This document shows, in pieces, positions 1-64,000 of a stretch of DNA of 64,000 nt. Position numbers and translations under genes: made by a program. Below the pieces are notes generated by a model that was given only the letters and a program-made list of their open reading frames with translations, searched no databases and was not told the DNA's origin. The stretch spans positions 21,500 to 85,499 of the forward strand of contig RBZT01000364.1 of assembly GCA_003693705.1 (NCBI GenBank). The letters are read 5' to 3'. Within the stretch, counting starts at the first letter, position 1. Every line of letters begins with the position of its first letter. This DNA is from Polymyxa betae A26-41 (lineage: Eukaryota > Protista > Endomyxa: Phytomyxea).

Positions 1-100
1 TCAATTTTATTTTCGAAAATGAGCATCTCGAATTGCTATTTATCGTGTTTTACAGTTTTACTCTTTATTCGTTTTGATTAATTGCTTTTTTTCACGCGTA

Positions 101-1163
101 GGTTATTTTGTCGCATTGGAGTCATGACCAGCAGCTCGGTGGACGAATTCTTCATGTTGGTGGCGGCCAGCGCCGTACTGTTAGCCTTTCAAGGTTTTGC
201 TACCTGCCTTACACTGCATTCTCTAAATGCCTCCTTAGTCCAATATGGTACGATAATGTCCAGAAGGCGAAAATTATTCGCCGATTGGTGGGGAATGGGT
301 TTCATCGGCATCTGGAGACATCGTTGCTTTTGAAATCGGACATTCCTGCCCCTTGTAATGTTTCTCTAATGATAATGGAGTTCCTGCCAACAGGCGCTTA
401 TGTCGACCCAGACGAAATTGAGGTATTGCTGTATCTCTGTTTGTTGCATTCTGGCAGTTAAAATCCCTGTAGCGGTTGCGGCGGTTTCGAAATATCGATG
501 TCTCAGTCATTGGCGATCCAATCAATATTGAACATCCAGCGTCAATGTCGACACAAAACGTCGTTTTTATCCATGTAAATAATGTCACAAGGTGCTAAAC
601 AATTTCCCGACAAAGGTTCGTTCTGAATTTTTGTTAGAGAAAATTCTGATATGCAATGGTTCAACATTTCCGTTCCTATCCATTTGCGATATCAGCTTCC
701 TGCACACGGGACCAGTTTCATGGATGTCGTCTTCCCCCCTCCCTCCGTGTTCGTTTCGTATTCAGGAACCGAACGTTCGCCGAGGTGCCCGAAAACCGGT
801 TTGTAATCTAGCGCTATTTGTTCTTACACTAATGTTGGAATAAGGCACGATATGGCCTCAACCATTTTTGGTCGAATCTCATTTGCAGCAATGTCCTGGA
901 TGGAACAATGTTTTGATAGAAAACTTTGCTGAAGATAGGGATCTGGAAAATACTGGTTAGCCTGCTTTTCGTGTTTATTTATGTGTTGACATGTTTCAGA
1001 GGCAAGCGTTCCAAGAGGCAATTCTAGTCAGCACCAGTTTGTACAGCTTGTGACATTTGCGTCGACTTCACTTGGAGCAGCTGTCATTCTCGTCACCATC
1101 TGGATATCAAGCAGGTCATCTGCAATGCAATCGAAGCCCGATATTTCCAAAAAAGCCCAATGA
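101..1163 (+). CDS. PIGX: PIG-X/PBN1-like GPI mannosyltransferase I accessory subunit (spliced; 5' end uncertain, possibly outside the window)
   Basis: Exons give GNGFHRHLET...EFLPTGAYVDPDE, IGDPINIEHPA, and ASVPRGNSSQHQFVQLVT followed by a TM segment and C-terminal KKAQ* (KKxx ER-retrieval motif). Stop TGA at 1161-1163. Confidence 0.8.
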
Positions 1164-1409
1164 AATGTTCAGTTTTTTACAAGAATGTTGCCCTGGTATT
1201 GCATTCATAGGTTATCTTTCGAAATCGCTTAGCGATATTTCTCTTTGGCTTGGACTATTTCTGTTGCTAGTATTAGCGAAACGAAATATTGAAAATCCTG
1301 CTTTCATACTTCAAATCGTTTGGGTTGCACTTGCTTTTTCACCGATTGCTACTCACCGATTGCTACTCTTCGTTGCTTGAAACTCGTCACAAAGTTTCTT
1401 TACCTACCC

Positions 1410-2030
1410 ATGAATCCCGACCAGGATCATGTATGTATTGCTCTGTCGTTGTAAATGACACCTAACTGGCTCTAGAATGCACCTTCGTATCCTATTATGT
1501 CAGTCAATGCAGCCGACATTCGACAGATGTCCAAATTAGCTGCAGATTCGGAACGACACCGTCATATGGCGCTTTGCAAATCCACATGTAAAGATTCTCA
1601 TGTAGTTCAAACGATGTTCAATGCAATGCGACCTGAGGCTTATATCCGACCCCATCGCCACCGGGATATCGAGAGCCGAATTCGTTATATTGTCTTACAC
1701 GGAACCATCGCCGTGGTGATGTTCGACGAGAATGGACTCATTATCTGGGCCGATAAATTTTCGTCTGGTGATAGGTTTCTAGCTGATATCCCTGGCTGTG
1801 TCTATCATACTGTGATTTCCTTGGATCCAGATGCTGTTATTTACATGATTAAGCCAGGACCATTCGGTGGATCGGGAGATAAGATATGGCCGGACTGGGC
1901 TCCTGAGGAATTGGAGAAGGACAAAGCCAACCAATATCTGGTCTCGTTGAAATCTAAGCTAGCGCCGTTGATTGAAAATGAGATTCCAATCAGATCTGAT
2001 GCAAATATTCTAAAAAATATTTCGATTTAA
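1410..2030 (+). CDS. WbuC-family cupin-fold metalloprotein
   Basis: Exon 1 (1410-1430, MNPDQDH), GT-AG intron 1431-1475, exon 2 in frame. Motifs VQTMFNAMRPEAYIRPHRH, YHTVISL and KPGPF...WPDWAPEE resemble bacterial WbuC cupins. Confidence 0.75.
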
Positions 2031-2637
2031 GATCGGATAATGCTGGTTGTTATGATCGATCCAGTTTTCAATCACCTGGTAGCGGAAAAGTTTTGTTGCA
2101 ATAATTTTTATCGTCTTCCTCAAAAGTTACTATACGAGGACTTCTAAAATTCTTTGCGATGTTATTAGTTGGCGATTCTGTATCCGATCCAGATTTCGCA
2201 CTGCTTGACGAAAGTAAGATTGAATGATGTTTCTGCGAGACTCGAACTCCTTCGAGTTTGAATGGAGGATGAATGCTTAATAAAAATTCAAACCCTGTTC
2301 AGTCTATGCCTCAGCAATCCTTGGAAAGATAAGTTCTGAGTGCTGCTGACACTGAGAACCTGAGAGGAGCCACAAATATCAAATACAGAACAGTGTCGTT
2401 CTTGTCCAAGCAACTATCTCGCCAGTCATCTCAGGGTTCCACGACTTTTCGTTTCTTTATTCATCCAATTAAACCTTGCGATTCCAATAGCCGACTGCAA
2501 ATGCAGGCTGCCAGCTAGGAATACCACTGAGGCCAAATGAATTTGTTGCTGTAATTTTTCATGTTTGCGATGTTGGCAGTGCGTAGCCGCCTAGTATCAG
2601 GCCGGCTCTGCTATTGTGTGTCAAAAATCTGTCGATA

Positions 2638-6879
<4,242 letters not shown>

Positions 6880-7132
6880 TCTTTCAGTTCCAATCATGTT
6901 TATCCAAGGTCTTAAGGATCGCGACCAATACTATCGCTTACCAAGGATTTTATTCGTGTCTGTAATTGAAATAGTATTTTATACATTGTTGCTAATATAG
7001 CTTAATTTGACATGCTGTAGCCCTGGTAGCGCTCTCCTTTGATTCAGGATAGACCAACCATTGTTGAATGGTTGACTTCAGCGTGGCAGCTCTCCGTCAT
7101 GAAATTAAAAATGATCAGGCTTGCTACAATAT

Positions 7133-10100
7133 TTAAATTTTTGAAGACATAGGTGCTAATGACACGAGAGCTAGTTTGAATGCATTGGCTTGGTTGACGT
7201 CCATAGACACAATAATGCGGCTGACGTCGATTGATGCCTGCGTCAGCGATGATGTAACAGCAGCATTTGCTGAAACTGGAGCGAGCAGAATGTTCCCATT
7301 GGTGTCAGTTATGGAAAAATCTGTTAATGTCATCGATAAAGGCGAGATAGCAACAGAAGGCAAATGGAAAGAGAGTGAAGGGCTGGATCTATAACCAAAA
7401 ACTGTCGGAAGGCGCCGAATGTGGTACGCATCTTGCAAAGGCACGAAAATAATAACTGGGGATATATTGACTGCCAGGGACGATGGCTTCCATTTCAAGT
7501 CGCTAGACTCTCTGTCTTCAGGCTCCGAAGTGTTTGGTTTGAATTTTATTGGTAGAGTGCTCCTGAGAATGGTTATATTAGCTGACGAAAAAAAGAGAGA
7601 TGGTACGACTAACCTATATATCTGAAATAGTCTGATAAAATCGCAGAAAACGGAATCCCAAACTAGTTTTGCAGGCGAAATATTAACCTAACAGAAATTC
7701 ATAATAGCTCATATATAGGTGAACAACTTACTGAGACATCTCGTTTGGCTGAAATTTCAATATCTAGGAAAGCAGAAATTTCTGTCGACAACAAACAGCG
7801 AAGTTGTCCCCGCCGTGAAATATCAATAACAACTCTCATTACAGTGAACTTATGAGCATCTGGAAGACTTCCCGAAGCAGACAGGCGAATGATTTTTAAG
7901 GAGAGAACAGCATTAACGAACATAGCATCGAAAAAGCAAAGCGTCCTTGTTGGCCGAAGCCCAATCAGTGATAAACGAAGCTCATTTACAGAGCAAAAAT
8001 ACTGGATGATGTCTGCTAAAGCAGCTCCGGACAAGACAATCAGATAAATGTGATGGAGACAAAAAGTAGCCAGCATATCTTTGAAGGAGAACGAATACCT
8101 TTTTGTCTGAGGAACCATCTCGCAATTAAGTTCGTTTACTGAGAAACAGCTGGAAGTCGACGGTTGCACCATTTCCCTAAACATATGCGCTTTTAGTGCC
8201 AATGACAACATTTTCACAGTTGCTGAGGAGCAGGAAATCCTTCTGGTCTGAGCTCCATATTCAGCTGCCAAACCTGCAATCTAACAACGATTTCAGAGGT
8301 AAGAACTGAAAAGCGACCTTTCGGGTTTTACATGGAAGGAGACAGAGTTCAGATTCGAATAGAGTTCATCTTCCTTCCAATCTGGCATATCTTCGATATG
8401 AAGAGTTAAACAGAAATTTCCAAGCACTATCCCAGATGTGGAGTTGAGCTTCCTCACTAATGAGGTTGAGCCTTTCTTGGGTTTTTCAATCGGAATGAAC
8501 TTGAACAGTTGTTCGAATAACACGACCGATGACGAAGACTTCAAATTTAAAAGCACCGCTGCCGATCGTATAAATATAGTATTGTACTGGTTGTCCTTGT
8601 CGGCAAATGAATGCAGGCATATTGAATTTGAGTAATCCTGCACTCGTTCTCTTATGGGAACGAAATGCGTATCAAACCCATGTCTCTCTAATGATTGTCG
8701 AAATTTGTCCGAAAGATCTGTTGCAGAGAGTTGAATATTCAAAAAAGGCATGAACTCCTTGCAGTCGTCATCCCCAGTTATAATAAGCAATGGTAACAGG
8801 GTAGATTGATCAACAAAGTTGAGAGATTGTAACGAGATCGAAAGTCGCTGATGTGAAATTTCTTTGATTGCAAGAATAGACAGATGTCTAGCATGCAGAG
8901 TGGCGAACATGAATGATATTGAATAGAAATGAAAAATCACGGATGGCGCTTGAATTGAAAGAATCATAGTATCGCTGGGCATATATTCACCTGCATGTGG
9001 TTAGTTTTCAGGAATGCAAAACGAATCAGCATACTAATATCAACCACAGAATTATTGTCAGGGGGCACAGCAAGGAGATCCCAAGCCCAAGAGCCCCAGG
9101 AATTGCTCCTTGGTTCGTCTGAGGCGATCGACATCCCTCTGAACATGTATAAGTAAACATTTACAGTGTACAGCTTGCGAATACCTAGAAGTGGCAGGCG
9201 CAACCAAATCAACCGGATGTTTCGTAGATGTTGATTGAATCGATTGTGACATTGCCAACAGCAATTGAATTTGCTCAGCAGAAAGTGAAATTTCGAGAGG
9301 CGAAAGAGCTAAAATGTCTGCCTAAATGGAATTATAAAACCTGTCCAAAGGAAATCGAACAAATCTGTTACTTGAAGTTTTGGTCCTGATTTCGGGACCG
9401 GTGTCGAGATCGCAGTCCTACGAACGACGCGAACAGATGGTGTTCGATACATTCTTATCCGAATGTCAAGATCTGCTGATAGAATCAGCTGCCACAGGAA
9501 ACCATGTCTTAGAGAAATTTCCAACCTAGGCCTCTCAGCACCGTCCGAGTTGCATATGATGGCCGGCCATGGCTACGTTCCTGTAATCTAGCTTAGAACT
9601 CATAGTTTAGGTTCCCCTCATCCTAACATCTTGAAGAGAAACTTCTAATGTACACAAAGAAATCACGTAATGAGTGAGACGCCACGGGGCAGAAGGAGGT
9701 TCGATCTGAACAGCCTCCCATTCCACGTTGGTCGGGCGAACATTTGCCGACGCAAATGAGATCTGAAGACAGCCAAGATCAGGACTAGACAATGTTAATG
9801 ATAGATCTTCGATATTGACAACAGCATTAGCAACAATACGTTCTGTATATCTAGTGTTAGCGAACCTTAAAGTAAGCACAAGAAAACGAACCTAATAGCG
9901 ACTTCGTCCATGAATTCGATTCACCTCCTTGGTTAACCGATTCGTTGCTATTGCCTTCGATTTCGATAAAATCCGAATCGATGGCACCGTCTTGAAGGTT
10001 TGGTAATGTGCCAGGTTCTTCCTTGGGTTTCGATAGCTCCCGATCTATCGAAAGCCTGATCTTCATTTTTGATAAAGTAATTTCTACACTTTTTGTAGTG

Positions 10101-10488
10101 ATCGAGGTCCAGGGGATTCGAATCTGAAGCCTGAGACGATTCGTATAAGCGGTTCCTTGAACGCAACTCTACACGAATTGCACTGTACTTTCCAATCAAA
10201 GCGTAATCAATTCGAAGTTGTTGATCATAACCTAACATACGCTTTACATGCGTTAGAACGAAAGAGAAAACAAAAGGTAAATCACCCACCTGTAAAACAT
10301 CCAGTCGTAATTCAACACCCTTCAGCACAACGTCTCCGCCTGAAGCACTTTTCAGAATTCCCCACGTCAGCTATTTAGTCATTAATACTCCAAAGCGAAA
10401 GATTCAAGTCCGAATCAATCTTATCGAGATACTGGTTGGCGAATTTCATTATCAAGCCGGACAGCGTCCGCTGCATGCTGCCCAGCAT
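7133..10488 (-). CDS. VPS13B: VPS13B-like lipid transfer protein, N-terminal half (Chorein_N plus RBG repeats) encoded as a separate gene
   Basis: The spliced 5' end reads MLGSMQRTLSGLIMKFANQYLDKIDSDLNLSLWSGDVVLKGVELRLDVLQ...IQIPWTSITTKSVEITLSKMKIRL, matching the Chorein_N start of VPS13B (LSLWGGDVVL..LEL.LDVL...IHVPWT). Also contains SWGSWAWDLL and beta-strand-rich exons ending ...FKLALVSLAPMSSKI* at 7133. Confidence 0.85.
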
Positions 10489-10601
10489 CTTGGCTGTCGT
10501 ATTTTCCGTTCAGCCAGTCACTAGCGGGGAAGCCAAATGAGCGCATTCAATCGAAACATGCCACGACGATGGCTACAGAGATGTCGACAATGCCGATATA
10601 A

Positions 10602-13600
10602 ATGATGGATTTGTCAATGACGATCGCCGAAAAGCTTTTACGCCATCGACACGGAGACAGTGGGTGCAGCCCGCCCTATGTCGTCTCCCATCTGGAATCG
10701 TTGTCATTATCCCCCCATGTGGTCTGGCGTGTAAATACTGACTAGGACGCCTATGGGCAATGCCATATGTGCTCATGCAGAATTCAGCTCCACATTCACT
10801 GAGATTTCTTGTAACGTCGAATCAGTGAGGGCGTCGCTGAAGGGGAACAGCCCCAGCACTCTTCATATTGCTATTGATACCATCTCTTCGACCTATTTTC
10901 AGAACCATGACGTCGCCGTCTCAGTTTGGTGCAGTTTGATCATCTGCTGCGATTTGCTTATTGGTGTTAGATAGCCTCCACTTCAGTGAAGTCTTTGTGT
11001 AATGGGTCTGAGCGGGATTTGCTGAAACTACGAAATGGCCTGTCATTTGATAAAAGGAGGAATGGCGCCCACTTAATTTTACGCCCTTTAATTGCCCTCA
11101 TCGATATCGATTCCTTGAACGCTGGTGCTGAAGTTGTTACTGCTGCCATACCACTTCTTCCACCGAAATCTGTAGCATCCCCGAATCAGGCAGTTCAACC
11201 TGCCTTGGAAAACCTTTGTGTTTCTGTGGCCTCAACTGAAGTTGCAATTGCCGTCGACCCTAGTGCTGCGTTTGCTTTGTCTTTCCAATCAATGGAATAT
11301 CACTATAACTGTTCCTGTCGAGGAAAGCTCAGCGGACGTGTTCGCATCAGTCGACTCAAACTTCTGACGATATTTTGGAAAAAGGAATGCGATGATTATC
11401 GAACCTCGATCTCAAGTGATATCGATCTAGAAGTAATGCTAACTCCCAAGCTGGATCAAGTCGCGTTGACGCTGGAATCTGCTCTTACTTTCACTATCTC
11501 GTTTGCCATGATCGCGTTAGGTCAGAGGCTGCTCTCCAAAGTCGCACAACAGAAATTTTCTGCACAGAAACCCAACAAGACCGTTACTCCTAGGCTCGGT
11601 TTGAATATGCGATTTCACAGTATTGCTTTGGTAATTACTGGCGACAATTTCGACAGTATTACATTAACTGTAGCCCATATAGATGTGGGCAGCGAGAAAG
11701 TAACAATTGGGAATGTGGCCCTTCTGTATTCGGATCGTACGAACACGTCTTCGATTCTGTCATGCGTTTCTTCACCCGTCGCGTCCATCGATATAACTTC
11801 TAATTCCATCCTCGTAGAGCTGACAACATTTCGTGTTTGCGTCCCGCTTAAATTTCTAGCATTCTTGGCCTCTGTGCCGTCATCACCAAGCAACAGCAAC
11901 GTGGAGGCAGCGGAAATTATAATCTCTAAGCGGCGAAACTCATTACGTATTTTATTACCACTGTTCGATTTCCGACTCCAAGAGCAAGAGCAAACTTCAG
12001 TGTTAGCAATGGTTCAGATTTCTGACCTTTTTGCTCTCTGTTTGCCAACGATAAAAGAAGCTGACCACGTCTACTCTAACACGAACTCATTACGCTGCAC
12101 GTTCAGCGTAACCATTGCCAACAATGTTTTACTTCAGCAAACCCTAATAAGTCTCGAGCAAGTTTATTCAACCAACGAATTTTCAAGGCTCAATAGTTTC
12201 TATCCGGTGTCCCGAAGAGAGTCTTTATCAGTTTCTACAGATTCGATCAATATTCAGCTCTATTCTGAACAGATCAAGCCGATCCAATCTATCTTAGTGT
12301 CGCTTAACGGTCTTCCATCATCCCAAACTCGCAGCGGCCGCAAACACAGCATAACGGCACATGTTTCATCTCATGATGATTTACGCTCGCTTTATATTGA
12401 CGATGGCGCCTTTGAGCCGAAACCTGGTCGCATCACGCTGTCAGATAATGAAATCGCATGGTGCTATTTAACCTCTCGCTGTATCACTCATGTATCTCTA
12501 AGCGCTTTACACATTGCATTTGAAACTACGTTGACGCTGTAATCAAATCCTAGTTGTCTGGGTACGTTTGCTAATTTGGAAACAGATCTGCCGTAGACGT
12601 TGTCACCAATGAACGTTTTATCGTTGATCGAATCAGAGTCGATTTAAATCGAGCAACCGCGCATCAAGTCGTTTACTCTGTAATTGCGGAATCATGGGTC
12701 ATCTCATGGGCAGCATCGTCGCTATTAACCCCAGCTGATCTTGTGCAAATCATGCGAATTGATTCGATATCAGGGCCCACCGTTTCCAGTAGGTTGTTTT
12801 GAGACATTTATTGCCCATGATTGCACTATCACATTAGCCTTAGTTCCTTGTAACTCACATTATTATTGCTGCTTGTTGAAATCGCAAAGGAAAGTTCTGA
12901 CTATGCCTTGAACAGGAATCGCATCTTTAATTGTGCCCTCGCTATGTGTAACGTTAACATCAAGGAAAGACGGTTTGGAAGCGGATCATGCCATAATATC
13001 TGCTGAAGAGCTGCGCTCAAAGGCATTTACGACCAACAGGCTTTCAGTTATGACCATGCATATGAACCGTTTCAGGGGGAGTATTTTCCGGTATTCTGAC
13101 TTAGCCGAAGTCCCAATTGCCTTGACACATGAAATTGGCATTCTAATGATCAATAACGCAAATTTTCCTGGATCTGTAGTTCCGATTATGTTGCAGCAGT
13201 GCGAGAAATCTCGGGTGGTTAAAGTATCAATATCGAAAAAGCTGAGGTTGAATGTCAGCAGTTATGGTATCGATGCACTTTTATATGCTATTGAATCATT
13301 TCGTGATACACCTCAATCCGTGCCATTCGATGCAATCATATTCGCCGCCAACACCACAAAGCCTCATCACTGTAGTCAGATTCTCCTTCGTAATGATATA
13401 GGTGTCCCCATTCAGTATCGGCAGGAGGGTCAATTATCAACTGCTCTGTTATCACCGGGAGAGATGCATAACTTCACTTGGCCTTCGTAATTTTTTTCAT
13501 GCTTGATGACGCTTTTCTCACTTATGATAGGGTCATGAGGCAACAGTTGCGAATATCCTGTCATCCTGGAATATGGTCAGATCCTTTCACTCTAAAGAAT

Positions 13601-16600
13601 GCCACTGCAATTCGTTTACCGAGAAAGCAAACTTTCACCGATTTGCTTTTAAAGCAAGATGCGGCTCTGTATTCGTTCGATGCTCAACTTCATGTCGCAT
13701 CGAAATTGACTTTTGCCCTTGAGTTGAAGATTATCACCATATCGGATGACGATTTAGAAGAAACCTCTACCTATACCCTGACATTATTGCCTGAATCAGG
13801 AATCACACCAGTTCCTTTATGGCTGCCAAACGATCGGTCTGTCAATATCGAATATCAACTTCGTCCATGCATAGATGGCATCGAATGGCTCTGGGTAAGA
13901 ATAGAATCGTTTCAATTCCACTTTTCCTGCTCGTTTAATTCCTTGGATGCTTCTGCTTTGCCTCTCGTCCTTGGCTTCTTTTTTTATCTTTGTGTGATCT
14001 TTTGACTTAGTCTATAGAGTACGTTATCAACAGGTAGCGTGATCGTTTTTGAAGATGTTGACGGAAAGCACAAGCGCTCCGCCTGGCTGCATTCTGATGG
14101 TCGCACTATACGCCTGGCTCCTGCCGTTAAAGTCACTAATCAAACCGAATCAAATCTTTTCGTTCGTCTTTCTCAAACCGAGCCAATTCAAATTGATTCC
14201 CATCAATCTGTGCCCGTTTACGATTTTGATGAGAGATTACAATTGGCGGCTGCCATTCACATTGAAACCATTGATGTTGCAGAAACCGCTCTCCTCCTAT
14301 TTCCGAAGGAAGGCGAATCAGTTGCAACGTGCGTAATGTTGCCGTCGCAGCAAATGATGATTGTAGTTGCTACGTTGGATCCAGATCAGGGCTTACAGCT
14401 TGACCTTTTTTCCAGCGTCACATTCCGCAATCTGACAAGCCAGCCTTTCTCTGTGCTGGATCGCAACGACTCTGAGATTTCTATAAGCCCGAACGGTGTC
14501 GTCTCGACTTTTTGGGCAAATCCAATCGATGCTCGCTTTTACGTCGTCTACAGTGATGACGCTTTACGCAGCCAACAGCTTCACTGCAAGAGGTAATGTG
14601 CTACACATTCGCTTTTGACGTAGTTGCTAACCTTATTTACTCAGATCGGGATCTTTTGCTATTGATTTGTGTTCTGCTGTCAAGCTTAGTGTTACTAGGA
14701 TTGTCATGGTAATTCATCGCGTTTTTGCTGAATTCATTTTGTTCATTATTTACGTTGCAGTCAGTATCATGGACCACAAGCACATCATCGAAATCGTACG
14801 ACTCATCATCACGATGCGAGATAACACTGCAATCTCGATATTGCTTACATAATCGCTGCCCCTTCCCCATCTTTGTTCGTCCAGAATCACCAACGCCCGA
14901 TGCTATCGAGGTTATTACCGGTAACAGTCTTTTGTGGAAGCTGCGCCTTCAAATATTTACCTTTCTGTAGTGGCTGCCGGAGACAGCCATGATATTTTGG
15001 GCTGGTGTCTCGGTGCGCCTCCAATCCAGGCAATACGAGAGCCTCCTTCATTTGAATCTGGAGCCTGGCTATCTGACAATTCAGCATTGCGTCTGACCCG
15101 ATCAGCCGCTGATAAAAATCGATGGGGATGGTCAATGCCAATTAATTGTTTTGCAGGAGGTATCATTCTCTACTTAGATGATTTCTGGCTGATATTGCCT
15201 GGTAGAGAATCGTCAACAACGAGCACTGATTAAACTACGTAATCGCCAATCCGGCTTCGATATCGTTCTGTCGTGTGTTCGATTACGCGAAGACCATGTC
15301 ACACATCTGGTCTTGCTCAAGTTCTGACAATTATTCAACTTTGTTCTATTACTAACTCTGTCATAGCGATGTGCAAGTTCCACTCGTACTGGTGAACGCT
15401 ACTCCATATAAGCTCTCATACTTTGCATCATCGCTGAGATCTCCTACTCCGTCAAACCTGAACTTCATTAAAACTGATATCGAACCACATCAAAGCACTC
15501 AGATTCCTCCTGGTAAACACAACCATTACTTTCTTTTAAACTAACTAGAAAAACAGAGGTATCCGAAGATGAGCGGATCTTCACGAATGGCGTTACGCCA
15601 ATGGCATTGCATATTCGTGGAGTCGGTACCGAATGGTCTCCAGAACCCATTCTGCTTCGTAATGGTGTTCGTGCTCAATCTTTAGAACTGCCCTACATAT
15701 CATCAGGGTCATTGCATGTCCCGCAACCTCATATGCTAGGAAGCTCGCCAGCTCGAGCGGTCAAATCATCCAACAAACTGTTAGCTCTAGAGGTAAACAT
15801 GAACTGTTAACATTTTCGACGGCTCGTTTATTTTCTTCATTATATCTAGCTTTTGCCATAATTTTGCTATAAGCTTGTTTAGCTTTGAATAAAAGTTCTC
15901 AGATCTGTGAGATAATCCAATAATCATGTTGTTCAAGGTGGATTGCCTAGACCGGAATGGGACACTGGTTACAGTGATCGGTGTAAAAGACCATTCAGAA
16001 GAAGCAGTAGCGCTTCCAGAACACTCGTCGATATTGGAGATAGCTGCAGACTGTATTGAGGTATGCTTCCTGACGGCTTCAGCTGGCGCCGGATTCGCTG
16101 TCATTCTCGAGGATGTGGCCCTTTGCATAAATCAGCAGTTTGAACGGGTGTTTGAGTGTTTCTCATTTCGATTTGCAGTTAACAATTTCTTAGCGCTATG
16201 CCCGGATTTTACACGAACTCTCGAAACCGTTTGTGCCTTGCCGAACTGCTTCTCTACGAATTCGTTCCTTTCAACTGGAACACACGGCTAATCCTGTCGA
16301 ATATCCCATCGTCGCGCATAAGGCAGATCATGAGAGCAACAGTAGTTCCATTGAAATCCTTGTCTGTTTTGGTACCCAAATTGATTCGAATGATGAGCAC
16401 CAGCAAACCCCGCTTATGTATATTATGCATGCGGTTCATATTCAGGTTGGGAAGATGCTCCCTTCCTCGCTTGCAATGACCTCTTTGTGCAGAAATTGAG
16501 TATCTCGTTAGCGCCTTTTCGCTTATATATCGAAGACGCCTTCATATCAACGGTAACGGAATTCATCCACGAGCTCACGAGATCAATTTTCAAGATATAT

Positions 16601-18331
16601 GGCCAAACGGAATCTGCTTCTCAACCTGTTTGAACCCTTGTGCTAATTGCTTCCATCCAAATGACAAAGATCTAGGTGCAGGCTAGCGTAGGATGGCGCT
16701 CGGATCCGGAATTCGTTGCCTTATTAAATAACTCAAGTAAGCCTCGATTTGCTGTGCACCATTTATATATCAGCTCTATCGAACTCAGGTTGGTTGTGAT
16801 ATCTGGCTATTTCTTAGTATTTCTTGTTATATTGACTGTCAGATTGACGTATTCCGGGTCTCGGCCGTATTTAGCCTGCCAGTCCTTACCGATCACGCTT
16901 GCCGCTTTGGAGCTATCGTCGGTTCTATCTCCTACTGACCGTCTGATCAAGGAGCTTTCTGCGAATTATCTCGCCGTAATTCTTCTTCGTTCTCATATAA
17001 TCTCCTCTAAAGTACAATCAGGATGTGATCATGATTGCACCAGTTCTGTTCGGCTCAATGGATTTGTTGGGAAACCCAACGCAGCTCATTAGCAGCATAT
17101 CTCGAGGTATTGGAGATCTTGTCAGATTGCCAACTCGTGCCTTGACTCAAGGTAGCCTCTACGGAACTGTTCATGGCATTTATTCTCAGCATTCTTAGGG
17201 CCAAGGGCTTTAGTTTGGGCTACCTTGCAGGGTGTCGGATCACTGCTTCATAATATGAGCGAAGGAACTTTGACTTCAGTTAGCGGATTTGCCCACAGTT
17301 TGGCTCGGAATGTGGGTGGAGTTTCGCCTGATCACTACCATCTTTTTCAAACAAATCGCAATTCAGCAGCTGTAAATCAGTTTCTGACTGCACTGCTCGT
17401 TGTGCTAACCTGGTTCAGATTCATCAACGTGGGATCTCGACAGGGCTGGTTAATGGCGCCACCAGTCTTGCTACGGGCTTGGTATTAGGCGTAACAGGTT
17501 AATACACGAATTCTCCATCCATGCTTATCATGTGAGACTAACGCATGCTGACAGGAGTTGTCAGTGCACCCATACGTGGAGTTGCCCGCCAAGTAGGTTT
17601 ATTAATTTAAACATTTTAAGGTAATTAATGTATATAGGGTACATGGGGATTTGTAAAAGGCGTGGGTGCTGGGCTAGCTGGCCTAATCACAAAGGTAAGA
17701 TTTGAGTGGTCTCAATCTGACCTTATAATGATTATTAGCCCGTTTCTGGAGCGTTGGATATGGTTAGTGAAACTAGCCGAGGAATAGCTGCTAGTGCTGG
17801 TCTGTCACCAACCTTTCCTGCGCTTAAGTACCAGCAAGAGCCAACTGCTCATGTAAATCATCTGTTGATCTGATATTGACGGATTGTGATTGTATATAGG
17901 ACGATATCTTTGGCCAAATTTCAACTCTACGTTTGAAAGCAATATCGCAGAATATGCAGGAGAGCTACAGAAAACACATTTACGCCAATAGCGTCCTTGA
18001 TGCAGGTTCTTATTATATTATTGTATTATTATGCTTTCTGTGATTATCACCATTCGTTTGTTTCATAGCTGTCTTACATCGCTTATTTGAATCTTTAGAT
18101 GGAGCATTGTTATACGAACGTGCGTTGATTGTTTGCACGCATGCAACAATGCATATAATAGCTCCTGGATCGGACCGGGTTGTACAATCTTTGGCATATA
18201 ACCAGGTTCAAGTGAATTTCTCGGGTTCTCACTCTGTTGAAGTTAGACATAAGGGAGACGTTTTGTTTCATTTCAAGACAGACCATACGACCAGACAGTC
18301 GTTCGTCAATTGTATATGCCAGAGTCTTTAG
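10602..18331 (+). CDS. VPS13B: VPS13B-like lipid transfer protein, C-terminal half (RBG repeats, VPS13B-type insert, VAB/SHR-BD repeats, ATG_C, PH); start codon tentative
   Basis: HDDLR...P...IAWCYLTSRCITHV (VPS13B-type insert); VAB-like LRNDIGVPIQYRQ, VTNQTESNLFVR and LHNRCPFPIFVR; C-terminal FGSMDLLGNPTQLISSISRGIGDLVRLP, GVGSLLHNMSEGTLTSVSGFAHSLARN, GVGAGLAGLITK; terminal PH-like exon ending at 18331. No Chorein_N on this strand. Confidence 0.85.
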
Positions 18332-18485
18332 CACAAATGGAATGCATAATGGCTGAAAACAGGACGATGACCACAGTTTATGCATCCATTTGAAGGTTTG
18401 ATATGAAGTCTCGTCTACACGGAGCAATAAATCGCCTGATAGCGGTTGCTTTGTGGTTAATGCTTAATGCCATTGTTTAATTCAT

Positions 18486-20949
18486 TTATACTGCCTCAGC
18501 TGTCCGTTCCAGTATCACTTTCACATCAGACTCGGAATGCTCCAAAGCGAGAGCATAGATATCTGAATAATTACTGGCATAGTGAACACAGATCTCGCCT
18601 TTCACATAGTTAGGCAGCTCTTCAAACTCGGCCTTGTTTTCTGCTGGAAGGACAATATCAGTACAACCAGACCGTCGAGCTGCCATGACTTTCTCTCGAA
18701 CGCCTCCGATTCGTAATACTTTCCCGGTTAAAGTCACTTCACCAGTCATGGCTAAATTGTTGGTGACTGGGCGGTTCAAAGCCAAAGACAATAAAGATGT
18801 GACCATTGCACAACCGGCGCTTGGTCCGTCTTTCGGGGTCCCACCGCATGGTACATGCATGTGAATGGCACATGTGTCCAGCACCGAATTTTCAGGGTCG
18901 ATTTTGGCTAAAAATGCCTTTGCGTATGACAATGCAATATTTGAAGATTCGGTCATGACTTCACCCAAGTGTCCAGTAGTCTTTAGCGACGCCGAACCTT
19001 TGCTTGCGATGCTTTCGATATATAGTGTTTGCCCACCATGAGACGTATATGCCAATCCCATAACAACTCCAGGAGGTGTTCTGTCATGATAACGATCGCT
19101 CATGTAAACAGGTAAGCCTACGTAATCGCAAAGATTCTCAGGAGTTATCACGATTTTCTCTTTGAACTCTGCAGCGACCTGCAATGTCACTTTTCGGAAA
19201 ATCTTATCGAGGTGCTGGCGAAGATTACGAACACCCGCCTCCCTGCAGTATCCTCGAATTAAAACACCAAGCGCTTCCTCAGTGATTTCTGCCTTTTCGT
19301 CCGTGAGGCCGCAATCGGTGAGTGCCCGAGGCACCAAATACTTTTGAGCAATGGCAATCTTTTCTTCCGTTACATAACCAGAAAGCGAAATGACCTCCAT
19401 TCGGTCCAACAACGGCCGAGGGATCGTTTCCAGAGTGTTGGCGGTCACTAGAAACAGAACTTTGCTGACATCAAAGGGAACGTCCAGATAATGGTCCAAA
19501 AACGAATTGTTCTGCTCTGGATCTAACACCTATAAACATGTTAGCAAAAATAGCATTCCAAAAAGACAATAACTCTACCTCAAGCAAAGCTGATCCGGGG
19601 TCTCCGTTAACGCCCCTTCCAACTTTATCGATTTCATCGATAAGCAAAACAGGATTGCTAGTCTGCGTCACTTTCAAAGCCTGGATAAGCTTTCCAGGCA
19701 TGGCGCCGACATAAGTTCTTCGGTGCCCTTTGATCTCAGCAACATCGGTCATACCGCCAACAGAGAACCGGAAGAATTTCCGATCGAGGGCTCGGGCGAT
19801 CGACTTTCCAATACTCGTCTTTCCAGTGCCTGGTGGACCAACCAGACACAGAATCTTGCCATTGACGGTACCTTTCAAGCTGCCGACAGCAATCAGCTCC
19901 ATGATGCGCTCTTTAACGTCGTCCAAACCAAAATGGTCGTCGTTCAGGACTTGCCGAGCTTTATCCAGATTGAAATTCTCAGGTGTAGAGACACCCCAGG
20001 GTAAGATAGTAAGCCAATCCAGATAATTTCTCGTGACAGCGAATTCAGACGATGAAGGCTCTAGCCCGCTCAACTTAGCACATTCCTCGTTGATCGTGCT
20101 CTGGACGGGTTCAGGGATTTGTCGAGTGCCGCATCGAGCTTGGAATTTTGATAGCAGGACGTCTTTCTCGTCTGTCTCCATGCCGAGCTCCTTCTTGATC
20201 GATTTCAATTGCTCCATCAGCACGAAACGTCGGTGGGTTTTGTTGCCGCCCGGGTCCATTTGGCGATGCAATTGCGATTGTACCTCTCCATAAGCGATCT
20301 CCTTCCTTAGCAATTGCAAAGTTAATTTCATTCGCTCGGGAATCGAAGTGCATTCGAGCACTGCTTGTGCAGCGGCATTGTCTACATTGGTAATCAGACC
20401 AGCAACACAGTCGGCCAGATCGCCGGGATTGGAGACGTCGACTTGCTCGACAATGGTGGAAAATTGCTCCTTAAAGACCGGGCGAAGTTTCAGAATCTCT
20501 TTGCAGGCCAAGACGATTTCGTTAGTCAACGCGGTTAAATCTTCAGTGTATGCTTCGTCGGCAATCGTTTCCACAGCAACCTGAAATGGGTCGGTGGCAA
20601 CAGCTTCAGTTGCATAAATTCTATTCAAGCCGATAACGACGACTTGCGATTGCCCTTGCTTATGAGGAAACACGCGAAGCACCTGGGCTAACAGCCCGGT
20701 CTGATGAATATGCTCGATTTTGTTAAAGGAGCAATCGTTCGAGACGTCTTTCGACATAAACAGGCCTACATTCATGGGCAGGCCGTCGCGAAGTACTTGC
20801 AAGGTCGAAGCGAACTTTTCGTTCGGTACTACAATCGGGGCAACAATCCCTGGGAAGATCGGCCTGCGATACAGCGGCAGTGCCAGCAGCGACGGCGGCG
20901 TCACGAGTCCGCCAAATCGCCGCCTTTGGATCAGCCTCGAGACAGTCAT
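18486..20949 (-). CDS. LONP1: Mitochondrial Lon protease (LONP1/PIM1); one intron 19530-19578
   Basis: Arg-rich presequence MTVSRLIQRRRF, LON-N domain, Walker A GPPGTGKTS, LIDEIDK, catalytic PKDGPSAG and IGGVREK. Confidence 0.95.
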
Positions 20950-21350
20950 TGCAACCACGATTGTTTATGACGATAACAGCATGAGGACCCACAGACTGTC
21001 AGGACAATGCCTGTCCAGCAACAGTCACATCCGTCATGATTGGGCACGAGGCGCAGCCAGCATCACTGACCTGAATACGGGCGCGGCCTTCATCGCCACT
21101 CTGAGACAGCACCCTTCTGCCTTCTATTCGGTTCTGGAATCGACGCGTGATATCGAACAATATCTCGTTCTATAAGCGCTTCCAATTTACAATCACAGCT
21201 GAATTACCAGCTAAAATTATAAAGTACTTACCCAGAGATCGAGTTTGCATTGAAGGAAGATTCATAAAGCTGTCTTAAAATTAGCAAATTCCGATTTATT
21301 GAACGGAGATCTGGTTTTTGTATAGTATAAATGAGAGGGCATAAACACAT

Positions 21351-21887
21351 TTACTGAGAAACGGCCTTGAACGAAACGATCATGCGGATCCAAACAGCAG
21401 TGTTGGGATCGACACCTTCAGGGGCCTGCAAGACTGTGACGAGAACGTCCTTGTCACCAGCGGCGAAAGCCTCCTGAATGCCATTGGACATTTCTTCGTC
21501 TTCCGGCAATTTAACGTCCTCGATGGGGTTACCATCTTCATCCATGATGTGGACGAAGCCATCGGCAACATCGATGACCTGGAATTCAGTCTTTGTGACA
21601 ATGGGGACCGAGACGTTGTGGGAAGTAGGAGTCATATCTTCATACTTCTTGTTGGTCAGCACATCAACACCAACGATGTTCATCTTGGCGTGTCCGTGCT
21701 TGCCGGTCTTCGAGGTCGACATCGACATAATCTACATACGTCGGTTAAAAACGATATCGAAGGGAGTCCGGGCCGTACTGACTTTGCATGGGTGGCCCTT
21801 GATTTGGATGTATCCTCCCTTCTTCAAGCCGCCCGCCTTCAGCGGCGTCATCTTGGCCGCATTCTCGCCCGCTTCGACGTCGCCCAT
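21351..21887 (-). CDS. EIF5A: Translation factor eIF5A; intron 21732-21782
   Basis: Hypusine motif [12 protein letters not shown]. Exon 1 reads [35 protein letters not shown]. Confidence 0.97.
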
Positions 21888-22712
21888 GATTTATAAAGAC
21901 GACGATCGGGTTTGAATCGGGAACTACAAGTCCGTTACGCAGTCCGAGTTGTTATGGGGCCCAGTACGAAGGTATTGCGACGCCCCTATTATCGGCAAGT
22001 CTCGACGCTTCCGGGAAAGGAGTGGCGACTGTCGTTCGTCGAGTTTTCCGACAGACACCCGAGGCAGGCGCCGATGTAAGCACCTTTGAAGGATCCGCTA
22101 CCTCCGACTTGGCGCGATTAGAACAAATCTCTTTAATCCACTTTCAATCTGTTATCCGAAATTGGTGAATTGTTCGGACGTTTTCGTTGTGCTTTTTGCC
22201 TCAATGTTTTAACGAACAACAGCAACTCAAAGCCTATGTCATAAAAAAGGTTTTAAATCAGACGTATATGCAGTCGCCATGTCGACTCTTGCATTTTGCG
22301 TCCTCACATTGCTTTTTATCTATTACGCCTCGAATACAATCAGATTTAGTGGGCAATCAAGTATAGCTAGTACGTCATACTGTTAGAAAAACGAGTCCAA
22401 AAAGGACCGAGTAATCTTTAGCAGACTTGCAATAAAACGAAATCGTGACGCTTTGCAGGAATGATAAATAAAGTGTAAATATGCAGGAATAACATACTTC
22501 ATCTTGAATCTGTCAGAATTTGCTGTCGACCGTTATTTTACGGAAAATGTCGATCAGAAGCTGAGTCTAAACATATACTTATTTTGCTAAAGTATATTAG
22601 GGATTGACGTCGATTGAAATATTATGTTAGTATGGAAACATGATTAGAGAAAAAAAATGCTATATACATAGGCGCTTCGTAGAGATGGATGATTTGGAAA
22701 GCCATCTGAAGG

Positions 22713-23230
22713 CTACCTCGACATCTTCAACGCATTCTTGTTGGGCTTCGAAGACCTCCTTCGTACAGCATCACTGGGTCGCCTTCTTTTACTTGGCAAT
22801 ACACACTCCTGCGGGCTTATGCTACGACTTCGCCGTTTCTTTGGCTTATCGCCGAGAACGTTGAGCATCTCTTCTGCTTCATCGCTAACATTGTCAATCT
22901 ACAACATAGCAGCCACCATGAAATATCCTGGACCACCATCGCAAGCATAACTCGAACCTGGTCTAGTGTTTGATATAAACGCTCTACGATCAAACGAGGC
23001 TCTTGCTCGATCTGCATGATATGTTCTTTTAAGCGAAGCGCAAGCAGTGCTTCTTCGTACCGGAGATGGCCAGTGATCATAACCTGCTCGACCTCATCAT
23101 GATCAACATGCTTCAATGGCAGAACGGCCATCATATCGCAGATCTGTGCAGGAGTTAGGGAATATTGAGACGCACGGGCCTGGAACAACGCCACGGCCTG
23201 CGACAGACCAGAATCGTCAGAATCTGACAT
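22713..23230 (-). CDS. Hypothetical protein with basic, NLS-like C-terminus (two exons)
   Basis: Helical ORF MSDSDDSGL...YQTLDQ spliced through a GT-AG intron to IDNVSDEAEEMLNVLGDKPKKRRSRSISP...KMSR*. Confidence 0.55.
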
Positions 23231-23796
23231 CGAGGACAGGAATGAATCCTAAATGGGATAGAATCGTCACAGAATGGTCAATGACAGAATTGATGGAAGG
23301 ATGGCAACCTCCAATTAGATGAGTCGGGTGCGTGGGCCGCGCCCCAACCAACACAAGTGGGCTCGTCGACAATTCAGCCGGGACTTTGGCACGTGGCAGC
23401 GTATGGCCGCCGATTGGCTTAAAGATACTGTCCTAAGAAATCCGCTTCACAATTTATCGCGGTCGCTTTGATCATATGGGGTCGATCGGTCGTCTACCTT
23501 CGATTGTCAAGTGTGGTTTCTGATCGGTACGGTTTCAGGGTTGCCTTACAGTCTCTTGCTTTTACCGTACGTCGAACATTACGTTCAAGTTGTAGCGAGA
23601 TCCTGTTTACTCTGCATCACTGGTTGATGGTCACGAGTAGCTTTTGTCTCTACGCTTTCTTTGCAGTTGGTCAGTCTCACGTTAGATTTTATTATATTAC
23701 TTGCGTTGAGCTGAACGCATCCACACAAAAGTGTCCCGTTCAATCTTCATTCATAATTACTATAACCAAACTGCCCAAAGAGAGTTTCTTTCTGTG

Positions 23797-24503
23797 ATTG
23801 ATCCTGAGCGGGAATTAATCACGTGAAGTTCATCATCTTGAGTGCTGATACCGCCCTGTAAAATGGATGTAAATAGTAACATAAAGGGACGGCAATCCAT
23901 TCATACCAGTAGCAGAGATTTCAAATCCCGAAGTTGTTGTTGCTTCGAACGATTTACAACCATCCATGTTCACCTTTTTGTCTACGATTAAGTACCAAGA
24001 AAGAACCTTCAAAAACAATTACCAGTATGTCCCCCATGAGTTCCGAACAGTCTAATTGTAACTTGTCAACGAAATCCACACAAGATATTGGGTAGTAGGA
24101 GCTCCTATAGTGACCATGTGTGTCCTATAAGCCAGGTGCTTAGGAGATAGCACAGCCTGTTGATACTTGATGAAAATCAACGAACTACATCCTTTAAATG
24201 ATGTGGCGTTACGCTTAATATGTTTCTCTCTTCATTGTTGAATTTGCTGGTTGAGATCCTTTGGGCGATACGTATTCGGTCAAATCAGCCATCGGATCAT
24301 TTCATGCGGTCGGGCGCTTCTCACAACTGCCAAATTAACCCAACCTTTGGAACAGCAAACCTTTGACCAGGGCTGACTCTCGAAAACTTTTGACCGGGCA
24401 TCTCTCTGATCTCTTTTGGCCGACGCCGATTTGAAACTATCCTTGTGGTTATCATGGCCAGGAAATTCATAATATCCAGGACAACAAGCCTTAGAGACAC
24501 CAT
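23797..24503 (-). pseudogene. Decayed tandem duplicate of the adjacent cathepsin Z gene
   Basis: Homologous signal peptide (MVSLRLVVL vs MTSLWLVVL), RPHEM, KDLNQ, IKRNAT, RNSWG and the 3' tail gatgaactt/ccatgt..attcccgctcagga. It has stops and frameshifts and lacks the QYCGSCWAH catalytic region. Confidence 0.85.
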
Positions 24504-25266
24504 CGTTTGAGTTGATACCAGAATAAGCCAGATTCATTGACCCAATGTGGTCGCGGATAACAGCCAATGTAAAACGTTATGACTTGAAGGAAGCCTGCCT
24601 CTTAACGCCAGCCATGCCCAGAGTGGCCCAATTGACCGGTCTATGATAAACTGAGAGGCTCCTTCAATACTTTGGAAACATTTCGGCCTCAGGCTATAGA
24701 GGGGTTCGATCGTTTCCAGGGGATCCCATTCCTCAACGTTGCAACTAGACTGCTACTCTGCAACAGCAGGCGGCGATCAAGCGATGTTTCATCTTGTTTG
24801 CATAACTGGAGTAGCCCTGATTGCTGATGATCATGGTGAGCAGCACGCTCCATCATGCATATTGCCAAAACCCTGGATTTGGCTTCTGTAGAACCTTTTG
24901 TGAAACGAGTCTGCTCAATTTGGTTAGGGTTACTTGGATTGTAGGGATCGACCGTGTTTGTACCTTCAACTGGTGAGTCGTCTGTTAGGTAAAGTGCAAA
25001 CACAATCTCTTGCTGTAAGCTGAGCGTACATCGGCTCATTCTCATTACTTGTGATGAGCCCGAGTTGTGTGTATCCCAGTTGGTGCCTATACGCTTGTAT
25101 TGCCAACAATACGTAGATACTTATATCAAAGCGATTGTTGGTCGGCATGATTATCAACTCCTAACGCCCATCGCTTACCGTAAATTGGAAAAACGTTCAA
25201 TACATGAAAGTATCCGGTTTAATTATACTATAATCAAACGACTCAGGCAGCCTTTAATTCTTTCTG

Positions 25267-26695
25267 TTATTGGTCCTGAGCGGGAATAACGACATGGAGT
25301 TCGTCATCTTTCTGGAGAGTTGGAGTCGCCCTGTAAACGGATGCAATTAGTAACACAAAAGAGCGACAGTCCTCACATACCAGTTACATCCAGACTCGAT
25401 AACAGCGTTATTTTTACCTCGAACGATTCGGAACCATCCGTGTTCTCCCCTAAACCAACGATTAATAAACGTTCAGAAGTATAGCAAAGTAGTACCAGTA
25501 TGTTCCCCATGAGTTCCTACCAATCTAGCAGATTTGTCAAAATAAACTCAAAATGGATCCGCTACTGCAACCTACCCAATACTTCGTGTCGGTCTTGTGA
25601 TCGTAACCCCATCCGGCAATTGATATAATGTGATTAGCTTCTTGGAACTGATCTATAGTAAGAAGATAAATTGGCAGAACAACTCTTAAATCAAGAACAC
25701 AGACCAGGAGCGTTGACGATGCCTCCGGTGTAGTCTTCTAAAGCATTAGCGTCAATCTGGCAAGCAATCGGACCACGGGCGTAGATTTCTGCCATCTGAC
25801 AATTGTTAGATGCAGGAAATAGTCGGTTTAGTAACTACCATCTCCTGCTCTCCGTGCGCTTCGCCATACTCTTCAACAAACCATTTTGGATAATCCTTGA
25901 CAGGGAAGCAGATACCGGAATCTGGGCTGCAATTTCGGCATTCTATGGTTGGTCAGCGCAAATGGAAACACTTCAAATAAAGCTCGATTACGATCCATGG
26001 GATTACACTCGTCGTCTCGGGCTTTATATTGTTGGCACGTATCTTCAGGAATACCATTATCGTGAACCCATTCCTGAATCATTTAAGCACATAGCAAAGT
26101 GAGCACAGGAGGTATTTACGTAAGCACCACCGCCATCACCTCCGTTGCATGAACCGGCAACATCAGTACCACAGTTCAAAAGAACTTGGATAGACAGATT
26201 GACTGCAGCAAATCAGCATCCAGATGTCACATTCTGAGACAATAGCCTCGTCATTACTCTCAGGGAAAGTAGCGTTACGCTTAATCTTGATTCTGTCAGC
26301 AAGCGCAGACAATGTTCCATGAGCCCAGCATGAGCCCTAAAAATGATCGCAAAACAACAGCTTTACATGATCGTGTGGACCTACACAGTATTGAGGAATA
26401 TGCTGGTTGAGATCCTTTGTACAATAATTCACACCCGAAACATTACGCCAATCAAAATGCTCGGGCAAATCATCCATCGATAACATCTCATGCGGTCGGG
26501 TGTTTTTTACAACTGCCAACAATTAAAAATTAGTGCCGACCAGAAAGCAAACGAGACCAGGAACTAACCTTCAAAAGTTCTGCGACCGGGCATCGTCCTG
26601 ATCTCGCTGCGTCGAGGACGATTGGATGAAAATCCTGTTGTTACCGTGGCCAAGATAGCTACATTAACCAGGACAACAAGCCATAGAGACGTCAT
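25267..26695 (-). CDS. CTSZ: Cathepsin Z/X-like papain-family cysteine protease, secreted or lysosomal (multi-exon)
   Basis: Signal peptide, short propeptide, [25 protein letters not shown] (the HIP insertion typical of cathepsin Z), [36 protein letters not shown]. Confidence 0.92.
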
Positions 26696-27592
26696 CTTTG
26701 CCAATGCAACTAAGAATGGACCAGGTCAAAAAGAGCCGACTCGGTTCCGGCTAGCACCCAAAGTGAAACGTTATGTCGCCAAGGGGTTGCTCCTCGACGT
26801 TAGCCAACGCCGCCCTGAATTGCCCTTTCATGGACTGATTCTGTTACATTGGTGACGATCCTTCAAGACATTCGGCCTAAACGTTTACAAGATTCGACTC
26901 ATGGCAATCAGGATATTCTATATCTGTGTTTTTTTCCTACAAAAGTGCAACTGTAGACTGCGATAAACGACCTTTCCATGCTGTTCACCTGGTTGCAGCA
27001 GCCATCAAGAGAACTGATCATGGTAAGCGTGATCAGGAGTGTCGTCCAATTGCTGAATAGGCTTCTGCTTGGAGCTATTGTGGGTTCCAAGATAAAAGTT
27101 TTCAAGCGAACGTAAAGCTCCTCAATCTCACATCAAGAAGTAGCTGCTCATTTTAGAATGTGATGGTAAATTCGATGTTGAAATTTGCAAAAGTTAAAAA
27201 AATGAAACAATCAATGCATGTGTATCGCCAGACTAAGTGAAGTAACAGTATCGATTTGATTCAGTTTCTTAATCGTTTTCCGGAATCTCATTCGTTTGCT
27301 GTCGTAGATGCCAGAGATGTTTTAAGAGCTTCCTTGACAGCTCATTCTGATGAGTTGCTTAATCTATAAAAAAGTTTGGTAATTGTAGTTTATAGACTAA
27401 AAACCAATCCGAAGTGAGAAATTGGCTTTACTACAAAGCCACCAGATGATCTTATCATCCTTCACTCTATTATCTGTATCGCCCAGCCATGCTATTTACG
27501 TCTAAGCTCGCTGGAGGCTGGCAGGTACCTGCTACGGAGATGTAGTCGGTGGCCCAGCCACCCCATCTGGGATTGAGGGGCCACCCCGAGCT

Positions 27593-29812
27593 ATGGATGT
27601 CCCATGGCAGTCCTCATGTAATCTGTCTCCAGACGATGATCTCATCGAGTATTCGGTGAAGCGCTGGGCCCCATTCATATGTCGGGAGCAGCGTCGCATC
27701 GTCTCGATCTCGACCGATGACATCCTCCATGAGTACGCCCGGCGCCTGACCAAGCCGGTGTCGGAAATCATCGACAGGTATCGCAAGATTCATAACAGCC
27801 GTCGTCGTCATCGCCCTAAACGTGGTCTTTCGATGATATGGAATGTCAATACGAACCGCCCTCGTGTTGTCTTTTATTGGACCAATGGACGCTCCCATTT
27901 CTGGTGCTGCGATCCGCTACAGCTCTGCCCAGCTCGATTCTTAGGCGATTATAGAAAGCCTTCAAAAGAAACCTTCGAGGACATGGTCAACTATTCGCTC
28001 AACGTATTAAGCTACTTCGACCCGAGCCCCGTCATCGAAGGCGCTCGCCATCGGCCGGCACCAGAATATCTCGTGGCTCTCTACGACGATGAAGATTCCA
28101 GCGCCAGCGAAGAAACCTTCCGACCTTCATTGCCGACATCGTCACGAACGCCTTCGCCTGCACCGTCGACTATGGACGATCCGATCATCCCATATCGCCC
28201 TGACGAGACAGACGAATCATCGTCTGATATTGATTTATTAGATTCAGACGAGGATAAAAATGACATTCCTGAGCGACCACAACCTTTAGATCTTCAACAA
28301 AGCGAGAACGTCCTCCCAGATGCCGCCACTGCTTCTACGCAAACGCCAGTGAGAACACGAAATTTCGACGACATCGTCTTCGACAATTCCGATATTGATA
28401 ACGTAATCGCCACGATTCAGGGTGTGAAGCCCATGACCGGCAACGATCTTCTTCAAACGGTGCAAACCATTCGCCATCGATCGATCTTCTCTCCGGCCGC
28501 TTCGTTTTACTCGCCATTGATTCCAGGCAACATCACGTTCCCTGCCAATGTTCGCCCTGTCCCTATCATGTTCGACATCCCGCGTCCTATACAGCCCACT
28601 AGATTCCATGCCGAAACGCAGACCGACAACGAGCTCAGCCAATCCTCGATCGAGGTGGCCCCGACTCAAGACCAGCCGTTGGTTTCTTCTGATACCACAA
28701 CGGATGCGATCCAGTTACCGGATGAAGAGGCTCCAGCTCAGTCGGAAGCTCCGGTCTGTGCTGATAATACCATCAATGTGGTGCACTCGCCGGTAGTTAC
28801 AGGTCCCGATGAAAGCCAGCCTCTGATCTCTTCTGGTGACGCCGTGGCTGCTCTACGATCGTCCGATGAGATGGCCCGTGTCCAAGATGAGCCGTTGACG
28901 TGCTCTGACTGCCAGATGGAGACGGAACCAACGGCTTTGCCGTCGCAATTGAAGGGCGAGCATTTGATGACGCAGTCGGATGAACCGGATTCGCAATCGT
29001 CGCCGTCATCGTTCTGGCGTCAGCATTTCCCGTACATTCTGCATTTCTGCACCAAGTCGGCCGATGTGTTCGAATTTGGCAGCAAATTCGAGTCCTATAT
29101 TCGTTTCGATTACGAGGATATCAGCGGATCCCCTCGTCAGGTCGTTGCGATTGCCATGAGTACACTAGCGCCTTCCATTCTTGTTAAATGGATATGCAAT
29201 CAATCATTGATTGAAGGTGATGCATGTTTAACCTCGCTCTCTCGCACCTTGCTAATGGTTTGAACAGCGCCGTTTGCTTCCACATGCAAGCAGCAGTACG
29301 CCTTGGTACCGTTCGCTGAAAACCAGGGAATCTGTCTATGCTTGAATGAATCTGCCTGGCAGGAGTTCGGACACGCTGCGCTTCTCGAGGCCATTCGTAG
29401 GAAGCCGGAATTAACGGGTCCTGATGAGACGCTGGCTGAAGCCTGGAGCTCTGTCTGTAAACGCTATCTCGAAAATATGCAAAAGAGCTATTCGATTGAA
29501 CGATTTCATGACGACATCATAGACGCGTTGACCCACGAGGAAACCCGATCTGATAATGCAAACTTGGTTCCAATTCCGACACAGACAAGGGCTTCTGGTG
29601 ATTCCGAGAAAATCGAAATGCTGCCGCTATCAGATCTGTTTAATGTCCCTACGCAGCCGAAATCGACAGAAATAGAAGCTCCTGCTGCTGATTTTCAATC
29701 GCAAGCTCTAGGCCACGAGATCAGAGAAGAATCACAACCGATTGTTGGTGATGGCATTTCGCAGACTCTCAACTATCTTCTGGATAACGTGGCCTCACAG
29801 TTAGCAGCATAA
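27593..29812 (+). CDS. Hypothetical protein with a long acidic Pro/Ser/Thr-rich disordered middle
   Basis: 556-codon ORF joined by a short GT-AG intron (about 29258-29290) to a second exon of about 170 codons. No recognisable domain. Confidence 0.7.
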
Positions 29813-30073
29813 CGTTTTTTATTAATATCCATAATTAATTCACTGTTTCACTTTCAACTTCTCGCCAAAAGCAGAGCCTGCTTTCTGAATTCTCTTTGCA
29901 AATATGAAATGTTGTGTTTCAATTTTGAATGACTAACTTTCTGAGTTTGCCCTTGACTTAGAAAATTTTCATTGTCCAATATTAGCGTCCAAGAGCTCGT
30001 CACCTAAAAGCAACAGTGACTCAACTGAGGAATCCATTTCTATAATTTCTTCAAGTTATTCAGTATATGTTCT

Positions 30074-30295
30074 ATGCTATGTGCCGCTCTGTTGGCTACG
30101 ATCGTGATGGTTTCTGGTATTGCTCAAGCTGATACCACAAACGGATCCCAGATGCCGACAGTCTATCTGATCATGGTCTATGGCGTCGTGGTGATTTTGC
30201 TATTCGCTGTTGTTTATTGCTTCATAAGAAGGCTATTTTCATGTTGCCACAGCGTTCACGAATACTTCAACGGCGGGTACGACTACAACGTCTGA
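30074..30295 (+). CDS. Small single-pass membrane protein with signal peptide
   Basis: 73 aa: hydrophobic signal ending AQA, an NGS sequon, a TM segment (VYLIMVYGVVVILLFAVVYCFI), then RR, Cys and a Tyr-containing tail. Confidence 0.55.
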   Translation: MLCAALLATIVMVSGIAQADTTNGSQMPTVYLIMVYGVVVILLFAVVYCFIRRLFSCCHSVHEYFNGGYDYNV

Positions 30296-30545
30296 ATATC
30301 AATAAGCTCATCTATATAAAACAAGCTCATGAATTTCAAAAGTGCTGCTTCTGACAGACTAACACGTAAAATCTGTCTAAACTTTTTAGCATGTTCGAAA
30401 TGGTCTCTTGCGATGTTCATCCAAATGGAAAAAGCTTTGCAAAAATCGAGGAAAGAATGCCGATATTAGGGGACAGGACATATAGATGACGGTCATCGCG
30501 GACTCCGTCGCGGGGTCGCTTGATAGAAAATTTGCCAGATTCACG

Positions 30546-30983
30546 ATGTCGGCGTCGACGATCCCCCATGTCCAGGTCTTCGGACGTAAGCGTTCGGCCG
30601 TCGCCGTCGCCTACACTAAGGCCGGAAAAGGCCTGATCAAGATCAACGGAACTCCCATCGAGTTCGTTCAGCCTGAAGGTCTGCGCTTCAAGGTCATGGA
30701 GCCGGTCATGTTGTTGGGCTTCCCCCGATTCGAGAACGTCGACATCCGCGTCCGGGTCCAGGGTGGTGGTTTCACCAGCCGCGTTTACGCCATCCGACAG
30801 GCTATCGCCAAGAGCCTGGTTGCGTACTACCAGAAATACGTCGACGAAGCCAGCAAGAAGGAGATCAAGGATGTCCTTCTGAGCTACGACCGTAGCCTGT
30901 TGGTCGCTGATCCCCGTCGCCGTGAACCCAAGAAATTCGGTGGTCGATCGGCCCGTGCCCGTTTCCAGAAGTCCTACCGTTAA
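30546..30983 (+). CDS. RPS16: 40S ribosomal protein S16 (uS9), intronless
   Basis: VQVFGRK...[21 protein letters not shown]...[28 protein letters not shown]. Confidence 0.98.
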
Positions 30984-31336
30984 ACTGCTTATGCGAAAAT
31001 ACATTGTACTTATCTTTTTACTCTAACACATTCGAATCTGTTCTTTTCAGGCGGTATAGAATTGTGGATGTTCTTTGATATGACGAGCTGCGTATGCTAT
31101 TGTTTTTCAATATTTGAGATCACGCGAATCGCTCCTCTTCTTAATTGGTATACTGAAAAAATCCAACTTCAAATCGTCGTTCCTGCTAATCCTTTGTAGA
31201 TTGTAAATACTGATATCAGCATGCATACAGTTGTTAAATGTATTTATTAGCTGCGAATAGTCATCCGCACTATATTTGTTGAGCTATTTAACCTTTATGG
31301 TTGCTGCGATTGACTTTGCTACGTGTTTAACTAGAT

Positions 31337-32691
31337 TCAAACGGTAGGCCTAAATTGTTGGAAGAAACACTTCGCCATATGCTGAGAAACAGATGTATCG
31401 GGAGCCACGAAAACGCCTTCGCGTACATGAGCAGGACGATTGTCTCCAATGAACAATAATCCAACGCTCGGATACATTTCTGCTTTCTGCTTGATAGATG
31501 GGGCAACTTCTTTTTCACCATTTTGCATAAATAGCAGTTCTGAACGAGATTTCAATTGACTAACACTTTTAATCGAACTCGTACCTATCTGCGTTCGGGT
31601 CAATTTTGCCTGTCTCGTCTCAGCCAGTTTGAATGCATTAGTACGCGTTAACTCCTGCACTATTGCCATAGCTGTATGATCGGCATTATCAACGACTAAC
31701 AAGAACCAGGCTTTCTGCTGATTGTGGTCTGGGCCCTAAGAGAAGGACTGTCAAACGTGGTATTGAAATTGTATCCGCGAGATCTAAACTGAAGAAATAT
31801 AACCAGGAAAAGGAATAGACTGAGCGTTAGAAATCAACCGAATACCAAACTAGCAGATTACCAAAGTGAGCGGGACAGGAGATGGAAGCTGAGTCTCTTC
31901 AAATCGAATGTCAGGGCAGACAGCGCTCGGGTTGACGCCAAGAAACTCGCCCTCTTCATTATTGAAATTGCCGATCTCCCAATGCCGTTCGCCATCGGTT
32001 TCGTTGAAATCGTGCACTCGCCACCAGTTATTGTCCCAGATACATAAATTGGCGGAATGGAACTGTTCGCTGAGGCTGAAGTACGACGCCTACTTTACTT
32101 AGCGACAGAATTAGAGTGAGAATCCGCAAACGTACCTGAAAGCAAGACAGTCGAAGCCGAGTCGTTGTCTCGATCGACGGCTGCGTTATGGAGAAAAGCA
32201 TCATATCAATATCAGAACAATCTCGTGTTCGAAGCTGCTGACAGGCAGCCACAACCCGGCATGCTTTACAGTCGCGAAAGAAAACGCTGAAAGAACGTTA
32301 TATACGTATTCGATTTTCTGAAAAGAGTTATATGCCACCTGGATTCACATGGAGCAATGAAAATTCGACAATTGGTAGCGAAATCGATCGTAACTTGAGC
32401 GCTATTATCAAAGAGAAAAATATTACAGTTATCGACAGTATCTATTATGAATTGTTGCCCTGCGATTTGCCTAAATACATTTATGAATGCAAACTGACCA
32501 AAGCATATCGCCTACTACCCGGGACCTCTCACAACCGTAACATCCTTCAGACCTGTTACCATGAAATCTTTGGGGTTCAACTTGGCTTGCGGTTTGGGCG
32601 GCGGCGATTCAGACTGCCCAACGGATGCGACGACATCCGGTTGCTTTGACAGGGGCGGAGTCTGGCCACGCTTGGAGCAGAGATTCCCCAT
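31337..32691 (-). CDS. RP2: RP2/XRP2-like ARL3 GAP (TBCC domain), multi-exon
   Basis: N-terminal acylation motif MGNLCSK; LNPKDFM; [18 protein letters not shown]; [23 protein letters not shown] (Arg finger); TQPSIE; [11 protein letters not shown]. Confidence 0.9.
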
Positions 32692-33197
32692 GACGTCTGC
32701 AGCGGTGCTCCTGAGACCTGCAGTCGCTACCCATCGATCATCTAGAAACCTCTCGGCGTTCGAAAGTCACAGCAAACCTAAGACAACAACATCAATACTA
32801 TCGATAAGAGAAGTGTTGTAAAAAACAAACCCGAAATAGAGACACGACGTAGCCGACTGACGTCATTGACAGTACAGTAGCTTACATGAGTTACACTTAA
32901 AGCGAACTTCATAAATAGAAATTGCGCAGTCGGGAAAATTGGCGCAACAAGCGCAATATCGGAATTGCGCACAGGTATTGCGCACAGTGCCCTCTTGTCT
33001 TGTTAGGGTTTCGTCATCGTTTAGCCTCACTCTGATAGTCTCTAATTCTGTGTCTCTCGTTTTTTTTATTGTCGTCGTCGTCGTCGCTGCAGGCGCCTGC
33101 TGACAATTGACTTTGTTGCTGCAGTCAGTCAGCGAGTTTGTAGGCAGCAGACGTTGAGCAAATCGTTTTATTCGGCCACAGCTGCCGCTCGATGTGA

Positions 33198-33743
33198 ATG
33201 GTGGATCTTATCAATCCTTCTCGGAGCCCTTCGCCCAAGCCCAACAGTCATCACTCGTCGGCCATTGTTGCTGGTCGGTTCGTCGTCTCGGATGCCACTT
33301 CGGAAGATACCGTTGCTACCTCGTCATCGCCGTCAAAGTCGGTTACTTCATGTTGCAAGCGTCGCATTGCTGGTCGATTTATCGTCGTCGATGAAGACAC
33401 AACTATGCCCAATCAATACAACAACCAGGCATCTCGCTTCGAAATTCTTGATCTACCGGTCGTCCCCGAAGGTCGGGAAGCAATAGAAGAGCCTCTGAGT
33501 TCCTTGCTAAGGAGTCTCAGCGATCGCGTCCTGGTAATAGTTTTCTGTTTTTCAGTCCAGGTACAATATCCCATACTAACGTGAAGGCAATATCAATAGG
33601 CAGTTGAGCGAGAGAATGACCGTCTTAAATCGGAAAACGCCAATCTACGAGCAGAGATGATGCGAATGCATTCTCTGATAGGACAGCACGGAGACAATTC
33701 GATTGCTGCTAAGGATCTAACTGATATACTCCTGTTTTCGTAA
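33198..33743 (+). CDS. Small protein with three RFxV/I motifs and a C-terminal coiled coil (TSC22-like architecture); intron 33534-33599
   Basis: GRFVV, GRFIV and SRFEI sit in a disordered Ser-rich N-terminus. The intron has a TACTAAC branch site. Exon 2 reads AVERENDRLKSENANLRAEMMRMHSL. Confidence 0.75.
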
Positions 33744-33849
33744 TATTAAATTATTAGATTAGGTACTCTTTCATAAGCATATTGCTGAAACCCAAAAACC
33801 TTTTGCTTGCTCATGATGCTTCTCAATTTGTAGAAGGGGTTGAGTTTAT

Positions 33850-34134
33850 TTAAGCAGTTTCAGGTGTAGCTTTAGTAGCTGCCGTCTCTTGAACCTCATC
33901 CTTTTTAGCTTCGAGATAGGCAGTCTTAACGGCGTCAGAGAGCTCATCGCTTGGGGGATCGACTTTGTTCAAGTCGACACCTTTTTTGATCGTGGAGTGA
34001 AGTTTGATCTGATCGGCAACAATATTCTTCTCAACGGGGACCTTCTTGTTTTTCAGAGAGACCCCCTTCTGAATTTCCCGAAGCAGAGCAGCTGGCTTCT
34101 GCTTCTCAACCGGCATGACGATAGGTCGACCCAT
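33850..34134 (-). CDS. Actobindin-like tandem WH2 actin-monomer-binding protein
   Basis: 94 aa with two WH2-like units: ALLREIQKGVSLKNK and LHSTIKKGVDLNKV. Confidence 0.65.
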   Translation of the reverse strand: MGRPIVMPVEKQKPAALLREIQKGVSLKNKKVPVEKNIVADQIKLHSTIKKGVDLNKVDPPSDELSDAVKTAYLEAKKDEVQETAATKATPETA

Positions 34135-34507
34135 GATGCTAAGAGCGAAACTTGATGTTCTATGAATTGATTCAGTTAGCTTGTGAGGGAGGCACGCGAC
34201 TCGATCGAAACAGTCCGATATCCATTAATGAATCACCATATTTCTCCGGTAGGAGCACAACCATAAGTGCCTTCGATGAATTTACAATTAAATTTCGGTA
34301 GACTGGGTGGGTATGGAAGACCATAACTCTGATAGAGCGAAATGCTCTCTCATTGTCATATTGCAAATTAGGCGAAAGCAGCTCAAATACAAAGAGAAAA
34401 CAAAACCATCAAGAAATACAAAGACACATTTTTAGTAATGATTATCACATTGCAAGTGATATTTTAAGAGTAATATATAAATACAGAAACTGGGTATTAG
34501 ACAATGA

Positions 34508-34999
34508 CTAAGGATGTACTAATGAATATGCAGTGATCCACGAGACCTAAAAATATCTATGAGCTATCAGGAGTATTGTGTAAAAGTCGTACCAGGAAAC
34601 TGGCATATGAAGGCATCCCTCCTTCCGTAATCATATCCCAGGGATTGAATTCATCCTGATCAACTTTCAGGAATTGGAAATAGGCGAATGTCGAGACCAG
34701 ATATAAAACAGCAAATCTATCCCGAAAAAATCAATACTGAGCAGAAGGTTGCTTTTAAAAATCATACGAAATGTTGCCCAAAGCGCCAGTTACAGGAACG
34801 ATGCCGAAAGCCAATCCGACGACAACAGCTAGGATCTGCCTTAACCAATACAGCACCGATTCCAGTTCAACCTATGCTGAAATGTCAAGTTGTGTTTCCA
34901 GCAGAACCGAAACCCGCCCCGCTTGACCTTTGTCCATTCTTGCTCAGGCTGGAACGCCTTAACCCAGTCGAACCCAGCCTTGCCTTTACCGACACCCAT
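34508..34999 (-). CDS. RAB5IF: RAB5IF/OPTI (C20orf24, Rab5ip/EMC6-like family) membrane protein; four exons, absent from the ORF track
   Basis: Spliced product MGVGKGKAGFDWVKAFQPEQEWTK|VELESVLYWLRQILAVVVGLAFGIVPVTGALGNIS|FAVLYLVSTFAYFQFLKVDQDEFNPWDMITEGGMPSYASFL|VSWITAYSLVHP*, matching the family YW.RQI.AVV.G and EG...S.A.F motifs. Confidence 0.85.
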
Positions 35000-35150
35000 G
35001 CTTTCTCTATTCAGGTTTATGAGATGAAAGGGGCCGCTCTACGTAATAGGTTTTCCAAATTGCGAAAAATATTTCAATATTGTTTTTTTTATCCAATATT
35101 TTAGGGCTAACCGCAGATCACAACGAGAACTGAAAATTGTATTTGAATGG

Positions 35151-36080
35151 TCAAACTTTCTGCTCGAAATTTCGACCAGAAAATGTCTTTTTCTTTTTAT
35201 CTTTGCCGTCGTCTTGTTCGACCTTGGCCCGATTAAGAATCTTGAGTAGAGACACCACCCTGGCACGCATCCTGAGATGGAAGTACGCTTTGCTGCATTT
35301 AATGTGGTATTGGACATATGTTCGGAATCCTGAAAACACAGCTGCTGCAGATTCGACTTTTAGTGGCGTATCAACATGGCTCGGTAGCATTCCAAACGAA
35401 ATAAAACCAACATTGCCAATCGGTCCATTCACCGAGAAAGCATCCTGTATTTCTTTCGGAGGCGCCATTGAAAACTGAACCAAAGGCCCAGCAGGCACCT
35501 TCCGCTTAGCTTCGGCGAATTCGGTTAAGAACACTGAGCTGATAACAGCATCGGAGCGTTCTTTAACGCCTAAGGAAAAAACACATACAACCCGGTCGTT
35601 TTTTGGGATCAAAAAGACGACGCAATCGGGATGTAGCGAGAATCGAGCCGGCTGCAGTTGCATTTGGGTATTTTTTGATAATGCCCCAAAATACAGAGAA
35701 AATGGGGCTCCAGAGACAACTTGTCGCAGACGGCATACAGCTTGGATCAAGTCGTTAACATGAGCAGGATCGATATTAGCCAGATCCATTCTAAGGCAAG
35801 CATCGCTGCCATCTTCAGGTCTGATCACCAGATCACCATACGTATCTTTCAGAAACTGCTCGACACCCAATCCAACCAGGTCTTTGTAGATGGGTACAGA
35901 CAAAGATAAGATCAGGATGTCATGAGGGCCATCGGGAGTGGCGCGCGACGATCGCAGCCAATAATGAGCGCCGTCAAAATCGCAGATCTTGACATCGATA
36001 GCGGTGCGCTTCTCTGCCGCGAAAGCAGCGGCAATGGTCTCCTCCAAGATCCGATTTCGCGTCTCAAGCTGAACTAGCAT
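35151..36080 (-). CDS. ARPC2: Arp2/3 complex subunit 2 (p34), intronless
   Basis: ICDFDGAHY, DRVVCVFS, FRTYVQYHIKCSKAYFHLRMRARV..LLKILNRAK, KKTFSGR. Confidence 0.96.
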   Translation of the reverse strand: MLVQLETRNRILEETIAAAFAAEKRTAIDVKICDFDGAHYWLRSSRATPDGPHDILILSLSVPIYKDLVGLGVEQFLKDTYGDLVIRPEDGSDACLRMDLANIDPAHVNDLIQAVCRLRQVVSGAPFSLYFGALSKNTQMQLQPARFSLHPDCVVFLIPKNDRVVCVFSLGVKERSDAVISSVFLTEFAEAKRKVPAGPLVQFSMAPPKEIQDAFSVNGPIGNVGFISFGMLPSHVDTPLKVESAAAVFSGFRTYVQYHIKCSKAYFHLRMRARVVSLLKILNRAKVEQDDGKDKKKKTFSGRNFEQKV

Positions 36081-36512
36081 GGTTAGAAATGGGCTCTGGA
36101 ACAGAACATCTGTTCCAAGACATCACAAAGGTTACGATCGAGGCCGCGCCCAACCTTAATAACAGCCGAACTGCTATCGAAAGCATTAGCCTGAACAGAA
36201 GCTAAACACAACCGTTTGCTTGGCTGAAGGCAATTGTGATGTTAACCTTTGCTGATTTGTAATGCCTATTAGTTCAGAAACTTCAATTAAACGAAAAAAA
36301 ATCTGATGGTATTTTCTCAAAAGTCTGAATTCCTCCTGTCTTCAACAGAAATTCTGAAGATGCTGAAGCTTTTATATGCAACACATCAGCATCGCTTACG
36401 TTATACAATTTCGCTGAGAATAATAATCATTTAGCTGTACTTCATTCAAAATTCTTTTGTTCGAGTTCAGATTGTATCAAAAAGACCTAGAAACATTTAG
36501 CGATGAATTTAG

Positions 36513-37145
36513 TTATACTCTTGCAATAACAGCATTCTCAAGTGATCGAAAGTTTTTTATACAATTAGCAGACCGTCTGCGATAAGCATCAACGACGACG
36601 AAGAGGAAACCGGCCTCTGGACAGGCTACGAACAGTCCCACCCAGTCATGATACAATCGATTGATGTACTCGTTGATGATAATCAATGCGCCGGTCGACC
36701 CTGAGCAGAATACCATCGGTAGAATCAGCGTAGTCGAGATCGGCGGCATGATGATGCCAGCAATGATAGAAGCTCCACATACGCCGGCAGTGAGGTATGG
36801 CGCCACCATGAACGCTTTCAACATGATCACATCCAGTTGACGTTCACCGACCAATCTTCTAATGAAGCCTTTGCCGAGACGCAGCATGAAATCGATCTTG
36901 CGCTCCAGGTCGGTGTAATCTCTGCCCGAATCACTTCGAACAGGCCCTAAACGTTCTTTAAAAAAACGACGGGAAACAGCAGAACTGCATTTACTGGAAT
37001 CATTCTCAGGAACAGGAACAATGGCGTCCTCCACAGCCTCGGGTAAGGTCGATTCAGAGATGGTCGATGCCAGTTCGGGAGGAGCCGCATCGACCAGCAC
37101 GGTCGCGGCCAGCAAGCTGATGGCGATCACGAGCAGGAACCTCAT
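36513..37145 (-). CDS. Hypothetical signal-peptide protein with a hydrophobic hairpin
   Basis: MRFLLVIAISLLAATVLVDA signal peptide; central hydrophobic segments; no recognisable domain. Confidence 0.6.
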   Translation of the reverse strand: MRFLLVIAISLLAATVLVDAAPPELASTISESTLPEAVEDAIVPVPENDSSKCSSAVSRRFFKERLGPVRSDSGRDYTDLERKIDFMLRLGKGFIRRLVGERQLDVIMLKAFMVAPYLTAGVCGASIIAGIIMPPISTTLILPMVFCSGSTGALIIINEYINRLYHDWVGLFVACPEAGFLFVVVDAYRRRSANCIKNFRSLENAVIARV

Positions 37146-37710
37146 GGTGTCGAAGATAATCAGCTTTCGATATGCTCAGCGGAATCACCTGGCATATCTG
37201 GACTGCTGGACTCGGGGGGAGGCTAAAAATAGTTCTGGGCGGACGCGGGCATAGTGGCACCGCCGCGTCCGGGGTGTCGCCTCGTCAAGTAAGGACCCTC
37301 TGGAGAGCCCTGCCTTGCTATTGCGTCCGCAAGGCGTTCCACGAAGAGCGCTACGGTAGTCGTCTATCATGATCGTACAAAGTCATGGCTGGTTGCGGTA
37401 TCTCCTCGATGCTCTCAGGGTCGAGAAGAGAGTCGTTTAGTAAATTGTTGTAGATGGATCCTTGATCAGAAAGCATATTTAGCTTACAAAGATTACAAAG
37501 ATGTTATCACATTCGAATCCGAATGAAAGAATCTAAAAGAAGTGTATAGCTTTGCTCTATCTTGCAGAGAAGGGGGTTGATACTTTATCCATGTTGTTTC
37601 GTTCTGCTGTTTCTGTGTTTGTTGTAGTCTCTAACTTTATACTAATTATTTAATCGAGATGTTATTATTCAAATATTATAAATTACAAACAGGACCTAAA
37701 TATGGAAAAA

Positions 37711-38194
37711 TCATTGGCTGCGATCAGGATTAATTTCGGCGAAGAGAAATTGCCTTCCCCCAGTTGAATATATTCGATTGTCAAACTCATCTAGACCGAC
37801 AAATCTTGGCGTTAATCGAGAAAAGCCAAGGGGTAAAGATCCATTCACAACTCGGTATCGGCTGTTATGGGTGATCGTGGCCACGATAGGCGCAGTAATG
37901 GCTGCCAGCACAAATGAATGAAGATGGTATCGTCCGAAGATAATTCGAATTAGCCAGTTCGCAATTCGCAGCGCAAGATCGATGTTCTGCAGGCCACCGC
38001 CATCGAATCACTAACAGCCCAGAGCCATTTACATGATCTGAGTAACAACCATACAACTTTGGCATTTTGATGAAGCGTTTTACTGTAACAATACTCATCG
38101 CATCGAGAGCGTATGGCTTTGTCAAAGCGAGACGTTCAATCCAGTTTACAACTCCTCCAGCCCTTGAATAAGCAACGTTTTTTCTTTTGCCCAT
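37711..38194 (-). CDS. Hypothetical protein (two exons, about 145 aa)
   Basis: ORF MGKRKN...YGCYSDH splices (gtaaat...ctgcag) in frame to NIDLALRIANWLIRIIFGRY...INPDRSQ*. Confidence 0.55.
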
Positions 38195-38211
38195 GGTTTC
38201 TGTCTTCGTGA

Positions 38212-38806
38212 TTACTCTTTCAAAGTGGCTTCTTCCGATAGTCTCATCTTTGAACTTCCAGGCGTTAGTGACGACGCTGCCTCTTTCGTAGCAGTTATGC
38301 TGCCCATCGACCAGCTGATGGGTTCCGTCAGCAGCAGCGAATCCGCCGTCAATCTTGGCTTGAAATCGTAGAACAGCTTCACCACCACCGGGCTGGACTT
38401 CGCTCCGCCTTTCAGGCCAAGGCAGCGAAACGATGGCGTCTTCAGAGGGATCTGGTTGGCTGGAATTGGGGGATCTCGATACAGCACCAAACCCTCTAAC
38501 AACAAGCTAAGCAATATAATCGTCTCTACGAATGGAATATTACAGACCGATACTTCCTGTTCGTTCTTGAATGGTTTGAGAAAGCCACAGCATCGAGTTG
38601 TCGATGTGAGCGTGGACCTGGAAGTGCATATGGGCCCAATTGACCAGGGCGATCTCGATCAAGAGCCAGCTGCTTGCAGCTGATGAAGTAACATCCGCGT
38701 CGGCTCGCTCATGAAAATCGTGAGCAGAAACGAAAGTGGTCGACGATCCTCCGCTGGTGCTTTTGCCCTTCTTTTTACCTTTAGACTTTTTGCCTTTTTT
38801 CGCCAT
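38212..38806 (-). CDS. Hypothetical protein with Lys-rich N-terminus (two exons)
   Basis: MAKKGKKSKGKKKGK...ERTGSI joined over a short intron to GLVLYRDPP...KLFYDFKP...TLKE*. Confidence 0.6.
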
Positions 38807-39035
38807 GTCCCATAAGTACTTGCTTGATCAATTGCAATCTGAAAATATCTTTCAAATGACCAGAGCAATGCTTTTGTAGAAAAGTGTATGAAAGTATTGA
38901 AAGTTCTTATCGAGCAAAAAGAATGGGAATCGGTTTTGCCGTTAACATCGACAGAATTTGAAAGCAAGTTAACTTTCTGGAGGCAGGATAATACGATGGA
39001 AAGCATTGCGCTTCTGTTCAGAACGTTATGCTGGT

Positions 39036-39794
39036 TTATTTGTCAGTGGCCATAGCGGCGCGAGCCTTTCGAATAAATTCAAGTTTGTCAACATTTTCGA
39101 AATATTTCTTCAAAACTGGGAATTGTTTTAAATCGATTGCAAGATGATGAAACCAGGTCAGGATGATATAAAGATAGGCATCGGCAACTGTGAATTTATC
39201 GCCAAGCAAATACTTCTTAGCACCATCATCAAGCTCAATTTTGCTCAAATATTGCAATTTTGATTTAAACCTGAAACACACAACTCACGACCTGTAAACG
39301 ATAACGAAATGGTGAACAGCTGACTGTTTGATAAGAAATTCTCTCGTATCCGATGACAATCCTGGACCGAACAAAGGGGCGACTGATGCATGCACTTCAG
39401 ACGATAAATAGCTAAGCTTGGATTGCAACAAATATCGAGCTGATGTCCCGTTTGGAGGCGCCAGTTCAGCAGGTTGATTCTGGTCGGCGATCCATTGTAA
39501 AGTCACTGAATTCTCATTTAACAGAGTCTTATCATCCAGGACGATTGCCGGAACGTTCCCTTTCGGATTGACCGAGAAGAAATCCTTGCCTCTGTCTGGT
39601 CCAGTCTTGATCTGATGTGTTTTGAGATCAACCTGGTGCGTTTTCAACTTGTCTCCGAGAATCCCGGCTCTATAGGCAGCAATGTAGCTGGCAGCGCCAC
39701 AAGAACTAGGTGTATAGTACAGATCGGCGAAGAATCGGCATTGGACAAGCCGACGACCATGACGAATGGGGTTGACTTTTAGGCGACCGATCAT
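39036..39794 (-). CDS. Glutathione S-transferase of beta-class (bacterial GstA-like) type with an N-terminal extension; one intron
   Basis: LYYTPSSCGAASYI, VNPKGNVPAIVLDD.TLLNE, YLSSEVH, YLLGDKFTVADAYLY. Preceded by Arg-rich MIGRLKVNPIRHGRRLVQCRFFA. Confidence 0.88.
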
Positions 39795-41041
39795 GATCGT
39801 GTGGTGAATGACCAATCAGCAAATGCTTTAATGATGCGTTCTTATATGGTGGGACACTCAATGGGTCATCTGATGGGGTGACCTTGTAAGACCCCATGAC
39901 CCCATGGGCTACAGCCGTCCGGGCTAGCGTGCTAATCACAAGCATTCATACCGGTTGTGAGTCCAGCTTGGAAAGGCATTTGAAGAAATGCCACGCGGCC
40001 GACGTCCTTAAAATTTAAAGCGAAACCAAGAAGAATGCACATCCGTTTGGAGCTTCAGCATCTTTGGCAAGCGATTCGACGCAGGAACCTGTACAACAAT
40101 CCGCTTTCAGAGAAGACTAACAGTACTGGCTTTTAGATGTTCACAGCTAAAATTGTTGAAAGAAGACAGGCAGGATTCGAATTGGATCATGTCGTTTGTC
40201 GTCACAGAGTTCTAATCGCCCAGATGCTCTGAAACGCTGGACAGCGACATGCTCCCAGATAGGGCCAATCTAACAAGGTCAAGGTCCAGCAAAGCATCGC
40301 CGTCTCGTTCCGATTCGGCCAGGGCAATACCGATCTGGCCGAAGCTCCCGAAAGCTGCGTCTACCGCTAGTATCGCATCCCAATACAATCACGAGGAACT
40401 TCCTTCCATCGCCAGCGCAGGCAATCGACGAACGTATTCTCACTTTCTTTTAGGAATGAATCAATGCTTTCTATTACCAATGTTTTTGAGCTTTAGCCAA
40501 ATTTGCTCACTGACTGATGCTTTTATCAACCTTGTTTCTTAAAAAAAACCCGAGGATTCAATATTCTCATATCGTTTTGGAGAATGTCGTTTTGGACAAT
40601 TTCGAATTCCTTTTTCAATAGTTGCTGTCGGAGAATCTGATATGTTCAGGAATCGGCAGGTGCTAGTCGGCTCAAGACGAGTGCTTTTCCGAACAAGGAC
40701 TTGCAAGTGCCTCCAAGTCCTATTACTCGCACTCATCATTGGCTCGATCTTGATCACGATGGCCATCTTCATCGCGAAAGTCATCGAACAATCGTCTAGT
40801 AAGCGGTGAATTTTAGCTGTTATGGGATTAAACCACAACATAAATACTATATCAAGCTCTGAGCGTACCGTTAGGCAGCTCTTAAATTGTTAGTACAAAA
40901 ATATATTGCTGGAAGAAAATAAAAACAGATGTGAAGCTTAAGAGAGCTTGTTCAAAGTTGATAAACGATGCGGCACAAAGCTTCATCCAACGAACAGCAA
41001 AGGAGTCCCTCATCGTTAAACAGGCGCAAATCTATCGTCCT

Positions 41042-44000
41042 TTACTTGGAGTTATTAGCAAGAAAATTTTCAATCCATTTTTCGTTGATTTTCCCTACAC
41101 CTTTCAGATCGGCAACCTACAGGATTGAGTGAAAATTCGGTTGAAAGATTAAAAATAATCTTACAGTAGCAAACGTCTTCGAGTCTCTAGCCCCAATGAT
41201 GCTTTTCGCGATAGCCTTGCCAATACTTTTATAACAGCATAGTTCTTTAATATCCCCGCAATTCAGAGCTTGCACAAACTTCTCTTCTTCAAAGGGAATC
41301 TGTTTTGGTGGTGGTGGTAATGGTAATTGGACTGCAACAGGTTTTACTGGGCTTAGAAGCGAGTCGATGTTTTTATCATCCTAGTAGGTGTTAGTAACAT
41401 GACTAAATGAACAATGAGAGGCATTCGAAAGCAAATCATTAACAAACACTACATAATTACATCAAGTATTCAAAAGGTCTTACGCTGCAAGCGCGAAAAC
41501 AACTGAAAAGCAAATGTTCGAACCTTTCTCATAGTTTGACGACATTTTGCATCCAGTTCCTCCAATTTTGCACGAATGAGGTCATTGCTGGGCACTAAAG
41601 CCGAAGCTTCCCTCAAAAGATTTAAAGCATCATAATCAAGGCCCTTTTTAGAGAATTCTTTAGACACTTTAACAAAATCCCATGCCAGCTCAGTTTTCTG
41701 TTTTTTAATGTAGGCATCTGCATTCGAAGTTGGAAATGCAACCTGTGATCATATTTTGTCAGCCGCATCAAAAATCAAATTGAACTAGTCAAACCTCGGG
41801 GTCCTTCGAACCTTTCGGTTGTTCAGACTCAAGGCATTCAAGCGATCGTTTCTTAGTGATACCCGCTCCGTTGAAATTGTCTTGCCTCCCGTTGGCATTT
41901 TCTACAGATTCGTCAACAAACAACAAAAACTATGTATATAAGCCAATGCATAAGTTCAACCAGAAAATGATCATTTGATTAAAAAATGCAAGCTAGGATC
42001 GTACGACGTTTTAAAAGCGAACATTCCACAAATAGGCAAGAACCTTTGTTAGAGACATCGGCATGGCTTGAATTTGAAGCTTTACCGTTTGCTTTGGCGG
42101 TTGCCTCTGGAAATATGTCAGTCAGCAAACCATGACAAAGAAGGACAGAATCACCTGGTTCTATTGAAAGAGCTACTGTCTGAACTTCTTCAACAGCACA
42201 TTCTGTTGAAACAGAATGAGCGGTTTTGAAATAAAACAGTCAGAGTCCAGAAATGATAATGATCAAATTAATAAGCAAAATTCTGGAAAATCGCTAAGCA
42301 ACCGAGTTCTTCTCGTATGGTAAATTGAGTGCTGAAGACTGGAAAGACAATCGCATAATACCTCCATTGAAAGAGCCCTTGCTGGGTATGTCTAAAATTC
42401 ATGTTACAAATGGCAATACCAATCGAATGAACTCATACTTGCGCTCGAATTTGTGATATTCCTCGATTTTACAGCAAATGAGAGCGTGGTAAAAGAGGAA
42501 GCGAAATCGCTTTGACAGTGAAGTCAGAACCAGTTGAACACTCAAAGAGAATCTCTGATCACCTGGTGCAAGGAGGAATTGTACAAATCAGAGTGCTACT
42601 TGAAGTCCCTCCTAACGAATCCGATAACACTGCAAAAACGTTAAATTTAACGAACTTGACAGGAAAATATGCAAGAAAGAAAACAATGAAAGCGACGGCA
42701 ATAAAAATCGGTCTTTCATCGTAAACCCCTTTCATTACCTCGGGTAAGCTTTGACTCTCTAAACGGAATACGTTTCTGAAAAACGGGTTTTAAGAAGGGG
42801 TGCAAGTTGGAAAATCATGGACGATACCTTTCTGGCGTTGAGCGCCGAGATGCAATTGCCTGATTGTAAGTAAGCTTCAAGATAAAATCATCGTTCTAAT
42901 AAAAACGAAACGTTTGTTCTCCATTTAGGAGATATTGTATAAAGTGTGGAAGGACAGGATGAATTAGGTGAAGCGTAAAGGAGGATATCAAGCATACCAA
43001 GAGCAAATAAAGAGAGGTTGATGGCGTTTGATTCGTTGAGGCGGTCACCTAAAACCAACACGTTCAGAGATAAAGACACAACGCTTAACTCACGAACCCC
43101 TGTTTCCTGTTTGCCGGTTGTCTTCAGATCCTGCCAGATCAATCAGGTGAATTTTGGAAACCGGCATTTCCACTTTTGTTTTTTTATTCAGCATATAGAT
43201 CTGAAAGCAGAGCGTTAGTAACATACAAAGTACATACTCAAGTATTCAGACGGCAAAACACTCTCAAGGAAACACTCAAGTGGGACGGCGAAAAAGTAAC
43301 AGAACGTCGGTAATTTAGGGCAAGAATCAACTAGGACTTATAACGGAAGCCTTACGCGAATCACAACAACGGCATGCGATCGAGAGGAAGTATCATTAAG
43401 GTTTGTCGCTTTCGTTGTTCGATTTCTGCAACCGATTTGGAAGATAGAGTGGAAGTCGTCGAAATTAAGAATGTGCCTCTGACACAACAACAACAATGAG
43501 AAAGTTTGCATGTGGTAGAAACAGATCACCTCCTCGAGATTACAGACAACAACTTCCTTGTCGCTTGCCTCACGAAGTGGTAGCTCTTTGCCGGTCCAAG
43601 TGATGAGATCGTAGATCTAATGTACAGATTCAGATACGAAAACCGTTACAACTCGATGTGCTTCGAAAGAACTTTACAGAACACCTGATTGTCAGCCGCA
43701 AATGACAAAAGAACACGATACAGAACACAAAGGTTGTCAAGCGAAACCAATTATAAGCTTACCTTACCTTTTCCTTTATAATCTCATAGAATTGCATCGT
43801 ATAACTTAAGGTCGGTTCGTTTGGTTTCGCTCCTAACTGCTGCTTTCTTTGAAACAGGTATTCAACAGATCGCGGAATGATACCACGATGCTCCTGGGTG
43901 CCCACCATCGTAAACGTCTACCCGAATTCATGAGCTAGAATTACGAATATCGTCATCTGAATACCTTGCCGCTACCGGTAACTACAACAGAAAATATCAG

Positions 44001-44732
44001 TAAATGGTCGGAGCAGAAAACGGGAAAAATTAGAAAAGCGAGAGCAATGGAAAACATGCATGCAACTCAACGCATTCACAATTGTTTGATGGTGAAACAG
44101 CATTATGTTAGCTGATTGATTAACAACCATGTAAGTACACAAAGAAAGAGAAACAGTTATATTTGTACAGACTTCCGTAGGTAAAGATTGTAGTGTTATG
44201 GCCATCCAAGGCTCTTTCTACAGTGGGCTTCACCTCTGTATCAAAGATTTGATCCTGGGTGCTAGATTCATCATAGACGCCGTCCAGCCTGATGATTATT
44301 TTTGTAAGAGAATACAACGAAAGAGCGGAATCACCAAAACGTATAGTGAAATCATAAAGCAGTTTCATTAATACAACTGAACCTTTTATAAACCAAATTG
44401 ACTGAATTGAGATAAACTACCATGACCACTATTGAGAATAGCAAACCAAATCTTAATGCATTAAAATCTTGCTTGATTAGAAATGAAAAAAATACAATAA
44501 TGTTTGTGCTTCCACACAGGTTTGACCTGAATTCATGACGATTTTGGTTAACGCGGCCGAAAGAATTTTCGGTAGCTTCATGGAGGACGACAGAATTACT
44601 AGCGTTGAGCTCAACGCATCGACCTTCCTCGGTGGCTTTTAACGGCCTTACTCTAACAATAACTCTTACACGAGGCGTGTCATCGTCCTCAACAACTTTA
44701 TTTCGAGGCACACGTCTTGCCAGGATAGACAT
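41042..44732 (-). CDS. KIF22: Kinesin-10 (KIF22/Kid-like) chromokinesin, multi-exon
   Basis: VRVIVRVRP, YGITGSGKTFTM, NDTSSRSHA, LIDLAGSEDNRQTGN (kinesin-10 signature), IPFRESKLTR; C-terminal HhH-like LNCGDIKELCCYKSIGKAIAKSII. Confidence 0.88.
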
Positions 44733-44957
44733 TCCTGTGAGCAGAGGAGTTTTGAAAGCCCGCGCCAAATTGAGGAGAAAATCTGCGATTCGATTTTGAA
44801 TCCAAGTGCACATTTGTTTACTTTTTTAACTGCGCAAAGTTGTAGTAAGTCTGTAAAAGTAAAAAATACCTAATTACTGAAAAATCTGCGCCGCGCTTAC
44901 TCTCTTGTGGAACATTCCGGTGGCGAAGCAACAAACCATCATTCGAGATTCAAAGCA

Positions 44958-46008
44958 ATGAACGCTGCTCTGAACCAAGCCTGGAACCACGTCGCCTCGT
45001 TCGGAGGCGAACCTGCCTTTCTCGACGCTGTGTTCAAGTTCCTTGCCGAGCAGCGTCCTGGGTTCATGTCGTCGCCGCATGCTCTTTCCACGATCCAAAA
45101 GACGGCGAAAAAGTGGATTGAGCTCGCTGAGAAATCGAAATCGAAACCAGCGGAAAGCGGTGCTGATTCCAAACCCAAGGCGCCTGTTGTCGAAGAGCAG
45201 ACACCAATGCCTGCTCCGCCAAAAGGATCCAAGGTTGAAGAAATCAATGTAGATCGCGACGAGACAGAAGAGCCTACTCGAGGCCCTGCTCCTGTTGGAA
45301 ATGGAGGCGCTACTGATAAGTATGATTTACTCTAATGCATTCGCCGCTTCGCACTGCCATTGTGTGAATCAGTCGCCTTGTTCATTTTTGTATTTTTCTT
45401 ATTTTCGGATTTGCTGAATCTGGCTTTATCTTGAGCATCATTATTGTTTGGCTCGGTTAACCAAAGGTTTTTTACAGGTACATATGGACTCAGACTTTAC
45501 AAGAAGTCAACATTGCCATCCCCCTTCCTGAAGGCACAACATCCAAGTTGCTTGATGTTAAAATCACCTCTTCTGGCCTGCGGTATGGCCTGAAGGGTAG
45601 TAAACCGATCTTAGATGGTATCCCTCTAGCTCTATGAAAACCTCAGTATATTGATGTTATACAGGTGATTTCCCTCAAAAAGTGCTTGCCGAAGACAGCA
45701 CATGGACAATCGAAACTGAAGGCTCACGAAAAGTCTTGAGCATCTATCTGCCGAAAGTTGACAGAATGTCCTGGTGGGACTGCATCCTGAAAGGCGAGCC
45801 GAAAATCAATACCAAGGACATCGTTCCTGAAAACTCGAAGCTAGACGATCTTGATGCTGAAACCAGACAGACAGTTGAGAAAATGATGTATGACCAACGA
45901 CAGAAGGCTATGGGAAAGCCGACAAGCCAGGAACAGCAGCAGAACGACATGCTGAAGAAGTTCATGGCTCAACATCCTGAGATGGATTTCAGTCAGCTAA
46001 AGAAGTAA
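44958..46008 (+). CDS. NUDC: Nuclear migration protein NudC (three exons)
   Basis: [57 protein letters not shown]. Confidence 0.95.
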
Positions 46009-46132
46009 TTGTTTTCACAATTGGCAACCTCACAAAATAAAAAGTTGACTATTTGATTTACATCTTGCTTGATTGGAATTTTACTAGAGAGACCGATTCT
46101 AAGAATCTGATCGAGGAGTCATTTACGCAAAA

Positions 46133-47368
46133 ATGCAGGTCCTTCATGTCTCTGTATTGCAAGCATGGATGCAGATCTTTCAGCGTTTGCCAAATGACGA
46201 TTTGAAACAGGCGTTTGCTGTATCATTTCGATCTTCGAAGTTGCTGAAGCAGCCAGAGTTTCTAACTGCTATGGCTAACTACTGTCTTGCATCGCAGGAG
46301 CTCAGCGAGATCGAATTGTTGCTGACCTCGGCATCCGTCACAAAACATTTGAATCGTACTGCTAAAGCAGGTAATGTAAATTTCAAACTTGCAATATTTA
46401 TTGTTCTCAATTTTAAAATAGCTTTAATTCTGAATCATCCGTCTTTATTGCCGCTTGTGGCTCCTTCATTGGATCATTTACCAGTCATTGCCGAATTACG
46501 GAAGAGGGACGTTTCTGAATGTCAGAAACTATTATGGATACTGTCAAATCTTTCATCGGCGTCCTTGACGAACTCCTTTAATGACATCATGGCAATTCTG
46601 ACTCGGCTGCTTAACACCCATCAACCTCACCACAAGAAAATCGCGCTGCCAGCTTTTCAAATCATTCTTCGGAACATCGACCTTCCCGTCCTTCGGTGGC
46701 AGTCCGGGCTGATATTAGAGTTTCTAAAAAGAGAAGTGCAATTGCGAGATGCTCAAATTGAGGACGTGGCCGTGGAGACTTACATCCAAGCTTTGACTAG
46801 ATTATTGCCCAGACAAAGGCCTCGTGGAAGCGAGCTCACCTCTGCGGTCGATCTTTTTCGGCGAGAGATAACCTATTTAGCTCTTGGGGGAACGTATCCC
46901 ACTTCCAGCTCGACTAGATCGATCGTGTTCCTTTCAGCTCTGCGGAAACTGTTTGCTCTTGCTGGTACCGAATCTGCTGTCCATCTCAAAGCTTTTATTC
47001 CAGCATTGTTTGTCTTTCTGGAGAACGAATGCGATGATGTTAAAAGAGTTGCTATCACCGTCCTGGACATGCTAATGCGAGTTTGTTGGCCCCAAATTCC
47101 ATCTCACTGCGGAAAACTGTTTGAAGGCATCTGCCATGCTCTGATCAAGCATAAGGTCAACGAAGGATGTAAAGATACTTTGGTGTTATTCATGGATCTA
47201 CTTTCGTTACTTCGGGAGCTGTCTCCTGATCGGTTTGATTTATTTGCCAGAGCATGCTCCACAGTTGACATTCTTGACAATGCTTTGCAAATGGTTCCTG
47301 AAATCGATTCATCGTCAAGGGAATCAAACTCTCTTATTGCATGGGATAATATTCATGTCTATAACTAA
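46133..47368 (+). CDS. HEAT/ARM-repeat protein, TTI2-like
   Basis: Long Leu-rich helical ORF. The C-terminal HLKAFIPAL...LMRVCWPQIPSH..KL resembles the Tti2 domain (HL..., WPR). Confidence 0.55.
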   Translation: MQVLHVSVLQAWMQIFQRLPNDDLKQAFAVSFRSSKLLKQPEFLTAMANYCLASQELSEIELLLTSASVTKHLNRTAKAGNVNFKLAIFIVLNFKIALILNHPSLLPLVAPSLDHLPVIAELRKRDVSECQKLLWILSNLSSASLTNSFNDIMAILTRLLNTHQPHHKKIALPAFQIILRNIDLPVLRWQSGLILEFLKREVQLRDAQIEDVAVETYIQALTRLLPRQRPRGSELTSAVDLFRREITYLALGGTYPTSSSTRSIVFLSALRKLFALAGTESAVHLKAFIPALFVFLENECDDVKRVAITVLDMLMRVCWPQIPSHCGKLFEGICHALIKHKVNEGCKDTLVLFMDLLSLLRELSPDRFDLFARACSTVDILDNALQMVPEIDSSSRESNSLIAWDNIHVYN

Positions 47369-48191
47369 TGTATGGTATCGATTCTCAACACCTGTAATTA
47401 GTTAGACGTTACTCGAGATTGCCTTCTCCTCATATCGTCTTCCTTGTTTATTGCTTCGGTTTGCCTAGGTAGTGTCGTTTCCATGAACCTGGACTGAACA
47501 CTAAGTTCTGGATCTGGACTATGCAGAGGATAGCAAATTTGCATTTTAATTGACACTGAGATGATTTCGAAATTCGAATTGCTTCGTCATGCTCGTTTCT
47601 GAGTTTTGCGGGACCTAAGTTGATCCGCTGCAATACACTATTATCACGTTATTTATCCAATTTCCAAAAGATTGTCTCTGAATCAACAGTTATTTTCAAT
47701 TATCGCCATCCACGATTCTACGTCATGAAGTTAGTCCACAGGGAATGTAGATTCAATTTCCAATTGCAACTGCTCTGAGTCCCTTTGACCTTAAATACTG
47801 TGACCGCTTCTCTTCTCAAAAATGCCGTTTAAAAATTTCTGGGGTTTTCGAATTTTTGTTCAAGTTCATCAGAAATTACCTATCGATTTGGTTCCGTTTT
47901 ACTTTTTGGGTCCAAAAACGCAGCGGGAAACTTAAGCAATCACTGCGCAAACTTTACAATATGAAACTGCGTCAGTCCTAGAATGCTGTCTGCGCCAGTC
48001 CAAGAAAATGTTCCCTGGTTTTGCATTTCAGCGTTTGCATCTTGTCCCAATGCCACGATCGGTGCGGCGCGGCCAGGTTCTAAGTATTGCTGCCTGTTTC
48101 TTGTGTTTCACGTGCCCGTTATGCGGGCGCGGCCTCGCCCTCTGCCCATCGACTTCACGGCGTCGCCCTCGTTGCTGAATCGATCGGTTTT

Positions 48192-49330
48192 ATGACCAAG
48201 TTTGACGAATCCATTCTGTACTGCGATGAAGATGTCGGCGATGAAACATGGATGGAGCCTGGGATCTTCCAAGACGATTACGAGCCTGCTAATGAAGTAG
48301 CAGCTCCCAGTATCGACCCTGGATACCTGTGCGCCGAGATTCGACCCAAGATGCGATCAATTCTATTCGATTGGATGCAGCAGGTTTGCGAATGAATGCC
48401 GTACCTCTGATTTTAGTTTCAAGGCTAATGGCCTTGATGGGTTTGACATCTTTCTGGAAATGTTCAGAAATTTTCGACTAGGTTGCTTTCATTGCCGATT
48501 ATTGTTTTGGCAGAACTGTTATCGAACCCAATAGAACCTTCCGAGTGCTAATTTGTTTGCAAACATCTCAGTTTGAAGTTGCTTCGGTTGAAATTTGTTA
48601 TAGGTATGCCAAGAGTATGCCCTTTGCCGCGAGACCTTCCATTTGGCCACGACTTATGTCGACCGCTATCTGTCCTCCCGTCCCGAGATCACCCCGACGA
48701 AGTTGCAACTAGTCGGCGTCACCGCCCTTGTTCTTGCGGCCAAGCTCGAGGTACCCAAACTGTTCGCCGTTCTGAAACAGCACTCACGACTCGCAGGAAG
48801 TCCATCAACCGACGGTCGATGAATTCGCAGCCACATGCGCTGGATGTTGTACGATCTGCGATATATTAACAATGGAGAAGGACATGATTAATGCTTTGGG
48901 TTGGACATTAAGATATTCGTCAGCTCCAGCATGGGCCGCCTCCTATCTGCAAAGGTCCATTCATGATCACTATTTGGATGAACTGGTTCGAAAGGAACTT
49001 CTGAACGCCGATCATTACATGCGGTTGATGGAGATCATCGACTATAGTCGATTGTTCGTTGAATCGCTGCAGTATGCACCGTCAACACTTGCAGCTGCAT
49101 CGTTATTTTATGTTTTTCAATGCTGGTCGGAGGAAATCGAGCAAGCCATCATGATTAAATTCGCTGACGTGGATCATTGTGTGCAATGGATTAGCATGAT
49201 CGCTTCCCAGCTGCCGTTCATCGGATTACGGCCGATTCTGGGAGGATGTCGTGACGAACCATATCATCTATATTCTCGCCAAGTCTACCATCCCATGGCA
49301 TTGCAGATGTGTCTAAACAGCTGCCCATAG
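48192..49330 (+). CDS. G1/S-type cyclin (cyclin E-like box, N-terminal LxCxE), three exons
   Basis: LYCDE near the N-terminus; cyclin box MRSILFDWMQQVCQEYALCRETFHLATTYVDRYL...LQLVGVTALVLAAKLEE; MEKDMINALGW; PSTLAAASL. Confidence 0.9.
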
Positions 49331-49593
49331 GCCATTTTCGTCATTTAATATAGAAAAATACAAAATTCCTATTTAATATGTTATATTTCAGAAGTTCACC
49401 TTGCCTCCTTTCCAAAACCTGTCCTGTAAATGGCAAGCAGAAAATTACTCTTTCTCGTGTGGGATAAATATTTTGTCAATACAATTAACTTATCGTTACA
49501 TATTCACATTCGTACTAAAAGACATTATGACATTACCAATGTAACAGCGATCCGTTCGCCCTTTTCCTGAAATCGCTCATTAATCATTTCGTA

Positions 49594-52314
49594 ATGCGCA
49601 TCGCCGTTCTGGCGGTAGTCGTCGCCGGCGTCGTCAGCCTCAGTATTGACGACCTGGTGTACACATCTTTACCAGCCGATACCGCCTGCGTTCGCTTGCT
49701 GACCAGAACTGGGCAAGTTGGCTGCGGCGTTGGTGATAGTCGTGGTGTCCTCTATGATGTGGACGACGTGTTGAGCTGGCGCGTTTATGACCCTTCCCAA
49801 GCTATCTCTGTTTTGATGCCACATTCGGCTTTAAATCAAACTACGATTGATCGTCTACAGAGCAAGTCTAATCTGGCTGGAATCTTTCTCCATTCTTTAT
49901 CGAAAGCATCGCCTTCTGGTAGACTCTGCTTGTGTTTATCTGCGAAGCCATCGATATTGTTTAAAAATGTTAATTATGTTTTGGTAGAGTTGCTGTTTGC
50001 GCCCATCTTTGGTTGTTTTCGTTGTTTAATACGATTGCAGATTTCCATTCTCCAGCGGAGAAGTTGCCATTCTCGTACCTGTCTACGAATTCGACTCATA
50101 TCTGGAATCCATCCGGGACAAATCTCACTGGTTCAGCTTTTGGATTCGGTATTGTCACTGTCGCCGATCCAGACCTTCCAACTGTGATGCGTCTTGTCGA
50201 AGAAAATCGTAAACGCATTCAAGTACGTTGAATGTTTCATGGCCTCTGGTTCTACTGGCAAGTCTTCTCAAGATTATTACTGTAGAACTATTAGTATCTG
50301 CTGTAATTGTTTTGCGACGTTTATTCCACTATCAGTTTCTTGCTTTGCTATTTTACTATTTTAAGTTTCGCTATTGATGTATCTAACTTAAGCTTGGTAG
50401 AGCGGGTTGGATCCTCGTAACCAAGCACAGTTCAATTATCCGATGGATGCAGGCGGTAACTCTGTAAGCTGTCTTCAATCTGGGAACTGTCTTCCCATTG
50501 GCGGGTCAGTCCCGATATTGTCATCTCATTTTTTTATATTTTTATTCGCAATATGCTTTGCCATTTGAACAAAGCTCAGTCGATTATGGTATTCTTTTTC
50601 ATGTAAATTTCTTCCATCACTCCCACTATTTGCCCCTTGCCTCTAAGCGCTGATGTTTGGTTTGTGCAGATACAACGTTTGGTCTTCTCGAGCTAAAATT
50701 GACAACTCGACGACCCCGATCGTTGCGGCTGTCACCCAAATGGATGCATCAGCCTTTATACACGCCCATGCTACTGGTGCCAATAGCGCCATGTCAGGTC
50801 TGCTTGCACTTCTTGGTGCATCAGACGCCATCTCTCGAATCGAGGACCTCAACCTGGGGATGTCATCCCCTCAGATTGTATTCGCTGCCTTCAATGGCGA
50901 ATTCTTTGACCTAATAGGGTCGAGAAGCTTCGTCAAGGATCTCTCTTCGTTTAGCTGCAGATCGGTCTCGTCTATCTCCAACACACTGTGTAAATTTCTG
51001 GGAAACCTTTCATTCGTTTCATTTTGCGCTTTTAAATTCATTTCTGAAGCAGTAGATTTCTTGACCTGCCATTACCTGTTTTTTCATAGTTGCTGTTAAC
51101 TGTAGTTGCTGTTAACTGTAGTTGCTTGTAACTGTATAACTGAAGCTCGTAGGTCTGGACCCATATCGAATAGATACGTCTTTCTCATCTATTGCAAATC
51201 TGGTCAACTCGGGATCAAGTATCATCGAGATCTCTCAAGTTGGCAACGGGCAGCCATCCGATCCATTTTATTTCCATACGACCTCCAATACGCTTACAAC
51301 CGCAATTAACTCAGCAACCCAGGGATTGACAGTTAATCTTCAGCCAGCATCTGCCGTCACAACGATCGGTTTACCACCATCATCAGCTTTGGCTTTTCCG
51401 GCCTCTGTTGAAAAATTGGTGTTAACGGGGTATGATACCGAGTTTAATTCCCTCGTGTATGGCAGCGAGCTTGATGCCAATTTTACAGATTCTTCCATTC
51501 AGGTAGATAATGCCCATTCAACTGTCTATGTTCAACCTTCTTTTTGGATAATTTCTTTAATCCATTTCCACTTAATTAATCGATCCTTATCCCTCAACAA
51601 TTCACTTGCTATTGAAAAGTTTTCTTGCTGAGTTTCGATTTATGTCCTGGATCTTCGCTACATCACTTTTTCCATGGATTTAAGGTTCATGTAAAAGTGC
51701 TGATCCTATTTCTTTCAGCGGATATGTTCGGCATCCACAATCGTTGCGAGGACGCTGTTAACACAAGTTGGATACTCAAATGCACATTCGGTCAGGCTGG
51801 TAGAGACTTTTTGACATGTCTGACGTTCCTTCAGGTTTCTGTAAATTGCACATTAATCAAGGAACTGAGCGATTGTGTCGGTCCATTGGGGTTCGAGTGC
51901 GACATAGCTGGGAGGGTGATGGCATCTTCTGCAATCGCTGCTTCATCGTTTTCGAAGAAAGGAGCTGTATCGCACTACGCCTCCGTTTATCAGCAGCGAA
52001 CGCCATCCCAAGTGACCGACACGCCCCGTTTCGTTTACGACTGGTGGACTTCGCTGGGGCTGCACGCCTATTATCATGACGCCGTCGATCCCGACCTCAG
52101 CGTCGGTTCGGATGGTTTCTGGAAAGCGGCTGACGGTCCCGGCAGGCTTTGGACCGAATCAAACTGGGTCCGGCAGCGTGTTCGTTTATATGTGACTGAA
52201 GCGCCATGGACAGGTGCCGTTATGTTCGGTTTGGGATGTATTGTCGCAGCTGCATCCGTTGCATCGTCATTCTTTTTATCGAAATATGCATTACGAACTA
52301 TAAAAATGGATTAG
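49594..52314 (+). CDS. NCSTN: Nicastrin (gamma-secretase subunit), multi-exon
   Basis: Signal peptide; CVRLLTRTGQVGC; CLPIGG; GANSAMSGLLALL; FNGEFFDLIGSRSFV; GLPPSS; WTESNW followed by a single TM segment. Confidence 0.93.
51087..51134 (+). repeat. 16-bp tandem repeat (about three copies) in a nicastrin intron
   Basis: tagttgctgttaactg twice, then tagttgcttgtaactg. Confidence 0.8.
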
Positions 52315-52875
52315 CAGAATTTCAGTAATGCTGGACTGACAGGAACAGGGTATTGGCAGGCGAGTCACGAGGCTGCTCGAGGGGTAAGGGCCTTCAAAAC
52401 CCTTCTCAGCTCGTTTCCCTCAACAACGCAATGACCGCGATCGACTTCGAAGCCCCTTCGCCTCGTCACGACAAAGAATCACAAAGTGCAAGAGGATTCG
52501 ATACGCGTTTTTGGTGCCCGAACTAAAAATGATAATTTAGTGAAATAACTGGTTAAACTTCGAATAACCAATTTCAAACCTTAATCGGGAATGGAATTGA
52601 TCTTCTGCATTAACAATTCAATTGTCCAGGGAGACCTGAATTGATGAAAATCGGTCCAAAACCCTCCTTTCTCAAGAAGAGCCATGGCTAATAAACTTCG
52701 ATCGGTGGGCGGCAGATGCAACACTGGAGAATAATGCAAGGACTAATAAGGTTTGGCGGCGCAAGCAAATTCTGTATGAATTGTAACTTTGAAGGGTTGA
52801 CTCGTTATATTCTTAACATGGCTTGTTAATTCAATATTTTCTTTTTATTTTTTTTTAATGGTTATACTTTACTTA

Positions 52876-52952
52876 GAGCATCTCCACCGCGGGTCTATTC
52901 CGAGGTCTAATGAATATAGACCCGTCACGGAGGGTAGTTCCGGGCTTCCGGA
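52876..52952. mobile_element. Probable PIF/Harbinger (Tourist-like) MITE end truncated by the assembly gap
   Basis: TTA target followed by GAGCATCTCCA, a typical Harbinger-type terminus; internal inverted repeat cgggtcta...tagacccg; the other end is not seen. Confidence 0.5.
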
Positions 52953-52971
52953 NNNNNNNNNNNNNNNNNNN
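52953..52971. other. Assembly gap (19 N)
   Basis: Run of N bases. Confidence 1.
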
Positions 52972-54310
52972 GGCCCTTTCGGGTCTCCCCCTGTCACTTT
53001 AGGGAATGACTTTCTCCGTGATTCAGAAAAGACCTCGGAACTTCTTCGCAGGTTTGCTCTTGATTCGAAAACTGCGCAGTCTTGTATTTGTGCGCGTCTG
53101 CGAGTTTGTGAGGGCTTTGATGTCCCTACCGTAGCTTGCATGCGGTTTGCTACTTTGCAAGGCTACAGGTAGCTGCAGGTATCATTCCGTCATAACACCT
53201 CTTAATGCCTGAGGGTCAAGGCCTCTCTTTCGAAGCGATGAGAATGACAGGGTCGAGAATCCATGACAAGAGCGTAATGTATGCAAGCTGCTAGCGGCAT
53301 AGTTTATATGCGAAAATCCAGTGAAACTCTTGCTGCTATTTCTTTTGGCAATCATGCATTTGGCAACTTTCATGCTTTAGTGAAATTACAATAGTTTTTA
53401 ACAAGAAGATGACAGCCCATACAACAAAGGAACATGACGCTCTTCTACATAGGATTGTGGCTTTAAAGGGTTTCAGATATGATCGAAGAGCTTATCCTTT
53501 GGTCGTTGGCGTGATTTTTTAACTGTTCAGACTCATGACGATTTTTCTATAATAATTAAACGTTTCGCCTCGTGCTGGGTCTATTGTGGCGTATGCTCAT
53601 CATCGGCATGATTCTCTGCTGCCTATAAAGCATGCTCCTGTGAGCAAAGTTGGTAACGCCATTGACTTCGGTAAAACAAGCATCGGATAGAGTATCTCGA
53701 ACAATTCGGCATTTTCATTGCGAAATCCTTGTTATTGAGTCGCCAAACCAATCGTACGAATTGCCATTAGTTCCTGATAAAGCTTCGAAATTTTGAAGGC
53801 GATGATCAGCGGGCCTTGATTCAAATGCTCTTTGACACATGTTTACACGACAGTCTGTGAACTCGATTTGGTTTGATGTTCATCAATAACCCCCCGTTAC
53901 TTCCTTGACCTGCAAAAGCTGATCGCTTCATTTGCGTCGATTAAGCATATCATTCCTGTATAAGGCAATCATTCTTTTGTCGATATTAGCATTGTAAACG
54001 CTTTGACTTCAACCCTGAGACATCCATAGTCCAGGTGGTCAGAATCCAGACTTTCACCCTGGGGACCGGGGTCGAGTCCACGGAAGGAACGTTTTTTGCC
54101 GGGAGAAGCAGGGTCCCCCTCCGAGTTGACGTTGCGGATTGCGTAGGGTTCGATCAGCCCTTTCGATTCAGTCCAGCTCATCATCCTGTCGCGGCCACCA
54201 GAGATCCTTGGCCGCGCTCCCGAGCGATCGCCATCGCTCGCTTCCGTCCAGCCGACGAACTCATCATCGATCCGGGACGGCGCCGTACTGGCTTCGGGCC
54301 CGCGACGGCC

Positions 54311-54814
54311 ATGCTCTGGGCCAAGGTCATGGTCCGGCTGGCCGTAGCGGCCCAGGTCACGGGCCTCGTCCTGTGCCTGTGCGCTGCCCTCATCCAGTAC
54401 TTCTACGACGAGATGGCGCCCGGCGTCGTACAGGCCCCGAACGAGCGCTGCAACCGCCCGGCGGCCCTGTTCTGGTCCGTGAACCTGTCGCTGATCGTAC
54501 TGGCCCTCGTCCCCGTGGCTCTGTCGCTCTGGATGCTGTACGCCGATCGTTGTTGGTGGCGGGGGCCGCGATCGCCGCCCTTCTGGTCCGCATCGCGGCG
54601 CACGCCGCCGTACTGGCCCTGTGCCGGACCTGCCTGCTGATGCGGTTCGCTCTGGGCGTGACTGTGTCACGGCCTGCAGCTCTGCAGTCTGATCGCCTAT
54701 TATGAGTGTCTGAGGAGGCTGCGCGCCCGTATTGCCCTGCACGTGACGATGCCGTCTTCAGACCCGGATTTCTTCTGGCCCGTGCGGCTGAAGCCTTCGG
54801 ATTCTGGGACCTGA
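54311..54814 (+). pseudogene. Frameshifted paralog of the four-TM gene at 55300-55833
   Basis: KVMVRLAVAAQVTGLVLCL...CN..ALFWSVNLSL matches KAVVRVVVAAHISGFVLCL...CN..ALFWTVYLSL. Homology shifts frame near 54545 and returns near 54661; the original frame has TGA at 54638-54640. Confidence 0.75.
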
Positions 54815-55299
54815 TGACGCTGCTGTTTCGGGTGCTCTCTGTTCCAGATGCAGAACGACATATTATTTATCACATCACGTGCGCTATTAACGATCAAGCC
54901 CCCATCGCAGTTCCAAATCCGAGCTAATACACAATTTCATTGGAATCTTAAAAAGTTTTTTTTTTCAATTTTCTGCAATGGTCCTTTATGATACCGGTCA
55001 TACCACTGAGAAAATTCTGTCAATACTGCGGGGTTGTTTTCCGGACCTTAACATGGCGGAACCAGAGCTGCAACAAGTCATGGACAGTCGAAGTACAGTA
55101 TTACCTAGAAACAAGCCCCTGCCTGCGCTCAAACCTTGATACATAACTGCGCAGTTCGTGGAAACCGTCTTTCTGTACAAAAACTGCGCGCACTTTGTCC
55201 CACCACTGGGTCAATCACCGGTTTACCTCCGTCATTAATTGTGCCTTGACAGATCTTTTGGACAGCCGCCCAGCTCCTATCCAAAATCTCGCATACCGA

Positions 55300-55833
55300 A
55301 TGCATCAGCTGCCTCACAAGGCTGTGGTCCGCGTCGTCGTAGCGGCCCACATCTCCGGCTTCGTCCTCTGCCTGTACGTGTTCGCCGTCCAGGCGTTCGA
55401 CGGCGAGTTCCTGCCGGGGTTTGGGGCGACCTACCCGACCCCACCCGACAACATCTGTAACAGCAACGAGGCCCTGTTCTGGACCGTCTATCTGTCGCTG
55501 CTCGTACTGTCCCTGGTCGCCGTCGTGCTGGCGCTCTGGGCGCTGTACGAGGAATCGCGCGTCCTGATTCTGGTCACGATCGCCTGCGTTCTACTGCAGA
55601 CCGCCGCGCATTGTCTGGCTCTGTTCCTGTGCGGCAGCACCTGCGGCCTGGTCCAGTACGCCCCCGGGACGCTGAGCGTCCTGTGCCTGCAGCTGCTGGG
55701 CCTGGGCTGGTACTACTATCGGCTGCGGTCGCTGAACCCGCAGATCGTGTTCCATACGACGCTGCCGGACCCGTTGATGGTCGTTGATAAGAGAGAGGCC
55801 GCCGTTGGCGAGCAATGTCCAGTGGAGAGATAA
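55300..55833 (+). CDS. Intronless GC-rich four-transmembrane protein of unknown family (177 aa)
   Basis: Four hydrophobic segments, strong GC3 codon bias, and an adjacent paralog. Confidence 0.75.
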   Translation: MHQLPHKAVVRVVVAAHISGFVLCLYVFAVQAFDGEFLPGFGATYPTPPDNICNSNEALFWTVYLSLLVLSLVAVVLALWALYEESRVLILVTIACVLLQTAAHCLALFLCGSTCGLVQYAPGTLSVLCLQLLGLGWYYYRLRSLNPQIVFHTTLPDPLMVVDKREAAVGEQCPVER

Positions 55834-56191
55834 TCTTAGCGCAGTCTTCATATATGGATAATACAGGGCTGCTCACGCATCGTTCATTCGGGTTTCATCG
55901 ATTTTTTCCGAGCTGTATGAAGATTGCCCCGTCGTACACAACTCCGCCGGACACCGAAGCCAACAGCATTGGTATGTTTTTGACATTGTAACGGAAAGAC
56001 AACTGTGAACATTGCAACATAAATGTCACAACGAGCAGTGTATCGAAAATGCACTGTGATCAGTGTGCTGCAATCGTAACGTAAAGATGTAACCAAAAAG
56101 GGCGATCGCGAAGTCAAAGATTTTTCACCCAACAAAAACGGATCAAGATTTGATATCCGAGATTAACGCAGTCCTTGGAAGAAATCGGCAA

Positions 56192-56988
56192 AATGGCGCT
56201 GCCGTCGCTCCCTCGCCGACCGGAAACAGATATCAGGTAGCGACTTTTCTTCTCCTATAATACTCTCGAATCAAGCTGGCCCTTCAAGCGCATATTGATC
56301 AGATTAACAGGGCAGAAGCTGCGGCCGTTTTTGACGTTCTGGACGGGATCTGGATGAAGCACGGGCTCAGATTTCACCGCCGTGCTGCAATACAATGCGC
56401 GTCATGGTTGACATCTTCAAATTGGCTGATTCAGATTCTTCTCGAGAATCGCATCCGAACTCCTTCGTATGAATTCAGTGGATCCGAAATCGCCGTGGTC
56501 AATGACCGCCTTTCTTCCAAATTCTGATTCGGGGTTGTCAAACTGTCCGTTCTTTATAAGCTGAGCTGCCATAGAATAAAATCGAAGCGCATTCGCCGAT
56601 CAAACTGGCCCAGCCGTGGTCCGAAATCCGTGATTTACGGCCATCGAATAAATTGGTGATCCAAACAGCAAACACCATCGAAGGATTGTCTGCGAATGCG
56701 CGTGTTCAACGTTACTGTAACGTTGACGCTGATCATTACGTTACCAAATCGGTCCAGCTCGTTCAGATGCACCACACTGTGCATGAAATCGCTGAGCGGT
56801 CTGGTGATGGTGGCGCCCGTCACATTTGGAATGAACTTGCTCTGGCAACGTTTCCGTTTGGTGGGATGGTAACGTTACCCTATGGTATCTGTACACTGGA
56901 ATCCGATTATGTTACCGTTTCCCAGCTGCACGTTCTTTCGTTGAATGCAGCCTGTTCTATCGGCAGGTTCTTGAAGGACGGCCTTTGA
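56192..56988 (+). CDS. Possible spliced hypothetical gene or remnant
   Basis: ATG exon MALPSLPRRPETDIR, plausible GT-AG introns and an open stretch NKIEAHSPIKLAQPWSEIRD...FPFGGM. No family recognised; ends uncertain. Confidence 0.35.
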
Positions 56989-59420
56989 TTTCGCTTCGAT
57001 TGAAACTTTTTATATAAAAATGCAAATTTGCCGGTTGTACCAGCGATTAACTACATTGAGAAATCTCTTTAGATTTGTTGTGTTCTCCACTTAACCCTTT
57101 GGATAGACTGCAAGAATCGCTACAAGACGATGCTCAGCATTGTTAAAAATCACGTTTGAAGGATTCTGATATCGAATTTCAATCACTTCGAATCGATAGA
57201 TGAAAACATAATAATCAGCGAAGCAGGTCGAATCCCGTGTCAACATTCAAGGCTTTTCTAGTCACTTTTGAACATTACAAATGACGCTCGTCTATCAAAT
57301 CCGGTGAATCCTCCAGAACGGCGTTCAAAATCTTGCAACATTTTTGTTGAAAAAAGTTAAAAATTCAGCATGTAGGACAGTCAGAATTCTGGAAATCGTT
57401 CTGCGATTTCGGACCGGGGATGATGCGCGTCATAATCCCGTGCTGGCCCATCTCATTCCGATGCGAAACTTCTGCTCAGTCGCTACTGACTGTCATCCAG
57501 GTCGTTCAATTTGGCATTTCTCTTCGTCCAAACAATGTGTAGTGACTGGCGATTTGGCGGCTGTTCTGACAGAAGCCACGACTGCAGATTTTATGGATTC
57601 TGCATCACGAGTGCAATATCTCGCCGAAAGATGAAATCGATTTTCGAAAACGAATTGAGGGGTTCGAGGAAGACTGTCAGGAGAACTCGGTAGGGATCGA
57701 GATGACGAAGACGATCTGAACAAATATTCGTCAGCCGATCATAACCAGTTTGAGGTTGGCCAGCAGATCAGTTCCGGGGAACCGCTTGTCAAATGCGTCC
57801 GAGAATTGGCGCAAACTTCTGGTTTTGTGGTGGCAGTCAATGCTCACAGTTTCATAGACTCTTGAATTTTATGAAAATTTGCACCTAGTAGTCAAAGACG
57901 CTTGGCTGTTGCCTTTTTTTCAGAAATTTTGAGCATTTTGCGAGTCATTTTCAGTTATTTCGAAACACTGTAATTAAAAAACACGTCCCAAAGCCGACAG
58001 TTGGTTAAAATGAATTTCAATCAATGGTTTTAACCAGTTTATAGAATATTTGAATTAGATGTTTTAACAAAAGGAGATGTGTCATAGACGAAGTCTTCCC
58101 AGCCGTCTCCGTTCTTGTCCTGATTTCGATGTCAAGATGGAGTATTCAAGTCGATTCGGATGAATAAGTTTTCAGATCGTTTGAGGCGCTGTGAGTGTCG
58201 CTTACTGAATATTCACTGCCTACAAGTGCTATGAGCTTGTTTGAGTATTGTATAGTAGAATATTGGAAGATTTAACCTGTGATTACAACCGACCCATCCC
58301 TTTGTATTGGTCATTGGAAGGTCCCCAATAGTCAGCTACAACCCAGCTGTCAATTCATTTTATCAACCAGATCAAATTTGATAAAAGTAGATAAGCTCGA
58401 CCATATCATCATAATGTAGCATTATACAAATGTGTAATTACACTAATTGTATTTTCCTTCTTCTGTCGCCTCAGCGTAATGCTCTTTGTCTCCGCTTTGA
58501 GCGACGAACAGGCAATCAACCTGATCGGAATAATTCTTTATGGCTTAGACCGGGATGTCGAGTCATTTCTTATTTGTTTGAGAAGATTTCGCTCCGTGTA
58601 CGATGAACCTTCCTATTTTGAATGTTAAGGAAAAAAAGTCATAGAATAAAGGCAAGAAGATATTTATTAACTTTATCTAGACAGCCCTCTATCTCACATT
58701 GCACTCAAGAAGACGAGAACGTTGTGAAGAGCTGGATTTCATTTCCTGGCCTCGGGCCTGTTCTTGGATCGACGGTGCAGTTTCCTCGTTCTGCCCCGCT
58801 ATCTTTAGACTTCGTTTACAACAAGTCTCTTTACGAGCAGATTCGACGCAGCTGGAGAATCAGGTATTCCAATCTGCTTTATAATTTCCAGTTCGCAGGC
58901 CGTAAAGGAGAAGGGCGGAACATTCCGATACAGTCATGCCACTGTGGCTCCAGGCTTCCACAGGGAGGCAGGGCCTCCAAGGGGCTCAGCGTTGGCCCAG
59001 CCTTCTTCAAACGTCTGCAACCCAGCTCTTGGGAAAGGCCTCAACTGGTTCAGACAGGCATACTGTAGTAGCTCTACTCTCTATTCTCTACCTTGGATTT
59101 TTTACAATTCTCAAAATCCTCTATCGCGTTCATAAGCTCCGTTAAATTCATCATTATGAGTTCCGATCATCCTAAGACGAATCGAACCAGCATTCGGGAG
59201 ACTTAATATAATGAGAAAAAAATCGTATGCGATTGCCCAATGGACAATGACAACATTCGAAGATGTGATCCTGAAACATGCTTGCACTTGCAAGCAGAAA
59301 TTCGATACGCATGTACAGGAACAAGATGCTCCAGTACAAATAAAATAAAACCGCATGCTGTAAGGTTTCATAATATTTCAACAAAAGGAAAGAAATAATT
59401 ATGATTGTATAGGCTGCTTT

Positions 59421-59904
59421 TAGGGCTCCGACCGGGTACTAACGGGTCGGGTCCCTGCCTCTATCCGGTACCCGTCCATACAATATCCAAAAAAGGTTGC
59501 AAACAGACAAAAAGATGATGGGACTTTATTTTTTCAGACAGTACTTACCAAACATCAAGAAGAGGTTTCTGGTTTCAAAGAATGTCGCCGAAGCCCAATC
59601 ACGTCACGGCCGCAATTGAATATTCGCTCGACAGCGACTGAAGAGCCCGGAATCGACAAAATGTCTTTTGCCACAGCGCTGAGATTAAAAAACTGTTGGG
59701 CGTGCGCTTCCAGTAATCTAACGGATCAACTGCAGGATCCTCACATCGTAAATCGAAGTAATTTTCAACGCGCAGAAACAAAGTCCGTGCATATCAAACT
59801 ACCCGACGGGTAGTCGGGTCGGTACCACCCCCTATCCGGTACCCGACCCGACCGGTACCCGACCCGGTTTTTCAGGGTACTACCCGTATCCGGTCGGAGC
59901 CCTA
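59421..59904 (-). mobile_element. Non-autonomous hAT DNA transposon (internal deletion derivative)
   Basis: Perfect 15-bp TIR TAGGGCTCCGACCGG; 8-bp TSD gctgcttt/gctgcttc (7/8 match); subterminal ACCCG repeats; frameshifted hATC dimerisation remnant PLDYWK...LSAVAKDILSIPGSSVAVERIFNCGRDVIGLRRHSLKPET. Confidence 0.92.
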
Positions 59905-61172
59905 GCTGCTTCTCATTATAGAATCCCAGATTCAACCCAAACGATGAAGGGATTATTTATAACCATGAATATTCCAAAAAGCAATCGCTGCTGCTTGTAT
60001 CAATATTTACGCTATATATTGATTAGTAAAGCAGTATTTAACTGAAATGATGACTGCTAACCTCCGGTTCCGATGAATATAGGTTCCGATGTACATTCAA
60101 CTCCGATGAACTGGACAGCCTCCGAGACTTCTCTGATTCTATATTTGAGGGCTTGTAATCTATCTAATATAATCATTCTGCAATCATCTTTGCAATCTCA
60201 GCATCAGCATTTAGTAGATTGCCTCATGCTCCAGATGAGGGGACACTGATGGATCCGAGCTGCGCGCAACGTCACATCATTTGCTGCTGACGTTGGGGTT
60301 TAGACCGACGGACACGCCCACCGACGAGCAAATTGCCGATAAAACCTTTTGTCTCTTATGGGTCTTATGGGGAGGGCTGTCCGTCATACGGGGTCGAATG
60401 ATGCCTGCAATGGCGCGTGATTTCGCAACAACTGCGTTGAGCTTTGTTAATCCAAGCTTCAATTCTAGTTGGCTGCGTGCCCTCGTAGTTTGTCATCCTG
60501 ACAACAATTCAGGTCCTGGGTTGGCTTTGGCCCCAGGGCCTGGATTAGCTGACTTTCTTCGGCCGGACCAAGCGGAGTGGGTGGGCGGACTATTACAATC
60601 CTTACAGAACGCAACACGCCCGGATGTTTTAAAGGCTTGTTATGCTGAGATCATCAAACTTCGCGACAATTTCTCTCAAATTCGGGCGTCGTTGATTGGC
60701 CGGGTTTCGAAAGAGAGGTTGAGAACCAAGGATTGCGCACAAACAACTTTGCGGCGTCACTGGCCGAATATCGAGTGCTACAATTGTTTGCATGAATGCA
60801 TTGGTCTTACAAGACTATAATCAATAATGTAGCATTCCATTTTTGAGCATAACGACTTGAGTGTTTTACAAGATAGCTTGGACATCACACGATATCGCAA
60901 TCAACAGCATTAACTTGAACAACTGTAAAAAGGAACACATTTGTTGATGAATAACAACTTAGAATAACAATCACTTAGTGAATAGTATATACAGCACAAT
61001 TTAAGATCAATAAAACTGCATACATTGTAGATTCGGGGACAGCGCGGCCTCAATCCTCTAGTACCGTAGACAAACAGTTTGACCGCTCACAGATAGCCGG
61101 CGACGCGATGATTTGCATTGTATTTGTTGCATTTTTGTTGCAATTGTTTCATTATCTTTGCAATGTTGCATT

Positions 61173-61363
61173 CAAATGTTTCATTTGTTTCATTTGTTGC
61201 AAATGTTTCATTTGTTTCATTTGTTGCAAATGTTTCATTTGTTTCATTTGTTGCAAATGTTTCATTTGTTTCATTTGTTCCATTTGATTCATTTGTTTCA
61301 TTTGTTCCATTTGATTCAAATGTTATAAATGTTTCATTTGTTTCAAATGTTTCATTTGTTTCA
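61173..61363. repeat. AT-rich minisatellite: 27-bp unit built from 9-bp TTTCATTTG-like monomers
   Basis: caaatgtttcatttgtttcatttgttg about 3.5 times, then degenerate 9-mers. Confidence 0.9.
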
Positions 61364-62074
61364 AGTGTGATAGAATCTTCGACGACGAAACGATTTGGGC
61401 AACAAAAAAGTGAAAGTTTATATAGGTTCTAACATCCCTCCAGTAACAAGGTCGGCAGCTCTCCCGACCATCCTAAACATGCAGCCGGCCGTGGTGCCTC
61501 AATCCCGAGCGGGCTCCGCCACGTCGCGGTCGCCCTCCGCCATCACCCCCTCCCGAACGCGACTCGGGGTACAGCAAAATTGATCACGCAAGCGCTTGAA
61601 CGCAATCGCGCCGAGATGCTTGTTAGTATGTCCGCAACCATAATGCTCAACTGTAATAGCGCCCGCCGCGAATTCACGGATCGAACTCAATGATAGCGGA
61701 CGTCACTATGCTTTGATCGGCGCCTGATCTGGTTTCCATGCGCCAGGGAAATGGCGCCCTGGTTCCTCATAAGCAACCGTCGGATTCTTTTGAACGACTC
61801 CAACCAAGTTCACGAAGCAGTTCCCTCATTCAGACGATCTCTTGGGTGACGCTACACAACGTCAAGTATTCTGCCTCCACTGTGGAAAGTGTGACACAGG
61901 CTTGTCGCCGGCTCAACGACGTTCCCTGAAATTGAGCGCCGTGACTCCGCGTCCGTGGCAAAATCGGAACCCGCAAATGCCGTCAGAACCGGGTCGCCCC
62001 CTCCCAAACTGATGCCCAATTCGAGAGTTCCACGAAGGTAACGGAATACTAGTTTAATACCGATGACGGCTTGT

Positions 62075-62409
62075 TGTCGTGTCACACGACATCAAAACCC
62101 TAAACCCTAAAACCCTACCTGACGAAGTCCGAGAGGCGCAGCCTCTCAAAACAGATGAAGATGCTACTCCGGCGCAACCCGCCCGGGAGGCCGCTCCTTC
62201 CAAGACAGCTGCTTTGACCAGCAGCGGTCCAGCACGTCCTGTACGCTAGTGCCGCTTCTATTAAGCGTTGTTCGCGCAGCCCCTATCCTGTCCTGTCCTG
62301 ACCTGTCCTGTTTATGTGTCCTTCGTGATTATTATTCCTTTGGAAATAAAAGTGTGGTTCAATTCCGCTTGACCGCCGTCTGCCGACTTCCACTAGAGTG
62401 ATCATCACT
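62075..62409. mobile_element. 335-bp insertion (atypical solo-LTR-like) with 5-bp TSD, terminal hairpins and telomeric repeats
   Basis: Flanked by CTTGT on both sides; excision restores the copia frame PTAQAVIGIKLVFRYLRGT; ends TGT...ACT; contains aaaaccctaaaccctaaaaccct and AATAAA. Confidence 0.8.
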
Positions 62410-62608
62410 CTTGTGCTGTAGGAGAGCTGGTATTCCATGCAAAAAACGAAACCGCGTAGGCGATATCGGGACGGGTACAGGTCGCCAGGTACATGAGGCA
62501 TCCCACCGCCTCACGATAGGGATAGCCAACGTCTGGCTGGCTGTCGCATATCCGTGACGCGGCCTCTGCCGGGGTATTCACCCATTTGCTTTCATGCATA
62601 CCGAGCCG

Positions 62609-62913
62609 TGTCAGGGCCTGTGTCCCTGCCAGAGTCCCAGGTAACGTAACTGCAGGCGCAGCCAACTCTACGGAGTGCGAAGCCTATACAGGAGTAGAAC
62701 ATTCCGAAGAACCCTCGAGCTTCCACCAGTCCATTCCCAGCGACCAGCAACTTGGAAGATTCCTAGAACGTTCCTAGAAACTATTTAACTCCTGAATATA
62801 GCGTATCATTCCGATTACCACCTTTCGATAATACACATCAAGCCTTGATCTCAGTCTCTATTCTCGCCTTCGACTTCGACACCAACCGTATCATACTGGA
62901 CCAGACCCTAACA
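62609..62913. mobile_element. Solo LTR (305 bp) inserted in the copia RT
   Basis: TGTCAGGG...CCCTAACA termini; perfect 5-bp TSD AGCCG; excision restores AVLQRLGMHESK. Confidence 0.9.
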
Positions 62914-63025
62914 AGCCGTTGGAGGACCGCCCAGGCGTAGGCGTCCTGGGACAGATGCAGGCGCCGCTGGCCGCGATCTCGCACGACCCGGACGCCTAAA
63001 ATGAAAGTCAACGGGGAAAATTTTA

Positions 63026-63259
63026 AATTGACCTACGATTGCTCTACGCTCTACGGATTGATCTACTCCGCGCACTTTTTAATTGCTCTATAAATTGATC
63101 TATTTTGACGGAAATCAGACAATTGACCTACAAAATGATCTACTTTCTCGAAAATGATCTATTTTTGACCTACTCCACGGATAGTTAATTGCGACCTACT
63201 AATTGATCAACTATCACCAATTTGATCTACAAATTGATCTACTAAACCCTAAACCCTAA
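63026..63259 (+). repeat. Array of dispersed TTGAYCTAY direct repeats ending in two telomere-type units
   Basis: About a dozen same-strand copies (ttgacctac, ttgatctac, ttgctctac, atgatctat), then taaaccctaaaccctaa. Confidence 0.75.
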
Positions 63260-63300
63260 TCCAAGCTTTGTAAATTTGAATGGATGTGAGTGCCTGGTTC

Positions 63301-63709
63301 TGTATCGGTTTGGGAACCAACTAAGCAATCTAAGCGCTTAGATTGCTTAGTTGGGCGCTTAGATTGCTTAGTTGGTTCCGAAACCGATACAAAAATGTGA
63401 CTCGAACCCCGGACCTCCGGAGACGACCACATCTTAGTTGGTTCCCAAACCGATACAAAAATGTGTTCGTCTCCGGAGGTCCGGAGTTCGAGTCACGCTG
63501 ATGACTGAGGATTTTTGAGGGGTTTTCGGGATACTACGAAGCGCTTAGCTACTGGGGATATGAGGATGCCCTAGGGAATGTTGAGGAACGACTCGAAAGG
63601 AGCCTGAACACATTTTTGTATCGGTTTGGGAACCAACTAAGCAATCTAAGCGCAACCAACTAAGCAATCTAAGCGCTTAGATTGCTTAGTTGGTTCCCAA
63701 ACCGATACA
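63301..63709. mobile_element. Non-autonomous foldback element with about 100-bp self-palindromic TIRs (Ginger-like termini)
   Basis: TGT...ACA ends; 4-bp TSD GTTC; TIRs 63301-63399 and 63609-63709 differ by one substitution and a 2-nt indel. Confidence 0.85.
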
Positions 63710-64000
63710 GTTCATTGAAATTAGATACTTATTTCTCGGTGAAAATGTGACCATAATGCACATATTAGAAGATTTCATTGATGCAGATTTTCGTCGCGGG
63801 ACTTTACAATCTCAATGTCCATTTCACTTGACGAACATTGGTTTCTCAGTTTGTCGATATCGAAAAAACAATGATCGTAAGGTCGAGATGGTAGCGAGCA
63901 GTGTAGCTATCACGTGAAGTTTCAAACAATTGTGTGTGGAGTTTGAGTTTTTGTTCGATTTTGTATAAATCCGTCACGGACACCGCAATTCTGCAGCTGC

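Follow-up and report, generated by a model that had tools for sequence, protein, structure and literature searches.

Bridge-like lipid transfer proteins are regarded as single rods in which an unbroken groove spans two membranes. Can such a rod also be encoded in two pieces? In Polymyxa betae we found a VPS13 split into two divergent, intact and expressed genes, here called the N-half and the C-half, within the window (the whole stretch of 64,000 nucleotides that was analyzed). The organism is a root parasite of sugar beet. The split suggests a lipid channel built from two protein chains, or two shorter channels. The features discussed below are, in window positions:

6880..7132, no strand: tail-to-tail gap between the ISWI gene and the N-half, spanned by RNA and DNA unitigs
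7133..10488, minus strand: N-half gene, 13 exons, 921 aa, with Chorein-N and about six repeating-beta-groove (RBG) units
10489..10752, no strand: divergent promoter and both 5' UTRs, 264 bp, from RNA contigs
10753..18331, plus strand: C-half gene, 25 exons, 2052 aa, without Chorein-N, opening with M-G-N-A-I-C and then about four RBG-like units
12357..12736, plus strand: DDLR..W.Y..R insert, candidate VPS13B jelly-roll module (about aa 520-630), from the translation
13371..15991, plus strand: six VAB repeats (about aa 800-1472), from repeat-start motifs and Atlas VAB clusters
16876..17804, plus strand: last RBG strands and ATG2_C amphipathic helices (about aa 1700-1914), from phmmer
17950..18328, plus strand: terminal PH-like domain, from position and strand pattern by inspection only
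18486..20949, minus strand: neighboring Lon protease gene, 2 exons, 804 aa, convergent with the C-half

Two complementary halves

Together the two genes encode 2973 aa (921 + 2052) and contain 36 canonical introns, and their homology falls, without overlap, on opposite ends of the intact VPS13 paralogs of the same genome. This bears out the first-pass annotation, which had described complementary, non-overlapping halves with long open reading frames, canonical introns and a near-normal summed size. No second copy of either half was found elsewhere in the genome, which also holds five colinear VPS13s and ATG2 (intact, contig C971). Among the features of a VPS13 (BLTP5), Chorein-N occurs in the N-half only, while the VAB repeats and the ATG2_C helices are found in the C-half. 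The parts are distributed over two divergent spliced transcripts with no joint between them, so that neither product makes up a whole VPS13 by itself. Nor is the architecture that of ATG2, a single chain with Chorein-N and ATG2_C that lacks VAB, as the C-half has VAB. By eye, six RBG units in the N-half and about seven in the C-half add up to 13, a number that motif and HMM scans recover only in part. From motif resemblance and this counting, both halves are candidates for VPS13B, and Pfam weakly favors VPS13 over SHIP164. Single-sequence AlphaFold models reached pLDDT values of 33 and 32, too low for use, and codon-usage scores failed to separate the reading frames. Isolates are near-identical in this region, with no substitution in the RNA contigs and one UTR indel in 820 bp.

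The N-half gene

The N-half gene has precisely the limits first assigned to it, from the ATG at 10488 to the stop at 7133-7135, with a single open frame of 921 aa. All 12 introns are present in spliced RNA contigs (three runs, three studies), in which the mRNA continues past the stop codon into a 3' UTR. The Chorein-N claimed for its start is likewise borne out: exons 2-4 gave weak Pfam VPS13_N matches (E 0.3 and 0.023, far short of the cut-off) at consecutive profile positions, 32-56 and 64-92, in two adjacent exons, and aa 5-85 align with the Chorein-N of VPS13 paralogs in the same genome (E 6e-5). VPS13_N was the only profile to match, the N-half exons giving no match to the BLTP3A_B and ATG2 profiles in Pfam. 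The motifs LSLW.GDVVL, LDVL and those that follow in RBG2 are, we take it, VPS13B-like; part of the Chorein region presumably also aligns well with SHIP164. An RBG-unit HMM peaked above the 99th shuffled percentile, also in the last segment scanned (9 bits vs a shuffled maximum of 6.9), while a motif scan for RBG units was not significant. The stop falls about 7 aa past the last strand-helix, right behind a complete RBG unit. Beyond this unit, no coiled coil was apparent by inspection, nor is there a strongly amphipathic cap (moment 0.12 vs 0.42 for the first helix).

The C-half gene

The C-half model is an ab initio prediction with frames corrected by hand in four places. It has GT-AG introns throughout a frame of 2052 aa that ends at 18329-18331; three introns are directly backed by RNA, and the summed length of the rest fits the lengths of two RNA unitigs, which is indirect. 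The gene had been placed at about 10602-18331, of which the stop holds and the start does not. An ATG at 10602 was ruled out by an in-frame stop at 10732-10734, the lack of any intron in 10388-10923 and plus-strand contigs that start at 10692 and 10719. The ATG at 10753, downstream of that stop, is also the start that automatic gene calling gave in an independent record. Consequently, the two start codons are 264 bp apart and not about 110.

The N-terminus, M-G-N-A-I-C, is a candidate myristoyl/S-acyl site under a permissive pattern noticed after the fact, and presumably conforms to the pattern for N-myristoylation, with a cysteine close by. The start region has weak RBG-family look-alikes in the Atlas; a motif scan for RBG units over aa 1-790 was marginal (P 0.025-0.055), and the RBG HMM gave no score to aa 1-500. 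The DDLR..W.Y..R stretch, which we take to be a VPS13B jelly-roll motif, was noted in the first-pass annotation too; it lies at about aa 526-560 of the translation, inside a strand-rich insert upstream of VAB whose jelly-roll fold is a candidate. This location agrees with descriptions of VPS13B (PMC7613979, PMC11451052); in that subfamily, a jelly-roll insert occupies the RBG10/11 loop. The previously claimed VAB repeats and ATG_C were also recovered. VAB repeat-start motifs occur by pattern at aa 803, 996, 1093, 1199 and 1332, with a sixth by eye near aa 934. Exon 12912-13487 has VPS13_M/VAB look-alikes in the Atlas (0.93-0.95), rated as weak by the recognition score of the tool, and the Atlas VAB clusters of the C-half scored 0.92-0.93, while Pfam gave no VAB match on single C-half exons. 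The C-terminal part matches the ATG2_C region of two VPS13s of the same genome (phmmer, E 1.5e-25 and 1e-12). On the last exon, Pfam found no match to a PH domain.

Junctions and promoter

RNA contigs of the minus-strand gene end at 10606 and 10641 and those of the plus-strand gene begin at 10692 and 10719, giving divergent spliced transcripts from a short bidirectional promoter of the kind first envisaged. Two short ORFs lie upstream, at 10678 and 10717, and both end at 10734. The right-hand inversion breakpoint is presumed to lie near 10730-10790. At the other end the ISWI gene, on the plus strand, stops at 6877-6879, and the gap between it and the N-half (6880..7132) is the presumed left breakpoint.

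The first-pass annotation had asked for a check against an inversion made in assembly, and the reference is indeed a short-read draft (PMC6328671). A DNA unitig of 41.7 kb, possibly from the same strain, is identical to the reference over 6800-12790, and each junction is spanned by spliced RNA unitigs, which come from three studies. Within 6700-11000 there are no inverted repeats above 25 nt, and none pairs the two junctions. Mis-assembly is excluded by these unitigs and by the lack of flanking inverted repeats, and we give an artefact hardly any credence. Joining of the two transcripts into one mRNA, by trans-splicing or otherwise, had also been suggested and is very improbable: the complementarity of the halves is all that favors it, while in three RNA runs neither break showed a loose end or a joint that changes strand (rare forms may be lost from contigs), and the N-half mRNA passes its own stop.

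Database and literature searches

Database queries were single exons, and joined models were compared by script with retrieved loci only. Pfam gave no match on long open frames, the weak VPS13_N matches coming from trimmed exons only. A homolog search with the 523-aa exon, limited by query length, gave no match; across the full library, the only hits were a fragment of this same gene and a single bacterial repeat protein that is unrelated. In metagenomes, neither the large exon nor an exon of ISWI led to a locus with either half. Searches with Lon found one close relative without DNA. By these routes no plasmodiophorid ortholog, from Plasmodiophora, Spongospora or P. graminis, was recovered. 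No exact look-up of window ORFs matched, and neither did PDB sequence searches. The literature search found no published naturally split VPS13 and no paper covering both Plasmodiophora and VPS13.

Origin and function of the split

A single inversion, as first proposed, is the simplest account of the head-to-head layout. It would have cut an ancestral VPS13B-type gene and flipped the promoter together with the 5' third. The old promoter may since fire backwards into the C-half as well, and the N-half would end in the ISWI terminator region; one inversion would thus supply the needs of both pieces at once. By eye, the cut is placed in a loop between RBG units (6 + 7), whereby both chains would keep whole units. 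The most likely reading, held tentatively with a probability of about 0.42, is that the chains re-dock into one putative bridge. Both would be co-expressed from the common promoter, and, in the least certain step, the last beta-strand of the N-chain would pair with the C-chain's first strand into a continuous lipid groove. By analogy with VPS13B, such a bridge might move lipids in bulk at Golgi/endosomal contacts. Where the whole VAB insert intervenes, the RBG units on its two sides are predicted to remain directly joined in one sheet (PMC7613979), and human VPS13B tagged with Halo/GFP in its RBG5/6 loop retains its Golgi localization (PMC11451052); for these reasons backbone continuity at a loop looks dispensable. 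Reassembly of chains from a split nuclear gene is known from split-Doa10 (PMC3464245).

An anchor at M-G-N-A-I-C, at the proposed joint, would fit independent use better than re-docking. The same fission could have left two independent short bridges: a SHIP164-like N-chain with Chorein-N, six RBG units and an open end, and a C-chain of about seven units with VAB, ATG2_C and PH, possibly lipid-anchored, in which a new myristoyl and S-acyl anchor replaces Chorein-N. Bridges of such sizes exist (six units in SHIP164, eight in ATG2, nine in VPS13X; PMC7613979). We regard this as rather unlikely, however, as the break would have had to yield two new working proteins at once, the N-chain ends without a coiled coil or strongly amphipathic cap, and the acylation pattern, being permissive, gives a candidate only. 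That both halves are selected for, whether re-docked into one groove or as separable modules (assembled, switched, re-paired), is probable.

The pieces might instead be undecayed remains of a dispensable VPS13B, knocked out by a recent inversion and transcribed by default from a two-way promoter. VPS13B has been lost from many lineages (PMC7613979, PMC10683392), five colinear VPS13s and ATG2 remain here, and the near-identity of the isolates means that the inversion may be young. Nevertheless, about 530 sites at which a single base change would create a nonsense codon or destroy a splice signal are intact, which under neutrality lasts for only a few tenths of a percent of divergence, and the break falls on the boundary of a unit, where an in-frame ATG precedes the first strand by about 13 codons, a coincidence estimated at a few percent. 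Such a knockout is accordingly improbable. Slightly more so is a pairing of two separate RBG-family genes, in which SHIP164/BLTP3 or another short paralog would neighbor a VPS13B truncated at its N-terminus. For it speak the SHIP164 architecture of the N-half, the presumed alignment of part of its Chorein region with SHIP164 and the lack of SHIP164 elsewhere in the genome (a search flagged as uninformative by the tool). Against it, the exons match VPS13_N and not BLTP3A_B or ATG2, the motifs from LSLW.GDVVL to RBG2 presumably point to VPS13B, a chance head-to-head pairing of two among about ten RBG genes is unlikely, and a VPS13B lacking its first half would still need explanation.

A natural split at an RBG boundary offers a test of backbone continuity in the groove versus end-to-end joining of RBG units, as speculated for SHIP164, and a candidate tolerated cut site in VPS13B at about RBG6/7. 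VPS13B, the Cohen-syndrome protein, has 4000 residues and is difficult to express; in two parts it would make a useful tool for research. The locus would also be a clean example of gene fission, with promoter and terminator supplied together by one inversion. Were it only a recent knockout, it would be a minor example of VPS13B loss at an early stage.

Comparison with known systems

When joined, the halves have the part order of VPS13B/COH1/BLTP5B from human, oomycetes and green algae (PMC7613979, PMC10683392, PMC11451052), i.e. Chorein-N, RBG, insert, six VAB, last RBG, ATG2_C and a PH-like end. They amount to about 3000 aa, no canonical FFAT motif was found in them, and the by-eye count of 6 + 7 = 13 RBG units equals that of human VPS13B. 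The difference is that two genes on opposite strands encode two chains here, whereas all described VPS13s that we found are single polypeptides. The N-chain alone resembles SHIP164/BLTP3A-B in having Chorein-N, six RBG units and an unspecialized end, and end-to-end dimerization via the last strands has been proposed for SHIP164. That proposed dimer is, however, a tail-to-tail homodimer, and the N-half lacks both a BLTP3A_B profile match and the C-terminal coiled coil, which after the last RBG is a feature of opisthokont members. Split-Doa10 of Kluyveromyces (PMC3464245) is likewise a nuclear gene fission with two expressed parts, and its chains reassemble into an active enzyme. It belongs to another protein class, and its parts are colinear with an inserted promoter, whereas the Polymyxa halves are inverted, head to head.

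Gene models and identity of the two halves

The P. betae draft comprises 1,001 contigs and 27,085,946 bp (45% GC, Illumina only; PMC6328671), and is compact, with introns near 50 nt. Besides the split locus we found ATG2 and five further VPS13 genes, all colinear; for a parasite genome of 27 Mb this is a large set of repeating-beta-groove (RBG) lipid-bridge genes. Neither half turned up a second time in our searches of it, and an uninformative search of the genome did not detect the short bridge SHIP164 (BLTP3).

10488 (ATG) to 7133-7135 (stop), minus strand: N-half, 12 introns skipped in spliced RNA contigs
10753 to 18331, plus strand: C-half
Contigs C1 (two loci), C482, C685, C749 and C971 of the same genome (G000): colinear VPS13 genes and ATG2, the latter on C971

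All 12 N-half introns read CT..AC on the plus strand in spliced contigs of three public RNA runs, each from a different study, and the joined exons form a single open frame of 921 aa, bearing out the minus-strand gene with canonical introns proposed in the first-pass annotation. Its Chorein-N assignment was likewise recovered when the spliced models were compared with same-genome loci: residues 5-85 resemble the Chorein-N of the intact VPS13s (E 6e-5), and VPS13_N was the sole one of 24,736 Pfam models matched by two adjacent exons, the matches being weak and in order. An RBG-unit HMM trained on these paralogs alone gave separate peaks along the N-half, the last 60 residues scoring 9 bits against a shuffled maximum of 6.9; by eye, six units can tentatively be counted. 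An acidic loop with a D-F-I-E-I core in the Chorein-N region (aa ~115-127, window 9935-9975, minus strand) resembles a candidate Atg8-binding or weak FFAT-like motif.

In the C-half, GT..AG introns 10924-10970 and 12539-12585 are skipped on the plus strand in the same three RNA runs, and a third, 12789-12915, was placed by a loose contig end. Ab initio modelling followed by hand correction supplied the remainder, for a total of 25 exons, GT-AG introns only and 2052 aa. An indirect check comes from two RNA unitigs that extend from the big exon across the convergent Lon protease gene: with the modelled introns subtracted, they would end at ~21001 and 21004, a position 52-55 nt upstream of the Lon start codon that is expected of a 5' end. 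The previously proposed start near 10602 had to be moved to ATG 10753, since 10732-10734 is an in-frame stop, the RNA contigs show no intron upstream of this ATG, those of the plus gene start at 10692 and 10719, and the gene caller of an independent record picked the same codon. Upstream lie two short ORFs of 18 and 5 aa (10678-10734), which end at that common stop, 18 nt before the ATG, and could tune C-half translation. The 820-bp contig of KMS93785.1 (BVRB_027980), labelled a sugar-beet hypothetical protein, equals window 10638-11457 save one UTR base and is, judged by this identity, Polymyxa DNA within the Beta vulgaris assembly GCA_000510975.1.

C-half residues ~1700-1914 match the ATG2_C region of same-genome VPS13s (E 1.5e-25). 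The N-half has no ATG2_C match and the C-half no Chorein-N match to these paralogs; the halves are complementary, as first annotated. Exon 12912-13487 gave VPS13_M/VAB look-alikes (0.93-0.95) and a 523-aa exon RBG-family look-alikes, neither reaching the recognition threshold of the tool. Of six visible VAB repeat starts, five were located by pattern and the sixth by visual inspection. C-half residues 1-500 gave no score with the paralog-built HMM; VPS13B central units are described as aligning poorly with A-type units (PMC7613979). By eye, the order appears to be four RBG units, a strand-rich DDLR..W.Y..R insert, one unit, VAB and two units.

Integrity of the locus

Mis-assembly does not explain the head-to-head layout. 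A DNA run, perhaps of the same strain, yielded a 41.7-kb unitig that was assembled from reads separately from the published assembly and spans 6800-12790 with zero differences, two RNA unitigs cross the ISWI junction, and no flanking inverted repeat is long enough to mislead an assembler; the suspicion of an artificial inversion can thereby be set aside. A further RNA unitig, from 7037 to 11455, runs across the point where the two genes meet head to head; it lacks minus-type introns in its left part and a plus-type intron in its right part, in keeping with the two divergent transcripts anticipated. That the gene is split, and that both halves are expressed, is firmly established. Trans-splicing, also suggested earlier, is without support, since no strand-switching joint or loose end was seen at either break in the RNA contigs, from which rare forms may drop out.

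RNA unitigs also link the convergent pairs ISWI/N-half (6800-7132) and C-half/Lon (18332-18485), suggesting overlapping 3' UTRs. Within the collections covered, searches for the locus retrieved no orthologue from Plasmodiophora, Spongospora or P. graminis. In 18486-21728, Lon is directly preceded by an eIF5A-like ORF of the same orientation; the same pair, with Lon 70% identical, occurs on a Logan contig of ERR10755939, probably from a relative, and this sample could hold the orthologous VPS13B locus.

Origin of the split

The simplest history would start from the order ISWI, promoter, N, C, Lon, in which a single inversion would have flipped promoter and N together. The old promoter would then stand back to back with C, and N would terminate in the ISWI terminator region, so that both pieces could be expressed without any new element. 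As the N-half stop codon lies ~7 residues past the end of a strand-helix unit, and the C-half ATG ~13 residues ahead of the apparent first strand of an RBG unit, the cut appears to fall in an inter-unit loop.

One bridge or two

Our best reading, at roughly 40%, would have the separate chains pair up again, strand against strand, to form a single groove. It is favored by the continuity predicted between neighboring RBG units across the whole VAB insert (PMC7613979), by human VPS13B still reaching the Golgi when tagged in the RBG5/6 loop (PMC11451052), and by split-Doa10, a split nuclear gene able to reassemble (PMC3464245). The main rival, two short bridges, is less probable; it draws on the N-chain, whose architecture is like that of SHIP164, and on the M-G-N-A-I-C start of the C-chain, a candidate myristoyl plus S-acyl anchor noticed after the fact. 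Recent knockout of the gene would fit isolates that are nearly identical at the locus, but is unlikely given a neat break and ~530 intact nonsense and splice target sites. Slightly less likely still are unrelated neighbors, i.e. a SHIP164 beside a truncated VPS13B, against which stand the exclusive VPS13_N matches of the N-half exons and the adjacency of the two genes.

Comparison with known bridges

The process, gene fission, is familiar, as is the family to which the parts belong. In the searchable literature we found no report of an RBG bridge, VPS13 or other, that is split in nature, nor is one mentioned in the accessible portions of two surveys (PMC7613979, PMC10683392). A split with both halves expressed would surprise specialists.

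The motifs of both halves are presumably VPS13B-like, and a B-type label for the split gene may be appropriate. Counted by eye, the joined halves would hold 13 RBG units, the insert falling in the loop between units 10 and 11, the same unit number and insert loop as in human VPS13B (PMC11451052).
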